Assembly (NCBI GenBank): GCA_963775955.1 | Contig: CAVZKT010000002.1 | Location: forward strand, 228,944 to 292,943 | Direction: 5' to 3' | Length of the DNA: 64,000 nucleotides | Source: Candidatus Moraniibacteriota bacterium | Lineage (GTDB): Bacteria; Patescibacteriota; Minisyncoccia; Moranbacterales; UBA2206 | Made by a program: the position numbers and the translations under genes | Shown here: positions 1-64,000 of the stretch, piece after piece | How positions within the stretch are numbered: the stretch's first letter is position 1 | Layout: every line of letters starts with the position of its first letter | Notes under the pieces: generated by a model | Told to the model about the DNA's origin: nothing | Databases searched by the model: none | The model's input: the letters and a program-made list of their open reading frames with translations, nothing else

Positions 1-1
1 T

Positions 2-902
2 ATGATAAATATAATTGGTAAAACTAAATATGCTTACATTTTTTCAATAACCCTCGACGGTTTTGAGCGTGGTTAGTCTTTTTGTTTGGGGCTTGAAATT
101 CGGCATTGATTTTACCGGCGGGACGCTGGCTGAAATCCAGTTTGCCAATTCAGTTCCGGCCAATCAGGAACTGGAGAATACGCTAAAAAACCTGGATCTA
201 AAAAGTCTTACTTTGCAACCGACCACTAATAATTCCGTGCTTATCCGCTATGCTTCCGAAGACGATAAGATAAATCAGGAAGTTTCACAGAAAATTTCCG
301 AGAGCTATCCCGGAGCCAAAGAATTACGCGCGGATTTCATCAATTCCTCGGTTTCGCAAGAACTGCGCCGGAATTCTCTCTGGGCGATCGTTATTGCGAT
401 TTTAGGAATTATGGCCTATATTGCCTGGGCGTTCCGCAAAGTTTCCCGCCCGGTTGAATCCTGGAAATACGGGCTGGGCGCGGTGATCGCGCTCGTGCAT
501 GATGTCCTGATAACCATCGGCGTTTTTTCAGCGCTTGGGCATTTTATTGGCATTGAAGTGGGCGTGCCGTTTATTGCGGCGCTGCTCACGATTCTCGGGT
601 TTTCCGTGCATGACACGATTGTTGTTTATGACCGGACGCGCGAAAATTTGCTGCGCAGTTCCGCCAAAGAGCAATTTCCGGAAATTGTCAATCGCAGCTT
701 AAATGAAACATTAGTCCGTTCAATCAACACATCGCTCACGGTGCTCCTCACGCTTTTGGCGATTTATATTTTTGGCGGGGAAACTATCCGCGATTTTTCC
801 CTGGCGCTCCTGATCGGCGTATTTTTCGGAACTTATTCCTCGATTTTCATCGCTTCGGCGCTTTTAGTGACCAGCTACAAGTTTCAACTTGCTAAGAAAT
901 AA
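2..902 (+). CDS. secF: Protein-export membrane protein SecF, frame interrupted near 58-64
   Basis: Track ORF 63-902 shows GIDFTGGT near the N-terminus, multiple TM segments and a C-terminal FGTYSSIFIA. ATG at 2 opens another frame (MINIIGKTKYAYIFSITLDGF, stop 74-76) that supplies the missing first TM helix. Removing one base in GGTTTTGAG joins the two. Confidence 0.8.
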
Positions 903-948
903 TTTATGTGGCCCCGTATAATCTTACGATTAACGGGGTAAAAATCCT

Positions 949-1188
949 ATGTTTAATATTTTCAAACGCAATAAGAAGTCTGATGACACGCAAAAGATGG
1001 GGATGCTTCAAAGAATCGCGATGAAAAAAATGATGAATATGAGTCCGGAGGAAAGAAATAAATTGACGCAGGATATGATGAAGCCGGAAAATAAAGGCAA
1101 ACTTTTGCAGGCCATGGAAATGATGAAAAAAACCGGGCAAATAACGGACGAACAAATAGAAGAAGCGAAACAGAAATTGGGAATGTAA
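949..1188 (+). CDS. Small Met/Lys-rich hypothetical protein
   Basis: 79-aa ORF in the secF-GGDEF intergenic gap. Antisense ORF 904-1155 looks like a shadow. No recognisable family. Confidence 0.4.
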   Translation: MFNIFKRNKKSDDTQKMGMLQRIAMKKMMNMSPEERNKLTQDMMKPENKGKLLQAMEMMKKTGQITDEQIEEAKQKLGM

Positions 1189-1214
1189 ATTAAAAAAAGG
1201 AGGTCAATAGATTC

Positions 1215-1922
1215 TTATCTATCGACCTCTTTATATTGGTACATAATTTCATCCGACTTTGCCAGGAGATTTTCAATAATATTTTTTTCAGAAGAGTTGC
1301 CGCAGCAAAATCCGATAGAAGCAGAAAATCTGATCTCAATTGTTTTGTTCCAATATCGCATGCCGGACATTGCTTCCTGAAGCCTCGCGAGAAATTCATC
1401 AGTTTTGTGCATATCGGCGGTTGTCCACATAATAATAAATTCATCCCCGCCTTTTCTGATGATCAGATCTCCGGATCTGACAGTATTCGCCAAATGATTG
1501 GCGAAAAAAACCAAAACCTTATCTCCAACAGCGTGCCCATATTGATCGTTGATTTCTTTGAATCGATCCAAATCAACAAAACAAATACAGATTTTTTCTT
1601 TGTAACGCGAAGCTCTGGCAATAATCATCCGGCAATCATCAAGGAGAAACCGGATGTTATGGAGTCCCGTTAATGCGTCCCTTATGGCCAGTTCTTTTTG
1701 TTTTTTCCTGTCTTTTATTACAACAGAAAAAAGCTTAAAGAAAAGAAGCGTTACAATAAAAACTAACATCTGCCAGCCCGGGGTTCGGTATCCGGTTTTT
1801 GCCAGAAGGGCATCAAAATATTTTGCTGTGCATGACACAATAACAGCAAAAAGAACATACATTACGCCCCTCCAAGAAGGCCGCAATGCATACCATTGAT
1901 CCACAAACTTATCTATTTTCAT
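1215..1922 (-). CDS. Membrane-anchored GGDEF-domain diguanylate cyclase
   Basis: Two N-terminal hydrophobic helices, then DALTGLHNIRF, FVDLDRFKEINDQYGHAVGD and an intact RKGGDEF active-site motif. Confidence 0.8.
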   Translation of the reverse strand: MKIDKFVDQWYALRPSWRGVMYVLFAVIVSCTAKYFDALLAKTGYRTPGWQMLVFIVTLLFFKLFSVVIKDRKKQKELAIRDALTGLHNIRFLLDDCRMIIARASRYKEKICICFVDLDRFKEINDQYGHAVGDKVLVFFANHLANTVRSGDLIIRKGGDEFIIMWTTADMHKTDEFLARLQEAMSGMRYWNKTIEIRFSASIGFCCGNSSEKNIIENLLAKSDEIMYQYKEVDR

Positions 1923-2026
1923 TAGTTTCTCCTTTTGTTAATGAACATTTTATTTTGATTGCTCATCATACACCCAAAATAACTTTTTGTCAAATGCTTG
2001 CAAGCGGGCTTTTTTGGTGATAATAT

Positions 2027-3259
2027 TTGAATATGAATAAAAATCTGGAAAATAAAATCGAAGAAATTCTGACGCGGGGCGTGGAGAATGTTTATCCTGC
2101 CAAAGAGGCGCTTAAAAGCGTTCTGCTTTCAGGTAAAAAGCTGAGAATTTATAACGGCATTGATCCGACCGGCAAACTTCATATTGGTCACGGAGTAGTA
2201 CTGAAAAAAATGAAACAATTCCAGGATCTTGGACATGAAATAATTGTTCTTATCGGAGATTTTACTGCGCGTATTGGTGATCCCACAGATAAAATGGCAA
2301 TGCGAAAGCAATTAACAAAAGAAGAAGTCGAAAAAAATGCGGATGGTTATAAAGAACTTATTGGAAAAATTTTGGATACTAAAAGCGCCAACATGCGGTT
2401 TCTTCGTAATGAAAAATGGTCGAATAAATTAAAGCCGGTTGATATGCTGGATTTGGCTTCACATTTTACAGTTTCACAACTCCTTGAAAGAGATATGTTT
2501 CAGGAGCGCTTAAAGGCAGGTAAAGAAATTTATGCGCATGAATTTTTATATCCCATATTTCAGGCCTATGATTCAGTGACAATGGATGTGGATATGGAAA
2601 TTGGAGGCAACGACCAGACTTTCAATATGCTGGCCGGAAGGACGCTGATGAAAAAAATGAAACAAAAGGAAAAATTTGTTTTAACGGTTAAATTATTAAC
2701 TGATCCGACAGGGAAAAAAATGGGGAAAACGGAGAGCAATGTTGTAAATTTGGATGATAATCCGCAAAATATGTTCGGTAAAATTATGGCCTGGCCGGAC
2801 AATTTGATTATAGTAGGTCTTGAAATTTGTACGGATATTCCAATGGAAAGTATTAAGCAAATGGAAGCGGATATGCAGTCCGGAAAGATTAATCCACGCG
2901 ACGCTAAGCTTGATTTAGCCGAAGAGATTGTGAAAATTTACCATGGCGAAGGCGAGGCCAAAAAAGCGCGGGAATATTTTGTTAATACTTTTTCAAAAAA
3001 AGAAATACCGGAAGATATTCCAGAAATTAAAATCAAAAATATCATTAAAGTTAAGGGCGGATCTAGAGTTGGAATTACTAAGTTATTGGTTGGTGCAAGA
3101 TTAGCAACAAGCTTGAGTGATGCGCGTCGGAAAATAGAACAGGATGGAGTTTCAATTGAAGGAAAAAAAATAAATGATTGGAAAATGGAAATAGGCAAAG
3201 AATATCACGGTAAAAGATTAAAAGTTGGAAGGCATTTTGTGAAAATTAAATTTCAATAG
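2027..3259 (+). CDS. tyrS: Tyrosine--tRNA ligase
   Basis: Class I HIGH motif (KLHIGHG), KMSKS variant (KMGKTE), GIDPTG and a C-terminal S4-like domain (SDARRKIEQDGVSIEG). The start may be ATG 2033 and not TTG 2027. Confidence 0.9.
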   Translation: MNMNKNLENKIEEILTRGVENVYPAKEALKSVLLSGKKLRIYNGIDPTGKLHIGHGVVLKKMKQFQDLGHEIIVLIGDFTARIGDPTDKMAMRKQLTKEEVEKNADGYKELIGKILDTKSANMRFLRNEKWSNKLKPVDMLDLASHFTVSQLLERDMFQERLKAGKEIYAHEFLYPIFQAYDSVTMDVDMEIGGNDQTFNMLAGRTLMKKMKQKEKFVLTVKLLTDPTGKKMGKTESNVVNLDDNPQNMFGKIMAWPDNLIIVGLEICTDIPMESIKQMEADMQSGKINPRDAKLDLAEEIVKIYHGEGEAKKAREYFVNTFSKKEIPEDIPEIKIKNIIKVKGGSRVGITKLLVGARLATSLSDARRKIEQDGVSIEGKKINDWKMEIGKEYHGKRLKVGRHFVKIKFQ

Positions 3260-3263
3260 AAAA

Positions 3264-3287
3264 TCAGCTCATTGAAGCTGGTTTTTT
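3264..3287 (+). terminator. Rho-independent terminator after tyrS
   Basis: CAGCT-loop-AGCTG hairpin followed by GTTTTTT. Confidence 0.6.
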
Positions 3288-3313
3288 AAAGAAGAAAAGG
3301 GAGGTTCTTTAAA

Positions 3314-3601
3314 ATGGAAATAGTTGGTAGTATTTTAGAATGCTGTACTGGCGGCCTGGTTTTAACCATAGTTGTAATTATAGTGGTTATTGCAGAAAGT
3401 ATTGGGAATGAAAAAAGAAAAACCACGATTTTTAAAGTCCCCCTTGGGTGGTTATGCATTCGCATTGAAGATTTATTAACAACTCTCGCAATCAGTTGGT
3501 TTCGCTGTAAATACCCGTTTTTATTTTTAGAAACAGAAGAAACGAAACCCTTGCAGATTACCCATAAAGGAGGGAATCATGCCAAAAAGTTCAACGCTTA
3601 G
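3314..3601 (+). CDS. Hypothetical small protein with hydrophobic N-terminus
   Basis: ORF preceded by AAGGGAGG, a Shine-Dalgarno-like sequence. No family recognised. Confidence 0.35.
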   Translation: MEIVGSILECCTGGLVLTIVVIIVVIAESIGNEKRKTTIFKVPLGWLCIRIEDLLTTLAISWFRCKYPFLFLETEETKPLQITHKGGNHAKKFNA

Positions 3602-3848
3602 GACGAATGGCGGCGTTTGGGCCCATGCGGTCGATAGGCTAGTGGGCCAATACGGTTTTCGAGGCAGCAGAAAAGAAGCCCGCAAGCTCCTGCGCAAATG
3701 CCGGGAGGAAGCGGATAAAGAAGATCGGGTATTGATATCCAGCAAAAATCTCGGCATAGCATCTGCGGAACTTTTGCGTTGGGGCATTCCCGATTGCAGT
3801 TTGATTGCTATTATCAGCAGAGGCGAAGTTGTTTCAGTTATCAGTTAA
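3579..3848 (+). CDS. Hypothetical basic protein
   Basis: ORF preceded by AAAGGAGGGAATC. Locally higher GC. Followed by a strong terminator. Confidence 0.4.
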   Translation: MPKSSTLRTNGGVWAHAVDRLVGQYGFRGSRKEARKLLRKCREEADKEDRVLISSKNLGIASAELLRWGIPDCSLIAIISRGEVVSVIS

Positions 3849-3890
3849 AGAGAAAGGATGAAAAATATTAACAATTCGTTAATTTTTTAA

Positions 3891-3928
3891 CCCCTGCGGC
3901 CAATTTCGGCGCAGGGGCGTATTTTTTT
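3891..3928 (+). terminator. Rho-independent terminator
   Basis: CCCCTGCG ... CGCAGGGG stem followed by a T-run. Confidence 0.7.
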
Positions 3929-3970
3929 GGCTCCGCTTTTTTTATTTCCCGATTCTGCTATAATAAAAAA

Positions 3971-4981
3971 ATGCAAAATAAAAAAATAATTCAGTATATA
4001 TTAATCGCCATATCAATCACGATTTCATTTTTCGCCTTTTGGTCGGTTGAGCGGGCGGTGCGCGTTCCGGAAGCCAGTAATTGGCTGGCGCCGATAGTTT
4101 GGTTTTCTCTGCTTTTTATAATTCTTTGTCTTAATATCGCGCTGGTTAAGGATAAAAGAATCATATATCCGGCCATTTTTGCTTCTCTGCTTGCCTGTCT
4201 TGTTTTTTCTCCCAGCTTCTGGCAGTTTTTAGCCGTATTATTCGGATTTCTTTTGCTTCTGGCGGCGCGCGCGCGGATCCAGGGCGATATTGATTATGGC
4301 AAAAAAATCAAACTATGGAGATCTTTGCGTTTTGGAAAATCATATATATATCTGGCGCTGGCGCTGGTCATTTCCGGCCAGTATTATTTTTTGGTCAAAG
4401 ACGCTCCGGCGCAAAATTTCATTCCGGATTTCAAAGTTGACGGCCTGACGGAATATCTTACGCCCAAAATTCTTTCCGCTGTCAGCCCGGATCTTGCGTC
4501 TTCAGTCGGCGGCGAGACGACCATAGATCAATTTATCATCCAAATGCAAAAAAGCCAGTTGGATCAAGCAGGATATAGCCCGGAGAAACTTGCTAAATTG
4601 CCACCCGATCAGCGCGTAGCTATCCAAAAACAAATTGATGCGGAAATAGAAAAAAATCAGGATGCCCTCCTGGAAGAAGGAAGAAAAAAATTCACAGATC
4701 TCGTTGGCCGGCCGGTAAACGGATCAGAAAAAGTTTCCGCTATTTTTTCGGAAATAATAAACAGCAAGGTGAATGACTATTTAAAACCCGGAAATATTAA
4801 CATAGGTTCACTTCCAGTGGCGCCCATCGTTGCGTTCATATTGTTTTTAACGGTTTGGTCGCTGGGATCGTTTTTGGGAATAATTCTCGTACCAATGGCG
4901 GCGGGAATATTTTGGATTCTTGTTCAAGCGAAACTAGTTACGATATCAAAAATATCGGCGGAAGTGGAAGTAATTGAGTAG
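3971..4981 (+). CDS. Polytopic membrane protein, unknown function
   Basis: 336-aa ORF with several hydrophobic helices at both ends and a soluble central region. Confidence 0.6.
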   Translation: MQNKKIIQYILIAISITISFFAFWSVERAVRVPEASNWLAPIVWFSLLFIILCLNIALVKDKRIIYPAIFASLLACLVFSPSFWQFLAVLFGFLLLLAARARIQGDIDYGKKIKLWRSLRFGKSYIYLALALVISGQYYFLVKDAPAQNFIPDFKVDGLTEYLTPKILSAVSPDLASSVGGETTIDQFIIQMQKSQLDQAGYSPEKLAKLPPDQRVAIQKQIDAEIEKNQDALLEEGRKKFTDLVGRPVNGSEKVSAIFSEIINSKVNDYLKPGNINIGSLPVAPIVAFILFLTVWSLGSFLGIILVPMAAGIFWILVQAKLVTISKISAEVEVIE

Positions 4982-5058
4982 GCGCCGTTGATTCTAAAAC
5001 TCGGCTTTTTTAGATTCCTGCCGGCAGACAGGTTTAAAGCTGAGTTTTGAAGATACGA

Positions 5059-5085
5059 TTAGCACTCGGGGGCAGAGATTGCTAA
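5059..5085 (+). promoter_or_regulatory. CIRCE (HrcA) operator upstream of dnaJ
   Basis: TTAGCACTC-N9-GATTGCTAA versus the consensus TTAGCACTC-N9-GAGTGCTAA. The left arm is perfect and the right arm has one mismatch. It lies 34 nt before the dnaJ start. Confidence 0.8.
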
Positions 5086-5118
5086 TTTTTTTGTTTTGTG
5101 CTAAATTGAGATAAATAT

Positions 5119-6240
5119 ATGGCAAATAACTACTACGATATTTTAGGTGTTTCCAAAAGCGCTTCTGACGACGAAATCAAGAAAGCCTACCGGAAGCTGG
5201 CGCACAAATACCATCCGGACAAAGCCGGTGGAGATGAAAAGAAGTTCAAGGAAATAAATGGGGCGTATCAAGTGCTTTCCGACAAGGCAAAACGCCGGCA
5301 ATATGATCAGTTCGGGCAAACCTTTGAACAAAGCGGAGCCGGACAAGGATTTGGAGGCTATTCATCTGGTGGCTTTGAAGGTTTTGACTTCGGAGATATT
5401 TTCGGCCAGGCCAGGCAGGGCGGCGCGTCTAATTTCGAGTTCGGCGGAGATTTTTCCGATATTTTTTCCGATATTTTTGGCGGCGGCCGGGGGCGCAGCA
5501 GGCGGAAAGCGAAGGCCGGCCGGGATATTCAGGTGGATGCCGAGATAAGTTTTGAAGAAATGGTGAGAGGCGCGGCGCGGAATATCAGACTATACAAAAC
5601 TGTGAAATGCTCAGTTTGCAAAGGCACGGGAGGAGAACCGGGAGTTCGGGAAGAGACTTGTCCGGTTTGTCATGGATCAGGGCAGGTGCAAAAAAACACC
5701 CGCAGTTTTTTTGGCAGTTTCTCTCAAGTTTTAACCTGTCCGGAATGCGCGGGCTCAGGCAAGGTATATTTAAAAAAATGCAAGAAATGCGGAGGCGACG
5801 GCCGAATTAAAGAAGAGCAGGATATAAAAATTGAAATTCCGGCTGGGATTTCCGACGGACAGACGATTTCGCTTGAAGGACAGGGCGAGGCCGGCGAAAC
5901 CGGCGCGCCTAGCGGAGATCTTTTCGCCAATGTCCATGTCAAACCGCATGCGAAATTCAAGCGGGAAGGAAATAATATTACTTCATCAGAATTTATAAAT
6001 TTTTCTCAAGCTGTTTTGGGAGACAAAATTTTTGTAGAAACTATTGATGGCCGGATTAAGATGAAAATTCCTTCCGGAACGCAATCGGGGGAAATTTTCC
6101 GCATTAAAGGCGAAGGTGTTCCCTTTTTGCAAAAAGGCGGGCGCGGGGACCATCTGGTAAAAATAATTGTGAAGATCCCCAAAAATATTTCACGCGAGCA
6201 GAGAGATTTGGTGGAAAAATTGAGGGGTGAGAATGTTTGA
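5119..6240 (+). CDS. dnaJ: Chaperone DnaJ
   Basis: J-domain with HPD, a G/F-rich linker, four CxxCxGxG zinc-finger repeats and a C-terminal substrate-binding domain. Confidence 0.95.
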
Positions 6241-6389
6241 TTTTTTGTTATGCTGATTTTGTGGTATAATATTTTTATGAACCCGGTAGTGAAATTTTGA
6301 CTAAAAATATTTTTTAAAAATATTCCAGGCCGCCGGGACATAAAAAGCTTAAAGCATAATACAAATTTTGATCTTTCTATTTTTTAGAA

Positions 6390-6911
6390 ATGTCAAAATT
6401 CTACTACCGGGTGAACCCCATCACAATCTTATCCAATCTGGGCGTGCCGACTAATCTGACGCAGGACATAATGCTCTTGCTTTTTGCGGCGCTGGCCAGC
6501 TTTGTTTATGGCACGCTGATCGGCCGCTGGCGCCTGATGACGGTGCTCATAAACATTTACGTGGCTTTCGCGGTTGTTGCGGTTATTCCGGCAGATTTAA
6601 TTTCAGATTATAACACGGAACTGCTGATATTTTTTATTCTGCTGATTGGCATGACGCTTTTGAATAAAAGATTTTTTGACATTTCTTTTTCCGGTTCAGG
6701 CACAAATTATATGATGCGCGTGTTCGCCATGAGCTTTTTGGAAATTGCTTTGGTTTTGAGCATCGTTTTTTCGCTGGTGCCGAAGAAAGTGGCGCTGGGG
6801 TATATTTCCGCCAATGCCTACGGTTATCTCGTTGCCGGCTATGCCCCGCTGATCTGGATGGCGCTGCCACTGGTTTATATGTTTTTTATGTATCGGAAGA
6901 TGCGCCGGTAA
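6390..6911 (+). CDS. Small integral membrane protein, unknown function
   Basis: 173-aa ORF dominated by hydrophobic helices. The antisense ORF is a shadow. Confidence 0.55.
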   Translation: MSKFYYRVNPITILSNLGVPTNLTQDIMLLLFAALASFVYGTLIGRWRLMTVLINIYVAFAVVAVIPADLISDYNTELLIFFILLIGMTLLNKRFFDISFSGSGTNYMMRVFAMSFLEIALVLSIVFSLVPKKVALGYISANAYGYLVAGYAPLIWMALPLVYMFFMYRKMRR

Positions 6912-6960
6912 TTATTGACTATTTTTTTACGCATGTTACAATCCGTAATGTTATTTTAAT

Positions 6961-7037
6961 GCGCTCATAGCTCAGCCTGGTAGAGCAGTTGCCTTTTAAG
7001 CAAACGGTCGCAGGTTCGAATCCTGCTGAGCGCACCA
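6961..7037 (+). tRNA. tRNA-Lys (anticodon UUU), CCA encoded
   Basis: Hand-folded cloverleaf: acceptor GCGCTCA/TGAGCGC, D arm GCTC/GAGC, anticodon loop CTTTTAA, T arm GCAGG-TTCGAAT-CCTGC, then ACCA. Confidence 0.9.
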
Positions 7038-7095
7038 ACGAAAATCCTGCTATTGGGATTTTTTGTTTTTGTCTTTTTGTGCTACAATTTATACA

Positions 7096-8172
7096 ATGAA
7101 AAAGTATCTATTTCTATCCATATTAATAATTACGCCGGTAGTCTTTTCCGGTTGTTCTTTGCTGCCGGCCGATACGAACACGGCTAGCGCGCCGGTGGAC
7201 CAGACAAAATCCAAGGGCAGCCTGTGGGAATCGGTTGATGGCGGTAAAGTCTGGGTTGATAAAACCGTAGGCGCCGCGGCAAAAGTTGACACCTCCGGCG
7301 CGGATATTTTGAGTTTAATTGTTAATCCTTATGACGCGAACACGGCCTATGCCGGAGCGCGCGGCGCGGGAATTTTGAAAACCGAAGACGGCGGGCAGGA
7401 CTGGCAATATCTGCCTTTTCAATCCGAAAAAGTTTACGGTTTGGATATGGATCCGATCGACAGCAAAATTATTTACGCGAGCGGAGTCTGGCAAAAGCGC
7501 GGGAAAATTTTCAAAAGCCTGGATGGCGGAAAAACCTGGGAGGAAATTTATACATCGCCTTCCGCGGGGCCGCTGATTATCGCGCTTCAGATTGATAAAA
7601 AGAATCCCGGCAATGTCTATGCTTCCACCAGCGACAATCAGGTTATGAAGACAACTGACGGCGGCGGGTCGTGGAAAAATATTTTTGCCGCTCCCGGACC
7701 GGTTATTAGAATTGCAATCGACAAATTTAACGGTAATTTAATATACTTCGCAACATTGGGAAGGGGCATATTCAGAAGCGCGGACGGCGGAAAAAATTTT
7801 GAAGATATTTCCAAAAACATCTCCCGGCTTATTCTTGGAAACCAGGACATAAATGCGCTGGAAACCGATCCGCAGAATGCCAACTGGGTTTACGCGGCGG
7901 GCGGCGTGGGAATTTTAAAAAGCAAGGATGCCGGCAAGACCTGGGGAAAAATAGAAGTCCTTAACAATCCGGCCGCTTTTCCGGTAAAATCTCTGGCCAT
8001 AAATCCCAAAAATTCGCAGGAGCTTGTTTACGGGGCGGCGCAGGCGGTTTATAAATCAATTGATGGCGGGGCCAACTGGGCGACGACGCAGTTTGAAACA
8101 GCCAAGACAATAAATATTTTGAAATATTCCGCAGCTAATCCAAGCATGCTGTATTTAGGCTTAAGTAAATAA
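7096..8172 (+). CDS. Lipoprotein with BNR/Ycf48-like beta-propeller repeats
   Basis: Signal peptide with lipobox (VVFSGC) from ATG 7096. Repeated SxDGGxxW-type motifs (SVDGGKVW, TEDGGQDW, SLDGGKTW, TTDGGGSW, SADGGKNF, SKDAGKTW, SIDGGANW). Confidence 0.75.
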   Translation: MKKYLFLSILIITPVVFSGCSLLPADTNTASAPVDQTKSKGSLWESVDGGKVWVDKTVGAAAKVDTSGADILSLIVNPYDANTAYAGARGAGILKTEDGGQDWQYLPFQSEKVYGLDMDPIDSKIIYASGVWQKRGKIFKSLDGGKTWEEIYTSPSAGPLIIALQIDKKNPGNVYASTSDNQVMKTTDGGGSWKNIFAAPGPVIRIAIDKFNGNLIYFATLGRGIFRSADGGKNFEDISKNISRLILGNQDINALETDPQNANWVYAAGGVGILKSKDAGKTWGKIEVLNNPAAFPVKSLAINPKNSQELVYGAAQAVYKSIDGGANWATTQFETAKTINILKYSAANPSMLYLGLSK

Positions 8173-8192
8173 TTTTTAAATTTAATTTTTTT

Positions 8193-8750
8193 ATGTACCA
8201 GGAACTAATCGAAAACAAAAAAAGCGAGATGGAAAATTCCATTGAACATTTTAAAGAAGAACTGAATCAGCTGCGCACCGGCCGGGCTTCAACGGCTTTG
8301 GTGGAAAATATTCTCGTGGACTATTATGGCGCGAAATCGCCGATGAAGCAGGTGGCGAGCATTACCATTCCGGAACCGCGCGCCATTGTCATTTCTCCGT
8401 GGGACAAGGGGACACTGGTGAATATTGAAGCTGCTGTCCGGGAATCGCAGCTGAATTTGAATCCAAATAATGACGGCAATGTAATCAGGGTCAATATTCC
8501 GCAGCTTACGGAAGACCGCCGCAAAGAACTGGTAAAAGTTCTGAACCAAAAAGCCGAGGAAGCCAGAATTGCCGTCAGGAAGCACAGGGAAGAGGTGTGG
8601 GAAGAAATCCAGGAAATGGAAAAAAGCGGAAAAATCGGCGAAGATGATAAATTTGCCGGCAAAGATGAATTGCAAAAATTGGTGGATGAATACAATTCTG
8701 TAATTGAAGACATACGCAAGAAAAAGGAAGCAGAAGTAATGACGGTTTAA
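8193..8750 (+). CDS. frr: Ribosome recycling factor
   Basis: Full-length 185-aa match in pattern to RRF (LRTGRA, PLTEERRKELVK-like PQLTEDRRKELVK, IRNIRR-like AVRKHRE). Confidence 0.9.
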   Translation: MYQELIENKKSEMENSIEHFKEELNQLRTGRASTALVENILVDYYGAKSPMKQVASITIPEPRAIVISPWDKGTLVNIEAAVRESQLNLNPNNDGNVIRVNIPQLTEDRRKELVKVLNQKAEEARIAVRKHREEVWEEIQEMEKSGKIGEDDKFAGKDELQKLVDEYNSVIEDIRKKKEAEVMTV

Positions 8751-8756
8751 TTTTTT

Positions 8757-10049
8757 ATGCTGACCATAATTGTTTTTATTTTAATCCTTGGCATATTAAT
8801 CTTTGTCCACGAGCTGGGCCATTTTTTGACGGCGCGGCGAAACGGAATAAAGGCCAGTGAATTCGGCTTTGGTTTCCCGCCGAGAATTGTCGGTTTTCAA
8901 TTTATGTCCGGCCGGAAACACGAGGAAAAGATGGAAATAGAAAGTTTGCAAGTTGAAAAAGTTGACATAAAAACCGGCGACAATGAAGAAATAATCAAGG
9001 AAACAATCACCGAAAAAATGCGCCGAATTGATGAAATTGTCCCGGTGAAAAAATGGAGATTTATCTGGGGCGGAAAAGACGGCGATGATGAAAATGAAAA
9101 ACGGGATTTGGCGGAAGCGCGCGAAAATCAGGAAATAGGCGGAACGATTTATTCCATAAACTGGATTCCGCTGGGCGGCTTTGTGAAAATAAAAGGCGAA
9201 AGCGGAGAGGCTAAAGATGATCCGGACAGTTTCGCCGGCCGGCCGGCCTGGACGAGAATAAAAGTTTTAGCCGCGGGAGTGATTATGAATTTTTTATTCG
9301 CCTGGCTTTTGATTTCTTTCGGGCTTATGATCGGCGCGCCGGAGGCTGTTGAACCGAATCAGTCCGATCCTAATTCCAAGATTCAAATTTCGGAAGTTAT
9401 TCCGGATTCACCGGCGGGCTCAATGGGGCTGAAGGTCGGGGATGAAATTTTGAAAAACGGGCAATTCAAAAATTTGGAAGATGTGCAAAATTATATCAAT
9501 GCCAATAAAGGGCAGGAAGTCATATTGCGCGTAAAAAGGGGCAATAAATTTTTTGATTTGAAGGGAACGCCTCGGGCAGACGCTCCAGTTGGGCAGGGTC
9601 CGCTGGGGGTAGGCCTGGCGGAAACAGTTATAACCAGGTATTCGTTTTTTGAGGCTATCTGGAAAGGTCTGGTCGCAACCGGTAATTTAATCTTAGCGAT
9701 GGCTCTGGCAATTTATGAGATACTCAAAAATCTTTTATTCGGACAAAATGTGATGGTGGAAATCGCGGGGCCGGTGGGCATTGCGGTGCTCACAAAACAG
9801 GTGACGGAATTGGGATTAATTTATATTATCCAATTCGCGGCGATTTTAAGCGTCAATCTGGGAATAATTAACGCGCTTCCTTTTCCGGCGCTGGACGGCG
9901 GGCGCATTCTTTTCATTCTGATTGAAAAAATAAAAGGTTCTCCGGTCACCCAAAAAACGGAACAAATGTTCCATACCATCGGCTTTATGCTGCTTATTCT
10001 CTTGATGATCCTCGTCACTTTCAAAGATGTCGCGAAGTTTATCAAATAA
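8757..10049 (+). CDS. rseP: RIP site-2 metalloprotease RseP (M50)
   Basis: HELGH zinc motif in the first TM helix, a PDZ-like central domain and a C-terminal NALPFPALDGG motif. Confidence 0.9.
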   Translation: MLTIIVFILILGILIFVHELGHFLTARRNGIKASEFGFGFPPRIVGFQFMSGRKHEEKMEIESLQVEKVDIKTGDNEEIIKETITEKMRRIDEIVPVKKWRFIWGGKDGDDENEKRDLAEARENQEIGGTIYSINWIPLGGFVKIKGESGEAKDDPDSFAGRPAWTRIKVLAAGVIMNFLFAWLLISFGLMIGAPEAVEPNQSDPNSKIQISEVIPDSPAGSMGLKVGDEILKNGQFKNLEDVQNYINANKGQEVILRVKRGNKFFDLKGTPRADAPVGQGPLGVGLAETVITRYSFFEAIWKGLVATGNLILAMALAIYEILKNLLFGQNVMVEIAGPVGIAVLTKQVTELGLIYIIQFAAILSVNLGIINALPFPALDGGRILFILIEKIKGSPVTQKTEQMFHTIGFMLLILLMILVTFKDVAKFIK

Positions 10050-10168
10050 ATTCGCACTTAGACCTTGGAGGTCTAAGTCGATAAAGTCGCCCAAAATTAA
10101 GAATAAAATAAAAGTACATATCCGAGTATGTACTCGGGAATGTTCTATTAATAAGTTTAAATAAAAAC

Positions 10169-10333
10169 ATGGCAAAACATTCGCGAAAATTGACCCGCAC
10201 TTCAAAGCACAGCTTTTATGTCGTCATCCCGAAAGAGCTGGTGACTAAATATGGCTGGCGGGAAAAACAGAAGCTGGTTCTGGAGGACAAAGGCCGAGGC
10301 AAAATCGAAATCCGGGACTGGAGAAAGAAATAA
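10169..10333 (+). CDS. AbrB/MazE/SpoVT-family DNA-binding domain protein (54 aa, not in ORF track)
   Basis: Hand translation: MAKHSRKLTRTSKHSFYVVIPKELVTKYGWREKQKLVLEDKGRGKIEIRDWRKK. The SFYVVIPKELV...G motif is the looped-hinge-helix signature. Below the track length cutoff. Confidence 0.6.
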   Translation: MAKHSRKLTRTSKHSFYVVIPKELVTKYGWREKQKLVLEDKGRGKIEIRDWRKK

Positions 10334-10349
10334 AGCCTGTTCGGCGCTT

Positions 10350-10378
10350 TTGACTTCGCTCTGCGGTTGGGGTATAAT
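10350..10378 (+). promoter_or_regulatory. Sigma-70-type promoter upstream of mreB
   Basis: TTGACT, a 17-nt spacer, then TATAAT. Confidence 0.65.
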
Positions 10379-10497
10379 ATCCAAAGCCCTAGCTGGGCTG
10401 AAAAATAAAAATATAAATAAAATAAGCAAACGACATTTCAGAAAAATGTTATTTTTTATTTAGTATTTTTTCTTAAACATAATTGGTGTGGGGATAA

Positions 10498-11580
10498 ATG
10501 AATAAAATCAGTAAATTTTTTAAAAACATCACCGGCGATTTTTTTGGCAAGTTTTCCAAAGACATCGGCATTGATTTGGGAACGGCGAATACCCTGGTCT
10601 ATGTCAAAGGCAGGGGCATTGTCATTAATGAGCCTTCAGTAGTGGCCATCAATAAAAAAACCGGCCAGGTTTTGGCGATCGGCAAAGAAGCCAAAAAAAT
10701 GGTCGGCAAAACCCCCGGGCACATCGTGGCAACCCGGCCATTAGTCAATGGAGTGGTAAGTGATTTTGAAGTCACGGAACAGATGCTTAAATATTTCATT
10801 GACAAAGTCCACCGCGACAGCTTCACCTTGTTTCCCCGCCCGCGGGTGATTATTGGCATTCCGTCTGATGTTACCGAAGTGGAAAAAAGAGCGGTCATTG
10901 ATGCGGTGATGAACGCCGGGGCGCGCGAAGCCTATCTTATTGACGAACCGATGGCGGCGGCCATTGGGGCGCGCCTGCCGGTGCAGGACGCGGCCGGAAA
11001 TATGGTGGTGGACATCGGCGGCGGAACTACGGATATCGCTGTTATTTCATTGGGGGGCGTGGTGGCTTCGAGAAATTTGCGCATTGCGGGAGATGAAATG
11101 AACGAAGATATCATCCATTATTGCCGGGATGAATTTAATCTTTTGATCGGAGAAAAAACCGCGGAAGACGTGAAAATCGCCATCGGCAGCGCGTGCCCCC
11201 AAGCAGAAAAAATGCAGATGCCGGTGCGCGGCCGGGATTTGGTGACAGGCCTTCCCAAGGAAGTTATGATTAACGACGAGCAAGTGCGCGAAGCGCTGTC
11301 CCGTTCCATCCGTATCGTCGTAAATAATATTAAAACCACTATTGAAGAAACTCCGCCGGAACTTTTGGCTGACATTATGCAGCGGGGAATTATTCTGGCT
11401 GGCGGAGGAAGCCTGATTCGCGGCCTGGACAGATTAGTTGCGAATCAAACCGAAATGCCGGTGCGTATGATGGAAGATCCGCTGACGGCGGTTGTGCGCG
11501 GAACCGGCATTGTTCTCGAAGATATTGAAGCGCTCAAAGACGTCTTAGTTGAAAACCAGCATGAAAAATCCTTAATCTAA
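10498..11580 (+). CDS. mreB: Rod shape-determining protein MreB
   Basis: Actin-fold motifs DLGTANT, VVDIGGGTTD and ILAGGGSL. Confidence 0.95.
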   Translation: MNKISKFFKNITGDFFGKFSKDIGIDLGTANTLVYVKGRGIVINEPSVVAINKKTGQVLAIGKEAKKMVGKTPGHIVATRPLVNGVVSDFEVTEQMLKYFIDKVHRDSFTLFPRPRVIIGIPSDVTEVEKRAVIDAVMNAGAREAYLIDEPMAAAIGARLPVQDAAGNMVVDIGGGTTDIAVISLGGVVASRNLRIAGDEMNEDIIHYCRDEFNLLIGEKTAEDVKIAIGSACPQAEKMQMPVRGRDLVTGLPKEVMINDEQVREALSRSIRIVVNNIKTTIEETPPELLADIMQRGIILAGGGSLIRGLDRLVANQTEMPVRMMEDPLTAVVRGTGIVLEDIEALKDVLVENQHEKSLI

Positions 11581-11590
11581 AAACTAAAAG

Positions 11591-12397
11591 ATGCCTAAAA
11601 AATATTTTACTTCCAATATAATTAAATTTTTAATAGTAGCGGCAGTAAGCCTGGCTATAATTTTTTTAAATCCCCAAAGAATTTTCAATCCGGTGCGCAG
11701 AATCCTAGTGGAGGTTGCCTATCCGTTTCAAAAAATATTTTATTTGGGAAGCCAAACAATTTCAAAATCTTTCGCAGTTTTAGGATCGATTGGCGATCTA
11801 AAAACAGAGAATGAGAATTTACTCAAGGAAAATAACACGCTGGCCTTCAAGGTGGCGGAAAGTGAAAATGAAAAAAAAGAAAATGCTATGCTTCGCGACC
11901 AGCTGAATCTGGCGCCGCGAAAGAAATTTGATTTAGTTGCCAGTTTTGTCATTGGGCAGGATCCGCAGCGGCTGGGAAGCTGGATCATGATTGATAAGGG
12001 AGAAACTTCCGGCATAAGGCCGGGAATGCCGGTAATTGCCTACGAAGGCATAATTGTTGGAAAAGTTGAGGAAGCTTATCGCAACAGCTCAAAAGTCAGC
12101 TTGCTTACCGATTCGGAAAGCGCCGCGAATGCCAATGATATGGAAACTGGAGCGCGCGGAATTTTGAAAGGGGAATATGGACTGGGAATTATTTTAGATA
12201 TGGTAACGCAGACGGAAATTTTAAACGTCGGCGATACGATTATGACCTCTGGCTTGGGAGGGGACTTGCCCAAGGGGCTTTTGATTGGGAAAATCCGTGA
12301 AATAAAAATTACCAGCGACAAGCTTTTTCAACAGGCGATTGTTTCTCCGCGCGTTAAATATACTGACCTGGAGTCAGTTTTTGTAATAAAAAAATAA
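11591..12397 (+). CDS. mreC: Rod shape-determining protein MreC
   Basis: N-terminal TM helix, a coiled coil (LKTENENLLKEN) and a C-terminal beta domain. Its position after mreB supports the call. Confidence 0.85.
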   Translation: MPKKYFTSNIIKFLIVAAVSLAIIFLNPQRIFNPVRRILVEVAYPFQKIFYLGSQTISKSFAVLGSIGDLKTENENLLKENNTLAFKVAESENEKKENAMLRDQLNLAPRKKFDLVASFVIGQDPQRLGSWIMIDKGETSGIRPGMPVIAYEGIIVGKVEEAYRNSSKVSLLTDSESAANANDMETGARGILKGEYGLGIILDMVTQTEILNVGDTIMTSGLGGDLPKGLLIGKIREIKITSDKLFQQAIVSPRVKYTDLESVFVIKK

Positions 12398-12945
12398 TGA
12401 CCCAAAAAATAGCGATTTTTCTCCTGTTGTTTCTTTTGGCTATTTTCCAGATTTCTGTTTTGCCGAATTTTTTTCCGGAAAATTCCACTCCCAATATCTT
12501 GCTGGTGCTTTTGATTTTTTGGACGGCGCGCAAAGGGATGGAAAAAACCTGGAAATTGGCAATTTTAGGAGGCCTGATAAGCGACTTATTTTTGTTTATT
12601 CCCGTGGGAGTTAATATCTTTTCTTTTTTTGTCGTAATCACCCTTATTAATTATTTGGCCAAGCGATTTTTAGTTACCCACCAGGCTTGGCGTGTTGCAA
12701 TTTTATTTGTGCTGGTCGCCCTGGGGACGCTTACAAACGAACTCGTACTGGCGCTAGTTGCAAAAACATTTTTTATTTTTCAAAAAGCGGCCATAAATAT
12801 TCCGCCGCTGATCGACTGGGCGTTGGCGTATAAAATAATCAACAGCCTTATTATTTTTATGATTCTTTACTGGCCGTTTAAAAAAATAGAAGCAGTTTTT
12901 AATTTATACGGATCGCGGACTAATTCCAAATCCAGTGTTAGGTAA
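12397..12945 (+). CDS. mreD: Rod shape-determining protein MreD
   Basis: Small polytopic membrane protein. Its start overlaps the mreC stop, in the canonical mreBCD order. Confidence 0.7.
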   Translation: MTQKIAIFLLLFLLAIFQISVLPNFFPENSTPNILLVLLIFWTARKGMEKTWKLAILGGLISDLFLFIPVGVNIFSFFVVITLINYLAKRFLVTHQAWRVAILFVLVALGTLTNELVLALVAKTFFIFQKAAINIPPLIDWALAYKIINSLIIFMILYWPFKKIEAVFNLYGSRTNSKSSVR

Positions 12946-14819
12946 TATTTTTCAAAGAAAAAAAACTTTAAGGGGAGCTGAAATAGAGGATTCCATAATG
13001 ACTATCACTCAAGAGGAAAAAGCTCTTATTGAAACTCCCTACCGCAGAAAAGGGCTTGGCGGGCTCTGGTTTTTTATGGCGGCAGTCTTTGTTGTTTTGG
13101 CTTTCCGCGTATTTTATCTGGATGTCATCAAGGGAGAACATTATGCGGAACTGTCCCGGGGCAATCGTATCCGTTCGCTTGTCATCAAGGCTCCGCGCGG
13201 CAAAATTTTAGATAAATTCGGCAATGCCCTGGTATCAAATATTCCCAGTACTGATGTAATTATTATTCCCTCCGATCTTCCTGAAGAATACGAAAAACGC
13301 AAGCTTCTGGCGCAAACGCTATCCGGCGTTTTGCATATGGAGGAGGGGGATATTGAAACAGCCATTGAAAGCCAGAATCGAAAATTATTGGACCCGGTTT
13401 TACTTAAAGAAAATATTTCCCAGGATGAAGCCCTTATTTTAGCGGAAAAAGCCAAAAATCTTCCCGGAATTTCAGTGGAAAACACTGCCATCCGCAAATA
13501 TGAGAATAGCGTCATATTTTCCCCAATCATCGGCTATGACGGAAAAATTACCCGCGAGGAAATAACAAAAAATCCAGGCTACTCAATGACAGACTATATC
13601 GGTAAAACCGGGTTGGAAAAATATCATGAAGAAGAACTTAAGGGAAAAAATGGCGCCAGTCAAGTTGAGGTTGATTCGCTGGGTAATATTAAAAAAAACT
13701 TGGGAAGCATAAGCCCGCAGGCCGGGGATGATTTAATCCTGAATATCGACGAAGGATTGCAAAAAAAACTGTATGACAGCATGGCGGGCATTTTAGAACA
13801 AACTGGGACTAAAACAGCGGCGGCCGTAGCGATTGATCCGCGAAACGGCGGAGTATTGGCGATGGCCAGCTTGCCGAGTTATGACAATAATTTATTTGCC
13901 CAGGGAATTTCCAACGCGGATTACCAAAAAATTGTAAATGACAAAAACCTCCCGCTTTTTAACCGCGTTATTGCGGGCGAATATCCGCCTGGTTCAACTT
14001 TTAAGCTGGCAGTGGCGGCGGCCGCGCTTACTGAAGGCACGATAACTCCAGACACGAAAGTAAATGACAGCAGTGGAGCTATTAATATCGGTTCCTGGCG
14101 GTTTGGCGACTGGAAAACTCATGGTGTGGTGGATGTGCGAAAGGCGATTGCTGAAAGCTGTGATGTATTTTTTTACAGCGTCGGCGGAGGCTACGGAAAT
14201 ATTCCAGGGATTAGGAATGGATAGAATGAAAAAATATGCAAATCTTTTTGGGTTGGGCAGCCCGACCGGCATAGATCTTCCGGGAGAATCAAGCGGATTT
14301 ATTCCCAGCGAACAATGGAAGCTCGATAAGCTGGGAGAAAAATGGTATATCGGCGATTCCTATCACTGCGCCATCGGCCAGGGCTTTATCACGGTTACTC
14401 CCTTGCAGCTGGTAAATTATATCGCTTCCATTGCCAACGGCGGGATTTTATACGAACCGCATGTTGTCAGTCAAATCAAAAGAAGCGACGGCAGTTTGGA
14501 AACTATAAGTCCAAAAATAATCCGCCAGAATTTTATTTCCAAGAGCGTTATAAATGTTGTGCGCGAAGGCATGCGCCGGACAGTTACCGATGGAACGGCG
14601 CAGACGCTCAAAGATTTGCCGGTAGCAGTGGCGGGAAAAACCGGAACGGCTGAGTTTGGAGGAGAAGGAAAAACCCATGGCTGGTTTGTTTCTTTTGCGC
14701 CCTATGATAATCCGGAAATTGCCATAGCGGTCCTGGTGGAGGGCGGAGGCGAAGGGCACTCAACCGCCGTGCCGATTACGAAAGATGTTTTAAGCTGGTA
14801 TTTTTCTCAACGTAAATAG
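12935..14819 (+). CDS. mrdA: Penicillin-binding protein 2 (elongasome transpeptidase), frame broken near 14204
   Basis: Track ORFs 12935-14224 and 14064-14819 are the N- and C-terminal parts of one PBP2 (STFK active site as PGSTFKLAVA, SCDVFFY, KTGTAE). Dropping one G in CCAGGGATT restores ...GNIPGLGMDRMKKYANLFGLG. Confidence 0.85.
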
Positions 14820-14934
14820 AGTATTTTCTTACTGTTGACAGTTTTTAGCTACCTGATACAATGGGGCTTGTGACTAACTTCTTATAAACATATCACAACT
14901 TTTTGGGGTGATATTTTGTATTATCAGAAAAATT

Positions 14935-15390
14935 ATGCCAAAATTTATAACCGAAGAAGGGCTTAAAAAAATCAAGGACGAATTGGAAAATAGAAAAACT
15001 GCGGAAAGGCAGCGCATCGCCGACGCGATCAAAGAAGCTAAGGAGCAGGGCGATTTGAGCGAAAACGCGGAATACAGCGAAGCCAAGAGGCAGCAGGCGG
15101 AAAACGAAGCCCGTATCGCGGAATTGGAATTTCTACTCAAGGAATCAACCGTAGTTGCTTTCAATAAATCTTCCGAAACGGTGCAAATGGGTTCCAAAGT
15201 CAAGGTGAAATTCAACGGAGCGAAAATGGAATTCCAGATTGTCGGCTCCAACGAAGCCAATCCAAGCGAAATGAAGATTTCCAACGAATCGCCGATGGGC
15301 AAGGGCTTTATGGGCAAGCGCAAAGACGATACGGTGGAAATTGACACTCCCGGCGGGAGGATGAAGTATAAGATTTTAGATGTGAAATAA
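14935..15390 (+). CDS. greA: Transcription elongation factor GreA
   Basis: MPKFITEEGLKKIKDELE..., then an N-terminal coiled coil with DLSENAEY and a C-terminal FKBP-like domain. ATG 14935 is preferred over the track start. Confidence 0.9.
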   Translation: MPKFITEEGLKKIKDELENRKTAERQRIADAIKEAKEQGDLSENAEYSEAKRQQAENEARIAELEFLLKESTVVAFNKSSETVQMGSKVKVKFNGAKMEFQIVGSNEANPSEMKISNESPMGKGFMGKRKDDTVEIDTPGGRMKYKILDVK

Positions 15391-15475
15391 TACTAACTTT
15401 CCTTTCTAGAAAAGAAAGTTACAAAGAAAAGTCCGAGCAGGCTCATAAATTGGCAAATTCACGATTTAGTTTGCT

Positions 15476-15515
15476 AAAAGTTCCGGTTGCCCCGAGGCGG
15501 ACCTGGAACTTTTTT
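15476..15515 (+). terminator. Rho-independent terminator after greA
   Basis: AAAAGTTCC ... GGAACTTTT stem with a GC-rich inner stem, followed by a T-run. Confidence 0.6.
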
Positions 15516-15573
15516 AACGCAAACTTCACCGGAATTTGTAGCAATTTATTTCGCAATGCTCGTTTTTATATTT

Positions 15574-15602
15574 TTGCAAGTTTTGCTTAAATGAGGTAAT
15601 AT
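15574..15602 (+). promoter_or_regulatory. Promoter upstream of lysS
   Basis: TTGCAA, a 17-nt spacer, then TAATAT. Confidence 0.5.
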
Positions 15603-15633
15603 TAAGGTGCTAAAAATAAACTAAATTATCCAA

Positions 15634-17083
15634 ATGAGAGAGGATATTTTAAAAACTAAACTGGAAAAATTGGAAAATATAAAAAAAGCCGGGCTGGATC
15701 CGTATCCGGAAAAAACAGAACGGTCTTTTACTAATGCAGAGGCCCTAGAGCAGTTTAATAAACTTACTGCGAAAGAAATTGCGCTGGTCGGGCGGGTAAA
15801 ATCATTCCGGCCGATGGGCAATGCTGCTTTCGCTCATATAGAAGACGGCACTGGGAAAATCCAAATTTTTTTGGGCAAAAAAAACATGCCCGAAACTGAA
15901 TATAAATTATTTGTTAAAAATGTTGAAGTTGGCGATTTTGTGGAGGCCCGCGGAAAACTTTTCAAGACCAAACAGGATGAAAAAACTCTGGAAGTATCCG
16001 GCTGGAAAATGCTGTCCAAAAACATCCGGCCGATTCCAACCGAATATTTCGGTCTCAAGGATACTGAAGAACTTTTGCGCAAGCGCTATCTGGATTTGAT
16101 GATGAATAAAGAGACGCGCGAAATTTTTAGAAAGAAAAATGTTTTCTGGCAGACTGTTCGTAATTTTCTCGCAGAAGAGGGATTTTTGGAAGTCCAGACT
16201 CCGGTCCTGGAGCATATTCCGGGCGGAGCGGAAGCAGAACCTTTTGTAACGCACCATAATGCGCTGGATCAGGACTTTTATATGCGCATTTCGTTGGAGT
16301 TACCGCTTAAAAGGCTATTGGTCGGCGGTTATGAAAAAGTTTTTGAAATCGGGAGGTTATTTCGCAATGAAGGCATGGATCGCGAACACCTGCAGGAATA
16401 TGACGATGTGGAATTTTATGCGGCTTACTGGGATATGCAAAAAGGCATGGAATTTTCCGAGCAAATGTTTAAAAAAATTGTAAAGCAAGTACTTGGAAAC
16501 GAAGTTTCCAAGTATGAAGACAACGAAATTGATTGGAGCAAAAAATTTCCGATCGTTGATTATTTTACGGAATTTAAAAAAGCAACCGGATTGGATTTGG
16601 AATAAAGATATTTCTGTGGAGGAATTGAAGAAAAAAGCCGATAAGCTTGGAATTAAATACGAAAAGTCCTATGGTAAAGGCAGGATGATTGACGCGCTTT
16701 ATAAAAAAACCGTGCGTCAGAAGATTATCCAGCCCTGCTTTTTAGTCGGGCATCCGATTGAGGTTTCGCCCCTGGCTAAGAAAGATCCTAAAAATCCGAA
16801 AAAAGTTTTGCGTTTTCAAATTGTGGCGGGAGGAAGCGAGCTTTGCAACGCTTTCGCGGAACTCAATGATCCCGTTGATCAGAAAAACAGATTTTTAGAG
16901 CAGATGAAAATGCGCGAGGCGGGCGATACGGAAGCGCAAAGGATGGATGAGGATTTTGTGGAAGCTTTGGAATACGGCCTGCCGCCGGCCTTCGGTTTCG
17001 GCATGAGCGAACGCTTTTTCGCCTTGCTGATGAACAAATCCGTCCGCGAAACCGTGATTTTTCCGACGGTGAGGACAAAATAG
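15634..17083 (+). CDS. lysS: Lysine--tRNA ligase (class II), frame broken near 16598
   Basis: Track ORFs 15634-16605 and 16493-17083 together form a complete LysRS: an OB-fold N-domain, motif 2 (FRNEG) and motif 3 (GFGMSERF). Removing one G in TTGGAATAAAG gives ...TGLDLNKDISVEEL. Confidence 0.85.
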
Positions 17084-17114
17084 TTTTTATGAATAAAAAA
17101 TTTTAGGCGATCTC

Positions 17115-17570
17115 ATGAAAAATATACGAATTGTTAAAATGAAAAAAGAAGACCTGCGTCCTCTCTATAAATTTGGAATGGAATATTGGGATGGATTGCC
17201 TTATGAAGATTGGCTAACAATGGAATATATGAGAGTTTCTTTTAATCAGCCGGGACTTAACTTTACGGCGAAGGATGGCAAGAAGGTTGTTGGCGGCATT
17301 ATTGTTGCGATAGATGAGGTTGTTCCCAATTGGATACGTTATCTTGTTGTTAAAAAAGAATATGCGCGGAAAGGAGTCGGGATAATGCTCATAGAAAAAG
17401 TTTGCTCCAGCCTAAGAAAAGGCGACAGTATTTTCGTGGATACTGGCTTTACGGATAAAAGTGCTTTGAATTTTTACAAAAAAGTCGGTTTTAAAAATCG
17501 AGGAAAAATTAACAGTTTTTATGGGAATCATCCGGGATCTCCAGGTTATATTTTAGAGAAAAACGTATGA
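17115..17570 (+). CDS. GNAT family N-acetyltransferase
   Basis: RKGVGIMLIEK acetyl-CoA-binding motif (Q/RxxGxG/A) and ALNFYKKVGF. Confidence 0.75.
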   Translation: MKNIRIVKMKKEDLRPLYKFGMEYWDGLPYEDWLTMEYMRVSFNQPGLNFTAKDGKKVVGGIIVAIDEVVPNWIRYLVVKKEYARKGVGIMLIEKVCSSLRKGDSIFVDTGFTDKSALNFYKKVGFKNRGKINSFYGNHPGSPGYILEKNV

Positions 17571-18478
17571 GTTGGTTTTTTATTGCGCTGTTAGCACCGG
17601 CCTGTTATGCGGCAACGAATTATATCGACAAGTATTTAATTTCAAAATACTTCAATAATCGCGGAACTGGAGCGGTAATGATTTTTTCTACGCTGGCCGG
17701 GTTAATAACCCTACCTTTTATTTTATTGTTTCAGCCGGATGCGATTTTTTTATCATTTAATCAAGCCATATTAGTATTGCTAAGTGGTTTTATTCAGGCC
17801 TTTGCGCTCCTTCCTTATTTTTATGCGTTAAAAGAAGACGAGACTTCTGCTATCGTACCAATTTATCAAAGTATTCCTGTTTTTAGTTATCTATTGGGAT
17901 ATTTTTTATTAAATGAAATTTTAGCATCAAAACAAGTATTGGGGATGATTTTGATTATTGCGGGTTCAATGGGGATCTCTCTTGAATTAATCGGTAAAAA
18001 AATTCGCTTCAAGGCAAAGCCCTTCTTTTATATGATTTTTTCGTCTGTTTTAATAGCTGTCAGCAGCCTGATTTTTAAATATGTTTCAAATAGCGAAGGA
18101 TTCGGCAAATCTATTTTTTGGTTTTTTATTGGCGCAATTATTTTTTCCTTTACTCTTCTGATTTTCATAAGGTCTTACAGAGAGCAATTTTTTGATGTTT
18201 TTAGAAAGAACGGAATGTTTGTTGTAAAGCTTAATTTGATTAACGAATTTTTTGAAAAAGTAGCCGAGTTTAGCATGAATTACGCAATCGTTTTAGTCCC
18301 GGTGGCTTTAGCCTGGACAGTTAATGGTTTTCAGCCATTTTTTATTTTCTTCTACGGAATAATCCTGTCAATATTCTTTCCGCATATCATCAAAGAAAAT
18401 TTAGCCGCCAGACATTTGATAAAAAAACTGGTATTGATTATTATAATATTTATTGGAGGTTATATGTTAGTAAGATAA
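17567..18478 (+). CDS. EamA/DMT-family transporter
   Basis: About ten TM helices in two repeated halves. Four-base start/stop overlap with the upstream GNAT. Confidence 0.7.
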   Translation: MSWFFIALLAPACYAATNYIDKYLISKYFNNRGTGAVMIFSTLAGLITLPFILLFQPDAIFLSFNQAILVLLSGFIQAFALLPYFYALKEDETSAIVPIYQSIPVFSYLLGYFLLNEILASKQVLGMILIIAGSMGISLELIGKKIRFKAKPFFYMIFSSVLIAVSSLIFKYVSNSEGFGKSIFWFFIGAIIFSFTLLIFIRSYREQFFDVFRKNGMFVVKLNLINEFFEKVAEFSMNYAIVLVPVALAWTVNGFQPFFIFFYGIILSIFFPHIIKENLAARHLIKKLVLIIIIFIGGYMLVR

Positions 18479-18481
18479 TTT

Positions 18482-18853
18482 ATGGGCATCCAAGTTGAAT
18501 TTAATCCGGATTTGGCGTTGCGGGATATTTCTGAATATAAAGCCGGAAAAAGAAAAAAAGAAGAATGCGTTCCCAGTCCTTTAAAGAAAGGTAAAGTTTA
18601 TAGTTTTCTGAAAAAGGGTCAAAGACTTTATTATTTGAGCGATAACAGGTTTTGGGGCAAGGGACAAATCCCTCTCATGCGAACTTCCGGCGGTGAAAAA
18701 TTATCTCGCCCGCTGGCTAGCGTCAAGATTTTAGAAGCGACTCACTTTCTTAAAAAAGGCGAAGTTTATACGAAAGGAAAATATAAAGTTATAGAAGTGT
18801 TCGACGAAAATGATCCAAAGATTCACTTTGAAGCGTGTAAAATAATAAAATGA
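18482..18853 (+). CDS. Hypothetical protein
   Basis: 123-aa ORF tightly packed between neighbouring genes. No family recognised. Confidence 0.5.
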   Translation: MGIQVEFNPDLALRDISEYKAGKRKKEECVPSPLKKGKVYSFLKKGQRLYYLSDNRFWGKGQIPLMRTSGGEKLSRPLASVKILEATHFLKKGEVYTKGKYKVIEVFDENDPKIHFEACKIIK

Positions 18854-19433
18854 AAATTATTTTAGCCACAACTTCTCCGTATCGACAGGAAGCGTTTGGG
18901 ATGCTGGATATTGATTTTGAAGCGGCGGGAAGTAATATTGACGAAACTTTTGACGGACGGCCGGATAATCCGGAGGAGTTAGTCTTGGAATTAGCGAGAA
19001 AAAAAGCAGAATCTGCCGCCGCAAATTATAAAGAAGGCATGGTTATCGGTTTTGATTCCGTGGGCTGGTTTGAGGGTGAAATTTTGGAAAAGCCAAAAGA
19101 CAGAGAGGAAGCTTTTCAAAGGCTCAAAAAATTATCAGGAAATATCCACAAATTCTATACGGGCATTCATTTGATAAATATTTCTGAAAATAAAACTCTT
19201 TCCAGTGTGGCGGAAACAGAAATAAAATTACGCGAATTATCGGACGCGGAGATTAATAAATATCTTGATCAGGATCCTAATTTTATGACCTATGCGATTG
19301 GGTTTGATCCATTATGCCACTTACAGTTCCTCATTCACTAAGAAGCATCAAAGGAAGTTACAATAATTATTTGCGCGGCATACCACTGGAAACAATCGTC
19401 GAATTGCTAAAAGAAATCGGATACAAATTATGA
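18850..19433 (+). CDS. maf: Maf-like nucleoside triphosphate pyrophosphatase, two frame breaks in the last ~120 nt
   Basis: Track ORF 18850-19341 has the Maf N-terminus (ILATTSPYRQE). The conserved C-terminus (SIKGSYNNYLRGIPLETIVELLKEIGYKL, stop 19431-19433) is in another frame and is reached via two +1 shifts near 19312-19318 and 19340-19344. Confidence 0.75.
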
Positions 19434-19621
19434 AAATAGCGAAGAAAATTTTTGATGCGGAAATCGCAATATGCCGGAAGCTTCATAAAAAATCTAAAGG
19501 TTGTCGGTGGGGGAAATGCCAAGATTGCGGCGTGATTCCCTTGCTCTATAAACTTCACAAGGGGCTTTTAATTGAAAAAAAGAAAGACATTTCAAAATTA
19601 AAAAAATCTATCCTAAGCTAA
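19430..19621 (+). CDS. Small Cys-containing hypothetical protein
   Basis: The start ATG overlaps the maf stop (ATGA). Contains CRWGKCQDCG. Confidence 0.5.
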   Translation: MKIAKKIFDAEIAICRKLHKKSKGCRWGKCQDCGVIPLLYKLHKGLLIEKKKDISKLKKSILS

Positions 19622-19658
19622 CTAGGTCAAAAATTAACATATAATCCAACTTAATCAA

Positions 19659-19696
19659 CCTGATTTCCTTATATCCACATGTCCACATAAGGAAAT
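19659..19696. repeat. Hairpin repeat copy 1 (CCTGATTTCCTTAT...GTCCACATAAGGAAAT)
   Basis: ATTTCCTTAT and ATAAGGAAAT are exact reverse complements. Shares about 30 nt with the copy at 20157-20186 and carries an extra ATCCACAT. Confidence 0.8.
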
Positions 19697-19729
19697 GCAA
19701 AAAAAACAAAACTAAATTAATTTACATTT

Positions 19730-19991
19730 ATGCCTAAAGTTAAAGTTTATTCAATTGATCCAAGAGAAAAATATAAAATTACAGGGAGAATTATTTGAAA
19801 TCATTGCTAATTTACGAACCAAAAAAGAAGTCATCGAATTTCTAATTGGCCTGCTTACTCCCAGTGAAATGCTGATGGTCGCAAGACGATTGCAAATTGC
19901 TAAATTGCTGCTAGAGGGCGAAAATGATTTTGAGTTTATTCGCAGAAGAATGAAAGCCAGCAATCAAACAATAGTAAAAGTAGAGCATTAG
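19730..19991 (+). CDS. TrpR-like YerC/YecD-family protein, frame broken at 19784-19786
   Basis: LLTPSEMLMVARRLQIAKLLLEG is the family signature. ATG 19730 gives MPKVKVYSIDPREKYKIT, which joins ELFEIIANL if GGG is read as GG. Confidence 0.7.
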
Positions 19992-20156
19992 CTAAGAGAC
20001 GATGAAAATAAAAACGCGTTTATTGTCAGGAAAATTAAAGAAATCAAAAGAAGGTCGAATTATAGCGGTGGAACGGGAAGCTTATTAGATAAATATGCAC
20101 AGCATAAAGTTTTAAGAGATTTATTTTAAAAACATAAATTTAGGGCGTAGTGTTTA

Positions 20157-20186
20157 CCTGATTTCCTTATGTCCACATAAAGAAAT
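20157..20186. repeat. Hairpin repeat copy 2
   Basis: CCTGATTTCCTTATGTCCACATAAAGAAAT, a direct repeat of 19659-19696 with one arm mismatch. Confidence 0.8.
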
Positions 20187-20265
20187 ACATAAGTAAATAT
20201 ATTTCATGTTCTATATTCACGAAAGATGTATGATGGTATAATATTTTCGTAAGTTACAAATTATT

Positions 20266-21063
20266 ATGGAAAAGTTTATAAAAATCCAAGACAAAAATTT
20301 ATTTCTTCTGAATGGTGATCTTTTGGGACTTGCGGAGGTGCAACTTTGGATCGGCCGGCCGGACGGACCGGCAGATGATGACGACGTAAAAGTTGCCGCC
20401 AGGAGAAACGAAGACAGAAAAACTAATGCTCTCTTGGGAACTGAAGCTATGGATTTGAAGGTTAGCGAAAATTTTCCCGGCTGGTTTGAGGTAGATACGA
20501 ACAATTGGCCGGTTGGAATTTATCGCTTCAATATCCACAGCCGGGCAAATATTCCGGCGCCCAACGGGACAAAACTTCAAAATTTACGGGATCTGCAATA
20601 TTCCTGGCCGAAATTTTCAGATGATGACCTATTGAATTTGCCGGAAAACCAGAAAGAATTTTTATATCTGGAAAAAAACAAACGCGGCTTTTGCATGCGC
20701 ATTGAAAAAAAATCAGATGGCGAAATCAAACCGGCCGGCGATGGAAAAGATTGGATTTCCAACTGGCCGGAAATTAAAAAAGAAACTAAAAAACATATGC
20801 AGGAAAAAATAATCAAAACAAAAAATCCTAAAGGCATCATTGGCATTATTTCACTTCTAATTGTTGTGGTTTTGGCGGCGCTGTGGATGGCCTATCTTAT
20901 GCGCCATAACTGGTTCAATGTGCCGAATATCACAGAAAATCCAGGTTCTACGGGAAATCCAAGTGTGCAAAAGGACGTTCCCGCGCAGCTGGATGACTTG
21001 AGAAATCAGATGAAAACTATCACCGACAAAAAAGATAAAGAAATAAATGACGCGCTAAAATAA
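20266..21063 (+). CDS. Hypothetical protein with a C-terminal-proximal TM helix
   Basis: 265-aa ORF preceded by an extended -10 (TGGTATAAT). One hydrophobic helix (IIGIISLLIVVVLAALWMAYL). Confidence 0.55.
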   Translation: MEKFIKIQDKNLFLLNGDLLGLAEVQLWIGRPDGPADDDDVKVAARRNEDRKTNALLGTEAMDLKVSENFPGWFEVDTNNWPVGIYRFNIHSRANIPAPNGTKLQNLRDLQYSWPKFSDDDLLNLPENQKEFLYLEKNKRGFCMRIEKKSDGEIKPAGDGKDWISNWPEIKKETKKHMQEKIIKTKNPKGIIGIISLLIVVVLAALWMAYLMRHNWFNVPNITENPGSTGNPSVQKDVPAQLDDLRNQMKTITDKKDKEINDALK

Positions 21064-21067
21064 AAAA

Positions 21068-21812
21068 ATGTTGAGCAAAGCGAAATCCGCCTTTGGCGGA
21101 ATAACAAAAATGAAGAATCTATTTACGAATTTCAGCGGATACGCCTCGACTTTTTCCATTTTTATAATTGTAATCATCCTGGTCATTTCCAGTTTTTACG
21201 GCTGGCAGAAATATCAGGAGTATAAATTTCCGGAAAAGGCGGCGCGCGGCGAAATAACCGGGTCGGCTTATTATGCCAAAGCGATTAAGCTGGAAATTGA
21301 CAGGATTTTGAGCAATAAAAACCTGAAGGACAAAAGGGCGATGGAGCTGGCCGAAAGTATCAAAACTATTTCCGATAAATCCGGTTCGTATTCGCTGGAA
21401 GTGCCTCAAAGCTGGACGACAGTTTCCAGTGATGGCCTGAAAAACAATAAACTTTCAAATCTAGTTATGCAAAGCGCATATTTTTCTACTCACGAAACTG
21501 GCGGAAAAAAGTATTATGACGCGGGAGCGAAATTTTCAGTCTCGGCTTTTGCCGGTGAAAATAAAAATATCATAGAAGGAAATGGCGGACACGCGGAATC
21601 TTATTAAAACTGGAAAATATGGCGGACAGGCAGGCGAATTTACTTATCATATTTTTAAAGATCCGGATTCGGAAAATGGAGAGGTGATGGACGGGCATAT
21701 TGCCCGCAGCGGAAAAACTTATTTATTCGCCATAACTTATAATCCCGAAACTTTTTCCGACGCCGAATTCACTTTTCAGGAAATCCTGGATTCGGTGAAG
21801 TTTTTGAAATAA
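21068..21812 (+). CDS. Membrane-anchored hypothetical protein, probable frame break near 21590
   Basis: Track ORFs 21068-21607 and 21582-21812 overlap in adjacent frames and read through as one protein if one base is removed in GCGGAATC. Confidence 0.5.
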
Positions 21813-21856
21813 TCGCAAAATTTTGAAAAGAGTAGATAATATGCTATATTTGATAT

Positions 21857-23152
21857 ATGCTGGATATTAAGTTTATTCGAGAAAATAAAGATTTAATAAA
21901 GCAAAACTGCGAAAATCGCGGGGTCAAGTGCGACATTGACCGGCTTTTGGTTTTGGATAATCAAAGGAAAGAATTATTGCAAGAAATAGAAAAATTAAGA
22001 ACCAGGAAAAATTTGCTTAGTGATTTATTTAAAAGGAGTTCAGGAAGAAATTAAAAAAGCTGGTTTCAAAAATAGAGATGAAACAATAAAGGAGGGAAAA
22101 GAGATTAAAGAAAAATTGAATAAAACGGGACCAGAATGGGAAGAGGCTGAAACGAAATACAGAGAGTTTTTATATAAAGTTCCCAATATAACACATCCGG
22201 ATTCTCCGATTGGCCAGGATGATAGCGAAAATAAAGAAGTTGAAAGATACGGCGAGGAACCTAAATTTGATTTTACTCCCAGAAATCACGAAGAGCTGGG
22301 GAAAGATCTGGACATAATTGATTTTGAAAGAGCGGCCAAAGTTTCAGGTTCAAAGTTTTATTATTTAAAAAATGAAGGAGCGCTTTTGGAGCTGGCGCTT
22401 ATCCAGTTATGCTTTTGAAAAATTAATCCAAAAAGGATTTACTCCTTTCATCACTCCCGATTTAGCCAAAGATAAAGTCTTAGAAGGGATAGGCTTTAAT
22501 CCGCGCGGAAAGGAAACCCAAGTGTATTCTGTTGAAAATGAGGATTTAAGCCTAATTGGCACGGCTGAAATTACCATGGGCGGTTATCATATGAATGAAA
22601 CTATTCCGGAAGAAAAACTGCCTCTCAAATATGCGGCGCTTTCCCATTGTTTTCGGACTGAAGCCGGAGTCATACGGAAAGCACAGCGCCGGGCTTTATC
22701 GGGCGCACCAGTTTACCAAAGTCGAAATGTTTGCTTATGCAATTCCGGAGGATTCGGAAAAAATTCATGAAGAAATAAAAAATATTGAAGTGGAAATTTT
22801 TAAAGGTCTAGGTGTGCCTTTTCGGGTAGTGGATATTTGCACAGGTGATTTGGGCGGTCCGGCATATCGCAAATATGATCTGGAAGGATGGATGACATCC
22901 AAGAACGGCTGGGGGGAAATTACTTCAACTTCAAATACAACTGATTATCAGGCCCGGCGGTTGAATATTAAAGTCCAAAGAAAAGACGGCAAAAAAGAAT
23001 TTTTGCATATGCTTAATGGCACAGCCATTGCAATTTCTCGGGCTCTCATTGCGATTTTGGAAAATTTTCAGCAGACGGACGGGTCGGTAAAAATTCCGGA
23101 AGTTTTACAAAAATATATGCCGGGGAATATAAGTGTAATCAAATCAAAATAA
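21857..23152 (+). CDS. serS: Serine--tRNA ligase, three frame breaks
   Basis: Four overlapping track ORFs together form one SerRS: an N-terminal coiled coil, motif 2 (SHCFRTEAGSYGKHSAGLYRAHQF after repair) and motif 3 (LNGTAIAISRALIAILEN). The breaks lie near 22031-22037, 22405-22409 and 22666-22670. Confidence 0.85.
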
Positions 23153-23545
23153 ATGGAACAAAACCAAAATCATCATAGCAAGCTAACTTCAGAGCAGAAA
23201 GCGGCAGACAGGATTACCGCCATTGTCGGCAGTTGGACTTTTATAATCACGCAAAGCATCATCTTGGTTTTGTGGATTATAGTTAATGTTATAGCCTGGA
23301 TAAGCCACTGGGATCCGTATCCCTTCATACTTTTAAATCTGGTTTTGAGTTTTCAGGCAGCTTTCACGGCTCCGATAATCCTGATGAGCCAGAACCGGAC
23401 GGCCGAACGGGATCGGCACAAAGCGGAAATGGATTTAGCGACAGATCGGCTGGCAGAGCGCGAAATCAAACAAATTCACGAACATTTGGAAAAAATAGAC
23501 AGCGAAAAACTCAGCAGGATTTTGGAGATTTTGGAAAAGAGATAA
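23153..23545 (+). CDS. DUF1003-family membrane protein
   Basis: ADRITAIVGSW, two TM helices, and SQNRTAERDRHKAEMDLATD. Confidence 0.7.
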   Translation: MEQNQNHHSKLTSEQKAADRITAIVGSWTFIITQSIILVLWIIVNVIAWISHWDPYPFILLNLVLSFQAAFTAPIILMSQNRTAERDRHKAEMDLATDRLAEREIKQIHEHLEKIDSEKLSRILEILEKR

Positions 23546-23639
23546 TTTTTGCTATAATTTAAAAAGTCTAATAATTATTAAACAAAAAATATTTACCCCG
23601 TTAGAAATTCAAATGAATTTTATGGTGGGGCAAAAAACT

Positions 23640-24365
23640 ATGAAAATTTCTAATGGAGTGAAGAAATCCGTCGCAATTATTTTCTCGACTGCAGTATTAT
23701 TTTCCGGTAGTTTAGCGCTGGCTAACAGCCAGTCTGCTGCTTCGCAGCAAAACAGAGAAGAAATAAAAAATCAAATAGAAACCAGAAAAGCCGCTCTGGC
23801 GGAAATTAAGACGCAATGGAAAGAACAACGAGTGGCGCTTCTGGACAAATTAAAATCGGAAAAAGAAAGATTGAAAAACGAATTTAAGGAAAAATTTACC
23901 GAAGAAAGATGCAATAGAGTTCGGGCTAGAATAGAAAACAGAAGCGGATTTTTTGCGGGCGCCAAGGAAAAACACATGAGCGTTTATACTAATCTGGTGA
24001 ATAGAACAAATAAATTTATCACGCGGGCGGATGAGCAAAATCTGGACACTGCGACTATTAATGGCCATCTGACTGAACTGGAAACTAAAATCGAGGGATT
24101 TAAAGAAGATTATGCCGCATATGCCGCAAAACTGGCTGAAAACAAAAATTATACCTGCGGTCATGCAGAAGGTGAATTCAGGGGGGTTTTACTTGAATCA
24201 AAAACACTTTTAAAGCAAGTTCATGCTGACGCGGCCGATATCAGGACATATGTCCGCGAAACAATTTTGGCAGATCTGCGCGCGCTCAAAAGCCAAATGA
24301 CTACCGCAGATGATACGGAAGAAGATGAAACGGAAGAGGCTGCGGGAGAAGAAACAAGCGATTAA
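23640..24365 (+). CDS. Secreted coiled-coil protein with acidic C-terminus
   Basis: Signal-peptide-like N-terminus from ATG 23640 (MKISNGVKKSVAIIFSTAVLFSGSLALA). Heptad-rich body and an E/D/T-rich tail. Confidence 0.55.
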   Translation: MKISNGVKKSVAIIFSTAVLFSGSLALANSQSAASQQNREEIKNQIETRKAALAEIKTQWKEQRVALLDKLKSEKERLKNEFKEKFTEERCNRVRARIENRSGFFAGAKEKHMSVYTNLVNRTNKFITRADEQNLDTATINGHLTELETKIEGFKEDYAAYAAKLAENKNYTCGHAEGEFRGVLLESKTLLKQVHADAADIRTYVRETILADLRALKSQMTTADDTEEDETEEAAGEETSD

Positions 24366-24389
24366 TTAAAATAATTTTTTTACAAAACA

Positions 24390-24668
24390 ATGAGTAAGCG
24401 AATTGCAATCATAATTATAGTAATAATCCTGGCGATTACGGCAATCGTTTATGTGGGGATTTGGAACGCGAAAAAAGAAACAACCGTGAATCAAGACAAG
24501 CCTATTTCAACTAAACAGCAGACAAAAGAAACGACGGACAACACAACAGCGAGGGAAACAGCCAAGTCAGCTGATAGTGATATTTCCGGCATTGAATCGG
24601 ATCTGAATTCCATGAGTGACGACAGCTTTGCAGAGGATACCCTTTCCGATTCGGAGGTTGGGCTGTAA
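24390..24668 (+). CDS. Small N-terminally anchored protein
   Basis: One TM helix followed by a polar T/S/D-rich tail. A terminator hairpin follows (AATGGCTT/AAGCCATT, 24669-24690). Confidence 0.5.
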   Translation: MSKRIAIIIIVIILAITAIVYVGIWNAKKETTVNQDKPISTKQQTKETTDNTTARETAKSADSDISGIESDLNSMSDDSFAEDTLSDSEVGL

Positions 24669-24711
24669 AATGGCTTAAAGAAGCCATTCAAAAACCGACG
24701 AGAATGTGGGG

Positions 24712-24740
24712 TTGACCCAGCACTAACTTTGCTTTATACT
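24712..24740 (+). promoter_or_regulatory. Promoter P1 (TTGACC-17-TATACT)
   Basis: Near-consensus hexamers with a 17-nt spacer. The spacer is one arm of a 15-bp inverted repeat. Confidence 0.6.
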
Positions 24741-24800
24741 ATAGGAACTGCGCATAAGGCATTTTGGACATAGTTATCAACAGGGAAAGTTAGTGCTGGG

Positions 24801-24828
24801 TTGACAATATTTACAGAATTGCTAAAAT
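24801..24828 (+). promoter_or_regulatory. Promoter P2 (TTGACA-16-TAAAAT)
   Basis: Perfect -35 placed immediately after the second arm of the inverted repeat. Tandem with P1, about 90 nt apart. Confidence 0.55.
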
Positions 24829-24941
24829 AGTAAAGCTTTAAAAAGCAGTATGCGAAAAGCGCACTTCGAATATTTAACATATTTAACAATCAAAACACCA
24901 AAAAACATTAATTGAAAATTTAATGAAATTAGGGTGAGAAG

Positions 24942-24993
24942 AAACTACATTTGAGCATACAAAAGAGTTGCTGTATGTTGAGATGTAGTTTTT
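24942..24993 (+). terminator. Terminator-like long hairpin downstream of P1/P2
   Basis: AAACTACAT ... ATGTAGTTT outer stem and CATACA/TGTATG inner stem, followed by TTTTT. Confidence 0.45.
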
Positions 24994-25531
24994 GAGTTCT
25001 TTAAATATAAATTTTCGGCGACTAAGCAAATAGCCGTGCGAGTCTGAAAATAGTAGGACGCATGTCACAGAGGGGCAAATTGGGTTTCATCCTGAATCCG
25101 CCAAACTCTATGCTTGGCTAAGTTTAACTGTGCGCACAGCGCTTAGTGGAGCTGGAGTTCTAAACAAGGGAATTGCAGGAGTGCTATTCCTGCCCTCTTA
25201 GTCTCAGTGCCGAAATTAAACCTTTAGCGGTTAGCGCGGTAATTTCAGGATTCTCGCAGAGAGAACCACCGCCTAACCGCTGAAGGAAATTTAAAATTAA
25301 AGCTCGGTCGGCCGAAGAATTTCAAGCGTGACCAGAGACATGCTTGACGGCCTCCACTGGCCGACCGGGACTAATCTGTATAACTTCAAAGAAGTTAGGA
25401 GAAAGAAAAAAAATCTTTCTCCTCATCACTTTGCAGTTATGGATAGTAATTTAATAATTGAATATGTTCAGCAAACCCCAGTTAAATAATTCACATACAG
25501 TGAAATTTAACGGGGTAAAATAAAATAATCG

Positions 25532-25555
25532 CAATTTTTTGCGATTAGTCCTGCC
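25532..25555 (+). promoter_or_regulatory. 5' arm of the putative pre-16S processing stem
   Basis: CAATTTTTTGCGATTAGTCCTGCC pairs over all 24 positions (one U-G wobble) with 28516-28539. Confidence 0.65.
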
Positions 25556-26127
25556 ATTCCGAAGCTCGCAAGAGCGAAGGATGGCTAGTACAGAAATGTA
25601 CAAAAACCCTCCTACGTCCGCCTCGGCGGACTTCGGAAGGGTAAAGAGTCTATTCAAACAAAGAATTTATTTTCTTTAAATAAGGTTTATTGATCCGTCT
25701 TCTCCGCCTTCGGCGGATTCGGCGGGATCTAATAAATCTATCGAAAAAAATTATATTTTTTTCGAGATTTATTGAGAGTTTGATCCTAGCTCAGGATGAA
25801 CGCTGGCGGCGTGGATAAGGCATGCAAGTCGAGAGGGTTTAGACCCTCGGCAAACGGGTTAGTAATACATAGGAACTTCCCTGAAGTCGTGAATAATCCG
25901 GAGAAATCCGGAATAATACACGATATGCTCTACGGAGTAAAGATTTATCGCTTCAGGAGGGCCTGTGTCCTATCAGCTTGTTGGTAGTGTAAAGGACTAC
26001 CAAGGCTATGACGGGTAGGGGGTGTGAGAGCACGGCCCCCAACATTGGGACTGAGACACTGCCCAAACTCCTACGGGAGGCTGCAGTCGAGAATATTCGT
26101 CAATGGGCGAAAGCCTGATGGAGCGAC

Positions 26128-26166
<39 letters not shown>

Positions 26167-26858
26167 TTTCTGAGGGAAGAATTTCGTGACGGTACCGCAG
26201 GAATAAGAGGTTACTAACTCTGTGCCAGCAGTAGCGGTAATACAGAGACCTCAAGCGTTATCCGGATTTATTGGGCGTAAAGAGCATGTAGGCGGATATA
26301 TTAGTCAGATGTCAAATCTTCGAGCTCAACTCGAAAACTGCATTTGAAACGGTATGTCTAGAGAGAGTGAGAGATCGATGGAACATATGGTGTAGCAGTG
26401 AAATGCGTTGATATCATATGGAACACCAAAGGCGAAGGCATTCGATTGGCACTCTTCTGACGCTGAGATGCGAAAGCGTGGGTAGCGAATGGGATTAGAT
26501 ACCCCAGTAGTCCACGCCGTAAACGATGCATACTAGGTATTAGGAGAATCGACCCTCCTAGTGTCGTAGCTAACGCGTTAAGTATGCCGCCTGGGAAGTA
26601 CGAGCGCAAGCTTAAAACTCAAAGGAATAGACGGGGATCCGCACAAGTGGTGGAGCATGTGGTTTAATTCGACGGTAAGCGAGAAACCTCACCAGGGCTT
26701 GAAACTTAGCTGCATTGTGCAGAAATGCACAAGCCTTCGAGGGTGCTAAGCAGGCGCTGCACGGTTGTCGTCAGCTCGTGTCGTAAGATGTTCTGTTAAG
26801 TCAGGAAACGAGCGCAACCCCTATCGTGTGTTACATTGTGTCACACGAGACTGCCCAG

Positions 26859-27048
26859 AACTTTGCACAAGAGTGCAAAGTAAATTCCAAATTACAAATC
26901 ACAAATCCCAAACAAATTCAAAATTCTAAAATACAAATTTCAAAACTTTTAAAAAATTGTTTTGGACATTTGAATTTTGGTCATTGGTGCTTGTTTGGAA
27001 TTTGGTGCTTAGGATTTGGTGCTTACTTTGTCACTCGTGGACAAAGTT
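26859..27048 (+). other. 190-nt AT-rich expansion replacing the helix-40 loop of the 16S
   Basis: Sits between ACTGCCCAG and CTGGGAGGAAGGTGGGG, where E. coli has CCAGTGATAAACTGG. It begins and ends with similar hairpins (ACTTTGCAC/GTGCAAAGT and CTTTGTC/GACAAAG). The centre folds as a long A/T helix. Confidence 0.8.
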
Positions 27049-27279
27049 CTGGGAGGAAGGTGGGGATGACGTCAAATCAGCGTGGCCCTTTGACGCCCTG
27101 GGCAACACACGTGCTACAATGGTAAGAACAAAGGGTTGCCAAGCCGTAAGGCGGAGCTAATCCCAAAAATCTGATCTCAGTTCGGATTGAGGTCTGCAAC
27201 TCGACCTCATGAAGCCGGAATCACTAGTAATCGTAGATCAGAATGCTACGGTGAATACGTTCTCGGATCTTGTACTCAC

Positions 27280-28151
27280 AATAAAAGCGCTGGGCAGTTG
27301 TAAATTCTAAGGAGTTTAAATCTCCTCTCCCGATTTCGTCATCGGGATGTAGCTGAAAGGTAGTCGTTATCCGCGAGGATAATGGTGAAGGATCTGGAAG
27401 CAAAAAATAGTCCGACAAAATCCGCCAGTTGGCGGAGCGCGCATCGACCTTCGGAAGGGTGGTGAGCGAAGGGAAGACGCAAGAATAAGCGCAGTCGGAA
27501 TGTTTGGAAAAGAGTTTATAATGACCCCAGGAGATCTTATGCCGTTCTGATTATGTGTTATAATATAATCAGGTAATGAAACTTACGCGGCGTAAGAAGT
27601 CAGCTGAATCGTAGTATCCCGAGTTCTCGGGAGAAGGATTCACTCAGTGCATATGGAATTAAATCCAAATTATATCGTTGGTCTGGTTGATGGAGAAGGA
27701 AGTTTTACAGCTTATGTAAAAAATCCGGATTCAACCAAAAAAGTTCAAAGGCGGACAAAAGTTGAGCCAAGGTTTTTTCTGAAACTTATCGAGAAAGATA
27801 AAAAAATTCTTGATGAGCTTAAAAAATTCTTCGGATGCGGCAATGTTTATTTTCAAAAAGATAAGCGCGCCAATCATCAAAATTGTTATCGTTATGAAGT
27901 AGCCAACCGCAGTGATTTGGAAAAAATAATAGTTCCATTTTTCAAAAGGAATTCTTTGCAGTTACGCTCAAAGAAAAGTGACTTTGAAATGTTTTGTAAG
28001 ATTCTCAAGATGGTTCAAAAAAAGGAACATCTGAAAGAATCGGGATTAAGAAAAATATATAATCTCAAGCAAAAGATGCATTAGAGCTCGTCGTGTGCGG
28101 GAAATCCGCAGGCACGATGGGAACATCAATTCGTAGTTTTACGAAAATATT
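27280..28151 (+). mobile_element. 872-nt intervening sequence in the 16S (E. coli ~1397-1400 region) carrying a homing endonuclease gene
   Basis: Interrupts the universal GYACACACCGCCCGT: TTGTACTCAC | insertion | CGCCCGTCACACC. Contains structured GC-rich RNA flanks and the LAGLIDADG ORF. Confidence 0.85.
27653..28084 (+). CDS. LAGLIDADG homing endonuclease (single-motif type)
   Basis: NPNYIVGLVDGEGSF is the LAGLIDADG motif. 143-145 aa, the size of the homodimeric I-CreI-like class. Located inside the rRNA insertion. Confidence 0.85.
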   Translation: MELNPNYIVGLVDGEGSFTAYVKNPDSTKKVQRRTKVEPRFFLKLIEKDKKILDELKKFFGCGNVYFQKDKRANHQNCYRYEVANRSDLEKIIVPFFKRNSLQLRSKKSDFEMFCKILKMVQKKEHLKESGLRKIYNLKQKMH

Positions 28152-28485
28152 CGCCCGTCACACCAAGAGAGTCGGTAATACCCGAAGCTCCTGTTTTAAA
28201 GCAGGAACCACGGTAGGATCGATGATAAGGGTGAAGTCGTAACAAGGCATCCGTAGCGGAAGCTGTGGATGGATCACCTCCTTTCTAGGGAGAAATGATG
28301 GAATTCCAGAGCACTGCACTCCGCCAGTCGGCGGAAAAGGTATTCAGCGTCAAAACTAAATATCGTGTAGTGTGGATTTCATCCGCTGGTCGAATCTACT
28401 GAATTATCTCAGTAGGTAACAGCAATGCCCAGCAGTGCTATATGAAACTGCAGGTGTGTTTGTACACGCACCGATGGACACTCGG

Positions 28486-28521
28486 CCCGCCTGCAACGCT
28501 TTGCGTAGCAATGTGGGCAGG
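28486..28521. repeat. GC-rich hairpin element, copy A
   Basis: CCCGCCTGCAACGCTTTGCGTAGCAATGTGGGCAGG. 29/36 identical to the copy inside proS (56248-56283). Its core is shared with 29837-29874. Confidence 0.75.
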
Positions 28522-28539
28522 ACTAATCGCAAAAGATTG
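28516..28539 (+). promoter_or_regulatory. 3' arm of the putative pre-16S processing stem
   Basis: GGCAGGACTAATCGCAAAAGATTG, complementary to 25532-25555. Confidence 0.65.
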
Positions 28540-28693
28540 TTGATTTTTATAACAAGGCACCCGCATAGGGTGTCTTTGTGTTGGTCTACTCCGCTTGAAA
28601 TATATTTATCACTTGACCGTATTATATAATGGGTATATATTCATAACATATAGACTCAGTTAAAAAGCTAAAATAGAAAGGCGGGTGATTAAT

Positions 28694-28951
28694 ATGCCAC
28701 GACAAGACAAAACAGGCCCGATAGGAATGGGACCCGGAACCGGCCGAGGAATGGGTCCTTGCGAAGCAGGTTACGGTCCAGGACTGGGACGGGGACGCGG
28801 ATATGGAAGAGTGATGTGCGGATGGTTCTATCGGAAATATCAGACAATGCCAGAAGAGGAAAGAAAGGATTTGCTCAAAGAAGAAATTGAAGATTTGAAG
28901 CAAGAAATGCAAATGGCGGAAGAAGAACTGAAGGGACTGGAAAAGGAGTAA
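28694..28951 (+). CDS. DUF5320-family protein
   Basis: MPRQDKTGPIGMGPGTGRGMGPC... Gly-rich N-terminus plus a C-terminal coiled coil (EEIEDLKQEMQMAEEELKGLE). ATG 28694 follows AGGCGGGTG. Confidence 0.7.
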   Translation: MPRQDKTGPIGMGPGTGRGMGPCEAGYGPGLGRGRGYGRVMCGWFYRKYQTMPEEERKDLLKEEIEDLKQEMQMAEEELKGLEKE

Positions 28952-29043
28952 TTTCCATCAGAAGCAGTCTTTCTCCTCCTTTAGCTAGCAGAGAAGGAGA
29001 AGGTTGTTTTTGGTGGTATAATCAAGTCAATAAAGAAAAATTT

Positions 29044-29319
29044 ATGGTGAGACCAAGAATGTGTCGGAGGCTTCGTTTCAAGCCAAAAGCCCGCTATTTT
29101 AAACCACGAGGAATTCCAATGCATCAATTGGAAGAAGTGGTTTTAACCAAGGAGGAAATAGAAGCTGTGAAGCTCAATGATTTTGACGGTTTGGAACAAA
29201 CTGAAGCCTCGGAAAAGATGAATACCTCGCAAAGCACTTTTCAGCGGATTTTAGCTTCCGCTAGAGTTAAAATTGCCGAAGCGATTATAAGAGGCAAAGC
29301 GCTGAAAATTGAAGAATAG
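29044..29319 (+). CDS. DUF134 (UPF0251) putative DNA-binding protein
   Basis: MCRRLRFKPKARYFKPRGIP...LTKEEIEAVKLNDFDGLEQTEASEKMNTSQSTFQRIL is the family pattern (HTH-like). Confidence 0.75.
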   Translation: MVRPRMCRRLRFKPKARYFKPRGIPMHQLEEVVLTKEEIEAVKLNDFDGLEQTEASEKMNTSQSTFQRILASARVKIAEAIIRGKALKIEE

Positions 29320-29324
29320 CCAGG

Positions 29325-29345
29325 GGACTAATCGCAAAAGATTGT
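29325..29345. repeat. Third copy of GGACTAATCGCAAAAGATTGT
   Basis: 21/21 identical to 28520-28540. Together the two copies bracket the DUF5320-DUF134 pair. Confidence 0.85.
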
Positions 29346-29358
29346 GAAATTTAGCAAG

Positions 29359-29380
29359 AACCGCTTAAGGGCGGTTTTTT
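29359..29380 (+). terminator. Rho-independent terminator
   Basis: AACCGC-TTAAG-GCGGTT followed by TTTT. Confidence 0.7.
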
Positions 29381-29418
29381 GCGTTGACTGAAAAATCTCA
29401 CTACTCTGCTTTTACCGC

Positions 29419-29447
29419 TTGACTTATTTCAGAATCTAGCTTAAAAT
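29419..29447 (+). promoter_or_regulatory. Promoter (TTGACT-17-TAAAAT)
   Basis: Near-consensus hexamers upstream of ORF 29517. Confidence 0.5.
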
Positions 29448-29516
29448 ATCGTATTGAGTGAAATATAAAGAATAGGACATTAGGACATTACAAATAAAAT
29501 AAAGGGGGACAATGAA

Positions 29517-29780
29517 ATGGAAAGGATTAGGGAAAGAAGCATTAACGCAATAATGCTGGTTGCAGAAAAGAAAGGTCTTCCATTAGTTCCGAGGAAGTGT
29601 GTTGAAAGTGCCTGGAACGGATTAGAACAGGGAGAACTTAACACATCGTTGTATGCGGGCGGTTTATTTTTTGAAGCTATCCATGGGATCGCAACTGAGC
29701 TTTTTGAAACGAAAGGACGCCATAAAGCTTGTCGCCAATATTGCAGTGAGATAGTTTTTTGCCAAAAGGGTAAAATTTGA
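29517..29780 (+). CDS. Hypothetical protein
   Basis: 87-aa ORF with AAAGGGGGAC upstream. Flanked by clusters of ACATT-containing boxes. Confidence 0.45.
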   Translation: MERIRERSINAIMLVAEKKGLPLVPRKCVESAWNGLEQGELNTSLYAGGLFFEAIHGIATELFETKGRHKACRQYCSEIVFCQKGKI

Positions 29781-29836
29781 AAAGTTTAGCACAAATGGGG
29801 GATTTGGTTCATATAACCTGCCCTCTTCTTTTTTTA

Positions 29837-29874
29837 CCCCTGTCCGCAACGTTTCGCATAGCGATGCAGGCGGG
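29837..29874. repeat. GC-rich hairpin element, copy B
   Basis: CCCCTGTCCGCAACGTTTCGCATAGCGATGCAGGCGGG. Stem CCTGTCCGC/GCAGGCGGG. The loop core matches copies A and C. Flanked by T-run and A-run, so it could act as a bidirectional terminator. Confidence 0.65.
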
Positions 29875-29958
29875 CAAAAATCCTCGTTAACATAAAAAGA
29901 AACGACATTCTAACATTCTACAGAAAGCCAGAATGTTATTTTTATCTTTACGCGGCAT

Positions 29959-29982
29959 CCTAACATTCTTAAGAATGTTAGG
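29959..29982. promoter_or_regulatory. 24-bp perfect palindrome CCTAACATTCTTAAGAATGTTAGG (operator-like)
   Basis: Exact dyad symmetry. Further TAACATTCT/AGAATGTTA half-sites at 29911-29919 and 29930-29938. Confidence 0.5.
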
Positions 29983-30096
29983 AATGTTCATGTAAGTAAT
30001 TAATTCCTGAATTAATTCAGTAATTTCCCCAGACCTCGCCCAAAGCGGGGTTTTATGGTATAATAAAAATATAATTGGCATCAGTCAAATATAAAA

Positions 30097-31077
30097 ATGA
30101 ACATAAAAAATAAAAATATTATTATTGCGGGCATTATCATAATTCTGATTATTTCGGCGGCGGTTATGGCCGGCAAATATTATTATCTGTTCAAACCGGC
30201 AAAAAAATCGCCGGAATCCTTGACTGCGGCAACTCCGGAAAAAAATGAGCAGCTCGCAAAAACTGACAAAGTTGAAGAACCGGTTCCGGTTGTAGAAGAT
30301 AAAAATTCCACGGACAAAAATTATGTTAATTCTTCAATAAAGCTGGTTGCCTACAATGGACAAATTTATTCCGCCAAAATTCCCGAAGGCTGGAAAGTTG
30401 ATGAAAGCATCAGCGGAATCAATATTGCCAATCCCGAGGACAGCAATATGGGCGTGGCCTTGATCGCGGTTTCAGGCTGGCCCGGGAAAAGCAGTCCCGA
30501 CGCTTTCATCGAAAAAATAGCCGGCATGGGAGGCTTAAAAGATATAAGCCATATTTCAGAATCCAAAGAGGGAGAGCTCACAAATCCATCCGCTCCCGGA
30601 TATGTCTGGAAAGAAAAGACAAAAATTTTTACCTGTAAAAAAGACGGGACTTCTCTGAAAATTAAAGCCGATGCCGGGGTTATCAACGGCCAGGGGCAAT
30701 ACGTGGCTGTTTTTAAAGGTTTCCAGACAACGCCGGACAAATGGGACAAATGGGCGCCGCTTTTGGAAAGGATAGCTTTGAGCGCGGCCATAACTAATCC
30801 TTCCAAGGTGGGAGGCGCGGATAAAGTCATATTGCCTTCAGCCAAAGATCTGGCCAATGATTCCAGCCCGCTGATGGATGCCTGGAATTATCGCAATGGC
30901 GTTGAAGACCGGGCCTCCCATAATTTCAGCGACGCCACGATGGGCGTGGAATCCGATCTGGTTTCTCCTTCAACCGGGCAAAGTTTTACTTTGCCGCTTT
31001 CAAGCTATGACCCGACAGAAGGCGGTTATCACAATCCCAATGATTATTCGGAGATTTTGGAAGATTCATATAAATAA
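30097..31077 (+). CDS. N-terminally anchored/secreted hypothetical protein
   Basis: 326-aa ORF with one N-terminal TM helix. Preceded by an extended -10 (TGGTATAAT). Confidence 0.6.
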   Translation: MNIKNKNIIIAGIIIILIISAAVMAGKYYYLFKPAKKSPESLTAATPEKNEQLAKTDKVEEPVPVVEDKNSTDKNYVNSSIKLVAYNGQIYSAKIPEGWKVDESISGINIANPEDSNMGVALIAVSGWPGKSSPDAFIEKIAGMGGLKDISHISESKEGELTNPSAPGYVWKEKTKIFTCKKDGTSLKIKADAGVINGQGQYVAVFKGFQTTPDKWDKWAPLLERIALSAAITNPSKVGGADKVILPSAKDLANDSSPLMDAWNYRNGVEDRASHNFSDATMGVESDLVSPSTGQSFTLPLSSYDPTEGGYHNPNDYSEILEDSYK

Positions 31078-31261
31078 ACAGAAGAGGAGTTTTTTGACTT
31101 TGCTGGCCCGGGAATGAACAAACAGCAACCGTTGCCTCATAGGCATACGGCAAAACACCTTAAACGGGTGTTTTTTGCAGGAAAAATCGCTTTTAGGGCG
31201 GTTTTTATTGTGGAAAAAGACAAGAAGGAGATCTCCATCTTTGTGATAACTGTATAGTAGC

Positions 31262-31290
31262 TTGACATCTAATAAAAATAGGCATATAAA
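31262..31290 (+). promoter_or_regulatory. Promoter (TTGACA-17-TATAAA)
   Basis: Consensus -35 with a 17-nt spacer, upstream of ORF 31339. Confidence 0.5.
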
Positions 31291-31338
31291 TAAGGCATTG
31301 GTTTTATTCAAACCAAAATAAAAGTTGAGAGGTGGTAT

Positions 31339-31585
31339 ATGTGGTTCCTTGTTTTTGTTTGTCCTCCGGCGTATTTTTTTATAAGGAAAAAGATAGGCGC
31401 TGGCATATTTAGCTCTGTTATTATGCGCTCTGGCGCTTTTCACGCTCTTCGTGCCTCCAGTTGCAATAGTTTTCGCTTTTATTGCAGTGGCTCACGCGGC
31501 GGTAGATTATGGGAAAAAAGAGCGGACCAGTTTTGCGAAGGAGCAGGCCAGGGAAATTGCCAAGGAGATGAAAGGGCGGGGATGA
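31339..31585 (+). CDS. Small two-TM membrane protein, frame broken near 31395
   Basis: GAGAGGTGG RBS. MWFLVFVCPPAYFFIRKKI continues in the +1 frame as ALAYLALLLCALALFTLFVPPVAIVFAFIAVAHAAVDYGKKERTSFAKEQAREIAKEMKGRG (stop 31583-31585). The track ORF 31339-31713 reads through in the wrong frame. Confidence 0.55.
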
Positions 31586-31697
31586 ATCAATCTGCCCATT
31601 TTAAAAGGGGCTCGTCTATACGCGAGCCCCCATCTTATTTTTTAAACAAGCAAAAAAGCTTGTTTTCATTTTACGCAAGTTGTGGTATTATATTTGC

Positions 31698-32009
31698 ATG
31701 GATCCAGCAGTGAAAATTCGAAATAATATTTTCTTCTATACCTACCTAATAAGAAGTCGTGAGTTTGATGAGATATATGTTGGCTATACCAATGATTTAA
31801 AGAAAAGAATTAATGAACACAACCTGGGTCTGAATAGTTCTACAAAAAGATATATGCCTTGGCAACTGATTTACTATGAAGCCTGTCTTGATAAAAATGA
31901 TGCTGCAAGAAGGGAAAGATACCTAAAAACCTCTCAAGGCGGGCGATTAATTAAACGACGCCTGAAGGAATATCTATTTAGAAATAAGCTTAATCATAAT
32001 AAAATATAA
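31698..32009 (+). CDS. GIY-YIG nuclease-domain protein (free-standing)
   Basis: FFYTYLIRS...IYVGYTNDLKKRINEHN (GIY...YIG motifs) with conserved R and E downstream. Confidence 0.75.
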   Translation: MDPAVKIRNNIFFYTYLIRSREFDEIYVGYTNDLKKRINEHNLGLNSSTKRYMPWQLIYYEACLDKNDAARRERYLKTSQGGRLIKRRLKEYLFRNKLNHNKI

Positions 32010-32051
32010 ATTTGTTTTGGGCTTTCAGCCCATTCGAATTTCTACTGCTGG

Positions 32052-32672
32052 ATGGATAAAAAATCAAAAATATTATTTCTTATTATCGGGCTGTTGATTG
32101 TGGCGTCGGTGGCGGTGACCTATTGGCGCATTATGGTCAAAAAAGATTATATCATTGAAGCGCAGACGGATTGCGATCCGTATACGGACAAGTGTTTCAT
32201 TTGGGAATGCGATCCGGAATCGGATGTTGAGGGGGAAGCTTGTACGGGAGACCCTGATACGGACACTTGGTATTTCCAAGTCGTAAAGCGAAATGCCAGC
32301 CAGATTCCGCTCTGCGATCCTAACACGGATGAAAATTGCGAAGCGCTGGTGTGCGGTGAAAACGAACCAGACTGCGAATATGTTTTTTGCACCGAAGAAA
32401 ATATGGAAGCGCAGTATGCAACTGCCTGCAACGACCCGGAGCAATACACGTTAGAAAATCCAATTGACGAGGAAGAATGCGATCCGGAAGTGGACGAAGA
32501 TTGTGAAGCGGCTGAAGAATGCGATCCGGAAATTGATGAAAACTGCGAAGCGGCTGAAGAGTGTGATCCGGAAGTTGATGAAGACTGTGAACCGGCTGAA
32601 GACTTGCCGGCCGATGAGGCGGAGGAAAGCGGAATTGAAGAAGACACTGTGGGCGCATTTCCGATAGAGTAA
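32052..32672 (+). CDS. Membrane-anchored Cys-rich, highly acidic repeat protein
   Basis: N-terminal TM helix, 20 Cys residues and a very Asp/Glu-rich body with three 14-aa tandem repeats. Confidence 0.6.
   Translation: MDKKSKILFLIIGLLIVASVAVTYWRIMVKKDYIIEAQTDCDPYTDKCFIWECDPESDVEGEACTGDPDTDTWYFQVVKRNASQIPLCDPNTDENCEALVCGENEPDCEYVFCTEENMEAQYATACNDPEQYTLENPIDEEECDPEVDEDCEAAEECDPEIDENCEAAEECDPEVDEDCEPAEDLPADEAEESGIEEDTVGAFPIE
32472..32597 (+). repeat. 3 x 42-bp in-frame tandem repeat
   Basis: EECDPEVDEDCEAA / EECDPEIDENCEAA / EECDPEVDEDCEPA. Confidence 0.85.
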
Positions 32673-32684
32673 AAATCAAAAATT

Positions 32685-33860
32685 ATGTTTTGTGGAGAAG
32701 ATCTGCAAGGTTTAGTAAAAAAAATATCTGAGCATAGCCGCCTTGCCGGTTCAGAGGGGGAACAGAAAGCTCTGGATTTTATTAAAGGTCACCTGCAAAA
32801 AAGCATAGGTGGAAAGTTGAATTTTCAGAAATTTAAATTTTTGGCGTGGTCGGAAAAAAAAGGCTCCGATTTTTTTTGTGGCGAAGAAAAAATTCCCTGT
32901 AAAACAGTCTACTATAGTCCCTCCGGACGTTTTCAGGGCAAATTGGAATATTTTGGAAAGAATGATGATGAGGATGATAATCCATTTGAAGTATTCGCAA
33001 TTAAAAATAGCAAAAAAGATATTCTGGCGCTGATTTATGTTTCCATCCGGTTTTCAAAACCATTCTTCTATAACACCGGAAACCTGGGCTATTTGATCCC
33101 GAGCGCGATTGTGGGTTCTGAATATCTGGATTTAATTAGAAGTAATGTAGGAAAAGAAGCCTCTTTCTCGTGTTCTGGAAAAATTTCCATAAAATATGAT
33201 CATAATCTAATTCACAAAATTAGCAATCGAAAAGGAAAATTTAAACTAGTGCTGGGCGCGCATGTTGATACGATTCCATATTTTAAAGGAGCGCTGGATA
33301 ATGCTTCTGGAGTAGCGGCACTGATGATGCTTTCTGAAAAAGTATCTTCATTAAAACTTCCTTTTGATGTTTGGGCGGTTTATTTCTGCGCTGAAGAAAA
33401 TTCAATGATTGGTTCGAAATATTTTGTGGATATGCTGTCAGAAAACGATCGGGAAAAAATTAAATTTATGATTTCGATTGACGGAACCGGTCTTGGCGAC
33501 AGAGTTGTGGTTTTTTCCGATAAGGATTATTTTCCCCAAGTTGAGAAGGCTTTTTCAAAAATCGGTGACAGTTTAGATATCTTTAACATGGAAAAAAGCT
33601 TGGATTACAGCGATCACTATTATTTCAGTCTTTCCGGAATAGATTGCGCTTTTTTTAGCGGAGAGACAGGAGATTATTATTGCCATAATCAGGAGGCGGG
33701 CAAAAAAGAAAACATGAATACTGATCTGGCGATTAAAGCCTTAGAGGGGACACTTAATTTTGTAAAAAATATCCAATTCAAAACTCCGGACATTGATTTT
33801 AAAAGCAGAAGAACCAGAAAAAACTTAATCAAAAAGGCTCTGCGCCTGATATTTCAGTAA
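32685..33860 (+). CDS. M28-family zinc aminopeptidase-like protein
   Basis: GAHVDTIPYFKGALDNASGVAALMMLSE and CAEENSMIGSKYF match the M28 metal-ligand blocks. Confidence 0.7.
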   Translation: MFCGEDLQGLVKKISEHSRLAGSEGEQKALDFIKGHLQKSIGGKLNFQKFKFLAWSEKKGSDFFCGEEKIPCKTVYYSPSGRFQGKLEYFGKNDDEDDNPFEVFAIKNSKKDILALIYVSIRFSKPFFYNTGNLGYLIPSAIVGSEYLDLIRSNVGKEASFSCSGKISIKYDHNLIHKISNRKGKFKLVLGAHVDTIPYFKGALDNASGVAALMMLSEKVSSLKLPFDVWAVYFCAEENSMIGSKYFVDMLSENDREKIKFMISIDGTGLGDRVVVFSDKDYFPQVEKAFSKIGDSLDIFNMEKSLDYSDHYYFSLSGIDCAFFSGETGDYYCHNQEAGKKENMNTDLAIKALEGTLNFVKNIQFKTPDIDFKSRRTRKNLIKKALRLIFQ

Positions 33861-33929
33861 AAAGGGCAGCCGAGACTGAAGAAAAAAACAACAAAATGCT
33901 TTATTTAAGCGTTAAAATAGCTATTCTGC

Positions 33930-33958
33930 TTGACAGGATGGTTTTTTAGGTGTATAAT
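33930..33958 (+). promoter_or_regulatory. Promoter (TTGACA-17-TATAAT, TG-extended)
   Basis: Perfect hexamers with TGTATAAT. Confidence 0.65.
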
Positions 33959-34069
33959 GGCAGGTTGATAGTTGCAGGTCTTTGGCCGAGCTATTAACAC
34001 AGTTTTTTGACAAAATTAGAAAGGATCCCAGTAGTAGAATAGGATTCGCTACGGGGTAAAGGTGTCGCG

Positions 34070-34651
34070 ATGAGCGGAATATTGAAAAATATTGCCGCGT
34101 TCATTGCGGCATGGAAAGAACGGATAGCGATTATAGGGCTGGGGCACACTTTTGGATACATATTTGACTATGGTTTCAACTATGCGATTTATATTCCCAT
34201 TGTTGCAGTTTATGGCCCGATAAAAGGCGGAGTTATTATGGCGATATTGTCAGTGCCGGTTAACTACCTTTTTATCAAATTCTATGACTGGTCAAAGAAG
34301 GATTGGTTTGGAATCGAAGCTGCTAAGGAGGCGGCAGAGTTTGGACCGGCGTGGATTAGAAAGTTGAGCGTAAAATCCACTTTTGGCAAAGTTCTTTGGT
34401 GGCCATTTTCACGGATGATTCTTATTATTCTGTGGGCAATTAAAAAAGGCGGCGTTGTAGCATTTTTTGCCCTTAGTATGTATACCGATCCGTTTGTAAC
34501 AACGGTATATTTCAGAAAAGAATCCTTTGGCGGACTCAAAAAGAGAGATTGGATGATATTTTTTGGGAGTCTTTTAGCGGGAGATATCTACTGGACATTG
34601 CGAACAGTATTAATAATCTTTCTCGCAAAGAAGGGAGTAAGTTTATTCTAA
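34070..34651 (+). CDS. Polytopic membrane protein, unknown function
   Basis: 193-aa ORF with about 5 hydrophobic helices. Confidence 0.55.
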   Translation: MSGILKNIAAFIAAWKERIAIIGLGHTFGYIFDYGFNYAIYIPIVAVYGPIKGGVIMAILSVPVNYLFIKFYDWSKKDWFGIEAAKEAAEFGPAWIRKLSVKSTFGKVLWWPFSRMILIILWAIKKGGVVAFFALSMYTDPFVTTVYFRKESFGGLKKRDWMIFFGSLLAGDIYWTLRTVLIIFLAKKGVSLF

Positions 34652-34765
34652 GGCATTTTATCGGAGCAACGATAAGATGCCTTTTTCCTTTGCAAAAAAT
34701 CGTTTTAAGCGTATGATAAGGGTAAAGAGAAAGTTTCGTCTGTTTTTTATCATTAAGTTTAAATT

Positions 34766-35554
34766 ATGGGTGAAAAAGGAAAAACAAAAAAGAAAACTGA
34801 AAAATTTGATATCAATAGTATCTATACGCCTTTATCTGTTGCTAAAAAGGAGATTTGGAAACGGCGGAACGATAAAAAATTGCGCAAGAAAGTAGAAGCT
34901 TTTTTAGGTGGCGATGTGCCAAAACCATTCAAGAAAGGACTCAGAGCTGTTTTATCGCGCAGTATAATAACTCCCAATCAAGAACTTTTCTATTTTCTCG
35001 ATTTAGCTAAGAGTACCAAATTAAAGCCCCTTGGATTGGAAGGAGTAGAGGATAAATTTTGCACCAAAAATTACGATAAAGTTTCATTAGGAAAGTTGTC
35101 TTTTATTAGTAATAAAGAGGTTAAGAATAATATAAAGAATAGTGAGTGCAAAAAAACTGTTACCAATGTTATAGACATGATGGCCTCTGATGGCAAGAGG
35201 CTTTGTGATATAAATACATTGTGGGGAGAAGACTTGGCTGGTTTCCACCACCGAATGCTGGAATCCTACAATGCAAAAATCGAAACATTTGATGATTTTA
35301 AATGGTTTGATCATAAGGGAAAGAAAAAAGGAATACGCCAATATTATGAGAATTTTTTTACATTTTTTCTTTGCCACGGCGTACTTTTTGAAAATTTTAT
35401 CAGGAAGAGAAATGAGAAAGAATTTACGGACAATGTTATCATTGAAAGTTATCTGGAAGTTAAAAAAATTTTTGGAAAAGCTCCCTTGATTGTCCCTTTG
35501 CTTCCAATGGAAGATGACGATCACTGGTATTTTAGAAGTTATATCAAAGAATAA
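34766..35554 (+). CDS. Conserved hypothetical protein, paralogue of 48208-48984
   Basis: Shares the N-terminal block IY..L..A..EI.KR.ND..LRKKVEA.LG and later blocks (FHH.., F..HGVL.E.F) with the 48208 gene. Confidence 0.6.
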   Translation: MGEKGKTKKKTEKFDINSIYTPLSVAKKEIWKRRNDKKLRKKVEAFLGGDVPKPFKKGLRAVLSRSIITPNQELFYFLDLAKSTKLKPLGLEGVEDKFCTKNYDKVSLGKLSFISNKEVKNNIKNSECKKTVTNVIDMMASDGKRLCDINTLWGEDLAGFHHRMLESYNAKIETFDDFKWFDHKGKKKGIRQYYENFFTFFLCHGVLFENFIRKRNEKEFTDNVIIESYLEVKKIFGKAPLIVPLLPMEDDDHWYFRSYIKE

Positions 35555-35688
35555 AAAAACAGCAGAGTTATCCGGCCAAAATCGAAAGAACCGCCAAGGA
35601 GAGGATGGGGAGGAAAAAGAGCGGTTGAGCTTGACTTTTCTTATATAATCTCATATAATCTTATATAGTTAATACATAAGATAACTAT

Positions 35689-36748
35689 ATGACCAAAAAT
35701 AGCCGATTTGAGGCAAGATTAGCTACTATTCCAGCCGAAATCTGGTCTAAAATTACTAAAATAGATGAAACAAAAGGAAGATGGATCGGTGGGGTTAATC
35801 TAAGCCCCCAGATTTTAGGTCGCCTTAAAAAGTCGGTTCTCATAACTTCTGCTGGAGCTTCTACTCGCATTGAAGGAGCAAAACTGACCGATGCAGCAGG
35901 TGGAAAAGATGATGCAGGGAGTAATACCAAGTAAATGGGAAAGCCGAGATGAGCAAGAAGTCAGAGGATATTATGAACTGCTTAAAAATGTTTTTGATTC
36001 CTGGAAAGAGCGTATCTTTTAGCGAGAGTTCCATTAAGCATTTTCACAAAGAATTACTGAAATATGTGGAGAAAGACGAGAGGCATCGGGGTGAATACAA
36101 AAAAACTGAAAATACAGTGAATATGCTGGATGAAAAAGGCAATGTAATAGGAGTGGTTTTCAAAACTGTTCCGGCATATCTAACTCCCAAAAATATGCAG
36201 GAGCTGGTTGATTGGACGAGGATGGCGTTGGAGCAAAAGAAAATCCATCCGCTTTTAGTCGTTGGTAACTTTGTTGTTGAATTTCTGAACATCCATCCCT
36301 TCCAAGATGGAAATGGAAGGCTTTCGAGAATTTTAACAAACCTTTTATTGCTCAAGGAGGGTTATTTATACATGCCTTATGTTTCGCATGAAAAATTTGT
36401 GGAGGACAATAAAAATGATTACTATATCTCTCTGCGCCGGAGCCAAAAAACTTTTGGTAAAGTTGAAGATATAACCGCTTGGCTGGATTTTTTTCTGACG
36501 ATGATTTTGAAACAATCTGAAATGGCGGTTGAGCTTCTGGAAAGTGAGCAAGTTGAGAAACTGCTTTCGCGAAAACAATTGAGTGTGTGGGAATATCTGC
36601 AAGCTGTAGTGAAGCTGCTCCGGGAGAAATTGCCGAAAAAACCAAGGTTGCCAGACCGACCATCAATCAGGCGCTAGTGAAGCTACTTAAGTTAAAAAGA
36701 ATCGAAAAAATTGGCTTTGGCAGGGGAACGAGATACAGAAAGCTGTAG
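35689..36748 (+). pseudogene. Fic-domain protein (AMPylase family) with three frame breaks
   Basis: HPFQDGNGRLSRILTNLLL is the Fic motif HPFxxGNGRxxR. N-terminal STRIEGAKLTD, a middle segment QQVEKMMQGVIPSKWESRDEQEVRGYYELLKNVFDSWKERIF and a C-terminal wHTH (PGEIAEKTKVARPTINQALVKLLKLKRIEKIGFGRGTRYRKL, stop 36746-36748) lie in three different frames. Confidence 0.75.
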
Positions 36749-36800
36749 CTAGTTTATTGTTGGGTGTAATTGCATATAATTTGAGATAATCAATTTTTTT

Positions 36801-36986
36801 ATGAACAAAAAACCAAAATATAAAACTTATTATGAATGTTTGAAATGCGGAGACAGGATTCCTATGGATACAAATAAAAAGATGATCCACTGCAAATGTA
36901 AGGCGATTGCTATTGATGGTTGTGAGTTTTATACTAGAATTATTGGAAATAGAAAGGACTTGAAAGAAATTTGCGTTAAATTATGA
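36801..36986 (+). CDS. Small zinc-ribbon-like protein
   Basis: 61 aa with CLKCGD ... HCKCK Cys pairs. Confidence 0.45.
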   Translation: MNKKPKYKTYYECLKCGDRIPMDTNKKMIHCKCKAIAIDGCEFYTRIIGNRKDLKEICVKL

Positions 36987-37374
36987 AAAATAAAAATTTT
37001 GTAAAATGTGAGAATGAATTTGACAAAAATCCCGATTAATGATAAAAATAGATAAAGTTAAGTATATGCAAAAGTATCACGAAAATCGAATGAATCTGAA
37101 GTCATCCGGAATTAATCCGGTAGCTTTTGATTGCGATGCAACCAGAAAAGTTGCTCGTTTAGCCCAGGCGGTTTTTGTGAATTTTAATAGGTTTAAGCAT
37201 AAAACTTTCTAAACTTTTTATATAAATTCATATCCAAAAGACCATCTCGGCTAGATAAGAAGCCGAGCTTTTTATTTAGCGGAGCACATTAAAAATTTAT
37301 TAAGAGGGGATGTTTTTTGAAGTTTTTAGGCAGGGGACGCTTATTGCTAACAATTAAAATGGAGGAAAAAAGTT

Positions 37375-38199
37375 ATGTTAAAAGGCAAAAGAATTATCCT
37401 TAAGGCTGTGAGGCGGGCTGATCTGGCGAAAATTCTAGAATGGTTCAATGACGCGGAAGTTATCCAATACCTAACTCTGTATCTGCCAATGACCGAAAAG
37501 GGTGAAGAAAAATGGCTGGAGGATATCAGCACCACGCGAAAAAATTCAGACGTTGTGTTTCTGATGGAAGTTGTCAGGGGTAAAAGAGTGACTTCAATTG
37601 GGACTTGCGGATTACACCGGATCAATTGGAAGGATCGTGACGCAGAATTCGGCATTGCTATCGGTGAGAAAAAATTCTGGAGCAATGGCTATGGCACGGA
37701 AGCGACAAAACTAATTTTGGGCTATGCTTTCAATCATCTCAATCTTCATCGGGTTTCATCCGGAGCTTACGACTTCAACGAAAGAAGCATTAAGATGCAT
37801 CTCAAAATTGGCTTCAGGGAAGAAGGCCGGGTCCGGCAGTCTATTTTTAAAAACGGCCAATACCGCGACAAAGTTCTTTTTGGGATTTTGCGAGGAGAAT
37901 GGGAGGAGAAAATGAAAGTTGAAGAATTGAAGCAGAAAATCGGTTTCGGAGCGGCAGTAGTTGTATATTATTCAGATTCAAGGAAAGGTTTTCCAAGCGG
38001 TTTGAAGTTTAGCGAATTGGTTGATGTATACAAAGAATCTCCTGAGGGAAGCAATCTTAGAAAAATATGCCAAAAGAAAATATTAAGAAGGGCTAAATCA
38101 TTTCAAGACTGGTTTCAGACATATAAAACTCTCAAAGACGATGCTGATCTTCAAGGTAAGCTGCTAAGTAAAGTGAAAAAATCCGCTCGAAGATTTTAA
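37375..38199 (+). CDS. GNAT (RimJ/RimL-like) acetyltransferase fused to an unknown ~95-aa C-terminal region
   Basis: The N-terminal ~180 aa show GIAIGEKKFWSNGYGTEA and HRVSSGAYDFNERSIKMHLKIGF. No stop before MKVEELKQKIG. Confidence 0.65.
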   Translation: MLKGKRIILKAVRRADLAKILEWFNDAEVIQYLTLYLPMTEKGEEKWLEDISTTRKNSDVVFLMEVVRGKRVTSIGTCGLHRINWKDRDAEFGIAIGEKKFWSNGYGTEATKLILGYAFNHLNLHRVSSGAYDFNERSIKMHLKIGFREEGRVRQSIFKNGQYRDKVLFGILRGEWEEKMKVEELKQKIGFGAAVVVYYSDSRKGFPSGLKFSELVDVYKESPEGSNLRKICQKKILRRAKSFQDWFQTYKTLKDDADLQGKLLSKVKKSARRF

Positions 38200-38206
38200 T
38201 GAATGG

Positions 38207-38602
38207 ATGGATATTTATATCGAACTTGAAACTGGCAAGAAGACGAAGTCAGAGATTGAAAAAATAATGCTCGATGTTGCTGAAAACTTGGAAGAACTAT
38301 TTACGCTTTACTATGTGATTTGTGAAGAAAGTAATTTCGCTGAAGCAGTTGTTGAAAGAATTTCAGAACAAATTGCGCCGATTGAAAAATGGGTTGAAAT
38401 TTACGAACGGATTCCGAGAAAAAAAGAATTCTTTATAATTAAAGAAATCTTTTTCAAGAAGATGGCAGGTTCTCCTGGAGAAATAAGAAAAGCCGGGTGG
38501 GTAAAATCTCATCCGGCTTTTAAATTTTCACATCAAAAATTAAGAAAAAGTTCATTTGGTATCAATACTTGCGATATTTCTAGTTCCCGACTGAATGTCT
38601 AA
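38207..38602 (+). CDS. Hypothetical protein
   Basis: 131-aa ORF. Its 3' end overlaps the convergent amidotransferase gene by about 50 nt. Confidence 0.4.
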   Translation: MDIYIELETGKKTKSEIEKIMLDVAENLEELFTLYYVICEESNFAEAVVERISEQIAPIEKWVEIYERIPRKKEFFIIKEIFFKKMAGSPGEIRKAGWVKSHPAFKFSHQKLRKSSFGINTCDISSSRLNV

Positions 38603-39358
38603 TCTTAATAATTCGTGGTTATTGAATTGTTTCCAACGGACACCTTTTGGAGCTATTTTTTCTGATGAAACTATATCAGAATTTGAATTTTCGGTGTGTC
38701 CTATATAAAGCGTATAGTACTCAAGCATTTTTTTTCTTTTAACTAACTCGCTTTTTTCATTTATCTCACGAAGTGCCCACGCATTTTTACCGTCTGTCAA
38801 TAAAAAATTTAATGCAGTGTAATCAAAATTTTTCTTAACAAAAGAAACTGCCTTCAGGATACCTTTTTGAATGGAATTTGATGTTTGTTTCTTATCTTTA
38901 ATGTTATTAATACATTGTAAAATGTAAACAAAGAACCTTTCTGAATCAGTTTCCCCCTTAATTAGATTTTCAAATTCATCAGTTAAGGGAAGTCGCTTAC
39001 TGTTAAAAATAGTGCCATTTTGACAAAAAGAAAAATTTTTTAAAACAAAAGGATGAGAGTTGAAAAATTTATTTTTGCCTGTCGACGCTTTACGTAAATG
39101 ACCAATAACAATATTTGAATCTAAATCCCTTATTTCTTCAATGATTTTTTTATAAGCTTTACTTTTTATTGCGCTAGAGCCCTCCTTTCTAAAAAGAATT
39201 ATTCTTCTGCCCTTATAAACAACCACACCCCAACCATCCTCGTGTCCAGACTGCGATCCTTTAGGAACACTTCCTTTTTTAGAAAGTAATCGAAAATCAG
39301 CCAAAACCTCAGAGTTGACTTTTTTATTAAAATTATTTACCAATATCATTCTACACAT
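38552..39358 (-). CDS. Class II (Ntn-type, YafJ/EgtC-like) glutamine amidotransferase
   Basis: N-terminal MCR nucleophile (Cys2), HEDGWGVV, and GHLRKAST...NSHPF. Confidence 0.7.
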   Translation of the reverse strand: MCRMILVNNFNKKVNSEVLADFRLLSKKGSVPKGSQSGHEDGWGVVVYKGRRIILFRKEGSSAIKSKAYKKIIEEIRDLDSNIVIGHLRKASTGKNKFFNSHPFVLKNFSFCQNGTIFNSKRLPLTDEFENLIKGETDSERFFVYILQCINNIKDKKQTSNSIQKGILKAVSFVKKNFDYTALNFLLTDGKNAWALREINEKSELVKRKKMLEYYTLYIGHTENSNSDIVSSEKIAPKGVRWKQFNNHELLRLDIQSGTRNIASIDTK

Positions 39359-39430
39359 ATGTTAAAATTATCATAAAATAAAAATTTTTAAAAATTGTGG
39401 GAAGCGGAGTTTTATCCGCTTCCCACTCAA

Positions 39431-40192
39431 TCATGCTTCCAAGGCTTCTTTGCAAAGAGAATGACATCTTTCTGCCCACATCACTACTTCATCCAAATTC
39501 TCAGTTGAGCCGAACATTCTGAACTCGATTGTGCCATGAACAGAGATGCGCACAATGTGCCAACAACTTCTGGGATCATTTACAAAGTTTTTTTCAGTCG
39601 CCTCACGATAGAAATCTGTGAAATTTTTATAACGAGGCGGGTAAAAATCGGGAGCTACTACTCTGTAGATATCCAGGCGCCTGCCGTTGGATTTGTCACC
39701 AAGTTTGCAGAGCAAATCAACTTTGTCTATGACCGAGTTGTACACCTTTATAGCAGTTTCATGGTCGGGCATACCAATGTGAATATGAATACCCGTTACC
39801 TGACATGCTGCAAGCAATACTTCTTTTGACATTTTTTCAGTTATACGCTGATATCTTCCGCTGGGATCGGGATATACGTCGAGGGGCATATCATCAGGTG
39901 CTACTTCAAGAAACAGACGTTCAAAACCAATTTCACTTTCAGCTTTTTTAATTTCCTCCTCATTCTTCAATAATTCGATTTTTACGTTTTTCACTTCGGT
40001 CGGGCCTATCCTATCTTCAAGTTGACAAGCAGAAAGTTCAAAACCGAACCGTCCATTTATTCCTATCCTTGTGAGAACCTCTGGTGAAATAGGAGATATC
40101 TTTCCTTTTTTTACCAAAAAGCATTCTCGTTCGACACCGACCAGTAAGGCACCGTCTTTTCTGAAATTAAACTTCCTGAGAAAGTCTTGCAT
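39431..40192 (-). CDS. Glutamate-cysteine-ligase family 2 (YbdK/EgtA-like) carboxylate-amine ligase
   Basis: GVERECFLV, FELSACQLE and TGIHIHIGMPD blocks. GGAGG RBS 8 nt upstream. Confidence 0.65.
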   Translation of the reverse strand: MQDFLRKFNFRKDGALLVGVERECFLVKKGKISPISPEVLTRIGINGRFGFELSACQLEDRIGPTEVKNVKIELLKNEEEIKKAESEIGFERLFLEVAPDDMPLDVYPDPSGRYQRITEKMSKEVLLAACQVTGIHIHIGMPDHETAIKVYNSVIDKVDLLCKLGDKSNGRRLDIYRVVAPDFYPPRYKNFTDFYREATEKNFVNDPRSCWHIVRISVHGTIEFRMFGSTENLDEVVMWAERCHSLCKEALEA

Positions 40193-40235
40193 TTTAAACC
40201 TCCTTGGAAAATTTTTAGGGAACTAAAAGGAATTT

Positions 40236-40535
40236 AAAAACTCCTCATCCTCACCGCACAATTAAAAATTGTGCGAAAGGACGAAGAGTTTTTGTTTTAC
40301 TTCGTGATGCCACCTTTCTTTTGGAAACAAAAAATCTGCCGTGGCAGACCAGTTTCCACTCATCGACTCAGGCTTCTGATAAAATCAGAACGATATCGAT
40401 TATCCTATGATTACGGAGGATGCCGGATTTCCACTATTGCAGAAACCGCCTTGTCCGAAGCTTTATCGGACTAATCCAGACCCAGCCCTCCGAACATTCG
40501 GAGGATCCAGACTTAGGCTTTGTTATTTTTAAAGT
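40236..40535 (-). promoter_or_regulatory. T-box riboswitch leader (antiterminator/terminator resolved; Stem I/specifier not resolved)
   Basis: Minus-strand RNA: GAAAGG-UGGCAUC-ACGAAG-loop-CUUCGU-CCUUUC (40318-40275) is the canonical antiterminator with a 7-nt UGGN bulge. GGUGGCAUCACG matches the consensus GGUGGNACCRCG. The competing terminator is AACUCUUCGUCCU / AGGAUGAGGAGUU followed by UUUUU (40290-40236). The Stem III-like hairpin GGAAAC...GUUUCC lies just upstream. Confidence 0.75.
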
Positions 40536-40541
40536 ATTTGT

Positions 40542-40569
40542 AGTATAGCAGACACAAAAAAGTTGTCAA
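40542..40569 (-). promoter_or_regulatory. Promoter for the T-box operon (TTGACA-16-TATACT on minus strand)
   Basis: Plus-strand AGTATA at 40542-40547 and TGTCAA at 40564-40569. Confidence 0.6.
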
Positions 40570-40687
40570 TAGCCGTCTGTGGATAAGCTGATTTAAAAAA
40601 ATTCAGGGAGGCACGCGTTAGCAATGCCTCCCTAACATTAAACTTTCTTTCCGCATCCCGGATGGTTTTCCAAGATACATCCCTCAC

Positions 40688-41437
40688 ATGATTTGGGCAC
40701 CATATCTTGGAGCGCGCATTCCGAATATGAAGGGCGTGGGAAAAATCTACAAGGCATTTTCAAATGGTAATTTTACATATTCATCTCACGCTGCTATTTT
40801 TGTTGGTTTTACGCCAGGCAATCCGCAATTGAGAGAAACATTTATAAATCCAAAATTCGGAAAAATATTTAAAATAAAAACAGACGGAGATTATATTGGC
40901 CCCGGCATTGATCATGTAGTACTGGATGGTAAAAATATAATCGATGGTTTTAAGCGTAAGGGGTATGTGACAATCGGAACAGCTGCAATGGATTGGTTTG
41001 ATCCAGAATCAGAATCTGGACAGACATTGATGGCTGACTTTGATCATTTTCTATATTCCAAAACTGATTTTTTAAGGCAAAAAGAATATGTTATTCAGAA
41101 AATTACTGAATGCAACGATAATCCAATATTTGTATTTATGAATATAGGTGAAACGCATGTTCCTTATTATTTTAAAGGGGCACCCTGGTCTAAGCACGAC
41201 AATCCCTGTGTGCCTTTTGGAAGCGATAATTCGCTTGAAAAGAGTAGTTTCAGACAGGGGAAATGCCTCGAGTTTATTGATAATAATATAAAAGAAATAC
41301 TGGATTTGTTTAAGGATGATAATATAATAATTTGTTCTGATCATGGTGATTGCTGGGGTGAAGATGGATTGTGGGAGCACGCAATTCATCATGAAAAAAC
41401 CGTAACTGTTCCGTTGCTCTTTAAGCTGGAGAAATAA
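40688..41437 (+). CDS. Alkaline-phosphatase-superfamily (sulfatase/phosphodiesterase-like) protein, apparently lacking the usual N-terminal metal/nucleophile block
   Basis: C-terminal SDHGDCWGEDGLWEHAIHH resembles the SDHG..GE.G...H motif of the superfamily. The frame is open for about 20 codons upstream with no start codon. Confidence 0.45.
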   Translation: MIWAPYLGARIPNMKGVGKIYKAFSNGNFTYSSHAAIFVGFTPGNPQLRETFINPKFGKIFKIKTDGDYIGPGIDHVVLDGKNIIDGFKRKGYVTIGTAAMDWFDPESESGQTLMADFDHFLYSKTDFLRQKEYVIQKITECNDNPIFVFMNIGETHVPYYFKGAPWSKHDNPCVPFGSDNSLEKSSFRQGKCLEFIDNNIKEILDLFKDDNIIICSDHGDCWGEDGLWEHAIHHEKTVTVPLLFKLEK

Positions 41438-41647
41438 GCATTATTATAGTAATAAACACTTCGTCAATGGCTGATTTGCTCCCTTGACTTTCGATTTTTT
41501 AAGTGTATAATTAACAAGATTTACGCATATTAGCTATGTGGAAGTCAGATGTTCTTTGACAAAAATCCTGTTTTTGACTTATGGCTAATAATGCTATATA
41601 GTTGAAATATGTTTGAAAACACTATTATGCAAAATAAAGGGGGTAAT

Positions 41648-43517
41648 ATGGAAATGAAGGAAAAAAAACAAGACGAGTTTGAGAAGTACAAGCTGGAGGT
41701 GGCTGAATCCGTAAGCGCGGTTCAGAAAAAAATCAGCGAGGAAAAGGATAGTCGCGAACTTGTTGACTTTGATAGCTATCCATCAGAAAAGCTAACGGCG
41801 GAGGTAGCTGAGGTTGTGAGAGAGTCTATCGGTGTCCAAGATGTTGGAGAAATAGGACTGTCAGTTCCACCAGCTCACATATCCGGCGATTTTGCTTTGG
41901 AGGTTTTTGATTTAGCAAAAAAGCTGGGGGAAAAACCAAATGTGCTGGCAAAGAAAATTGCTGATAGCATAAATGGGCGAGAAATGGAGTTGGTCAAGGA
42001 TGCTTCTGTGGCAGGAGCTTTTGTAAATGTGGAAACACGCAAGGAGACCCTCTACCGAGATATTCTTGCAAAAGTTCTTAAGCTCGGAGAGCGCTATGGC
42101 GAAAGTGATATCAATGCTGGCAAAGTGGCAGTCATTGATTATTCGGCTCCGAACATAGCAAAGCCTATTGGAGTCGGTCACTTAAGATCTACAATCATTG
42201 GGCAAGCTCTTGCTAATCTTTACCATGAAACTGGCTACAGCGTTATCAAGGACAATCATCTTGGTGATTGGGGCACGCAATTTGGATCACTCATTTACGC
42301 CTATAAAGAATGGGGTGATGAGAAGAAAATAGCGGAGAACCCAATTGGAGAGCTTAAGGATCTCTATGTTAAGTTTCATGCATTTTCTAAAGAGCACCCA
42401 GAGGTTAAAGATAGTGCTCGCGAGTTGTTTACGCGACTCGAGAAAAAGGATCCCGAGCTGGTAGCTCTTTGGAAGCGTTTTAGGGATTTAAGTCTCAAAG
42501 ACTTTGATCGTGTCTACAAGCAATTGGGAATCGAATTCGACACTAATATCGGTGAGAGTTATTTCACTGAACAAGCTGACAAACTGGTGGGTGAGTGTAT
42601 GACAAAGGGTTTGTGCAGAAAGGATGAAGCGTCGGAGGCTGTTGTTGTTGACCAAATGGGAGAAATTCCGTCTTTTCTATTAAGAAAGCAGGATGATTCG
42701 AGTCTGTATTTGTCGAGGGATTTAGCCACGCTTCAGTTTAGGGTCAAAGCCTTCAAGCCCGATGCTATTTTGTATGTGGTGGGCAATGAGCAGGATTTAA
42801 ACTTCAAACAACTGTTTGAATTTAGTAAGCGCGCCGAATATCTTCCAGACGGCGTGGAAACGAAACACATCGGATTTGGAATGGTCTTGAGAGACGGCAA
42901 GAAGATGTCTACCAGAAAGGGGACACTCATTGAGTTAGAAGACCTGATTGCGCAGTCTGTAGAAAAATCAAAGGAGATATTGCTCCAAAAAAATCCAGAC
43001 GCTGATCCGCAAGAATTGGAAAAAGTGGCTGAGATTGTTGGTGTCGGAGCAATCATTTACAATGATTTGCGCCAGTCGAGAGTAAAGAATATCTCTTTCG
43101 ATTGGGACAGGATGCTTGATTTGGAAGGTGGAAGCGCGGTTTATTCTCCAGTACTCATATGTTCGAATCAATTCAATTCTCAGAAAGCTAACTGAGACTT
43201 ATGGCGAAATTGATTTGAGCACTTTGGAGAAAGGAGAGATTTCTTTCACGAGCAAGAGTGAATTTGATCTTGCGAAGAAGTTAATGATGTTTCCTGCAAT
43301 CGTTGTTAAGTCGCAGGAAACTGATTCTCCTCATCATCTCTGTGTGTATTTGGAGGAATTGGCTCAGTTTTTCAACAGCTTCTACAATGAAGTATCGCTT
43401 CTCAGGACCAAAGATGCAAAGCTTCGTAATTCAAGAGTGGCTTTAAGCAAAGGTGTGGCCTTGGTGATCAAAAAAGGCCTATCTTTACTGAGTATCAAGG
43501 TTCCGGAGAAGATGTAG
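41648..43517 (+). CDS. argS: Arginine--tRNA ligase, frame broken near 43141-43146
   Basis: Class I: SAPNIAKPIGVGHLRSTIIG (HIGH variant) and KMSTRKG (KMSKS). The C-terminal DALR domain continues in track ORF 43116-43517. Removing one T in GTTTATTCTCC gives GGSAVYLQYSYVRINSIL. ATG 41648 follows AAAGGGGG. Confidence 0.85.
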
Positions 43518-43531
43518 AATGAAATAATCAC

Positions 43532-43562
43532 GGCGGTTTCCCTGAAAAGAAACCGCCTTTTT
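43532..43562 (+). terminator. Rho-independent terminator after argS
   Basis: GGCGGTTTC ... GAAACCGCC followed by TTTTT. Confidence 0.7.
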
Positions 43563-43636
43563 ATCCAAATTTAATTTTTTTCCAACTGCCAAAAAGGCGG
43601 TTTTTTGTTTTCTCAAATTTGTGCTATAATAACCTC

Positions 43637-43735
43637 ATGGTCAAGTCGAAACCCAAAAAACTCAAAAACACCTTTTCCTGGATGAATCCAAAGCTGGAAG
43701 TAAAAAAGACTGATAAATATGGGAAGGGAGTTTAA
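43637..43735 (+). pseudogene. Truncated SET-domain gene fragment (32 codons)
   Basis: MVKSKPKKLKNTFSWMNPKLEVKKTDKYGKGV* looks like the N-terminus of small bacterial SET proteins (KLEV.K....G.GVF). Compare the intact SET gene at 49000. Confidence 0.5.
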
Positions 43736-43755
43736 AAAAATGTTACTGAAAATAT

Positions 43756-43848
43756 ATGGAAAATATTTACGTTTCCCTAGATGAAGCGCGGGAAGAAATA
43801 AAAAAGAGGTGGAATGATGTTGAATTGAGAAAGAGGGTTGAAAAATGA
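43756..43848 (+). pseudogene. Truncated copy of the 48208-48984 gene (30 codons)
   Basis: MENIYVSLDEAREEIKKRWNDVELRKRVEK*. About 85 nt are near-identical at the DNA level to 48218-48300. Confidence 0.7.
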
Positions 43849-43986
43849 AATAAAGGACCTATTACTGTTAACTATACAGGCGCTTGACATTTTTTAGAAA
43901 TCTGCTAGTATACCATGAACACCAAGTCAATATGACTAGTGTCAGGCAAGTAACTTGAAAATAATGTTCTAAAAGGAGGATTTGTT

Positions 43987-45120
43987 ATGAAAAACAGGCT
44001 AATTTCCAAAGAGAGGTTAGCTAAGGCACTAGCCATAAAAGATCTCTCGGATCCAGCGAATGGAGTTCATGCGATTAACTTAGTAGTCAGTAAAATTTTT
44101 GACTATCTAACAAAAAAAGCAGGGTGGCCAAAACCGGAAATAAGAAGAGCGAGTCCTATTTCATCAGTCAAAAATGATTTTGATCGGCTGTATTTCCCAC
44201 CAGATAATCTTACTCGTTTGCCTCGCTACACGCGGTATCTTGATGAAAAAACCATATTGAGGACGCACACAACCGCCATGATACCTAATATACTCATAGA
44301 GATACGAGAAAAGGGCTTGATGGATTTCTCTGTTCTCTGTCCTGGCATATGTTATCGCAGGGATGTGGTTGACAGTAGGCATACGGGAGAAGCCTCATCA
44401 AATGGATATTTGGAGGATTAAAAAAGGCACACCAAGGCTTGAACGCAAAGCCCTCATTGATTTGATTGAGTTGGTGCTGGAAGCTGTAATTCCAGGAGCA
44501 AAATATAGGGCCAACGAGGTAAATCATCCCTACACAATAAATGGACTTGAGGTTGAGGTCCTTGTGAAGGGATATTGGCTTGAATTGCTGGAATGTGGCG
44601 AAGCGCACCCAAGGCTCCTCTCTGAGGCTGGACTTGATCCGAAAGAATACTCCGGACTGGCGATGGGTGTTGGACTTGACCGATCGGCCATGTTGTTGAA
44701 GGACATTGAGGACATAAGAATACTGCGTTCGGAAGATCCTCGTATCAAGCAACAGATGACCAATCTTAGTCATTATAAGGCAGTTTCAAAATATCCGCCC
44801 GTACGCCAAGATCTCTCCGTTTCAGTTTTGCAAGAAACAAATGAGGAAGATGTATGCGAAATAATCAAAGATGCTCTTGGTGACAATTCAGATGTTGTTG
44901 AGGAAATTACCATAATGTCGGAACAAATTACGACCGTCTTCCTGCTAAAGCAATTGAAAGGTTGGGCATAAGACCAGGACAAAAAAACATGCTGATAAGA
45001 GTTATTTTAAGATCGCATGAAAGATCCCTCACTCATAAGGAGGCCAATGAAATGAGGGACAATATTTATAGAACAATTAACCAGAGCGGTACCGAAGGTT
45101 ATCTTGCTGGCATTAAATAA
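43987..45120 (+). CDS. Single-chain PheS-like class IIc aaRS paralogue with C-terminal FDX-ACB-like domain, two frame breaks
   Basis: ILRTHTTAMIP, motif 2-like YRRDVVDSRHTGEPHQMDIW (after repair) and motif 3-like GLAMGVGLDRSAML. The C-terminus KYPPVRQDLSVSV...YDRLPAKAIERLGIRPGQKNMLIRVILRSHERSLTHKEANEMRDNIY resembles the ferredoxin-fold anticodon-binding domain. Breaks lie near 44388-44393 and 44924-44928. Strong RBS AAAGGAGG. Confidence 0.7.
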
Positions 45121-45139
45121 GGAGAAGTTCACTTTTTTA

Positions 45140-45175
45140 AAGCCATTCTTTCAAAGGAATGGCTTATTTTTTTTC
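45140..45175 (+). terminator. Rho-independent terminator
   Basis: AAGCCATTC ... GAATGGCTT followed by a long T-run. Confidence 0.75.
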
Positions 45176-45191
45176 TACAAAAATGAACACA

Positions 45192-45220
45192 TTGACATAA
45201 CCACCAATTTAGCATAGTAT
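45192..45220 (+). promoter_or_regulatory. Promoter (TTGACA-17-TAGTAT) for the peptide/rSAM operon
   Basis: Perfect -35 with a 17-nt spacer, 35 nt upstream of the small ORF. Confidence 0.55.
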
Positions 45221-45254
45221 CAATACATAATAAACTAATTATAAAATTAACAAA

Positions 45255-45371
45255 ATGGAAGAAAAAACAACCCTGAAAACCGTCCAAGAGGAATGGATGG
45301 GAGGCACAAAAGAAAATGGTCAGGAGCAACAAGAAGTTGTGGTCAGAGAATGTTCTTGCTCATTTGATTAG
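45255..45371 (+). CDS. Candidate RiPP precursor peptide (38 aa, not in ORF track)
   Basis: Hand translation: MEEKTTLKTVQEEWMGGTKENGQEQQEVVVRECSCSFD*. Lies between a promoter and a radical SAM/SPASM gene. No obvious RBS. Confidence 0.45.
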   Translation: MEEKTTLKTVQEEWMGGTKENGQEQQEVVVRECSCSFD

Positions 45372-45439
45372 CCCCAAAAAACCTAAATATAAGATAAAAA
45401 AGAAATTTTGTAATCGAAACTGTTTTTGTGTTTGAAAAA

Positions 45440-46498
45440 ATGAAAACATCACCAAAAAAATCTGAATTGCACTATGCTTTATGGGAGGTTACTCAAAAAT
45501 GCAATTTGCGATGTATACATTGTAGGGCGGATGCCTCTCCCGAAAAAGAAGAAGGGAAATTAATAGAGGGTAGGGATGCTTTCAGATTAATAGACCAGCT
45601 TAGCGAAATGGGTTGTCCAACCCTAGCGATTACCGGAGGAGAGCCGCTGCTAAGAAAGGATTTGGTTGAAATTGTAAGATATGCAACTTCGAAGAATATA
45701 CGAACAAGAATACAAAGCAATGCCCAACTTTTAACCGATGATATCGCAAGCCGACTAAAGGAGGCCGGGCTTTATTCCTACGGAGTTGGGATGGATGGGT
45801 CAACGCCTGAAATAAATGACAAAATAAGAAATAAAAGCGGAGCTTTTGACAAAGCTATTTCTGCCATCAAATTATTAAAATCAAAGGGGCTTAAAGTGCA
45901 TATTGAATTTACACTTACAAGGTTTAATTTGCATGATTTGCATAATACTCTTAATCTGCTGGAAAAATTGGGAGTCGATACCTTTTTAGCTAGAGCTGCC
46001 ATATTTACTGGTAGAGCCATGGCTAATAATGAAGCATTTAGATTATCGAAACTTGAATATAGAAAATTTCTAGAAGAGATTAGCAGGGAAAGACGGGAAA
46101 GAAAAATTACTCTAAACTGCCAGGATCCACTATATCACCTAGTTGATGACTCTATTACAAAAAAACTTAAAAATTATGGTGATATTTATTCTGGATGCGT
46201 ACTAAGCGGATGTACTGCAGGACTCAATATGGTTCATATTCATTCAAATGGAAATATTGGCATATGTACTTTTCTGCAGAACATTATTTTGGGAAATATA
46301 TTCGAAAAGCCTCTTCAAAAAATTTGGAACGAAAGACTGGATGTCCCGGAAGTAAGAAGATTGGTTAAAAGAGAGTACGAAGGAAAATGCAAATCTTGTT
46401 CTGACAGATACATCTGTGGTGGATGCAGGGCTAGATCTCTTTGTATCTCAAATAATTTATTTGGGCATGATCCTTACTGCTGGAAAAATGAAAAATAA
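45440..46498 (+). CDS. Radical SAM enzyme with C-terminal SPASM-type auxiliary cluster domain
   Basis: CNLRCIHC (CxxxCxxC), AITGGEPLL, and C-terminal Cys clusters SGCTAG...GICTF and CKSCSDRYICGGCRARS. The alternative start is GTG 45428. Confidence 0.8.
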   Translation: MKTSPKKSELHYALWEVTQKCNLRCIHCRADASPEKEEGKLIEGRDAFRLIDQLSEMGCPTLAITGGEPLLRKDLVEIVRYATSKNIRTRIQSNAQLLTDDIASRLKEAGLYSYGVGMDGSTPEINDKIRNKSGAFDKAISAIKLLKSKGLKVHIEFTLTRFNLHDLHNTLNLLEKLGVDTFLARAAIFTGRAMANNEAFRLSKLEYRKFLEEISRERRERKITLNCQDPLYHLVDDSITKKLKNYGDIYSGCVLSGCTAGLNMVHIHSNGNIGICTFLQNIILGNIFEKPLQKIWNERLDVPEVRRLVKREYEGKCKSCSDRYICGGCRARSLCISNNLFGHDPYCWKNEK

Positions 46499-46946
46499 TC
46501 TTTCTTTAAATAAAGACATTTCCATAAGAAAGTGTCAAAAAGACGACCATGCTTTTATCCATGATCTTTCCAAAAAAAACATGGAGAAATATGTAAGAAA
46601 GTATTGGGGTTCGTGGAATAGCAAAAAGTTTAAAGAAAAATTTAATATAAATAACATATCTATTGTTCAATTTGAGGGTAATTCAGTCGGTTTTTTTGAT
46701 TTGGAATTTAAAAAAAATTATTTATATTTGCACAATATCCAACTGGATAAATCAATTCAGGGTAAAGGAGTGGGAAGCTATTTGATGAAAATAATAGAGG
46801 AGAACTCAAAAAATAATAAATTTAATAAAATTAGGCTAGAGGTTTTTAAAGATAGCCCTGCAAAAAATTTTTATCTAAGTTTACATTACAAAATTACTGA
46901 AGATAACGGCACTTCAGTTACGATGGAAAAACAAATTTATACTTAA
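46488..46946 (+). CDS. GNAT family N-acetyltransferase
   Basis: IQGKGVGSYLMKIIE (QxxGxG) and NFYLSLHY. ATG 46488 overlaps the rSAM stop by 11 nt. Confidence 0.7.
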   Translation: MKNNLSLNKDISIRKCQKDDHAFIHDLSKKNMEKYVRKYWGSWNSKKFKEKFNINNISIVQFEGNSVGFFDLEFKKNYLYLHNIQLDKSIQGKGVGSYLMKIIEENSKNNKFNKIRLEVFKDSPAKNFYLSLHYKITEDNGTSVTMEKQIYT

Positions 46947-47001
46947 ATAAAAGACGCTTTGTTTTAACCAGAGCGCCTTTAATTAACATTCTCTTATTTG
47001 T

Positions 47002-48021
47002 TCAGAATGAAAAAAGTTTTTTGGCCGTGTTATAGAAAACATTTTCCATTACTGTATATCTTTTCTTCTGAAACAAGTCTTTTACAGCTCCCACTAAAGC
47101 TTTCATGGCTTGCCAATGTAGATGAATGCATCCTTTTGCCAGGCTGCCATACTTTTTGTGTTCATCTGGATCAACCCAGTGATATAGGTACTCCGTTATT
47201 AGCCTTGTTCCCAGATGGGGGTTTGTGTACAGCCGCGCCCGTATCAGATTGCATGGCTCATCTGATCCAAAAACGATTCTGGCTGGATCAAAAAATCTTA
47301 AAGCTGCCACCACGACATTATAATCAGTGGCTAGAGAAGTATCCATATAAACCTGCTCATGTCGAGATAATTCCGCGTAAATCTTTTCCAGTAAACTAGA
47401 GTGTCCAGTTGGAGAACCTAAATGGGCAAAAATAACTTTTAGCTTGGGAAAATCTTTGAGCATTTTCCAAAAATCACCTCCCATATCTATTGGTTTGGGT
47501 GGATGAAAAATAATTGGAATCCCCAGTATCTGGGCATGTTCAAGAATTTCTGGCTTGAAAAAGTCGTAGATCTTTTCTGCCGGTGGGACAGTGCTGAAGT
47601 TGTACATTTTAAGAGCGACAACACGTTCATCGGTTAGTATGTCTGTGGTATAAATAATATCATCTCCTATGCCACAAACAGCCACTTTATCCAAACAACT
47701 ACTATTTTCAAGTAAATACCTATTTGCTTTCCGGAAATCAACTCCCTGGATGGGAATCGAGAACCTTAATGCGGTTATCTCATGTCCAGGATATAAATAT
47801 CCTTGCAGATTTCTAGATTGTTCAAGACTAAACTCTGAAAATGTTGAAGCCGGATGATTCAAGATAGCATCCTTGAAGTCGGCATGCTCTGAAAGAAAAC
47901 AGTGAGCATGACAATCGATAATTTTCTCTGGCAATAATTTATGGATCTCCATTAGCTTTTTTTCCTTCTCAGTAAAAGCCAATGCATACTGCAGGCAGTT
48001 GCAATTGTTTATAGTTCTCAT
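47002..48021 (-). CDS. Amidohydrolase-2 (TIM-barrel metal-dependent hydrolase) family protein
   Basis: IIDCHAHCF near the N-terminus, FAHLG, and DEP near the C-terminus. Convergent with the GNAT gene. Confidence 0.55.
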   Translation of the reverse strand: MRTINNCNCLQYALAFTEKEKKLMEIHKLLPEKIIDCHAHCFLSEHADFKDAILNHPASTFSEFSLEQSRNLQGYLYPGHEITALRFSIPIQGVDFRKANRYLLENSSCLDKVAVCGIGDDIIYTTDILTDERVVALKMYNFSTVPPAEKIYDFFKPEILEHAQILGIPIIFHPPKPIDMGGDFWKMLKDFPKLKVIFAHLGSPTGHSSLLEKIYAELSRHEQVYMDTSLATDYNVVVAALRFFDPARIVFGSDEPCNLIRARLYTNPHLGTRLITEYLYHWVDPDEHKKYGSLAKGCIHLHWQAMKALVGAVKDLFQKKRYTVMENVFYNTAKKLFSF

Positions 48022-48207
48022 TTTATCAGTACCTCCAAAAGATAGGTGCTACAAATGCGATAATCATCCAGTTTCGTGTTAACATCCGGCACCTCCTTAT
48101 TTTTAAGTTTTTAAAAAACTGCTTCATTAACGATCTCCAACCCTCGATATATTAGTGTACATCTAATTCCGCTTTTGTCAAATGTTTTTTTGTGCTATAA
48201 TAATTTC

Positions 48208-48984
48208 ATGGAAAAGGACAATATTTATGTTTCGCTTGATGAAGCGCGGGAAGAAATAAAAAAAAGGTGGAATGATGTTGAATTGAGAAAGAAGGTTGAA
48301 GCGGAATTGGGAAACAAGTTCATGCCGAGTTTTAAAAATGAACCAAGGGGTGTGACTTTTCGGCAGCTTTGTTCGCCAGACAATGGATTTACTTTTTTTT
48401 ACCAATGTGTAAAATATATTGGGTTAGAACCGCTGATTATGGAATATCATGATGATATATTCACGCACCTCAATGAAGATAAAAAGGGATTGGGTCGGTT
48501 GCGTGTAATACTAGAAGATGGTACAGCGGCTATGGTTGATATTATAGACTTTCATGCAAATGAAAAAAAGAAATTAAGTGGGTGTGTCCTGAAAACTGGT
48601 GAAAAATTAATCAATTTTCATCACGATCTTATTAAAATGCTAAAATATCCTGTTGATTCATTAGAAAATTCAAAATGGTTTAAAGAGATTGGCAAAGCAT
48701 CAGATTATTACTACTATTTGTTACTCCATTTTATTGCCCATGGAGTGTTATGTGAACTTTTTTTTGATGTTGATGAGAGTAATATTGATTTTGCTAACAA
48801 TATCATACTTCCATCAATTGAAAAAATTTATAATAAATTTGGGCTTAAGCCATTAATTATAAGGCAATATCCGCAAAATCAAAGCGAAGCAGAGGATTTT
48901 TATTGGTGGTGTTATCCTCCCAATATAAATAAATTTATTATTAATTTTGCAAAAAATAATAAAATAGATTTTAAAAAAATTTAA
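48208..48984 (+). CDS. Conserved hypothetical protein, paralogue of 34766-35554; apparently leaderless
   Basis: MEKDNIYVSLDEAREEIKKRWNDVELRKKVEAELG. The ATG lies 6 nt after the TGTGCTATAAT -10 element. Confidence 0.6.
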   Translation: MEKDNIYVSLDEAREEIKKRWNDVELRKKVEAELGNKFMPSFKNEPRGVTFRQLCSPDNGFTFFYQCVKYIGLEPLIMEYHDDIFTHLNEDKKGLGRLRVILEDGTAAMVDIIDFHANEKKKLSGCVLKTGEKLINFHHDLIKMLKYPVDSLENSKWFKEIGKASDYYYYLLLHFIAHGVLCELFFDVDESNIDFANNIILPSIEKIYNKFGLKPLIIRQYPQNQSEAEDFYWWCYPPNINKFIINFAKNNKIDFKKI

Positions 48985-48999
48985 ACCTAGTTTAATAGT

Positions 49000-49395
49000 A
49001 TGTTGTTGGTAGAAACAAAATTATACAATAGTAGCTCACATGGAATTGGTTGTTTTGCTAATGAATTTATTAAAAAAGGAACAAAGATTTGGGAGTTTAA
49101 TCCCGAAATTGATTTAAGGTATACCGAAAAAGATCTAGAAAGATATCCTGAGACTTATGCCAAAATTGTTCGCTTCTATGGCTTTACAGAGAAGGATGGT
49201 AATCAAAAGTATTATGTTTTTTGCGGAGATCACGCTCGACATATAAACCATTCCGATAAGCCAAATTTATTGCCTGATTATAATAATAATTGTGATTATG
49301 CCGCAAGGGATATTGAAATAGGAGATGAGCTTACGGCAAATTATTATGAGTACTATGATGATCCAGATGAAGGTTTGCACAGAAGTATGGATTAA
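49000..49395 (+). CDS. SET-domain protein (putative lysine methyltransferase)
   Basis: HGIGCFANEFIKKGTKI, INHSDKPN (NHSxxPN) and GDELTANY (ELxxxY). Confidence 0.7.
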   Translation: MLLVETKLYNSSSHGIGCFANEFIKKGTKIWEFNPEIDLRYTEKDLERYPETYAKIVRFYGFTEKDGNQKYYVFCGDHARHINHSDKPNLLPDYNNNCDYAARDIEIGDELTANYYEYYDDPDEGLHRSMD

Positions 49396-49442
49396 GGATA
49401 TGATACGCATCATCTGCCTTTAATTTTTTAATTAAAAAATAA

Positions 49443-51164
49443 ATGGATAGCAGTTTTAATTTTATTACTAACATCGAGAGTTGCTATGTGGATATTCCTA
49501 ATTTGCTGTATTATTCTCATCTTCCAGCAATAATCATTTCCTTGCTTTTTAGTTTTTTCGTTTATTTTAAAAATAAGACACTATTATCAGCTAAGCTATT
49601 GCTTTTAGTGTCCTTGCTTTTTTCAGCTTGGTCAACTTTTGATATAATAACTTGGGTATATACCGATAGTAGGATTATAATGTTTTTTTGGGCGTTAATG
49701 AATATTGTTGATTCGCTCATGTTCGTTTCTCTGCTATATTTCTCTTATTTTTTTATTGAGAAAAAAGATGCTTCTATTGCTTGGAAAATTTTTGTCATGT
49801 TGCTTTTGTCGCCAGTGATTATTTTAATTTCATCAAAGTTTAATTTAACAAAATTCAATATTACTGATTGTGAGGCGACACAAGGAGGATTATTAAGTTA
49901 CATATATTTCCTTGACATTCTATTTTCTTTTTGGATTATAGTTTTTTTGATTAAGAGCTATATAAAAGCGGAAAAAGAATTTAAAAGGCAAATTATTTAT
50001 TTGTTTTTAGGAGTGACTTTGTTCCTTTTTGCTTTTTTTTGGGTTAATACTATTACGAGCATAACGAAGAATTGGGAAATGGGTCAATATGGACTCTTTG
50101 GCATGACATTTTTTATGGGCATGCTGGCTTTCTTGATCGTCAAATTCAAGGCTTTTGATATTAAACTCATTGGGACGCAGGCGTTGGTGGTGGCGATGGT
50201 GATTTTAATCGGCTCCATGTTTTTCTTTGTCCAGGGGACAACCGCGGTAATTCTCACTGCCGTGACGCTGTTTCTGACGCTGGTTGCCGGCTGGGCGCTC
50301 GTGAAATCAGTGAAATTGGAAGTTTTGCGGAAAGAAGAATTGCAGTTGATGTCCGACAAGCTGGCCAATGCCAATGATCAGTTGCGGAAATTGGATAACG
50401 CCAAATCGGAATTTATTTCCATCGCTTCGCATCAGTTGCGCACACCCCTCACCGCCATCAAAGGCTTTGTGTCTTTGCTTTTGGAAGGTTCATACGGAAA
50501 GCTGGATCCCAAACAGGAAGACGTGCTGAATAAAGTCTATTTGAGCAATGACCGGCTGGTGAATCTGGTGGAAGATCTTTTGAACATTTCCCGCATTGAA
50601 TCAGGACGTATGGAATTCAAATTTGAATTGCGGCAAGCAGAAGACATCTGCCAGGAAGTGATAGACACTTTTGTCATCAGGGCCAGGGAGCACGGGCTGT
50701 TGCTGGAATATAAAAAACCGGCGGAACTTTTGCCGAAAATTATGGTTGACGGCGCCAAAGTCCGGGAGGTTATTTCCAATATGATGGATAACGCGATCAA
50801 ATATACGCCGAAAGGCGGAGTTACGCTTAAAGTTGAAAAAGTATTAGGTGATACGCAGAGTATTCCAAGCCCGGAAGGCTCAATCAGGATTACAGTTTCC
50901 GACACCGGCATCGGCATTCCGGAAACCGAACTGCCCTATCTTTTCGCCAAGTTTTCGCGCGGGAAAGATATTAAGCGCTTGAGCGCCGGCGGCACGGGCC
51001 TGGGCCTGTATGTCGGGCGCAATATGATTGAAGCCAGCGGCGGCAAAATCTGGGCCGAATCGGGAGGACAGGACAAAGGCTCGCGCTTCATCATTGAACT
51101 CCCCATCGGCGAAAACAAAGCCGAGGTGGAAAAACGGCTGGAGAAGTTTATTGAGAAGATATAG
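49443..51164 (+). CDS. Sensor histidine kinase with a multi-TM N-terminal domain
   Basis: About 7-8 TM helices, then the HisKA H-box (FISIASHQLRTPLT) and HATPase N, G1 and G2 boxes (DNAIKYT, DTGIGI, GGTGLGL). Confidence 0.85.
   Translation: MDSSFNFITNIESCYVDIPNLLYYSHLPAIIISLLFSFFVYFKNKTLLSAKLLLLVSLLFSAWSTFDIITWVYTDSRIIMFFWALMNIVDSLMFVSLLYFSYFFIEKKDASIAWKIFVMLLLSPVIILISSKFNLTKFNITDCEATQGGLLSYIYFLDILFSFWIIVFLIKSYIKAEKEFKRQIIYLFLGVTLFLFAFFWVNTITSITKNWEMGQYGLFGMTFFMGMLAFLIVKFKAFDIKLIGTQALVVAMVILIGSMFFFVQGTTAVILTAVTLFLTLVAGWALVKSVKLEVLRKEELQLMSDKLANANDQLRKLDNAKSEFISIASHQLRTPLTAIKGFVSLLLEGSYGKLDPKQEDVLNKVYLSNDRLVNLVEDLLNISRIESGRMEFKFELRQAEDICQEVIDTFVIRAREHGLLLEYKKPAELLPKIMVDGAKVREVISNMMDNAIKYTPKGGVTLKVEKVLGDTQSIPSPEGSIRITVSDTGIGIPETELPYLFAKFSRGKDIKRLSAGGTGLGLYVGRNMIEASGGKIWAESGGQDKGSRFIIELPIGENKAEVEKRLEKFIEKI
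51105..51164. repeat. 60-bp direct repeat, copy 1 (3' end of the kinase gene)
   Basis: ATCGGCGAAAACAAAGCCGAGGTGGAAAAACGGCTGGAGAAGTTTATTGAGAAGATATAG. 56/60 identical to 52971-53030. Confidence 0.9.
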
Positions 51165-51177
51165 AAAGTTATAATTT

Positions 51178-51993
51178 ATGAATTTTGAAAAAAAAGATTT
51201 TGAGCAAAAGGGATTAATAATAGATAAGGATAGGGCTTTAGTTTATTCACAACTGAGTTGCCCCCTGGATTGCAAGTATTGTTTTGTTGAAGATCTGAAT
51301 TTCAATCAAAAGAAAAATGTCTCATATATATCTGAAGAGCAGTTTGAATTAATTGAAAAACTTCCTGAAGAAATTTCTATAATTATGCTGGGTTGTGATA
51401 CTGAATTTTTTCAATCAAGAAAAAACTCTTTGGAAATTTTGGAAAGATTGTCAAAGCTCAATAAGGATATATCTGTAATAACGAAACTGTCATTATCGAA
51501 AGACTTTATTGAAAAGATAAAAGAAATTGACAAAAAATTAAATTACCACAATAACTTCCTGTCCTTCTCGATATCTTTGTCGTCCTTGGACACAGCTGAA
51601 AAGTGGGAACCAAAAGCTCCAAGCCCGGGCAAAAGGATTGAAACACTAAAAATAGCATATGAGTCAAATTTGAAAACTTTAGTTGCCTTACGGCCATTAT
51701 TACCGTCAGCATCGGGGGAAGAGATAGAGAGAATAGTAGCTATGACTGAAAAATATTGTTATGGTTATTATTCTGGCCCACTTTATCTTAAAAAATTAGA
51801 ATTGCCGGGGAATGAAGATATAACTGGCTTAAAAACAGAAAAACTGCAGCCACACTGGATGCCAGAAGGCAACATTTTTTATAAAATAGAAAAAGAAGGC
51901 CAGATGGATTTGCTAAGACAAGTTTTGGCAAAATATAAAAAGCCTTTATTTAGCGGAGCTGCTGAGGGAATGGAATATTTAAAAAGATTATGA
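51178..51993 (+). CDS. Radical SAM protein, SplB/DNA-repair-photolyase-like (COG1533-type)
   Basis: CPLDCKYC (CxxxCxxC) near the N-terminus. EPKAPSPGKRIETLKIAYESNLKTLVALRPLLP matches the family's C-terminal block. Confidence 0.65.
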   Translation: MNFEKKDFEQKGLIIDKDRALVYSQLSCPLDCKYCFVEDLNFNQKKNVSYISEEQFELIEKLPEEISIIMLGCDTEFFQSRKNSLEILERLSKLNKDISVITKLSLSKDFIEKIKEIDKKLNYHNNFLSFSISLSSLDTAEKWEPKAPSPGKRIETLKIAYESNLKTLVALRPLLPSASGEEIERIVAMTEKYCYGYYSGPLYLKKLELPGNEDITGLKTEKLQPHWMPEGNIFYKIEKEGQMDLLRQVLAKYKKPLFSGAAEGMEYLKRL

Positions 51994-52502
51994 AAAATAT
52001 TGAATTAAAAATAATTCTAGAAAATTTTTCAAACATTGTTCAGATTTTGAAGAAGAGCGGAGCACAATTCAAAGGTAAACTTCTGCAGGTTGATACCTAC
52101 TATAATTGCAAAAATGGGCGATTAAAATTTCGAGAGATTAATAATAAGCAGTTTGAGCTTATATTTTACCAACGTCCAAATAAAACAAATTCAAAAATAT
52201 CGGATTACCAAATACTTAATTTTAATAAAAATCAGGCCAGAGGTATTGAAAATATTCTAAAAAAATCTTTAGGAGAAAAAGTCGTAATAAAAAAAGAGAG
52301 AAATCTATGGATCTATAAGAATACAAGAATACATCTGGATATTGTTGAAAAGTTGGGACATTTTTTGGAATTGGAAACTGTAGTTCAAGGGAATAATTTA
52401 AAAAATGCCAGGAAAGAGCATGCGGAAATAATAAATTTGTTAAAAATCGGCAGATTAAAAAAAATAAGCGTTTCATACAGTGATTTATTATTAGTTAAAT
52501 AG
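51990..52502 (+). CDS. CYTH-domain protein (class IV adenylate cyclase / triphosphate tunnel metalloenzyme)
   Basis: N-terminal IELKI (ExExK-type), then RLKFREI, RIHLDIVEKLGHFLELE. Four-base overlap with the upstream gene. Confidence 0.7.
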   Translation: MKNIELKIILENFSNIVQILKKSGAQFKGKLLQVDTYYNCKNGRLKFREINNKQFELIFYQRPNKTNSKISDYQILNFNKNQARGIENILKKSLGEKVVIKKERNLWIYKNTRIHLDIVEKLGHFLELETVVQGNNLKNARKEHAEIINLLKIGRLKKISVSYSDLLLVK

Positions 52503-52503
52503 T

Positions 52504-52965
52504 ATGAGAGCAAAAGAAAAACACTTTGTCGCATCCGGATTGATTATTAATGAGAAAAAGGAGGTATTATTGATTAATCACAAGAAATTGGGGGTATGGT
52601 TGTATCCAGGCGGGCATATAAGCAAAAACGAAACTCCCGAGCAGGCACTTATCAGGGAAGTAAAAGAAGAGACAGGCTTAGATGTTGAAACATTGGGCGA
52701 TAAGGATGAAAGTTTGGGCGATAAAAAGAATGATGTTTTCCCTCTGCGCAGTCCATATATTATTTTATGTGAAAAGATAAATGAGAAAAAAGAGCATTAT
52801 CACATTGATCTTATTTATTTTTGTAAAATTATAGGAAACAATAAAGACAATTTGCAATATAACCTAAAAGAGGTTCAGGGCATCGGATTTTTTAGCAAAA
52901 ATAATTTAAAAAATATCAATCCTTTTCCAAATTTTAGAAAGTTATTAGAAAAAGTTCTTGAATGA
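52504..52965 (+). CDS. NUDIX hydrolase
   Basis: Nudix box GGHISKNETPEQALIREVKEETGL (GX5EX7REUXEEXGU). Confidence 0.85.
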   Translation: MRAKEKHFVASGLIINEKKEVLLINHKKLGVWLYPGGHISKNETPEQALIREVKEETGLDVETLGDKDESLGDKKNDVFPLRSPYIILCEKINEKKEHYHIDLIYFCKIIGNNKDNLQYNLKEVQGIGFFSKNNLKNINPFPNFRKLLEKVLE

Positions 52966-52970
52966 TAACG

Positions 52971-53030
52971 ATCGGTAAAAACCAAGCCGAGGTGGAAAAA
53001 CGGCTGGAGAAGTTTATTGAGAAAATATAG
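52971..53030. repeat. 60-bp direct repeat, copy 2
   Basis: ATCGGTAAAAACCAAGCCGAGGTGGAAAAACGGCTGGAGAAGTTTATTGAGAAAATATAG. Would encode IGKNQAEVEKRLEKFIEKI*. Confidence 0.9.
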
Positions 53031-53071
53031 TCCGTGGGAATTTTAAATTTTAAATTTCAAATTATAACATT

Positions 53072-53761
53072 ATGATTTCGGCTATTTTGCATTTGATTTT
53101 AGCTTTAATTGCGTTTACGGGAGGCGTAGCCGTATTTTATCTCTGGAAAAAACAAAAATTTGGCAAAGAAACTTTGATAAAAAATTTTATCAGCCTTTTT
53201 GCCTGCCTAGTCCTGTATCATTTATCTTTGGCTTTTTCGTATTTTTTATCTTCCGGCAATCTCTTTTTTATGGCCTGGGGCTACATAATCGCGATTACCT
53301 GCCTGTTTTTGCTGGTGTTTTTTGTGTTTAGAATACTATCTTATTTTTCCGGTTATTCCATGCGGCTGTCTCTTGCTTGTGAAATTTTTATTTTATCCGC
53401 AGCCGCGTTGGTTTTTTTCATTCAAGTATATGATTTTCGCCTGCCAAGCATTCTTCCTTCAAATTTTATCGTATGGAACGGCAGTGTTTCAGCGACTATC
53501 ATAATGGTAATCGTGCTTTTAACAGTAACATTAAATTTTATCGCTACGTTCGTAAAGAATCTGAACAAGGCGGATATTTTTATTGAAAAATTAAAGATTT
53601 ATCTTTTAATATCCGGCACTTTATTTATGAATCTCTCATTGATATACTTTTTCGCCAATACTTTTTTTCTGGTGATACTGGCCTTCATTTTGCACTTTTT
53701 GGGAATTATGCTTTTTTCCGCCGCTTTTCTGGCGTACCGCATAGTCCGGGTAAGAATATAA
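53072..53761 (+). CDS. Polytopic membrane protein, unknown function
   Basis: 229 aa with about 7 hydrophobic helices. Confidence 0.55.
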   Translation: MISAILHLILALIAFTGGVAVFYLWKKQKFGKETLIKNFISLFACLVLYHLSLAFSYFLSSGNLFFMAWGYIIAITCLFLLVFFVFRILSYFSGYSMRLSLACEIFILSAAALVFFIQVYDFRLPSILPSNFIVWNGSVSATIIMVIVLLTVTLNFIATFVKNLNKADIFIEKLKIYLLISGTLFMNLSLIYFFANTFFLVILAFILHFLGIMLFSAAFLAYRIVRVRI

Positions 53762-53866
53762 CTTTCGGAGTTATGGGTTACAAGTCGCGGGTTATGCGTT
53801 ACGGGACTGGGGCGGCAACGCCTTTTTTGCTTGCTAAATAAAGTTTTTTGTATTAGAATTGGGAAT

Positions 53867-54319
53867 ATGACCGACTGTATTTTTTGCAAAATTGCCAGAG
53901 GGGAGTTGCCTGCCCACAAGGTTTGGGAGGACAAAAAGCACCTGGCTTTTCTTTCCATTTTTCCCAATACAGAAGGCTTTTCAGTGGTAATGCCCAAAAA
54001 GCATTACGGGAGTTACGCCTTTGACGCGACGGATAAAGTTTTGGCGGATCTAGTCGCGGCTTCCCGAAAAGTCGGAAAGTTGTTAGATCAGAAACTAAAA
54101 GATGTAGGGCGCACGGGGATGATTTTTGAAGGCTACGGCGTGGACCATCTGCACTCCAAACTTTTTCCCATGCACGGCACTAGGGCCAAAAATTGGCAGC
54201 CACGCGCGTCCAAAGTCAATAAATATTTTGAAAAATACGCAGGCTATATTTCTTCGCATGACTACAAACGCACCGATGACGGCAAACTCGCCAAATTGGC
54301 GAAAAAAATCAAGAAGTAG
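53867..54319 (+). CDS. HIT-family protein with a non-canonical triad
   Basis: MTDCIFCKIARGELPAHKVWEDKKHLAFL is the HIT N-terminus. The triad region reads VDHLHSKLFP, with the third His replaced. Confidence 0.65.
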   Translation: MTDCIFCKIARGELPAHKVWEDKKHLAFLSIFPNTEGFSVVMPKKHYGSYAFDATDKVLADLVAASRKVGKLLDQKLKDVGRTGMIFEGYGVDHLHSKLFPMHGTRAKNWQPRASKVNKYFEKYAGYISSHDYKRTDDGKLAKLAKKIKK

Positions 54320-54392
54320 GGCTAGTATTATTCCGGGTTTATAGCCCGGTTTTTCATTTGGCAAAAAGCCGTATTTATAATACACTAAGAGT

Positions 54393-54740
54393 ATGAAAAT
54401 AGTCACGAATAGCGAGAAAATAACCCTGAAAGAATTGGGCGAAATGGCCCAGAAGATATTTGGCAACCTGGTTAAGGGGGTAGTTGACATTGAAAAAGAA
54501 ATAATGGCGGTTGACGCGGATTTGCACGCGGATGAAGAGGCGCTTCTTTTGGAAAAAGGCTCCGAGCAGAAGAATCTGTGGGGAATTAATTTTTACCCAG
54601 AAATGAAAGGTGATGATTTTGTGGAATTTGATTCTATGATTAATTTGCGCCCTTCACAGGATAATCGCAGCCGTAGCGTAGAGAATGCCGAAATTCGGGA
54701 AAAAATAATAAAAATAGCGGATAAATTAATTATAAAATGA
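54393..54740 (+). CDS. DUF5674-family protein
   Basis: Pattern KELGEMAQKIFGNLVKGVVDIEKEIMAVDADLHADEE...NLWGINFYPE recalled from this family. Confidence 0.5.
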   Translation: MKIVTNSEKITLKELGEMAQKIFGNLVKGVVDIEKEIMAVDADLHADEEALLLEKGSEQKNLWGINFYPEMKGDDFVEFDSMINLRPSQDNRSRSVENAEIREKIIKIADKLIIK

Positions 54741-55069
54741 ACATCCAGCATAAAAATTTAGCTGATGGGCGCTGGAATGAACTTTCTTTTTTCGAGCAGA
54801 TGGCCAATGTGGGCAGCGAAGTGGAGCGCACAATTAATTGGAAGAAAAAAGGAAATGCGGAATACAGCCAGATGGCGCTGGAAAGAGCACTGGAACTGCT
54901 GGATTTTTCCAGAGCTGACCAAAAAAACAGAAAACGTCTGAAAGAAGTTTCCCGAGTAAGAGAAGCGATTGTCGATCATTTTTTTGGAAAGAATGAATAT
55001 GCATCTTCTGATGAATCTTGGCAGAAATATTTTTACGCTTTCAATTACGCGGCGAGGGCAGCGCACTAA
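54737..55069 (+). CDS. Hypothetical helical protein
   Basis: 110-aa ORF. Four-base overlap with the upstream gene. Confidence 0.5.
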   Translation: MNIQHKNLADGRWNELSFFEQMANVGSEVERTINWKKKGNAEYSQMALERALELLDFSRADQKNRKRLKEVSRVREAIVDHFFGKNEYASSDESWQKYFYAFNYAARAAH

Positions 55070-55095
55070 AATCATAAATCATTTATTTATTTTTT

Positions 55096-56355
55096 ATGTT
55101 ACAGTCTAAGCTATTCACTAAAACCCAAAAAGAAGCGCCTAAGGACGAGGCGAGTATCAACGCCCAGCTCTTAATAAGAGCCGGCTTTGTTGATAAATTA
55201 ATGGCGGGAGTTTACACCTTTTTACCGTTAGGACTGCGCGTGATGAAAAAGATTGAAAATATCATCCGCGAGGAAATGAACGCCATCGGCGGGCAGGAAA
55301 TTTTTATGCCCGCGCTCCAGCCCAAAGAAAACTGGCTGAAAACCGGACGCTGGGACGCGATGGATGATCTGTATAAAGTAAAGGACGCCAGCGGCAAAGA
55401 ATTCGCCCTGGGGCCGACCCACGAAGAAATCGTGGTGCCTTTGGCGCAAAAATATGTCAATTCTTACCGCGATTTTCCGTTTTACGTTTATCAGTTCCAG
55501 AATAAATTTCGCATGGAACTACGGGCGAAATCAGGACTTTTGCGCGGGCGGGAGTTTATGATGAAGGATTTGTATTCCTTCCACTTAAGCGAAGAAGATT
55601 TCAGCGCATATTATGAAAAAGCGGCCAAGGCCTATGAAAAAATTTTTCAAAGAATAGGGATTGGCGAAAAGACTTATAAAACTTTCGCGTCGGGTGGATC
55701 CTTTTCCAAATATTCCCACGAATACCAGACCGTGACTCCGGCCGGCGAGGATCTCATTCACATTTGCAACCAATGCGGGCTGGCGATTAACGACGAAATC
55801 AAAAGTGAAACCGAAGCATGCCCGAGTTGCAAAGGCGCGGATTTTCGCAAGGAAAAAGCTATTGAGGTTGGGAATATTTTTAATTTAAAAAATAAATTCA
55901 CCAAGCCGTTTGATTTCAAGATAAAAGATGAAAAAGGCGGGGAAAAAGAAGTGATTATGGGTTGCTATGGCCTGGGGCTTAGCCGGCTTATGGGAACAAT
56001 CGTGGAAGTTTTTCATGACGAGAAAGGCATTCTTTGGCCGGAAGCCGTAGCGCCGTTTAAAGCGCATTTGATTAGTCTGGGAAAAAATAGCGAGGCGGAA
56101 AAGATTTACGCGGATTTGCAGAAAAAAAATATTGAAGTGCTTTTTGACGACCGCGATGTAAGCGCCGGAGAAAAATTTGCTGACGCGGATCTGATCGGCA
56201 TTCCGTATCGCGTAGTCGTGAGTGAAAAATCACTGGCCGGCGGCGGACCCGCCAGCAACGCTTCGCGTAGCGATACGGGTTGGGTGGAAGTCAAAAAAAG
56301 AAGCGAAAAAGAGGGAAAGATTGTTGAAATATTGAAACTCTCAAAGATGCTATAA
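55096..56355 (+). CDS. proS: Proline--tRNA ligase, short form lacking the INS editing domain
   Basis: Class II motifs: FMPALQP, FRMELRAKSGLLRGREFMMKD (motif 2) and GCYGLGLSRLMG (motif 3). Only about 60 aa separate motifs 2 and 3, including CNQC...CPSC. Anticodon-binding domain at the C-terminus. Confidence 0.9.
   Translation: MLQSKLFTKTQKEAPKDEASINAQLLIRAGFVDKLMAGVYTFLPLGLRVMKKIENIIREEMNAIGGQEIFMPALQPKENWLKTGRWDAMDDLYKVKDASGKEFALGPTHEEIVVPLAQKYVNSYRDFPFYVYQFQNKFRMELRAKSGLLRGREFMMKDLYSFHLSEEDFSAYYEKAAKAYEKIFQRIGIGEKTYKTFASGGSFSKYSHEYQTVTPAGEDLIHICNQCGLAINDEIKSETEACPSCKGADFRKEKAIEVGNIFNLKNKFTKPFDFKIKDEKGGEKEVIMGCYGLGLSRLMGTIVEVFHDEKGILWPEAVAPFKAHLISLGKNSEAEKIYADLQKKNIEVLFDDRDVSAGEKFADADLIGIPYRVVVSEKSLAGGGPASNASRSDTGWVEVKKRSEKEGKIVEILKLSKML
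56248..56283. repeat. GC-rich hairpin element, copy C, in frame inside proS
   Basis: CCCGCCAGCAACGCTTCGCGTAGCGATACGGGTTGG encodes PASNASRSDTGW. 29/36 identical to intergenic copy A (28486-28521). Confidence 0.7.
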
Positions 56356-56362
56356 AAGTTTC

Positions 56363-56504
56363 AAAAAGAATCGCAAAAATATTTTCTTTGGGGGCTTTTG
56401 TTAAAGTTAAGGTTATTTTAATTTAACTTTGCGGCTTTATTTAAAATTTTTAGACTAATTATTTACATCTGACCCCTGAAAGAAAAATTTTTGCGATTCT
56501 TTTT
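56363..56504. repeat. 18-bp perfect inverted repeat with a 106-nt spacer (proS-ispH intergenic)
   Basis: AAAAAGAATCGCAAAAAT (56363-56380) and ATTTTTGCGATTCTTTTT (56487-56504). Confidence 0.8.
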
Positions 56505-56518
56505 TACTAAACAATAAA

Positions 56519-57391
56519 ATGAAGATTACCCTGTCCAAATACGCCGGGTTTTGCGAAGGAGTAAAACGGGCGTATGAAACCATAATTTCAGCAGTGGAAG
56601 ACCCGAAAGTGAAAAAGCCCATTTATGTGCTGGGCTCTTTAGTGCACAACGCCGACGTGGTAAAAAGCCTTGAAGATCTGGGCGTGAGAAAAATCAAAAT
56701 GGACCGGAATTTATTCAAAAACCTGCGGAATATTAAAAAAAATATCGGCACGCTGGTGATCACCGCGCATGGAATGGGGCCGAGCATTTATGAATTTTGC
56801 AAGAGGGAAAAAATAGACCTCATTGACACAACCTGCCCGCGAGTCGTAAAAGTGCAAAGACTGGCCAAAAATTTTTCCGATAAGCTCCACAAGCTTATCA
56901 TCATTGGGGACAAGCATCACAAAGAAACTCAGGGCATCAGCGAATGGTCGGGCAATACCGCGCGCGTGGTGGAAAAAATCGGAGATTTGAAAAAAATGAA
57001 ATTGCCTTCGGCTAAAAAAATAACCGTTCTTTTTCAGACAACTCAAAATCTTGATTTTGCCGAAATCATCAGCGCTTTTATGGGAAATTTTTGTCCCAAC
57101 GCCAAAATTATGAATACTATTTGCCTGGCCACGCATCACCGCCAGAATGAAGTGAAAAAAATCGCGAAGGTAAATGAGGCGGTGGTGGTCATCGGGTCTC
57201 CTGATTCCGCCAATTCCCGGCGCCTGTGGGAAATCGCCAAAAAAATAAATCCGCAATCCTATTTTGTGGAAAACTTCCGGCAAATTGAAAAAGAGTGGCT
57301 TGAGAATATCAACCGGATCGGCATTGCCGCCGGAGCTTCAACTCCGGAATGGGTGATAAGCGATGTCGTGGCATATCTCAAAAATTTTTAA
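56519..57391 (+). CDS. ispH: 4-hydroxy-3-methylbut-2-enyl diphosphate reductase
   Basis: GFCEGVKRA, ITAHG, DTTCP and GSPDSANS blocks with three Cys ligands. Confidence 0.9.
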   Translation: MKITLSKYAGFCEGVKRAYETIISAVEDPKVKKPIYVLGSLVHNADVVKSLEDLGVRKIKMDRNLFKNLRNIKKNIGTLVITAHGMGPSIYEFCKREKIDLIDTTCPRVVKVQRLAKNFSDKLHKLIIIGDKHHKETQGISEWSGNTARVVEKIGDLKKMKLPSAKKITVLFQTTQNLDFAEIISAFMGNFCPNAKIMNTICLATHHRQNEVKKIAKVNEAVVVIGSPDSANSRRLWEIAKKINPQSYFVENFRQIEKEWLENINRIGIAAGASTPEWVISDVVAYLKNF

Positions 57392-57487
57392 TTTAAAATT
57401 TAAAATTAGAGAGCCCATTATTGCCTTTCTTATTTTGTTAAGCTATAATATAACTATAAAATCAACTTCATAATTAATTGCAAAAAT

Positions 57488-58282
57488 ATGCCTGGCATTA
57501 TTATCGTTGAAGATGATCCGATGATTTCGGAGATATACCAGAAGAAATTTACTGACAGCGGATTCCAGGTTTTTTTGGCGACTTCTGGAGAACAGACTTT
57601 GACTATTGCTAAAAAAGAAAAAATTGACTTGGTTCTTTTGGACTTAATTATGCCGAAAATGAACGGTTTTGAGGTGCTGGAAAATTTGCGCGGCGGCGGA
57701 TATGATCCGGATATAAAAGTAATCGTTTTCAGCAATTTAAGCTCAAATGAGGATCGTGAAAAAGCTGCAAAATTAGGAGCCAACGGTTTTATCGCCAAAT
57801 CCGAATTTTCTCCGAGCGACTTGGTAAAAGAAGTGAGGAGGCTGATGGGCCAATATCAGGAGCAGGAAAAAAATAATTCGCGTGCTATGAACGGCGAAAC
57901 GGCGCCTTCCGGTTCGGCCAAAAAAATCCTGATGATTGAAGATGAAGATATTTTTGTTGAGATGTTTGGGGAAAAGCTGAAACAGGAGGGTTATGCGGTT
58001 TCCTTCGCGCGCAATGGCGCTTGGGGCATGAAAGACGCGCTCAGTGGCAAATTTGATCTTTTTATTATTGATATGGTGATGCCGGCCATGAGCGGAGAGG
58101 AAATGGTAGCCAGGCTCAAAATGGAGGACAATACTAAAAATATTCCAATTATTGTTTTATCGGCTTCCGTGGAAGACGAAACGGCCAAGCGCGTTGAGGA
58201 AATGGGAATAAACGCCTTTTTTGTAAAAACTCAAGTTACCCCCAGCGAACTGGCCAAGAAGGTGGAAGAATTATTAAAATAG
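57488..58282 (+). CDS. Response regulator with two receiver domains and no output domain
   Basis: REC1: IIIVEDD...LVLLDLIMPKMNG...SNLS. REC2: ILMIEDE...LFIIDMVMPAMSG...LSAS. Confidence 0.8.
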   Translation: MPGIIIVEDDPMISEIYQKKFTDSGFQVFLATSGEQTLTIAKKEKIDLVLLDLIMPKMNGFEVLENLRGGGYDPDIKVIVFSNLSSNEDREKAAKLGANGFIAKSEFSPSDLVKEVRRLMGQYQEQEKNNSRAMNGETAPSGSAKKILMIEDEDIFVEMFGEKLKQEGYAVSFARNGAWGMKDALSGKFDLFIIDMVMPAMSGEEMVARLKMEDNTKNIPIIVLSASVEDETAKRVEEMGINAFFVKTQVTPSELAKKVEELLK

Positions 58283-58320
58283 TGGCTAGTAATCAGTAAC
58301 TGGCAGCTAGCAGTTTATTT

Positions 58321-59640
58321 ATGAACAGAAGTTTAATTAATGAAACTCCAAATTTAATCGGCCAAATTGTAAAACTGGCTGGCTGGGTAAATGTGCGCCG
58401 CGACCATGGCAAGCTTATTTTTATTGATCTGCGCGACCGCAGCGGCACGGTGCAGATGGTTGTCATTCCCGATAAGGAAGAAGCGTCCAAAATCGCCAAA
58501 GATATCCGCAGCGAATATGTCATTGAAGCGGAAGGCCTGGTTAAACAGCGCCCGGGCGGGGCGAAAAATGAAAAACTTCCCACTGGCGGAGTGGAGATTG
58601 AGGTGGAAAAGATCAATGTTTTAGCCAAACCGAAAGGCGAATTGCCGGTGGATATTTCCGAAGATGATTTCAATCTTCATCTGGACACGCTTCTGGATAA
58701 TCGGGTTTTAACGCTTCGCAATGATAAGGTCAAGGCTATTTTTAAAGTTTATTCGGAAATTTTGAAAGCTTACGCTGATTTTATGAAAAGGGAAGGTTTT
58801 GTGGAAATTAAGACGCCGAAAATTTTAAGTTCGGCGACGGAGGGCGGGGCTAATTTTTTTAAAATAAAATATTTTGAACGGGAGGCCTACTTGGCGCAAA
58901 GCCCGCAATTTTATAAGCAAGCGGGCGTGGGAATTTTTGAAAGAGTTTTTGAAGTCGGCTCAGTTTTTCGAGCCGAGCCGCACTATACAACGCGCCATGT
59001 AAATGAATACATAGGCCTGGATGCGGAAATGGGCTTTATTGAAACTTTTGAGGATGTAATGGTAGAACTGGAAAAAGTGATGGCGTATATTATGGAGGAA
59101 ATTTCCCAAAATTGCGCCGGGGAACTGGAAAAATATGCGGCCGAAATACTTCCAATGGCAGCCATTCCGCGCTTGAAACTTACCGAAGCGCTGGATATTT
59201 TAGACAAGGAATTTGGCAAAAAAATGGAAACAGTTGATATTGACGCGGAAGGAGAAAGAATGATCGGGGAGTGGGCGCGAAAAAATCATAATAGCGATTT
59301 TATTTTTCTCACGCACTATCCCGCCAACATCCGCCCGTTTTATTCCATGCCGAGCGTTGATCCGGAGTATACGGAAACTTTTGACCTGCTTTATCGCGGG
59401 ATGGAAATTGCGAGCGGCGGCCAGCGAATTCACGGTTACAAACAGCTGGAAGCCAATATAAAAAAACATAAGTTAAAACCGGAAGACTTTGAACATTACT
59501 TGGATATTTTCAAATATGGCATGCCGCCTCATGGGGGCTGGGGACTGGGGTCGGAAAGAATTGTGCAAAAAATACTCGGCCTTAAAAGCATCAAGGAAGC
59601 CATACTTTTCCCGCGGGATGTTAAAAGATTGACGCCATAG
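58321..59640 (+). CDS. aspS: Aspartate--tRNA ligase (short, archaeal/non-discriminating-like type)
   Basis: OB-fold (GWVNVRRDHGKLIFIDLRD), motif 2 (FRAEPHYTTRHVNEY) and motif 3 (GGWGLGSERI). 439 aa with no GAD insertion. Confidence 0.9.
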   Translation: MNRSLINETPNLIGQIVKLAGWVNVRRDHGKLIFIDLRDRSGTVQMVVIPDKEEASKIAKDIRSEYVIEAEGLVKQRPGGAKNEKLPTGGVEIEVEKINVLAKPKGELPVDISEDDFNLHLDTLLDNRVLTLRNDKVKAIFKVYSEILKAYADFMKREGFVEIKTPKILSSATEGGANFFKIKYFEREAYLAQSPQFYKQAGVGIFERVFEVGSVFRAEPHYTTRHVNEYIGLDAEMGFIETFEDVMVELEKVMAYIMEEISQNCAGELEKYAAEILPMAAIPRLKLTEALDILDKEFGKKMETVDIDAEGERMIGEWARKNHNSDFIFLTHYPANIRPFYSMPSVDPEYTETFDLLYRGMEIASGGQRIHGYKQLEANIKKHKLKPEDFEHYLDIFKYGMPPHGGWGLGSERIVQKILGLKSIKEAILFPRDVKRLTP

Positions 59641-59660
59641 CCCGCTTCGCGGGAATTTTC
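59641..59660 (+). terminator. Short terminator hairpin after aspS
   Basis: CCCGC-TTC-GCGGG followed by AATTTTC. Confidence 0.45.
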
Positions 59661-59702
59661 AATTTTCAATTTTCAATCAATGACCAATGACTAAATTTTC
59701 AA

Positions 59703-60917
59703 ATGATTTCAGTGGATAATTTTCACGATGAAAAATTAGACGCTGGGCGGATTCACCTAACCAGCTTTGTTTCTTTCTTGATGGGATTTTCGCAGGCGGT
59801 TTTGGTTTATGTAATATCTTCATATTTCAAGCTGGCGACCGGCACGGAAAATGTGGGAATTTTTTACGCCGTTTCCTATATTATTTTTTTGGTTGTTCTT
59901 TTGAATCTGCACAAAGTAATGCGGGCATTGGGCAAGGCCAATGTTTTTTATTTTGCCCTGCTGGCGAAAATTATCGCCATTGTTTTTTTGATTTTTTCAG
60001 ATCCTTCCGCTGTTGGGATTTTACTTCTGATGCTGTATATAATTCTGGGGCACATTGAATGGGTGGCGCTGGACGTGATTATTGAAAGTTTTTCAGTAGA
60101 CCGCATGTCGGGCCGGATCCGCGGTTTGCACTTAACCATACTTAACGCCGGATTTTTATTCGGTCCCTTTGTTTCCACTTATATTTTGGGCAAAATCGGC
60201 TTTCAGGGAATTTTTGTTTTCTCCTTGATTTTTAACGCTTTTGTTTTTATTTTCGCGCTTTTGAGTTTCCGCAAAGTCAATCATCGTTTTGAGCAGAAAT
60301 TGAAAATTATTGATGTCCTTAAAAAAGTCGCAGGCCGGAAAAACGTAATGCGCATTTATTATATTTCTTTTGTTTTGGAATTTTTTTACGCGCTGATGCT
60401 CATCTACACGCCTTTATATTTGCGCGACCTGGGATACTCGTGGGAAAGTATCGGCATCATGTTTACGATTATGCTTATTCCGTTTGTTGTCTTACAATAT
60501 CCAACTGGAATTTTAGCGGACAAAAAAACCGGAGAAAAAGAGCTGCTTATCCTTTCGCTTTTTATTATGGCGCTGGCGACCGGCGCAATTTATTTTGTCG
60601 GCGCGGGCAGCGTGGTTATTTGGGCGGCGATTTTATTCGCAACCAGGATCGGAGCGGCGCTGATTGAAATTTTGCGCGATTCCTATTTTTTCAAAAGAAT
60701 TGATGGGTATGATGTTGATCTAATTGACTTTTTCAGGACTACTTTGCCAGTCGCTTATATCGTGGCGGCGACACTTTCCTCATTCATCCTCTTTCTTTTT
60801 CCGACAAAATATATTTTTATCCTGACAGCCGCGGTTGTTTTATCCGCCCTTTATCCGGCCATTAGGCTTAAAGACAGCCAATGTGAAGCGGAAGTTTTAG
60901 CTCAAGCCAAGCCTTAA
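59703..60917 (+). CDS. MFS transporter
   Basis: About 12 TM helices in two halves. DRMSGRIRG-like loop between TM2 and TM3. Confidence 0.75.
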   Translation: MISVDNFHDEKLDAGRIHLTSFVSFLMGFSQAVLVYVISSYFKLATGTENVGIFYAVSYIIFLVVLLNLHKVMRALGKANVFYFALLAKIIAIVFLIFSDPSAVGILLLMLYIILGHIEWVALDVIIESFSVDRMSGRIRGLHLTILNAGFLFGPFVSTYILGKIGFQGIFVFSLIFNAFVFIFALLSFRKVNHRFEQKLKIIDVLKKVAGRKNVMRIYYISFVLEFFYALMLIYTPLYLRDLGYSWESIGIMFTIMLIPFVVLQYPTGILADKKTGEKELLILSLFIMALATGAIYFVGAGSVVIWAAILFATRIGAALIEILRDSYFFKRIDGYDVDLIDFFRTTLPVAYIVAATLSSFILFLFPTKYIFILTAAVVLSALYPAIRLKDSQCEAEVLAQAKP

Positions 60918-61055
60918 AATGGCTTATTTAAGCCTCTTACAAAGTCGGAGGAATGTAGAGATGCCTGCGAAGAGGGCGCTTTTTTTGATTTTTTTTGCAT
61001 TTGAAAAGAAGGCGTGAGTGTGCTATGATATTAGAGTAAAAATTAAATTAACAAA

Positions 61056-61601
61056 ATGGCAATATCTAAAAAAATTATCAAATATCTGGAGAACAACAAG
61101 TATAAATACGAAATTGTGGAGCATAAAACCACCTATACCGCCTGGGACACGGCGCAGACGGAAAAAATCAAGCCGCAGGAGGTGGCGAAGGCTTTAGTTA
61201 TGAAAGCTGACGGCGATTATGTTTTGGCGCTGGTGCCTGCCAACCGGAATCTGGACAAGCAAAAATTGCTGAAAGTAATAAATTCTGCCAGGAAGAAAAC
61301 TATTCACCCTGTGGAATACCGCGGAGCGGTATCCCGCCAGGGCGGGATATTCCACAGGGCAAGAAAAATTGATTTTGCCAAAGAGGCCTGGATGAAAAAA
61401 AGTCTGCCTGGCAAAGTCGGCGCCACTCCGCCATTCGCTAAAATTTTAAAAATAGATATTTTTATTGATTCCCTGCTGGCCAAAAACAAAAAAATATATT
61501 TAGGATCGGGGGAATACACAAACTCTGTTAGAGTAAGTACCGGACAATATTTAAAGATAGAAGATCCAGTCAAGGGCAGTTTTAGCAAAAAGAAAAATTA
61601 G
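61056..61601 (+). CDS. YbaK/ProX-type aminoacyl-tRNA deacylase-like protein with an internal insertion
   Basis: VKALVMKADGDYVLALVPANRNLD and GATPPF...IFIDSLL...IYLGSG resemble YbaK/EbsC blocks. Confidence 0.6.
   Translation: MAISKKIIKYLENNKYKYEIVEHKTTYTAWDTAQTEKIKPQEVAKALVMKADGDYVLALVPANRNLDKQKLLKVINSARKKTIHPVEYRGAVSRQGGIFHRARKIDFAKEAWMKKSLPGKVGATPPFAKILKIDIFIDSLLAKNKKIYLGSGEYTNSVRVSTGQYLKIEDPVKGSFSKKKN
61307..61359. repeat. 53-nt GC-rich nested palindrome inside the ybaK-like ORF
   Basis: Outer arms CCCTGTGGAATA / TATTCCACAGGG. Inner hairpins TACCGC-GGA-GCGGTA and TCCCGCC-AG-GGCGGGA. Confidence 0.8.
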
Positions 61602-61602
61602 C

Positions 61603-62334
61603 ATGTATCAATGCAAATTGGAAAAATTTGAGGGCCCGATGGATTTGCTTTTGTCGCTGATTGAAGAAGAAAAGTTGGATATTGCCGAAATCAGCCTGGC
61701 GCGCGTGGCCGATCAATATCTGGGATATATTAAAAACAACGAAAAAATAAAGCTGGAAAACCTGGCAGACTTTTTAGCGGTGGCTTCCAGGCTTATCCTC
61801 ATCAAATCCCGGGCGCTTTTGCCGACGTTGAAACTTTCCGGCGAAGAGGAAGAGGAAATCAAAGATCTGGAGCAGCAGCTTTTGGAATACAAAAAATTCA
61901 AAGAGGCTTCCCTGGCGCTGGGAAAGATGTCGCAGATGGGAAGAATCTGCTATTCCAGGGAGGGCTTCAGCGGCGTGCGGGCGATATTTTATCCGCCGGA
62001 GGACATCGGAATTTTTGATCTCAAAAAACATTTTCTGGCGGTGCTCGCGGAAATTCCGATAATTGAAAAACTAAGCGAGGAAATCGTGGGCGAGGTAGTG
62101 ACTTTGGAAGAAAAAATAAACGATTTGCAAAATGTTTTGCGCCAAGGGATTGAGGCGACTTTTTCCGATATTACCGCCGGAGCTAAAGACAGAATTGAAA
62201 TTATAATTTCATTTTTGGCAATGCTGGAGATGGTGAAGCAAAGGATAATTAACGTAGAACAGGGAGACTTGTTTAGAGAAATAAAATTAAGCGTAAAAAA
62301 AGTTAACGCCCCGCAATGGAACAAAATAAATTAA
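61603..62334 (+). CDS. scpA: Segregation and condensation protein A
   Basis: FEGPMDLLLSLIEEEKLDIAEISLARVADQYL is the ScpA N-terminal signature. Confidence 0.9.
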   Translation: MYQCKLEKFEGPMDLLLSLIEEEKLDIAEISLARVADQYLGYIKNNEKIKLENLADFLAVASRLILIKSRALLPTLKLSGEEEEEIKDLEQQLLEYKKFKEASLALGKMSQMGRICYSREGFSGVRAIFYPPEDIGIFDLKKHFLAVLAEIPIIEKLSEEIVGEVVTLEEKINDLQNVLRQGIEATFSDITAGAKDRIEIIISFLAMLEMVKQRIINVEQGDLFREIKLSVKKVNAPQWNKIN

Positions 62335-62816
62335 AATCGGCGATTGAAAGCATACTCTTAATAAGCGGAGATCCGGTTAAAGTTTCCCGCATTGCCAAAA
62401 TTACCGGCGCGCCCAAGCCGGAAGTGGAAAACGCCGTCAGGATTCTTTCTGGAGAATATTCGTCTGGACAGCGGGGGTTTGTTATAATCAAAAAAGAAGA
62501 CGAAATCCAACTGGCGACCAATCCGGAAAATGCCTCAATTGTTTCGGATCTGATTAAAAGTGAAATCCAGGAAAATTTAAGCAGAGCGTCTCTGGAGGTG
62601 CTTTCCATCGTTGCTTATCGCGGTCCGGTTACGCGCGCGGAAGTAGAAGCCATTCGGGGGGTTAATTGCAGTTTCACGCTGCGGGCGCTTCTGATGCGCG
62701 GGCTTCTGGAGCGGATGGACAATCCCAGAGACAACCGAAGCTATATTTATAAAATTTCTTTCGACTTTTTGAAAAAAATGGGCATTGGAGAGCGCGGACA
62801 AATTGCCGGATTATGA
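62316..62816 (+). CDS. scpB: Segregation and condensation protein B
   Basis: IESILLISGDPV, LEVLSIVAYRGPVTRAEVEAIRGV. Overlaps the scpA end. Confidence 0.9.
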   Translation: MEQNKLKSAIESILLISGDPVKVSRIAKITGAPKPEVENAVRILSGEYSSGQRGFVIIKKEDEIQLATNPENASIVSDLIKSEIQENLSRASLEVLSIVAYRGPVTRAEVEAIRGVNCSFTLRALLMRGLLERMDNPRDNRSYIYKISFDFLKKMGIGERGQIAGL

Positions 62817-62883
62817 GAAACTTTCAAAAGATGAGAGAATAGAAAGCATCATTAATTAATTTAAAATTTAAAATTCTTTTGTT

Positions 62884-63969
62884 ATGTTTGATATAATTTT
62901 AACTTTGATCCTCCTGCCGTTTATTCCCGCCTGGTCGTATGGAAGCATTCCCATCGCGGCGGGGGACATATTTACAGGCTCCAGCAAAACTATTTGCCTT
63001 GAGAGCGCGGAGTCTGATTGTAACAGCGAACCGCAGGCGCCGGGAGAACAGAAGCAAAACGAATCAACGGGAAATTTAGAGAGGCTGGAAAGCGGGGGAT
63101 TTAACGGCTATAATCTTTTTCCGATTGACAAGGCGCTGGCATCCGGCTTTGTGCCGGTGAAAAACACTAGCGCGCCGGACATCCATCTGTGGGCGGATTC
63201 GTCCGTTGCCATTGACGCGGAAAGCGGGACACTTCTGCATTACAACAACGGCCGCCGCCATATGCAAATCGCGTCGCTGACTAAAATGATGACGGCGGTG
63301 CTGGCGATGGAAAAAATAAACGATCTCAATGCCGAGGTTACGCTGGATAAAGAAACTCTCAATCGGGCGGGAACAATTGTCGGCTGTCCGACCAGCACTT
63401 TTTGCAACGGCTACACCATGGTTGGCGGAGAAAAAGTTCGCGCCATTGATCTTTTAAAAGCTATGCTGATGAACAGCGCCAACGACGCGGCGGCGGCTTT
63501 AGCCGTCCATATTTCCGGATCCGAAAAAGAATTTGTAAAGCTGATGAATGAAAAAGCCGAAGACCTGGGGCTCAAGGACACGCATTTTTGCACGGCTTCA
63601 GGGCTTGAAATCGACGGGCAGGAAGACCAATGCTATTCATCGGCCTATGATATCGCGCGCATCGCCGCTTACTCCCTGCAATACAAAAAAATCTGGGAGA
63701 TTATGGCGATTCCGGAAGGAAAATTTTATTCAACCGACGGGAAATACGAACATGATCTTAAAAATACAGACTTGCTGCTGGATAATGTGCCGAATTGCAT
63801 CGGCGGGAAAACCGGGTTTACTCCGCTGGCCGGAAAGTCCTTGCTTTTGGGGGCGCTGGACCCGGCGCGCAAGCACAAAGTAATCGCGGTGGTGCTTAAT
63901 GACGAATACCGCTGGGACGACATGAAAGCTTTGGTCAGCTGGGTTTTTAGTAATTATAAATGGCAATAG
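62884..63969 (+). CDS. D-alanyl-D-alanine carboxypeptidase (S11, PBP5/6-like)
   Basis: SLTKMMT (SxxK), NSANDAA (SxN) and GGKTGFT (KTG). Confidence 0.85.
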   Translation: MFDIILTLILLPFIPAWSYGSIPIAAGDIFTGSSKTICLESAESDCNSEPQAPGEQKQNESTGNLERLESGGFNGYNLFPIDKALASGFVPVKNTSAPDIHLWADSSVAIDAESGTLLHYNNGRRHMQIASLTKMMTAVLAMEKINDLNAEVTLDKETLNRAGTIVGCPTSTFCNGYTMVGGEKVRAIDLLKAMLMNSANDAAAALAVHISGSEKEFVKLMNEKAEDLGLKDTHFCTASGLEIDGQEDQCYSSAYDIARIAAYSLQYKKIWEIMAIPEGKFYSTDGKYEHDLKNTDLLLDNVPNCIGGKTGFTPLAGKSLLLGALDPARKHKVIAVVLNDEYRWDDMKALVSWVFSNYKWQ

Positions 63970-64000
63970 GTTTTTTGGAACTGTCCCGCAGCCAATTCCA

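What the first reader, a model, noticed from the sequence alone, without database searches (positions are those of the whole stretch)
45192..46946. Unannotated 38-codon Cys-peptide ORF in front of a radical SAM/SPASM enzyme and a GNAT: candidate RiPP locus
Seen in the sequence:
- A TTGACA-17-TAGTAT promoter (45192-45220).
- A 38-codon ORF below the track cutoff (45255-45371: MEEKTTLKTVQEEWMGGTKENGQEQQEVVVRECSCSFD).
- 56-68 nt later, a radical SAM gene with CNLRCIHC and two C-terminal Cys clusters of SPASM type.
- The rSAM stop overlaps the ATG of a GNAT acetyltransferase by 11 nt.
- The unit is insulated by a strong terminator upstream (45140-45175) and a convergent gene downstream.

Established knowledge: rSAM/SPASM maturases next to short Cys-bearing peptides define sactipeptide, ranthipeptide and related RiPP classes. 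Cys-to-Asp/Glu thioethers are made by such enzymes (ranthipeptides, QhpC/QhpD).

Inference: the acidic N-terminal part with a GG could be a leader. The C-terminal CSCSFD could be the crosslink site. The GNAT could acetylate the product. No protease or exporter is visible, and the peptide has no clear RBS, so the call is tentative. Such a locus in an otherwise streamlined CPR-like genome, directly after an aaRS paralogue, would be unusual.
Basis: partly seen in the sequence, partly recalled or inferred. Interest (0 to 1): 0.8.

Follow-up and report, generated by a model that had tools for sequence, protein, structure and literature searches.

The report
Peptide–radical SAM system tied to tRNA synthetases
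The small ORF is a real, conserved precursor peptide for a new radical SAM enzyme family, and its second-to-last residue (Phe, Glu or Tyr) always matches the aminoacyl-tRNA synthetase gene next door, a link that no described modified-peptide system has.

Summary
The 38-codon ORF (45255-45371) is a real gene. A homologous peptide lies next to every family rSAM locus fetched, 29 loci in about 16 lineages. It is under purifying selection (mean pN 0.36, pS 0.75).

The conserved features are a leader motif, TVQxxWxGxT, and a C-terminal core, E-x-x-C-x-X-[D/N]-stop. Only one Cys is invariant. The GG is not conserved.

The rSAM/SPASM enzyme forms its own clade. It is nearest AhbD/NirJ but far below every NCBIfam cut-off.

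The unit is larger than reported. It is a cassette of PheS-related "mystery ligase" SrmL, peptide, rSAM, GNAT (fused to the rSAM in some relatives) and Amidohydro_2.

Residue X at -2 matches the adjacent aaRS in four lineages out of four:
- Phe with SrmL (CPR bacteria)
- Phe with canonical pheS-pheT
- Glu with GluRS
- Tyr with TyrRS

Best reading: a new RiPP-type family whose C-terminally modified product, probably a Cys thioether, is directed at or works with the cognate aaRS. The linked aaRS, GNAT and hydrolase would give protection or processing. The chemistry and the target are inferred, not shown. I found no paper describing it.

The parts
43987..45120 (+). PheS-related ligase SrmL gene (class II catalytic core plus FDX-ACB anticodon-binding domain). 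In this assembly it reads in three frames: +1 shift near 44390, -1 shift near 44923.
   Evidence: tblastn with the L003 and L096 SrmL proteins. The reconstructed protein scores 422 bits on NF051887 SrmL, cut-off 300. Orthologues flank the peptide-rSAM pair in L001, L003, L091, L096, L102 and L111.
45140..45175 (+). Intrinsic-terminator-like hairpin with U tract after SrmL.
   Evidence: 11-bp stem, z -4.4.
45192..45220 (+). Promoter-like TTGACA-17-TAGTAT in front of the peptide gene.
   Evidence: It matches 10 of 12 positions, but such sites occur at chance density here. A similar TTGACA-16-TAGTAT lies at 43884-43911 before SrmL.
45255..45371 (+). Precursor peptide gene (38 aa). Leader motif TVQEEWMGGT; C-terminal core E-C-S-C-S-F-D, i.e. 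E(-7), C(-4), F(-2), D(-1).
   Evidence: Homologues lie next to every family rSAM. There are 31 called peptides plus 28 representative clusters. pN 0.36 against pS 0.75.
45440..46498 (+). Radical SAM/SPASM enzyme (352 aa), the presumed maturase of the peptide.
   Evidence: Pfam and NCBIfam scans, the family of about 50 homologues, the tree, and the fold match of the homologue P0039 to SkfB, SuiB, PqqE, CteB and anSME.
46488..46946 (+). GNAT N-acetyltransferase (152 aa), translationally coupled to the rSAM.
   Evidence: The closest solved relatives are NAA40 N-alpha-acetyltransferases. It is fused to the rSAM in P0008, P0026 and P0027.
46955..46975 (+). Terminator-like hairpin after the GNAT.
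47002..48021 (-). Amidohydro_2 (PF04909) metal-dependent hydrolase. It is convergent here and co-directional in relatives.
   Evidence: Homologues follow the GNAT in L091 and L096. The full-length alignment to the L096 protein has E 2e-19 at 23% identity.
43758..43842 (+). Left copy of an 85-nt direct repeat, a duplicate of the 5' end of ORF 48175-48984. It brackets the cassette.
48216..48300 (+). Right copy of the 85-nt direct repeat (93% identical), inside the start of ORF 48175-48984.

Best explanation
This is a previously undescribed RiPP-type system that is functionally coupled to an aminoacyl-tRNA synthetase.

The proposed steps, in order of decreasing support:
1. The 38-aa peptide is translated. 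Its N-terminal motif TVQxxWxGxT acts as the recognition (leader) element for the adjacent rSAM/SPASM enzyme.
2. The enzyme modifies the extreme C-terminal core E-x-x-C-x-X-[D/N]-COOH. The most likely reaction joins the single invariant Cys (-4) by a thioether to a carbon next to a carboxylate. That carbon would be on the C-terminal Asp/Asn, three residues away, or on the invariant Glu at -7.
3. This leaves residue X at -2 displayed in or beside a small ring.
4. X is the specificity determinant. It is Phe wherever the neighbour is a PheRS-type gene, Glu next to GluRS and Tyr next to TyrRS.
5. I therefore take the product to be addressed to the cognate aaRS, as an inhibitor or antimetabolite-like ligand.
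6. In CPR bacteria the cassette adds three genes. SrmL is a PheRS paralogue with catalytic motifs intact but an altered Phe pocket (HPYT in place of FPFT). The GNAT is of N-alpha-acetyltransferase type. The third is an Amidohydro_2 hydrolase. I read these as self-protection and/or processing functions, by analogy with target-copy resistance and with MccE/MccF of microcin C.

Shown: peptide conservation and coding selection, the enzyme family, the cassette composition, and the X-aaRS covariation. Inferred: the leader role, the thioether chemistry, the aaRS as target, and the immunity roles.
For: Peptide:
- It is present next to all 29 family loci fetched, including archaeal-type loci whose rSAMs are 43-49% identical to the window's.
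- Synonymous sites are saturated and non-synonymous sites are constrained.
- T, Q, E(-7) and C(-4) are invariant in the 29-sequence alignment. A single outlier among the wider representatives (P0187) has Gln at -7.

Enzyme:
- It has the complete CxxxCxxC and seven-Cys SPASM set.
- It falls below every equivalog cut-off. AhbD scores 230 against 500, MftC 139 against 265, PqqE 113 against 381.
- Family members are at least 43% identical; the next relatives are at most 38%. They cluster together in the tree.
- The nearest solved folds are peptide-modifying SPASM enzymes.
- P0039 and P0042 carry the leader motif (K/N)TIQxxWL fused to the enzyme's own N terminus, and their separate peptide lacks it. 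This supports a motif that binds the enzyme.

aaRS link:
- SrmL (NF051887, 361-448 bits, cut-off 300) lies beside peptides ending F-D/N in seven CPR lineages.
- L113-115 have the operon pheS-pheT-rSAM, with an 8-nt overlap, and a peptide ending CLFD.
- GluRS is directly upstream of peptides ending CLED (L094, L100).
- TyrRS (366 bits, cut-off 220) is directly upstream of peptides ending CMYD (L101, L106-109).
- The Glu/GluRS pair is nested inside the Tyr/TyrRS clade. Bootstrap support is 100 for the clade and 97 for the pair, so residue and neighbour switched together.
- There are no mismatches.

Chemistry precedent:
- PapB links Cys sulfur to the carbon alpha to a carboxylate, including that of a C-terminal residue (PMC12373016).

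Protection precedent:
- The GNAT is nearest to N-alpha-acetyltransferases (RimI, NAA40).
- An ABC ATPase follows the rSAM in L099.
- aaRS and tRNA deacylase genes serve as self-resistance markers in other pathways (PMC13149037).
Against: - No modification has been observed. The type of chemistry is inferred from analogy only, and the enzyme's nearest sequence relatives are tetrapyrrole decarboxylases, not thioether synthases.
- No exporter or protease is conserved in the cassette. An ABC ATPase is seen only in L099. This fits an intracellular role at least as well as a secreted inhibitor.
- In the archaeal loci the neighbouring GluRS, TyrRS and PheRS look like housekeeping copies sitting among ribosomal genes. 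There the resistance-copy logic needs the sole enzyme to be insensitive.
- The covariation rests on four lineages and three amino acids. Three further loci could not be scored: L105 and L110 because the contigs are too short, L099 because no aaRS is in view.
- I could not establish whether SrmL-bearing genomes also have a canonical PheRS.
- The window's SrmL reads as frameshifted.
Confidence: 0.45

Rival explanations
1. The modified peptide is an intracellular partner of the organism's own aaRS, not a weapon. It would act as a regulator, fidelity factor or cofactor-like subunit of the cognate enzyme. SrmL, GNAT and hydrolase would be accessory enzymes acting on the peptide or on aminoacyl-tRNA.
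For: - The operons aaRS-peptide-rSAM are tightly coupled in archaeal-type loci. In L106 the TyrRS stop is at 4568, the peptide runs 4573-4674 and the rSAM starts at 4667. In L113 pheT and the rSAM overlap by 8 nt.
- L094 is embedded among ribosomal protein genes.
- No conserved exporter or protease is present.
- SrmL keeps its anticodon-binding FDX-ACB domain.
Against: - I know of no precedent for an rSAM-matured peptide acting as an aaRS subunit or regulator.
- The system is patchily distributed, about 50 rSAM homologues in 5.8 billion proteins. That suits an accessory or conflict function better than a core translational one.
- An ABC ATPase follows the rSAM in L099.
Confidence: 0.2
2. The peptide is a scaffold for making a non-canonical amino acid from residue X, as in peptide-templated (pearlin-type) pathways. 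The rSAM would modify X itself. The amidohydrolase would release the modified residue or an X-Asp dipeptide. The GNAT would N-acetylate the free amino acid for self-protection. The linked aaRS would be a copy that rejects the analogue.
For: - X covaries with the aaRS that would be at risk of misactivating an X analogue.
- The GNAT is of N-alpha-acetyltransferase type, with a weak hit to arsinothricin N-acetyltransferase ArsN1.
- The hydrolase is conserved.
- A YbaK-like trans-editing domain lies near a second rSAM in L106-109.
- There is a concept precedent in PMC13149037.
Against: - The invariant residues are E(-7), C(-4) and the C-terminal D/N, not X. One enzyme family would have to act on Phe, Tyr, Glu and perhaps Val side chains.
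- The archaeal loci lack both the GNAT and the hydrolase.
Confidence: 0.15
3. An ordinary ranthipeptide- or sactipeptide-like RiPP of unrelated function, such as signalling or a bacteriocin. The aaRS neighbours would then be inherited synteny or chance in small, translation-rich genomes.
For: - CPR and DPANN genomes are small and rich in translation genes.
- The many CPR loci are related to one another, so the F/SrmL adjacency counts as about one event.
Against: - Four different aaRS gene families (SrmL, archaeal-type PheST, GluRS, TyrRS) are adjacent, and each matches residue -2. If any aaRS were equally likely, the chance is about (1/20)^4, or (1/20)^3 if the two Phe cases are merged. This estimate is my own calculation, not a tool result.
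- The Glu/GluRS switch happened inside the Tyr/TyrRS clade.
- SrmL stays with the pair although the gene order changes: upstream, downstream or convergent.
Confidence: 0.12
4. The rSAM is a heme b synthase (AhbD) or heme d1 enzyme (NirJ), as some pipelines name its homologues. The small ORF would then be irrelevant.
For: - AhbD is the best NCBIfam hit, and JGI names P0004, P0011 and P0153 'AdoMet-dependent heme synthase'.
Against: - The score is 230 bits against a cut-off of 500.
- No other siroheme or heme pathway gene is in any locus.
- A conserved peptide under selection always accompanies the gene.
- The family is separate from bona fide AhbD in the tree.
Confidence: 0.02

Closest known systems
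Ranthipeptides (PapA/PapB freyrasin, CteA/CteB) and the related Cys-Asp/Glu/Asn thioether makers QhpD/QhpC and NxxcB
   Same: An rSAM/SPASM enzyme sits next to a short Cys-containing peptide. The acceptor-type residues (Asp, Asn, Glu) are spaced 2-3 residues from the Cys. PapB can use the C-terminal residue's carboxylate as its handle (PMC12373016). The fold is similar to CteB.
   Different: There is a single invariant Cys rather than multiple CxxxD repeats. The enzyme has no N-terminal RRE domain: the rSAM core starts at about residue 12. No ranthipeptide or SCIFF model scores above its cut-off. The core always lies at the extreme C terminus. Those systems have no link to aaRS genes.
Mycofactocin (MftA/MftC) and PQQ (PqqA/PqqE)
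   Same: A SPASM rSAM acts on the last residues of a short peptide. MftC and PqqE are among the sequence and fold relatives.
   Different: Scores are far below the cut-offs: 139 against 265, and 113 against 381. No MftB/D/E/F or PqqB/C/D genes are present. The C-terminal motif differs, ExxCxX[D/N] rather than GVY or ExxxY.
AhbD / NirJ / AhbC tetrapyrrole rSAM decarboxylases
   Same: They are the nearest sequence relatives: 230 bits, about 33% identity, the same length, and no RRE.
   Different: The score is below half the AhbD cut-off. The family forms a separate clade. It is always accompanied by the peptide gene and never by a heme pathway context.
Microcin C (MccA-F), a Trojan-horse aaRS inhibitor
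   Same: This is a functional analogy only. Both have a ribosomal peptide whose C-terminal Asn/Asp end carries the warhead against one aaRS. In microcin C, self-protection comes from an N-alpha-acetylating GNAT (MccE C-terminal domain, RimL-like) and a hydrolase (MccF). MccE is itself a fusion of a biosynthetic and an immunity domain (my own knowledge).
   Different: No MccB (ThiF-type adenylyltransferase) is in any locus. Here specificity follows residue -2, not the terminal residue. The maturase is an rSAM enzyme. The hydrolase belongs to another superfamily.
Resistant aaRS copies inside antibiotic gene clusters (for example mupirocin IleRS, albomycin SerRS, borrelidin ThrRS; my own knowledge) and tRNA-deacylase markers (PMC13149037)
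   Same: An extra or special aaRS gene is physically linked to a biosynthetic locus, with specificity matching the product.
   Different: No known case involves a RiPP whose encoded residue switches in step with the linked aaRS. In the archaeal loci the linked aaRS seems to be the housekeeping copy.
NCBIfam NF051887 'PheS-related mystery ligase SrmL'
   Same: The window's upstream gene and its orthologues are members, at 361-448 bits against a cut-off of 300.
   Different: The family is named as a mystery, with no function or partner given. The constant partnership with this peptide-rSAM pair is, as far as I could find, undescribed.

Membership tests
rSAM/SPASM-dependent RiPP (general class) | Radical SAM CxxxCxxC motif plus a SPASM domain with auxiliary-cluster cysteines | tested here: met
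   CNLRCIHC is present. Pfam Radical_SAM scores 102.7 bits and SPASM 40.9 bits, both above cut-off. Seven C-terminal Cys are conserved in 39 homologues.
rSAM/SPASM-dependent RiPP (general class) | A short precursor gene conserved next to the enzyme, with a coding signature | tested here: met
   Found at 29 of 29 loci. pN 0.36 against pS 0.75. 31 called homologues plus 28 representative clusters.
rSAM/SPASM-dependent RiPP (general class) | Demonstrated post-translational modification of the peptide | not testable with these tools
   Needs co-expression and mass spectrometry.
Ranthipeptide / SCIFF | Maturase in the SCIFF/PapB/CteB families with an N-terminal RRE (PqqD-like) domain | tested here: not met
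   No such NCBIfam model is among the listed top hits, and none of those reaches its cut-off. The rSAM core starts at residue ~12, leaving no room for an RRE.
Ranthipeptide / SCIFF | Precursor with several Cys, each paired with an acceptor (for example six CxxxD) | tested here: not met
   Only Cys(-4) is invariant. The second Cys is replaced in many members.
Ranthipeptide / SCIFF | Thioether from Cys S to a beta or gamma carbon | not testable with these tools
   Chemistry is unknown.
Sactipeptide | Maturase of AlbA/SkfB/StsB type; S-to-C-alpha bond | tested here: inconclusive
   StsB scores 131 bits against a cut-off of 625. SkfB is the best solved relative, but at 22% identity. The bond type is untestable.
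AhbD heme b synthase (TIGR04545) | Score at or above the curated cut-off of 500 | tested here: not met
   230.2 bits.
AhbD heme b synthase (TIGR04545) | Context of the alternative heme pathway (ahbA/B/C) | tested here: not met
   None of these genes is in any of the loci with called genes.
Mycofactocin maturase MftC (TIGR03962) | Score at or above 265, and mftA/B/D/E/F neighbours | tested here: not met
   139.1 bits. No such neighbours are present.
PqqE (TIGR02109) | Score at or above 381, and a pqq operon | tested here: not met
   112.8 bits.
Microcin C-like system | MccB-type adenylyltransferase acting on a C-terminal Asn | tested here: not met
   No ThiF/MccB-like gene is among the called genes of any locus.
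SrmL (NF051887), for the upstream gene | Score at or above 300 bits on the equivalog model | tested here: met
   The reconstructed window protein scores 422 bits. L096 scores 426, L091 426, L102 448, L111 416, L001 389, and the two L003 copies 399 and 361. The window copy needs two frame corrections.
Canonical PheRS alpha, for the upstream gene | pheS / pheS_mito equivalog cut-off, and the FPFT Phe-pocket motif | tested here: not met
   pheS_mito scores 121-162 bits against 258; pheS scores 93-129 against 237. The motif is HPYT in all SrmL copies.
Known anti-phage defence systems (PADLOC) | Any component matching a system model | tested here: not met
   There is only a generic rSAM similarity to pVip. 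SrmL, GNAT and the hydrolase give no hit.

The most novel reading that the evidence does not exclude
This would be a natural, programmable family of aaRS-directed modified peptides. One encoded residue at -2 (Phe, Tyr, Glu, possibly Val) sets which aminoacyl-tRNA synthetase the rSAM-matured C-terminal warhead engages. The matching aaRS gene travels with the locus as partner or immunity. The reading would also give the PheS-related 'mystery ligase' SrmL its first functional context, and it places the system in the reduced genomes of CPR bacteria and small archaea.
Probability: 0.4. Interest if true: 0.92.

Novelty: new variant of a known kind. Interest (0 to 1): 0.82.

Why it matters
- Pairs of an rSAM/SPASM enzyme and a peptide are a known kind. 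This family has no curated model for either the peptide or the enzyme, and I found no paper on it.
- It has a feature without precedent: one residue of the precursor co-varies with the specificity of the neighbouring aminoacyl-tRNA synthetase, across bacteria and archaea.
- If the product acts on the cognate aaRS, this is a modular natural scaffold for aaRS ligands or inhibitors that could be retargeted by one codon.
- It would explain why a PheRS paralogue that NCBI curators call a "mystery ligase" exists.
- It gives a testable function to a conserved cassette in CPR and DPANN-like organisms, where almost no specialised metabolism has been characterised.
- Some members carry the leader motif fused to the enzyme. 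If confirmed, this would be a natural version of an engineered leader-enzyme fusion.

Tried and rejected
- Metagenome scan with the rSAM alignment. The derived patterns were generic rSAM motifs and returned only AhbD-like relatives at about 30% identity.
- Viral contig scan: nothing found.
- L071, a 43% partial match, proved to be a GC-rich tandem NirJ/AhbC-type locus and not this family.
- Literature searches for SrmL, PheS-related plus radical SAM, SPASM plus CPR plus precursor peptide, ranthipeptide plus tRNA synthetase, and SPASM plus phenylalanyl-tRNA synthetase found no description of the system.
- Rfam search: no T-box, riboswitch or leader RNA around the locus.
- There is no stable attenuator structure between the peptide and the rSAM (z 0.17).
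- PADLOC: no defence system.
- AF2 model of the leader-fused rSAM P0039. The body is confident (pLDDT 93), but residues 1-20 are below 55, so it gives no information on where the leader motif docks.
- The 67-aa C-terminal fragment upstream of the Val-type peptide in L110 matched no family and no solved structure, so ValRS could not be tested.
- A double-glycine leader was rejected because the second Gly is not conserved.
- The idea that the GNAT is a Fem or L/F-transferase-like aminoacyl-tRNA transferase was rejected. It is a 150-aa acetyl-CoA-type GNAT nearest to RimI and NAA40.
Full report
**1. Observation.**
- The ORF at 45255-45371 encodes MEEKTTLKTVQEEWMGGTKENGQEQQEVVVRECSCSFD.
- The rSAM gene runs to 46498 from ATG 45440 or GTG 45428. 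It contains CNLRCIHC and hits Pfam Radical_SAM and SPASM above threshold.
- The GNAT ATG at 46488 overlaps the rSAM stop by 11 nt.
- The hairpin at 45140-45165 with its U tract is a convincing terminator (z -4.4).
- The TTGACA-17-TAGTAT site is there, but promoter-like matches occur at chance density in this AT-rich DNA (14 found, 13.9 expected).
- The missing RBS is not a concern. Only 3 of 51 long ORFs in the window have an SD-like motif. Peptide homologues in SD-using lineages carry GGAGG 5-8 nt upstream.

**2. The small ORF is a real gene.**
- A search with the rSAM found about 50 homologues at 43% identity or more. After that there is a drop to AhbD-like proteins at 38% or less.
- I fetched 29 loci in about 16 lineages around such homologues. 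In every one a short ORF with the same architecture lies beside the rSAM.
- Gene callers had already predicted 31 such peptides. An exhaustive HMMER search of 1.84 billion representatives found 28 clusters.
- Among 10 CPR-type genes the mean non-synonymous difference is 0.36 and the synonymous difference 0.75, which is saturated. The reading frame is therefore under purifying selection.
- The core motif [ED]xxCxx[DN]-stop occurs once in the window. In 504 kb of control loci it occurs 4 times (a fifth listed match spans a stop codon), never beside the rSAM start.

**3. Anatomy of the peptide.**
- Two blocks are conserved from CPR bacteria to archaeal-type loci.
  - The N-terminal motif is T-[VSN]-Q-x-x-[WI]-x-G-x-T.
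  - The C-terminal core is [IV][IV]-x-x-E-x-x-C-x-X-[D/N]-stop.
- Only the Cys at -4 is invariant. The Glu at -7 is nearly so, with one Gln and one Asp.
- The first Cys of CSCSFD is F, T, N, L, A, Y or I elsewhere.
- In two enzymes (P0039, P0042) the leader motif, as (K/N)TIQxxWL, sits at the N terminus of the rSAM itself. The separately encoded peptide MKEQEQKDVRAQESTEKEGKTQKVVIKEGTCLFD lacks it. This argues that the motif is an enzyme-binding leader element.

**4. The enzyme.**
- It reaches no curated cut-off. AhbD scores 230 against 500, TIGR04053 201 against 395, NirJ2 198 against 500, MftC 139 against 265, PqqE 113 against 381 and StsB 131 against 625.
- It has all seven SPASM cysteines and no room for an N-terminal RRE domain.
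- An AF2 model of a family member (pLDDT 93) is closest to SkfB, SuiB, PqqE, CteB and anSME, which are all peptide-modifying enzymes.
- In a neighbour-joining tree the family clusters apart from genuine AhbD. Support for the exact bipartition is modest, at 44%.
- The label "AdoMet-dependent heme synthase" that pipelines give it is not supported.

**5. The unit is bigger than reported.**
- In CPR loci the peptide-rSAM pair travels with three further genes:
  - a GNAT, fused to the rSAM in P0008, P0026 and P0027;
  - an Amidohydro_2 protein;
  - a ~375-aa protein with tRNA-synt_2d and FDX-ACB domains.
- The third protein is a member of NCBIfam NF051887, "PheS-related mystery ligase SrmL", at 361-448 bits against a cut-off of 300.
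- Gene order and orientation vary, but the set persists.
- In the window these genes are SrmL 43987-45120, GNAT 46488-46946 and the convergent hydrolase 47002-48021.
- The window's SrmL needs two frame corrections. The essential ArgRS gene upstream is also split, so I attribute this to assembly errors.
- SrmL keeps the class II catalytic motifs (YRRD...HQMD; GLAxGxGLDR).
- It replaces the PheRS pocket motif FPFT with HPYT in every copy. That FPFT lines the phenylalanine pocket is my own knowledge of the T. thermophilus and E. coli PheRS structures.
- The GNAT is nearest to N-alpha-acetyltransferases (RimI, NAA40).
- An 85-nt direct repeat (93% identical) brackets the 4.4-kb cassette.

**6. The key finding: residue -2 matches the neighbouring aaRS.**

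| Lineage | Peptide ending | Neighbouring aaRS |
|---|---|---|
| CPR bacteria, about 40 distinct peptides | F-[D/N] | SrmL (PheRS-type) |
| L113-115 (rSAM 49% identical) | CLFD | archaeal-type pheS and pheT; the rSAM is the third gene of the operon, overlapping pheT by 8 nt |
| L094, L100 | CLED | GluRS immediately upstream (496 and 456 bits on the archaeal GluRS model) |
| L101, L106-109 | CMYD | TyrRS immediately upstream (366 bits, cut-off 220), 4 nt before the peptide start in L106 |

- That is four different aaRS gene families and three amino acids, with four matches in four lineages and no mismatch.
- If any aaRS were equally likely, the chance is about (1/20)^4, or (1/20)^3 if the two Phe cases are merged. 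This is before counting the improbability of having an aaRS neighbour at all. The estimate is my own arithmetic, not a tool result.
- In the tree the two Glu/GluRS loci (bootstrap 97) are nested inside the Tyr/TyrRS clade (bootstrap 100). Residue and neighbour therefore changed together.
- Three loci could not be scored.
  - L105 (Y) has a contig too short to show the neighbour.
  - L110 (peptide ending MVD) has only a 67-aa fragment of the upstream gene, which matches no family.
  - L099 (F) has no aaRS in view and has an ABC ATPase after the rSAM.

**7. Mechanism, in order of confidence.**
- *Nearly certain:* a precursor peptide is recognised through its N-terminal motif and modified by the rSAM at its extreme C terminus.
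- *Likely:* the modification involves Cys(-4). The best chemical analogy is thioether formation to a carbon adjacent to a carboxylate. PapB does this with Asp, Glu and even the C-terminal residue (PMC12373016). This would explain why the core is always C-terminal and why Asp and Asn are interchangeable. Glu(-7), in an ExxC arrangement that mirrors the NxxC motif, is the alternative acceptor.
- *Cannot be excluded:* an oxidative decarboxylation of MftC/AhbD type, given the enzyme's relatives.
- *Inferred from covariation:* residue X addresses the cognate aaRS.
- *My preferred reading:* the product is an aaRS-directed ligand, either an inhibitor or antimetabolite-like.
  - SrmL would be a resistant or specialised PheRS copy.
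  - The GNAT and the hydrolase would be protective or processing enzymes, paralleling MccE and MccF of microcin C and target-copy resistance in antibiotic clusters.
- *Weaknesses:*
  - No conserved exporter or protease is present.
  - The archaeal neighbours look like housekeeping aaRS genes.
  - I could not check whether SrmL genomes also have a canonical PheRS.
  - Rival readings are therefore kept at appreciable weight: an intracellular aaRS partner or regulator, and a scaffold route to a non-canonical amino acid.

**8. Comparison with known systems and novelty.**
- The system works like an rSAM/SPASM RiPP and is closest in logic to ranthipeptides, QhpD and NxxcB.
- It fails the membership tests for ranthipeptide/SCIFF (no RRE, single Cys, no model hit), AhbD, MftC, PqqE and microcin C (no MccB).
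- No Pfam, NCBIfam or PADLOC model covers the peptide. None covers the enzyme at family level.
- No paper in the searchable library mentions SrmL or this association.
- I classify it as a new variant of a known kind. The aaRS covariation is a feature with no precedent that I know of.

**9. Verdict.**
The gene and the enzyme pairing are right. The leader site, the crosslink residues and the extent of the unit are wrong or incomplete.
- Interest is high because of the residue-aaRS match and the link to the SrmL "mystery ligase".

Noticed in passing
window 43987-45120 and 41609-43517: The SrmL gene needs two compensating frame changes, near 44390 and 44923; the second looks like an AAA/AAAA homopolymer miscount. 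The ArgRS gene is also split into two overlapping frames (41609-43195 and 43116-43517). The likely cause is assembly error rather than pseudogenes.
   Followed up: partly
window 43618-43645 / 48189-48216 and 43758-43842 / 48216-48300: The promoter region and first ~40 codons of the 269-aa ORF 48175-48984 (no family hit) are duplicated upstream of SrmL. Direct repeats of 85 nt (93% identical) therefore bracket the 4.4-kb cassette. This may be a trace of insertion or rearrangement of the cassette as a unit.
   Followed up: partly
L113 4047-5135 (P0039) and P0042: These rSAM proteins begin with (K/N)TIQxxWL, the leader motif of the peptide family, about 13 residues before the rSAM core. Their stand-alone peptide lacks the motif and is encoded convergently downstream. 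This looks like a natural leader-enzyme fusion. AF2 gives low confidence for the segment.
   Followed up: partly
L106-L109 1-2883: A second rSAM/SPASM gene, a YbaK-like tRNA_edit trans-editing domain protein and ThrRS lie 2-4 kb upstream of the TyrRS-peptide-rSAM operon in the archaeon ADurb.Bin336-type contigs. Whether the second rSAM has its own peptide is unknown, because that region lies outside the fetched DNA.
   Followed up: no
L099 6101-7063: A DrrA-like ABC transporter ATPase directly follows the rSAM in this lineage. It is the only transporter-type (export candidate) gene seen next to a family locus.
   Followed up: no
L002 3284-4471 (-) and L003 3460-4680 (+): CPR contigs also encode other monomeric, mitochondrial-type PheRS-like proteins beside the locus. 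A 395-aa Moranbacteria protein scores about equally on SrmL (239 bits) and pheS_mito (234 bits), both below cut-off. L003 has a second, 406-aa SrmL copy. It is open which protein, if any, is the housekeeping PheRS.
   Followed up: partly
window 49000-49395 and 25768-27331: A 131-aa SET-domain protein (PF00856, 51.5 bits) lies two genes downstream of the cassette. A bacterial 16S rRNA gene lies at 25768-27331.
   Followed up: no
L111 3-500 (-) and 3488-3964: A gene whose N-terminal sequence resembles peptidyl-tRNA hydrolase (assigned by eye, not scanned) lies divergently upstream of the peptide. A low-molecular-weight phosphatase gene follows SrmL in this lineage. Its relevance is unknown.
   Followed up: no

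Follow-up and report, generated by a model that had tools for sequence, protein, structure and literature searches.

A 36-nt hairpin element inserted in frame in proS of a Patescibacterium and its genomic link to a small GIY-YIG nuclease gene

Introduction

The prolyl-tRNA synthetase (ProRS) gene proS, located on the + strand at 55096..56355 of the 64-kb window (the whole stretch of DNA analyzed here), encodes 419 aa with tRNA-synt_2b and HGTP_anticodon domains, and near its 3' end it contains a GC-rich hairpin sequence that is also found in the 16S rRNA trailer and in an intergenic region of the same window. The host genome has ~40% GC. Is this sequence a part of the enzyme gene, or is it an inserted element, and if it is inserted, what could move it? 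An earlier note, made from the DNA letters alone, had proposed a small mobile hairpin of this lineage. From the analysis described below, we conclude with a probability of about 0.65 that the three sequences are copies of a mobile, non-coding 36-nt hairpin, here called E, and that a small GIY-YIG protein is its inferred trans-acting partner. How E moves is likewise inferred and has not been demonstrated.

Results

Three copies of the hairpin in the window

A pattern search with the 20-nt core GCAACGYTTYGCRTAGCRAT gave exactly three matches in the window, all on the + strand, at 28493, 29846, and 56255, compared with a chance expectation of 0.06, and three matches were reached in none of 100 shuffles. 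The three-copy family described in the earlier note is therefore real. The full element is 36 nt long. Copy A (28486-28521, +; CCCGCCTGCAACGCTTTGCGTAGCAATGTGGGCAGG) lies in the 16S rRNA trailer and departs from the family consensus at one position. Copy B (29839-29874, +; CCTGTCCGCAACGTTTCGCATAGCGATGCAGGCGGG), the most diverged of the three with five mismatches, is intergenic between an 87-aa ORF (29517..29780) and a 326-aa ORF (30097..31077), and is flanked by a T-run on one side and an A-run on the other, as had been described; its start had been placed at 29837, 2 nt too early, while the coordinates of the other two copies were correct. Copy C (56248-56283, +; CCCGCCAGCAACGCTTCGCGTAGCGATACGGGTTGG) lies in proS in phase 0. 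Copies A and C are identical at 29 of 36 positions, the same figure as obtained before. The contact of copy A with the rRNA trailer stem was also borne out: the 16S leader at 25536-25554 (+; TTTTGCGATTAGTCCTGCC) is the exact reverse complement of the trailer at 28516-28534 and pairs with it in a 19-bp leader-trailer helix, so that the last 6 nt of copy A are included in the rRNA processing helix. A profile built from 123 copies found no further members in the window, and a looser stem pattern run over the window added none. The hairpin at 40605-40633 (+), which had been suggested as a shorter relative, reached only 2.5 bits (E-value 16) against the profile and was dropped; it folds stably (-19.4 kcal/mol, z = -6) and is unrelated to the family.

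The proS copy is present or absent between close relatives

Copy C begins at a codon boundary and is translated as PASNASRSDTGW, residues 385-396 of ProRS (peptide across the insert, ...SLAGGGPASNASRSDTGWVEVK...). The insertion is a clean 36-nt block between GGCGGA and GTGGAA without a target-site duplication, and this target shows no obvious hairpin tip. Comparison with orthologues upheld the proposed in-frame insertion: 115 of 120 ProRS homologues lack the 12 residues, with ...SLxxGG joined directly to VEVKKR, and the closest homologue (87% identity) is among those without the insert. The remaining five have an insert at exactly the same point, either the 12 residues or a nested form with 24, and the nearest neighbors of each of these five proteins are empty. 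In two separate clades, exactly 36 nt distinguish filled from empty proS alleles (the window genome and L002 versus L001, and L203 versus L205), and copy C is absent from proS of L001, the closest relative. The proS copy is thus a presence/absence polymorphism between close relatives, and E was recovered at this site by independent studies and assemblers, in NCBI, ENA, and Logan records among others.

The five filled lineages are 62-77% identical in ProRS. Between them, the E block is identical at 33-36 of 36 positions while the flanking codons have diverged, and the L203 allele has a second E nested in the first, at the junction between positions 18 and 19 that is also used by nested copies elsewhere (see below). 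All five proS copies have the minor A7..T34 variant at the identical site, implying that they are probably homologous, and they have probably been spread by recombination or lost by precise excision rather than arisen five separate times. Sliding-window identity around the site revealed no clear recombination tract; the identity peak at the site occurs in empty alleles too, and therefore this test for co-conversion is uninformative. Copy C differs from the L002 copy at two positions, both changes weakening the stem, and its fold z-score is -0.16. We also noticed an 11-nt match to the 3' arm of E within proS, at 55773-55783. Since this match is present in the empty L001 allele and missing from other filled alleles, we regard it as a coincidence and rejected it as E-related.

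In the AlphaFold model of ProRS (pLDDT 86.8), the single segment below 50 is residues 385-393, inside the insert and between two secondary-structure elements of the anticodon-binding domain. The model agrees with the earlier suggestion of a loop in this domain. E adds the 12-residue loop to a turn of the anticodon-binding domain, and there is no sign that ProRS needs it.

E is a discrete unit with sharp ends

A scan of public genomes gave at least 120 copies of E (consensus CCCGCCYGCAACGCTTYGCGTAGCRATGCGGGCRGG; the E counts of 122-131 used below are among the matches listed) with unrelated flanks, located in intergenic regions, in proteins in five different frames, and in a tRNA gene, so that the expected recurrence of the motif was met. 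The carriers belong to many classes of Patescibacteria and to the PVC phyla Verrucomicrobiota, Lentisphaerae, and Kiritimatiellia. E is nearly identical across these phyla, and among the matches listed all carriers are metagenome assemblies. The idea of a mobile hairpin of this lineage thus stands as far as an insertable unit is concerned, but not as to lineage-specificity, because several phyla carry E.

In the 126 copies listed, conservation is lost within a single base at either end: the information content falls from 1.7 bits to 0.15 on the left and from 1.72 bits to 0.19 on the right, and no flank position exceeds 0.21 bits. Duplications of at least 3 nt accompany 4.8% of the copies, against 2.2 ± 1.2% in shuffled flank pairs, and no inverted repeat beyond chance was found in the flanks. 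E is, accordingly, a discrete insertable unit with ends sharp to the base, inserted with neither a target-site duplication nor a target consensus. The exact center of another E is a frequent landing point: 8 of 131 copies are nested in another E, seven of them exactly between positions 18 and 19 of the outer copy. We considered insertion into flanking hairpins as a general rule and rejected it, because, once nested copies are set aside, pairing between the flanks is no better than after shuffling. Otherwise the copies are solitary; they lie tens of kb apart or nested, never regularly spaced. One copy interrupts a tRNA-Arg gene (L098), and this tRNA is detected only once the element is removed.

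The hairpin is kept through compensatory changes. Positions 7 and 34 form a Watson-Crick pair in 110 of 126 copies (C-G in 55, T-A in 43, A-T in 12), and positions 17 and 25 are paired in 121 of 126. Our structure of E is based on this covariation and not on minimum-free-energy folds of single copies, which give differing registers and weak z-scores. No Rfam family matches E at gathering or permissive thresholds, a literature search for the sequence of E or its peptide found nothing, and general searches of the literature on Patescibacteria, palindromes, and in-frame inserts returned nothing relevant. Carriage by phages was rejected, as only 5 matches occur in 2.9 million viral contigs. The idea that E belongs to a tmRNA in two loci (L012 and L017) was rejected too: the GGTTCGAACC..CACCA that follows the element is a duplicated tRNA-Val 3' end.

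E is translated within genes

About one third of the E copies lie inside unrelated protein-coding frames, in either orientation. We took a census of the 43 copies whose open frame has 200 codons or more, assigning the frame by total open length. None of the 43 uses the stop-containing frame, where ~7 would be expected ((5/6)^43 = 4e-4), and 28 of them are in the favored phase 0. The avoidance of the stop-containing frame indicates that E is translated and not spliced out. Judged from DNA sequences, the copies that survive within genes are confined to the five frames of E that have no stop codon.

E and its sister hairpins adjoin a small GIY-YIG gene

The window also contains, on the + strand, a gene for a stand-alone single-domain GIY-YIG nuclease (31680..32009; ATG at 31698, 103 aa; Pfam PF01541, E-value 2e-18). 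The linked GIY-YIG/tRNA module described here was not seen in the earlier note. The protein keeps the invariant family residues Y, Y, G, R, H, and E, and the solved structures closest to it, with weak E-values, are those of UPF0213 proteins and SLX1. Its identity to the module-borne proteins below is only 44-50%, and neither a hairpin nor a tRNA gene adjoins its gene in the window. We therefore treat it as a candidate for the trans-acting partner of E, with a link inferred from other genomes.

In those genomes, a small GIY-YIG protein is the commonest recurring protein family across 122 element-selected loci, and its gene abuts E in six of these (both among the matches listed). ORF clustering found no other nuclease or transposase family recurrent in the 122 loci, which cover ~0.9 Mb and not whole genomes. 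As an independent test, we selected 80 metagenome loci by the GIY-YIG protein alone. E is present in 20 of the 80, and 17 of its 21 copies there lie 6-54 nt upstream of the GIY-YIG start codon, nine in + and eight in - orientation relative to the gene; the use of both orientations argues against a simple strand-specific operator role. E shares the outer stem CCYGCCYGCA...TGCRGGCRGG with a set of sister hairpins, and a hairpin of this superfamily occurs within 130 nt upstream of the GIY-YIG gene in 48 of 75 loci (64%). Conversely, 52 of the 61 superfamily hairpins in the 373 kb of these loci adjoin a GIY-YIG gene, and nine are located away from one. In 48 of 66 loci a tRNA gene follows 4-90 nt downstream. 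The hairpin itself is placed within a duplicated tRNA 5' fragment, after tRNA nt 5-23, so the recurring module begins with a tRNA 5' fragment that is split by the hairpin and continues with the GIY-YIG ORF and then an intact tRNA. All GIY-YIG proteins tested (~80-103 aa) match Pfam GIY-YIG only. Those with E upstream are more alike, with 66.9% identity compared to 61.8% for the rest, a difference reached in none of 500 permutations, and both the nuclease subfamily and E are common to Patescibacteria and Verrucomicrobiota. E and its sister hairpins are, in summary, tightly linked to a small single-domain GIY-YIG gene.

Discussion

We propose that the GIY-YIG protein is the trans-acting partner of E by analogy with the Ssn ssDNA nucleases, enzymes that bind and cleave next to the hairpin repeats with which they are paired (Chenal et al., Nat Commun 2025, PMC11893778); that it binds or cuts E is an inference. 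In single-stranded DNA, the protein would recognize the hairpin in its folded form and cleave at the borders; copying or ligation would then place the 36 nt in single-stranded sites that are exposed. Hairpin tips may be preferred as targets, whether at the center of another E or in the D-loop region of tRNA gene fragments, and ligation or copying into such tips is proposed to make the insertions precise and free of duplication. The three window copies, like other solo copies, could be non-autonomous passengers. GIY-YIG nucleases hydrolyze DNA without a covalent intermediate, so the insertion step would need host ligation or repair, which is purely hypothetical, and transposition by single-strand cut-and-ligate at hairpin tips is not known for GIY-YIG enzymes. 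Several points count against this proposal: no experiment or direct computational test of binding or cutting exists, the gene in the window lacks an adjacent hairpin or tRNA and encodes a protein only distantly similar (44-50%) to those of the module, E occurs in either orientation beside the GIY-YIG gene, the proS target is not an obvious hairpin tip, and the motif of the SRM repeats was found in 0 of 127 copies.

Several other explanations deserve weighing. The 12 residues could be an ancestral ProRS loop that most relatives deleted, its likeness to the intergenic copies being coincidental or secondary. Such a loop would fit the finding that five lineages with 62-77% identity share these residues at one site, and the absence of a clear recombination tract from the sliding-window identity, whereas the recurrence of the same 36 nt in at least 120 unrelated contexts, the near-identity of the block (33-36/36) between diverged flanking codons, and the second copy nested in one allele do not; the flanks of the extragenic copies show that these are not fragments of proS, and we regard this explanation as already contradicted and scarcely tenable. 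Removal at the RNA level, as a mini-intron or by a bypass like that of yeast mitochondrial byp or T4 gene 60, would leave ProRS without the 12 residues and would make sense of a GC-rich hairpin in the coding region of a ~40% GC genome and of a copy within a tRNA gene, which an insert left in place should harm. It would, however, tolerate any frame, which is contradicted by the unused stop-containing frame (0/43 versus ~7 expected), and the length, an exact multiple of three, the 28 of 43 copies in phase 0, and the lost hairpin stability of the proS copy (z = -0.16) also count against it, making it very improbable. That E is an assembly or sequencing artefact, an adapter-like hairpin contaminating metagenome-assembled genomes, is close to inconceivable: while all carriers are metagenome assemblies and E is near-identical across phyla, an artefact should not display compensatory variants, diverged and nested copies, a proS site filled across independent studies and assemblers (NCBI, ENA, Logan), selection in the frame census, or a fixed position relative to a specific gene.

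Copy A at the base of the 16S processing helix, the high conservation of the sequence with its covarying base pairs, and the many copies just upstream of a gene could also suggest a host functional RNA or DNA signal (a terminator, processing site, or protein-binding site) under selection instead of a selfish element. We find this improbable, because about one third of the copies lie in unrelated coding frames in either orientation, one interrupts a tRNA-Arg gene, copies are nested in one another, none of the three copies in the window has a T-run after its hairpin (copy B has an A-run there), Rfam has no matching family, and presence or absence varies among close relatives. Less easily answered is the possibility that E is mobile through other, unidentified machinery, such as host repair or replication or a different transposase, and that the GIY-YIG/tRNA module is not the source of mobility but only a preferred landing site, whose duplicated tRNA fragment offers hairpin tips. 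E stands in both orientations upstream of the GIY-YIG gene, its position in the tRNA fragment varies over nt 5-23 in a way that resembles repeated independent insertions, the center of other E copies is targeted as well, and the hairpin is absent beside the GIY-YIG gene of the window, all of which this possibility would accommodate. Yet a hairpin at that spot in 64% of the GIY-YIG loci, with just 9 of 61 hairpins elsewhere, is too frequent for an opportunistic landing site, and the 122 element loci listed show no other recurrent family of nucleases or transposases. The greater similarity of the proteins with E upstream (66.9% versus 61.8%, 0/500 permutations), the sharing of both nuclease subfamily and E by Patescibacteria and Verrucomicrobiota, and the published precedent for small GIY-YIG proteins with hairpin repeats (PMC11893778) likewise speak against it, and we consider it unlikely.

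We thus favor a mobile hairpin with the GIY-YIG protein as its inferred partner. A broader hypothesis, which we offer only tentatively and consider more doubtful than probable, is that E and its sisters belong to a class of selfish elements not described so far, of which they form the non-autonomous half. The autonomous half would be a minimal cassette of a hairpin and a ~80-aa GIY-YIG gene that settles in and duplicates tRNA 5' regions, and its nuclease would move the hairpins by single-strand cut-and-ligate at hairpin tips. Such a system would have crossed between Patescibacteria and PVC phyla and would seed 12-residue loops in essential proteins.

The filled and empty alleles show a 36-nt selfish hairpin adding a peptide loop to an essential enzyme of genome-reduced bacteria, making E a direct source of protein indel variation. 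As E splits tRNA genes and lengthens ORFs, it affects the annotation of metagenome-assembled genomes. If the nuclease does mobilize the hairpin, this would be a new route of transposition and would yield a new group of ssDNA nucleases that are sequence-specific and act on a defined substrate of 36 nt.

E fails the criteria of several known classes of repeats. It has no terminal inverted repeats with target-site duplication as MITEs do, the filled and empty proS alleles being free of duplication; it does not follow a conserved tetra- or pentanucleotide as IS200/IS605-derived elements do (flanks ≤0.21 bits); and its solitary or nested copies form no tandem array with unique spacers as CRISPR repeats do. 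Like Rickettsia palindromic elements, it is a palindromic repeat that lies in frame in essential protein genes and is translated and tolerated in surface regions. Those elements are 100-150 bp long and are not known outside Rickettsia, while E has 36 nt, occurs in Patescibacteria and PVC phyla, and has no sequence similarity to them; the parallel drawn in the earlier note holds for the in-frame behavior and remains an analogy. The mobile GC clusters and byp elements of yeast mitochondria are also short GC-rich hairpins that invade an AT-richer genome, including its coding regions, but the ribosome bypasses byp elements so that any frame is possible, whereas E avoids the stop frame entirely (0/43) and is translated. 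REP/REPIN sequences with their RAYT (Y1 HUH) partners resemble E in being ~35-nt imperfect palindromes dispersed in the genome, in having a dedicated nuclease-type gene flanked by copies, in lacking target-site duplications, and in that the hairpin is thought to be recognized on single-stranded DNA. The partner of E is, however, a GIY-YIG protein and not a Y1 transposase, and ORF clustering turned up no recurrent transposase in the 122 loci with E, a sample of ~0.9 Mb that does not comprise whole genomes. E also lacks the terminal GTAG (or CGTC) of REPs, since it starts with CCCG and ends with GG and has its GTAG at positions 20-23, in the loop, and REPs are extragenic and species-specific, unlike E, which is often intragenic and nearly identical across phyla. 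T4 SegB, a free-standing GIY-YIG homing endonuclease in a tRNA gene cluster, provides a parallel for a GIY-YIG gene beside tRNA genes that probably spreads as a selfish cassette (PMC2330249), but Seg proteins are two-domain cutters of double-stranded DNA with neither a hairpin repeat nor a duplicated tRNA fragment.

The closest described system is that of the Ssn nucleases and their NTS/SRM hairpin repeats, in which small GIY-YIG proteins are paired with hairpin repeats (PMC11893778), although membership of the present nuclease in the Ssn clade (cd10448) has not been established. The published SRM motif, HGTCWYN(0-2)YYVSBRHN(0-5)WNVSBRGN(0-2)RNCYNB, matched none of the 127 E copies among the matches listed, with ±15 nt and on either strand, while the NTS consensus, used as a positive control, does match. 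NTS are almost never intragenic (2%), compared with about one third of E copies in open frames, and the E module occupies a duplicated tRNA 5' fragment upstream of an intact tRNA instead of forming an NTS-ssnA-NTS arrangement. The paper mentions neither Patescibacteria nor Verrucomicrobiota. Base-exact 36-nt boundaries, duplication-free insertion, nesting at the center, filled and empty alleles, the tRNA-linked module, and frequent coding insertions are unreported for that system. What E shares with it is a GC-rich hairpin of only 20-50 nt, part of which is conserved and asymmetric (in E, the 5' CCCG and the loop, within 36 nt), scattered through the genome and also found beside the gene of a ~90-aa single-domain GIY-YIG protein, a repeat-plus-gene arrangement that resembles a small mobile element, and an occurrence across phyla, often in symbionts. 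The pairing of small GIY-YIG nucleases with hairpin repeats is thereby extended to Patescibacteria and PVC phyla, through a repeat that escapes the published search motif.

Insertion of a 36-nt hairpin element in proS

A pattern search of the window with the 20-nt core of the hairpin element (E) returned exactly three matches, all on the + strand (chance expectation 0.06), as the earlier note had claimed, and alignment of these with copies from elsewhere gave a full unit of 36 nt. Copy A (28486-28521) lies in the 16S trailer, copy B (29839-29874) is intergenic, and copy C (56248-56283) starts at a codon boundary of proS, the prolyl-tRNA synthetase (ProRS) gene, and reads PASNASRSDTGW. Neither a profile built from 123 copies nor a looser stem pattern run over the whole window gave further members. 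The hairpin at 40605, once proposed as a shorter relative, scored only 2.5 bits in the profile and was rejected as unrelated.

Judged by the homologues of its ProRS, the source organism belongs to the Patescibacteria and is Moranbacteria-like. The proposed in-frame insertion in proS was confirmed, including the expected indel of about 12 codons. The residues are absent from 115 of 120 ProRS homologues, in which ...SLxxGG joins VEVKKR directly; the closest homologue, P0002 (87% identity), is empty and has 407 aa vs 419 aa in the window. The other five carry the 12 residues at exactly that point, and among these P0047 has a 24-residue version, in which one E copy is nested in another, and P0017 carries another hairpin insertion, itself nested, in a different loop, around 'NQK-PARNAS...'. 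At the DNA level, filled alleles read GGCGGA-36 nt-GTGGAA and empty alleles GGCGGA-GTGGAA with no target duplication between them, and this clean contrast is seen in two separate clades (the window and locus L002 vs L001; L203 vs L205). Judged from these alignments, the proS copy of E is an insertion. The nearest neighbours of every filled protein are empty. The proS copies are probably of common origin, because all carry a minor A7..T34 variant (~13% of genomic copies among the matches listed), with recombination spreading them or precise excision removing them; a sliding-identity comparison did not tell these two routes apart.

In the AlphaFold model of ProRS (pLDDT 86.8, pTM 0.89), only residues 385-393 fall below pLDDT 50; they lie within the insert, in the anticodon-binding domain, between strand 371-375 plus helix 377-381 and strand 396-401. 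The predicted structure is compatible with a tolerated surface loop, which fits the location suggested earlier. Relative to the L002 copy, which is consensus-like, copy C has two changes; both weaken the stem, and copy C no longer folds better than shuffled sequences. A further homologue, P0117, ends in a C-terminal tail, ...IASEAKQSR, that we take to resemble translations of hairpins like the NTS repeat (CGTCATTGC...); the P0117 and P0017 peptides are further repeat-derived segments in ProRS homologues.

At copy A, the 16S leader at 25536-25554 and the trailer at 28516-28534 are exact reverse complements, and the 16S processing helix therefore takes in the last six bases of the copy. Another GC-rich hairpin (GCCATTCCGAAGCTCGCAAGAGCGAAGGATGGC) at 25550-25590 in the leader lies opposite copy A in this helix and is outside the E superfamily. 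An insert of ~870 nt (27280-28152) also splits the 16S rRNA gene near E. coli position ~1400, and its ORF at 27647-28084 encodes a LAGLIDADG endonuclease (Pfam PF00961, E-value 3e-17); the true 16S 3' end, GGATCACCTCCTTTCT, is at about 28270-28285, Rfam having placed the gene end at 27331.

Distribution, boundaries and fold of the element

A core scan of one genome per species, with taxa assigned by record titles, returned at least 120 stretches, so that the motif recurs well outside the window. Among the matches listed, 67 are from Patescibacteria (many classes), 29 from PVC (Verrucomicrobiota, Lentisphaerae, Kiritimatiellia; some contigs > 1 Mb), 15 carry Bdellovibrionales or Gammaproteobacteria labels, and 9 are other or unclassified. 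Contamination is probable in some of these bins (L040 and L047 have common flanks), and L049, which has the core only and no full E, is probably a chance match. Viral contigs gave only 5 matches in 2.9 million. The earlier picture of a mobile hairpin repeat in this lineage thus holds for an insertable repeat, but its spread is wider, E being cross-phylum.

Among the matches listed, E is nearly invariant and the flanks are unrelated between copies. Both edges of E are marked by a fall in information content, from 1.7 to 0.15 bits on the left and from 1.72 to 0.19 bits on the right. No target consensus or target-site duplication was found at the flanks of these matches, and pairing between E flanks was not above chance. 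In the same set, positions 7 and 34 covary (Watson-Crick in 110/126 copies, three pair types), as do positions 17 and 25 (paired in 121/126), and pairing between 7 and 25 instead is excluded, since both T,C,G,A and A,C,G,T occur as recombinant haplotypes. The supported fold begins with a 5' CCCG tail, followed by helix 5-9/32-36, a small internal loop, and helix 12-19/23-30 with a T.T mismatch and a GTA loop; for the C-G variant, a register with full symmetry is just as possible. Of 131 copies among the matches listed, eight are nested in another copy, seven of them exactly between positions 18 and 19, in either orientation. No Rfam family matches E, and full-text literature searches for its sequence or its peptide returned nothing.

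In L098 (651-764, minus strand), E splits a tRNA-Arg(CCG) gene after nt 40, and removing the 36 nt restores the canonical tRNA, which ARAGORN detects only then. Coverage of the L098 contig, which carries a Chloroflexota label, is very low. In Lentisphaerae GWF2_57_35 (L050, L080, L095, L106, L122), the 3' arm of E is shifted (GCGCAGGCG); these copies lie within a longer repeat whose flanks are identical (ggtggcccggcttctcc...ggcgaagacgggct), implying that E was amplified there as part of a composite repeat. In L077 (about 4094-4149), a (GTAG)n/(TAGG)n tandem run directly follows E and reaches the contig end.

Five of the six reading frames of E are open and the sixth contains TAG. Among the matches listed, 43 copies lie in frames that stay open for 200 codons or more; the five open frames account for 15, 13, 7, 6 and 2 of these, and the TAG-containing frame for 0 vs ~7 expected ((5/6)^43 = 4e-4). 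Phase 0 is favoured (28 of 43); its product is PA(R/S/C)NA(S/L)RS(D/N)AG(G/W/R) or, for E in the opposite orientation, PARIAT(R/Q)SVAGG. The frame census implies that selection filters E insertions and, with the phase bias, rules out both a mini-intron and translational bypass; on this count, E in genes is translated, not removed.

Linkage to a GIY-YIG/tRNA module

We clustered all ORFs of the E loci by family. Among the matches listed, the most recurrent family is of 80-100 aa, matches only GIY-YIG in Pfam and retains the invariant Tyr, Tyr, Gly, Arg, His and Glu residues, and its gene abuts E in six loci. In an independent test on 80 metagenome loci picked by GIY-YIG protein similarity alone, E was present in 20, with 17 of 21 copies located 6-54 nt upstream of the GIY-YIG start codon; the proteins with E upstream are more similar to each other than the remaining ones. 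Sister hairpins, which are 33-51 nt long and share the outer stem of E but not its inner part, lie within 130 nt upstream of the gene in 48/75 loci, and a tRNA gene, of many isotypes, lies 4-90 nt downstream in 48/66. Altogether, 61 hairpins were counted in 373 kb, and 52 of them adjoin a GIY-YIG gene.

The hairpin sits within a duplicate of the downstream tRNA's first 20-30 nt, after tRNA nt 5-23, and the recurrent module of ~400 nt runs from this split tRNA 5' fragment through the ~80-aa GIY-YIG ORF to the intact tRNA (L125-L199 and other loci; for example L125 287-660, L068 4300-4720, L120 880-1270). It precedes at least 14 tRNA isotypes, most commonly Gln, Asn, Lys and Leu, and looks like a selfish cassette aimed at tRNA genes. 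Two Verrucomicrobiota loci have the mirror-image order of tRNA-Val, GIY-YIG gene and a tRNA 3' fragment that E interrupts. The GIY-YIG gene of the window (31698-32009, 1.8 kb downstream of copy B) encodes a more distant family member (44-50% identity), with no hairpin or tRNA beside it.

Our data establish E as a discrete hairpin unit whose insertion leaves no duplication; its presence varies between relatives, and it is tightly linked to the GIY-YIG/tRNA module. We infer that the GIY-YIG protein may recognise the folded hairpin on single-stranded DNA and cut at its borders, and that the hairpin would then be copied or ligated into exposed single-stranded sites, preferably hairpin tips. This mechanism is not settled, because no biochemistry exists, E can point either way with respect to the gene, GIY-YIG enzymes work without a covalent intermediate, and the proS target is not itself an evident hairpin tip. 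The main rival explanation is that the module is merely a landing hot spot and that different machinery moves E. The observation and main interpretation of the earlier note are correct, and E is more general than it proposed, being a micro-element found across phyla that likely has a nuclease as its partner.

Comparison with known systems

As an identity for E, each of REP/RAYT, MITE, IS200/IS605-derived elements, Rickettsia palindromic elements (RPE) and CRISPR fails a defining feature. In-frame insertion is already known from RPE, and the parallel drawn earlier stands for this behaviour but not for the defining feature of RPE. The closest described system is Ssn, whose logic is alike; the E-linked nuclease is likened to the Ssn family (cd10448) by analogy only. 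Each Ssn protein consists of a single GIY-YIG domain and acts as an ssDNA nuclease, binding to a hairpin repeat (NTS/SRM) and cutting next to it, and its gene is flanked by these repeats (PMC11893778). However, the published SRM motif matches 0/127 E copies, NTS is seldom intragenic (2% of copies), unlike E, and the phyla carrying E, the tRNA-embedded module of its nuclease, and its exact 36-nt boundaries, centre-nesting and filled/empty alleles are not described there (PMC11893778). E is best filed with the hairpin-repeat-plus-nuclease systems (REP/RAYT, NTS/Ssn), with the addition of an in-frame behaviour like that of RPE.

Follow-up and report, generated by a model that had tools for sequence, protein, structure and literature searches.

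The window analysed here, a 64-kb stretch of genomic DNA from a Candidatus Moraniibacteriota bacterium, carries on its forward strand an open reading frame whose product is, judging from its tRNA_edit domain and predicted YbaK fold, a YbaK/ProX trans-editing deacylase. The ORF matched the Pfam family PF04073 (tRNA_edit) with an E-value of 2.5e-18 and a score of 66.8 bits against a cut-off of 25.5, and this match was broken into two stretches at the position of the palindrome described below. Homologues of the protein, found in Moranbacteria, Parcubacteria and other Patescibacteria, are annotated as YbaK/EbsC or Ala-tRNA(Pro) deacylase. An AF2 model computed from a 105-sequence alignment reached an overall pLDDT of 82.7, and its top Foldseek matches were the solved YbaK/ProX structures 3op6, 1wdv, 2cx5, 2dxa and 1dbx, with target-normalised TM-scores of 0.82-0.89 for the first four. 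The features of the locus are as follows:

61056..61601, + strand: predicted YbaK/ProX-type aminoacyl-tRNA trans-editing (deacylase) domain protein, 181 aa (ORF, Pfam, homologue names, AF2/Foldseek)
61302..61361, + strand: inserted coding segment of 20 codons, I83-A102, IHPVEYRGAVSRQGGIFHRA (protein and DNA alignments with empty-site alleles)
61303..61306, + strand: TTCA, conserved 5' extension of the left arm, family consensus R-T-T-Y-A (flank logo of 246 element ends)
61307..61318, + strand: left arm (terminal inverted repeat) CCCTGTGGAATA (perfect 12-mer; arm common to at least 120 metagenome loci)
61319..61329, + strand: inner hairpin 1, CCGC-GGA-GCGG (perfect hairpin; equivalents in other loci)
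61330..61331, + strand: TA linker between the hairpins (T in 24/25 and A in 24/25 elements of the 50-nt class)
61332..61347, + strand: inner hairpin 2, TCCCGCC-AG-GGCGGGA (perfect hairpin)
61348..61359, + strand: right arm TATTCCACAGGG (perfect complement of the left arm)

An initial annotation of this DNA had described a 53-nt nested palindrome at 61307-61359, GC-rich and read in frame, in which perfect 12-bp arms enclose two hairpins, and our analysis bore out this description. The element is laid out as CCCTGTGGAATA / CCGCGGAGCGG / TA / TCCCGCCAGGGCGGGA / TATTCCACAGGG, hairpin 1 together with its flanking TA bases being the TACCGC-GGA-GCGGTA hairpin named in that annotation, and TTCA precedes the left arm in every YbaK copy. 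With a GC content of 0.66 it stands apart from the rest of the gene (0.39) and from the window (0.40). The cloverleaf-like fold that had been suggested was recovered computationally as exactly a three-way junction of -35.6 kcal/mol (z = -5.8), and none of 200 shuffled sequences folded equally well. Within the ORF the element reads ...TIHPVEYRGAVSRQGGIFHRARK..., and the peptide predicted across it contains HPVEYRGAVSRQGGIFHR; all three forward frames of this copy are open. A few other perfect inverted repeats of 12-14 bp occur in the window, and a 12-bp repeat alone is thus not rare; chance origin is excluded because of the nesting of the hairpins and the membership of a repeat family, and not by the 12-bp arms alone. 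An arm search found the family arms once in the 64-kb window. The AATA box is missing from a second CCCTGT...ACAGGG match, at 41204-41259.

Alignment with YbaK/ProX homologues, which the initial annotation had proposed as a check, showed that the segment is an in-frame insertion. The loop at this site comprises 7 residues in 110 of the 120 best homologues, with the consensus RKK-xGxKNY-KKIDF, and 22 residues in the window protein, where 20 codons take the place of the final 5 residues of the 7-residue loop, typically GxKNY, a net gain of 15 aa. Residues 84-97 are the only part of the AF2 model with a pLDDT under 50; they form a loop flanked by helix 68-82 and strand 105-107. The 22- versus 7-residue loop, taken with the confidently predicted YbaK fold, indicates that the extra segment is an insertion in a surface loop and that the deacylase fold is otherwise normal. 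Loop length at this site is naturally variable among YbaK homologues. The same junction was present in independent JGI and NCBI assemblies (L001, L002 and L130), and the junction sequence of L001 was found again in the metagenome contig L250; this recurrence makes an assembly artefact unlikely. The insert in the proS gene, from which the annotation had distinguished the present element, is indeed a separate 36-nt hairpin insert, PASNASRSDTGW, found in the window and in L129 and missing from L001/L002.

A search for the 12-bp arms in related MAGs, also put forward in that annotation, uncovered a dispersed and mostly intergenic repeat family across phyla. The genome scan covered one genome per species with the pattern CCCTGTNNAATA-N20-45-TATTNNACAGGG and returned at least 120 loci, which in several MAGs lay on several contigs of the same MAG (for example WOR-3 CSMAG_2245 and RS_17_14). 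Among the matches listed were Patescibacteria (Moran-, Doudna-, Niyogi- and Saccharibacteria), Bacteroidota, WOR-3, Stahlbacteria, Cloacimonadota, Desulfobacterota, Armatimonadota, Anaerolineales and others. The metagenome scan, confined to GGAATA arms, also returned at least 120 loci, with 101 distinct interiors in 128 copies. Identical or near-identical 12-nt arms around variable interiors were thereby found in more than 240 loci from the genome and metagenome scans. By our own estimate some tens of matches would be expected by chance in 596 Gb, and most of the matches are genuinely related, as their common flanks and hairpin plan show.

The terminal inverted repeats of the family are the near-invariant 12-nt CCCTGTKRAATA...TATTYMACAGGG, an invariance that is partly circular because the search patterns demanded the arms. 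They are often lengthened to RTTYA...TRAAY, in agreement with a flank logo of 246 element ends in which the arms extend to R-T-T-Y-A; as an inverted pair the ends read RTTYACCCTGTKRAATA. Elements range from 44 to 67 nt across the family. Of 130 copies (the genome-scan matches listed, the YbaK loci and the window), 116, or about 90%, lie outside long ORFs. The gene context of the AT-rich loci was co-directional in 48, divergent in 13, convergent in 12 and intragenic in 10, and the copy in L036 is located among the co-directional genes ftsX, ftsE and prfB, within an operon. The exact interior of the window copy was seen in YbaK genes only, among the matches listed. Freedom from stop codons in all six frames was considered as a general trait of the element and rejected, only 2 of 109 GGAATA-type cores being stop-free.

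Rfam searches of the window and 18 loci at the gathering threshold returned only 16S rRNA, tRNA, T-box and DUF805 matches, all of them elsewhere, and in E-value mode the region 61270-61400 gave only chance-level miRNA and CRISPR-DR matches. The viral contigs searched contained 0 matches, a BLAST search of plasmids queried with the window copy and with one of the Bacteroidota type gave no match, and Pfam recognised no family in the translated element peptides. A literature search with the arm strings and related concepts retrieved only general papers on MITEs, REPs and RPEs; none of the papers searched carried the arm sequences or described such a family. This ~50-base palindromic repeat family of many bacterial phyla is apparently undescribed.

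Twin hairpins were present in 66 of 217 unique elements and were concentrated in the 48-56-nt classes, which had a median interior z of -2.2 to -2.5; the interiors of the 57-69-nt classes folded like shuffled sequences (median z ~0). In the 50-nt class 24 of 25 unique elements obey one plan, in which two 12-nt arms enclose first a 5-bp and then a 4-bp hairpin, each with a loop of 3 nt, and TA separates the hairpins. In the alignment of this class 97% of cells were paired, falling to 36-45% when the partners were slid, and both-side changes occurred at 9/9 hairpin pairs. The covariation score of 0.395, against 0.126 in shuffles and reached by none of 500 shuffles, refers to an alignment in which the search pattern had set the arms, each element had been oriented to suit the plan and the plan itself was drawn from the same sequences. 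The two short hairpins of the 48-56-nt classes differ in sequence from element to element and structurally covary. Equivalents of hairpin 1 include CCCGC-GGA-GCGGG (L003/L004) and CCGC-TAC-GCGG (L025), both compensatory variants, and a relative of hairpin 2, ATCCCGC-CCA-GCGGGAT, was found in the LepA copy of L012.

The initial annotation had surmised that coding regions of this organism tolerate such elements, and both the YbaK loop itself and other genes agree with this view. Two further YbaK proteins, P0002 and P0003, contain the same insert as the window protein, and P0005 and P0027 carry a variant, CCCTGTTAAATA-CCCGCGGAGCGGG-TA-CGCCAAGGGCG-TATTTAACAGGG, that is built in the same way and has compensatory changes in outer stem and both hairpins alike. 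An unrelated palindrome of 70-84 nt, CCCCCACACCAA...TTGGTGTGGGGG, occupies the loop in P0009 and P0111, and a third kind is found in P0100. With at least three unrelated palindromes in the same loop in other lineages, the YbaK loop is an insertion hot spot for palindromes.

In-frame family members were likewise identified in LepA/EF4 of Moranbacterium L012, as an insert of ~22 aa relative to the sequence of the T. thermophilus EF4 structure, in RecG (L165), in a GT1 glycosyltransferase (L025), in histidine kinases (L136 and L197) and in DegT aminotransferases of three lineages (L055/L191/L253, L127 and L246), all of the latter at an EY/.../KRAG loop. The arms are read in each of their three frames (HPVEY...FHR, PCGI...IPQG and LWN...YSTG), and the YbaK, LepA, RecG and DegT copies keep the host frame without a stop codon. 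In a Cloacimonadota DegT clade the insert is present in P0121-P0123 only and missing from P0124 (83% identity); the DegT insert evolves at the rate of its host, with one arm mutation in L253. That the palindromes of the window both lie in genes of prolyl-tRNA quality control, which had been noted as a possible coincidence, is indeed one, because the other host genes are unrelated to this process.

The 57-nt element (the palindrome with TTCA) of the window is identical to that of L001 at 57/57 positions and to that of L130 at 56/57; the rest of the gene is 74-75% identical among the same carriers (binomial P ~1e-7 for the element). Identity in the flanks is uniform, at 71-80%, right up to the borders of the element, where it drops at once. 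With the loop left out, the window protein, P0001, shares 90.6% identity with the empty P0004 and 77-78% with its co-carriers P0002 and P0003. Similarly, P0003 is 90.6% identical to the empty P0043, and P0005 is 94% identical to the empty P0075 and 69% identical to its co-carrier P0027. The carriers are nearer to empty alleles than to one another and are therefore polyphyletic; since three YbaK lineages are each nearer to an element-free allele, the element has spread horizontally.

Each variant of the element has its own fixed junction, and the window type replaces 5 loop residues in 3/3 lineages. The closest filled/empty pair, L003 and L254, is mosaic: the two alleles agree at 100% of positions between loop and stop codon and at ~90% upstream of the loop, which marks the loop as a breakpoint, and recombination therefore occurs at the YbaK locus. 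The element may have travelled either by repeated site-specific insertion or by recombinational transfer between alleles with very short conversion tracts, and the comparison does not decide between these routes. Neither this pair nor the pairs window/L131 and L055/L252 gave clean evidence on the insertion boundary or on a target-site duplication.

Signs of mobility were sought at the ends of the elements and in their surroundings. Identical 4-nt direct repeats next to the arms flank 64 of 231 unique copies, against a chance expectation of ~1 in 256; examples are CCAG, CTGG, CCTG, CCCG and CAAG. They vary from locus to locus inside one subfamily, a single 4-mer is common to neighbours in tandem arrays (L180, L190 and L207), and nested and tandem copies were also encountered (L078, L038, L018 and L016). 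In the GC-rich subfamilies these 4-nt flanks look like target-site duplications. In the AT-rich subfamily the flanks are inverted, TTYA...TRAA, and no consistent direct repeats lie outside them; the window copy, a member of this subfamily, is without a target-site duplication. Neither a transposase nor a complete IS bounded by the same ends was found in the fetched loci, which also contained no solo-arm pair at the scale of an IS and no gene family recurring beside the elements. A RAYT-like (Y1) gene in L001 (13753-14406) was dismissed as the source of a RAYT/REP-type mobiliser, being bounded by GTAG hairpins of its own, TTTGTAGCGGTCTCACCGCTACAA, and the other loci gave no RAYT match by tblastn.

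Classical MITEs have terminal inverted repeats and a target-site duplication and are mobilised in trans by a DDE transposase. The present elements share with MITEs conserved terminal inverted repeats of 12-16 nt, variable interiors, several copies per genome, the lack of a transposase ORF of their own, nested copies and, in the GC-rich subfamilies, 4-nt direct-repeat flanks, of which tandem arrays share one. They differ in being extremely short and without a partner IS having the same ends, and in the inverted TTYA/TRAA flanks and missing target-site duplication of the AT-rich subfamily to which the window copy belongs. As candidate leads, a 4-bp duplication with CC...GG ends would presumably fit IS1380-like elements, and the CCCTGT motif resembles what we take to be IS5/PIF-type ends.

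Intragenic MITEs of bacteria, including Coxiella QMITE1, intragenic ERIC sequences and the Rickettsia palindromic elements (RPEs), have been reviewed (PMC10969869). Like RPEs, which are short, palindromic, non-autonomous and dispersed, form in-frame fusions at fold-compatible sites and encode no transposase (PMC10969869), the family has in-frame copies in unrelated genes, and in YbaK the insert occupies a loop modelled at a pLDDT under 50. RPEs are, however, ~100-150 bp long and restricted to one genus, Rickettsia, whereas the elements described here measure 44-67 nt (53 nt for the window copy), form a three-way junction with two mini-hairpins, occur in many phyla of mostly uncultivated bacteria (the window host being a CPR bacterium) and are mostly intergenic; the two were set apart by description and not by sequence.

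REP elements and REPINs are associated with RAYT (Y1 HUH) transposases (PMC3733652). Such elements resemble ours in being short, mostly extragenic palindromes, often located in operons, with hairpins kept by compensatory change. The arms of the present family lack a GTAG or CGTC tag, however, and what is conserved in it is the outer stem, which surrounds two inner hairpins. The R-boxes of integron attC sites, or '59-base elements', have the polarity 5'-RYYYAAC...GTTRRRY-3'. These sites are imperfect palindromes of similar size that may fold single-stranded, and some GTTAAAT/ATTTAAC arms of the family resemble an R-box, but the box polarity is opposite here, 5'-GTTAAAT...ATTTAAC-3', and the GTGGAAT and GTGAAAT variants misfit the R-box. 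An attC site was rejected on the basis of this polarity and of the absence of a cassette context or a nearby integrase. Hammerhead or other ribozymes, terminators and CRISPR were discarded for want of unpaired junction nucleotides, a T-run and regular spacing, respectively. By this comparison RPEs and other intragenic MITEs are the closest known analogues, from which the family is distinguished by its very small size, its three-way-junction plan, its ends conserved across phyla and the lack of an identified mobilising enzyme.

We propose, with a probability of about 0.7, that the window palindrome is a translated passenger element of the MITE/RPE type. The 53-nt palindrome (57 nt with TTCA) would be one copy of a small, non-autonomous, MITE-like palindromic repeat that entered a permissive, disordered surface loop of a YbaK/ProX-type protein with the reading frame kept. 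As its intact frame suggests, the element is most likely copied into the mRNA and read into the protein along with the rest of the gene, as a loop of 18-20 residues. The enzyme probably tolerates it as a passenger without making use of it; we infer that it is neutral for the protein. The likeliest routes would be mobilisation in trans by a transposase, suggested by the 4-nt flanks resembling target-site duplications in the GC-rich subfamilies, plus spread between alleles by recombination. Some observations sit uneasily with a passenger: an identical 5-residue replacement in three lineages is odd for independent transposition, the near-invariant arms across phyla and the 100% identity of this copy could reflect selection for a host function, the window copy has no target-site duplication and filled/empty pairs gave no clean boundaries, and no transposase with the same ends was found and the 64-kb window has a single copy. 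More tentatively, the elements may form a ~50-nt three-way-junction superfamily across phyla, whose 12-nt ends are read by a widely conserved mobiliser or host factor and which recurrently becomes part of essential proteins, with one identical Moranbacteria copy recently installed at the same junction of divergent ybaK alleles. An identical copy at one ybaK junction would imply site-specific, homing-like or recombination-driven spread and not random transposition.

The same invariance of the arms across distant phyla, together with the strong compensatory covariation of the hairpins, the identity of the YbaK copy between alleles ~75% identical elsewhere and the many copies between co-directional genes of operons such as ftsX-ftsE-prfB (L036), could instead be read as evidence of a REP-like functional nucleic-acid module. 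Selection would maintain such a module, and the YbaK copy with it; acting on DNA or RNA, it could serve as a protein binding site, as an mRNA stabiliser or processing site, or as a signal in supercoiling or replication. We regard this as unlikely. There was no strand bias, the sense fold being more stable in 23 cases and less stable in 32 (p = 0.10) with 66 versus 67 G-U pairs in sense and antisense, and this lack of a sense-strand folding advantage argues against selection on mRNA structure specifically. Moreover, the interiors of the 57-69-nt classes fold no better than shuffles, the DegT copy decays at the host rate even in an arm (L253), the target-site-duplication-like flanks and the nested or tandem copies point to mobility, the arm invariance is in part a product of the search patterns, and Rfam gave no match to the element.

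A compact, very stable and GC-rich structure inside an AT-rich gene also brings to mind a segment that is not translated at all, either removed from the RNA or bypassed by the ribosome, as occurs with the byp elements of yeast mitochondria and in phage T4 gene 60. This we consider highly improbable, since the YbaK, LepA, RecG and DegT copies are all in frame without a stop, the DegT copy changes by amino-acid substitutions at the rate of its host, Rfam detected no ribozyme or intron family and the junctions offer no unpaired nucleotides for a catalytic core. Least credible of all is that an ordinary, vertically inherited loop is palindromic by accident or that the junction is an assembly chimera. 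The natural variation in loop length among YbaK homologues would fit the former, but the palindrome is far beyond chance (z = -5.8) and its arms recur in hundreds of non-coding loci, and the polyphyletic carriers and the identical junction in independent JGI and NCBI assemblies also count against this reading.

If the translated-passenger reading is correct, translated selfish palindromes of the Rickettsia type in housekeeping proteins would extend to the CPR and to at least half a dozen phyla, and the family would be among the smallest mobile-looking repeats, with ends conserved across phyla. The near-invariant ends would imply a partner protein. In proteomes predicted from MAGs, such elements would lead to spurious N-terminal extensions, odd loops and split Pfam matches. 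For the evolution of the host proteins, they would be a recurrent source of new surface loops in YbaK, ProRS, LepA, RecG and DegT.

The main family of palindromic repeats (about 50 nt, with 12-nt terminal inverted repeats) is not the only source of in-frame hairpins in the window. The proS gene for prolyl-tRNA synthetase (ORF 55096-56355) carries another at 56248-56283, a 36-nt insert, PASNASRSDTGW, located in the anticodon-binding domain. Its core, ACGC-TTC-GCGT, is similar to the hairpins of the main family. The insert was found in the window and in L129, a locus fetched from another genome, and is absent from loci L001 and L002. Over the insert region the DNA of the window and of L129 is identical at 46 of 48 positions, despite a protein identity of only 69% between the two. 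At the 5' end of the L129 proS gene (about 3983-4052) lies a sister palindrome with arms ACCCCGTTAGAAAT...ATTTCTAACGGGGTGAA, which is annotated as a 23-residue N-terminal extension of the synthetase; its right arm may supply the true GTG start. Similar CCCCGTTAGAT arms adjoin WOR-3 copies.

The proS-lytB spacer of the window (56363-56504) is filled by a 142-nt intergenic inverted repeat with 32-nt arms that are 84% complementary; folding of the entire spacer gives -46.7 kcal/mol. Because the same spacer in L129 measures only 56 nt, this repeat may be another MITE-like insertion. Three further palindromes were observed in the window. The intergenic one at 6281-6412 (132 nt, ends ACCCGGTAGTGAAAT...ACTACCGGGTGAA) has 21-nt arms with 90% complementarity and a GTAG tag, and its TGAA flank is similar to that of the main family. 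Perfect 16-nt arms, GACCCAGCACTAACTTT...AAAGTTAGTGCTGGGTTGAC, with about 20 paired bp when folded, occur at 24711-24805, in a stretch without ORFs that precedes the 16S rRNA gene (25768-27331) by about 1 kb. A second CCCTGT...ACAGGG match, with 0.02 expected by chance, lies at 41204-41259 within ORF 40688-41437; it encloses the hairpin AAGCGA-TAAT-TCGCTT and reads NPCVPFGSDNSLEKSSFRQGKC in frame. There is no AATA box in it, and it may be either a decayed relative or a chance match.

Beyond the window, main-family members occupy the same loop, between EY and KRAG, in DegT/DnrJ/EryC1 aminotransferases of three lineages (L055/L191/L253, L127 and L246). Their interiors differ and are devoid of hairpins, and the length of this loop varies naturally among homologues. 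Two unrelated proteins on GC-rich metagenome contigs (L136 and L182) have in common the peptide GGAEARPVEYASGGAGHAAEVIPRG(T/K)GQA, which probably derives from a degenerate relative of the main-family element, inserted in frame in both.

Elements were also seen in tandem arrays at L207 1109-1176, L190 939-1059 and L180 1788-1904, where neighbours have one shared 4-mer between them (CTGG, CTTG or CCAG). L207 has 32-nt mini-elements that lie within an ORF of 190 codons, where they read as WPCGILVSIPQG repeats. In WOR-3/Stahlbacteria loci among L019-L128 (e.g. L019 2880-3000), a 62-nt subfamily sits inside a longer conserved unit consisting of GTATTGTCAAAAATCTAACCACAGATTCA, the element and GGAACCACAGAG, with the direct repeat AACCACAGA on both sides; this unit often adjoins a ribosome-binding site in divergent orientation.

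A Y1 (IS200/RAYT-like) transposase gene was located at L001 13720-14440 and L129 19490-20068, with GTAG hairpins TTTGTAGCGGTCTCACCGCTACAA on either side. The arrangement, in a CPR genome, resembles that of a REPtron and has no relation to the main-family element.

The YbaK genes of other Moranbacteria (L006 2446-3030, L007 1257-1826 and L008 152-691) contain unrelated palindromes in the same loop as the window's element. One is CCCCCACACCAAAA...TTTTGGTGTGGGGG, of about 84 nt, and another is TCCTTCGCC-AATGCTTCGGT-GGGCGAGGGA, encoding the peptide SFANASVGEG. The YbaK loop is a hot spot for several element families. Two further YbaK alleles, L003 1683-2237 and L254 373-873, come from sequencing runs whose accession numbers are neighbours. 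Between the loop and the stop codon their identity is 100%, against about 90% upstream, which places a recombination breakpoint exactly at the insertion loop.
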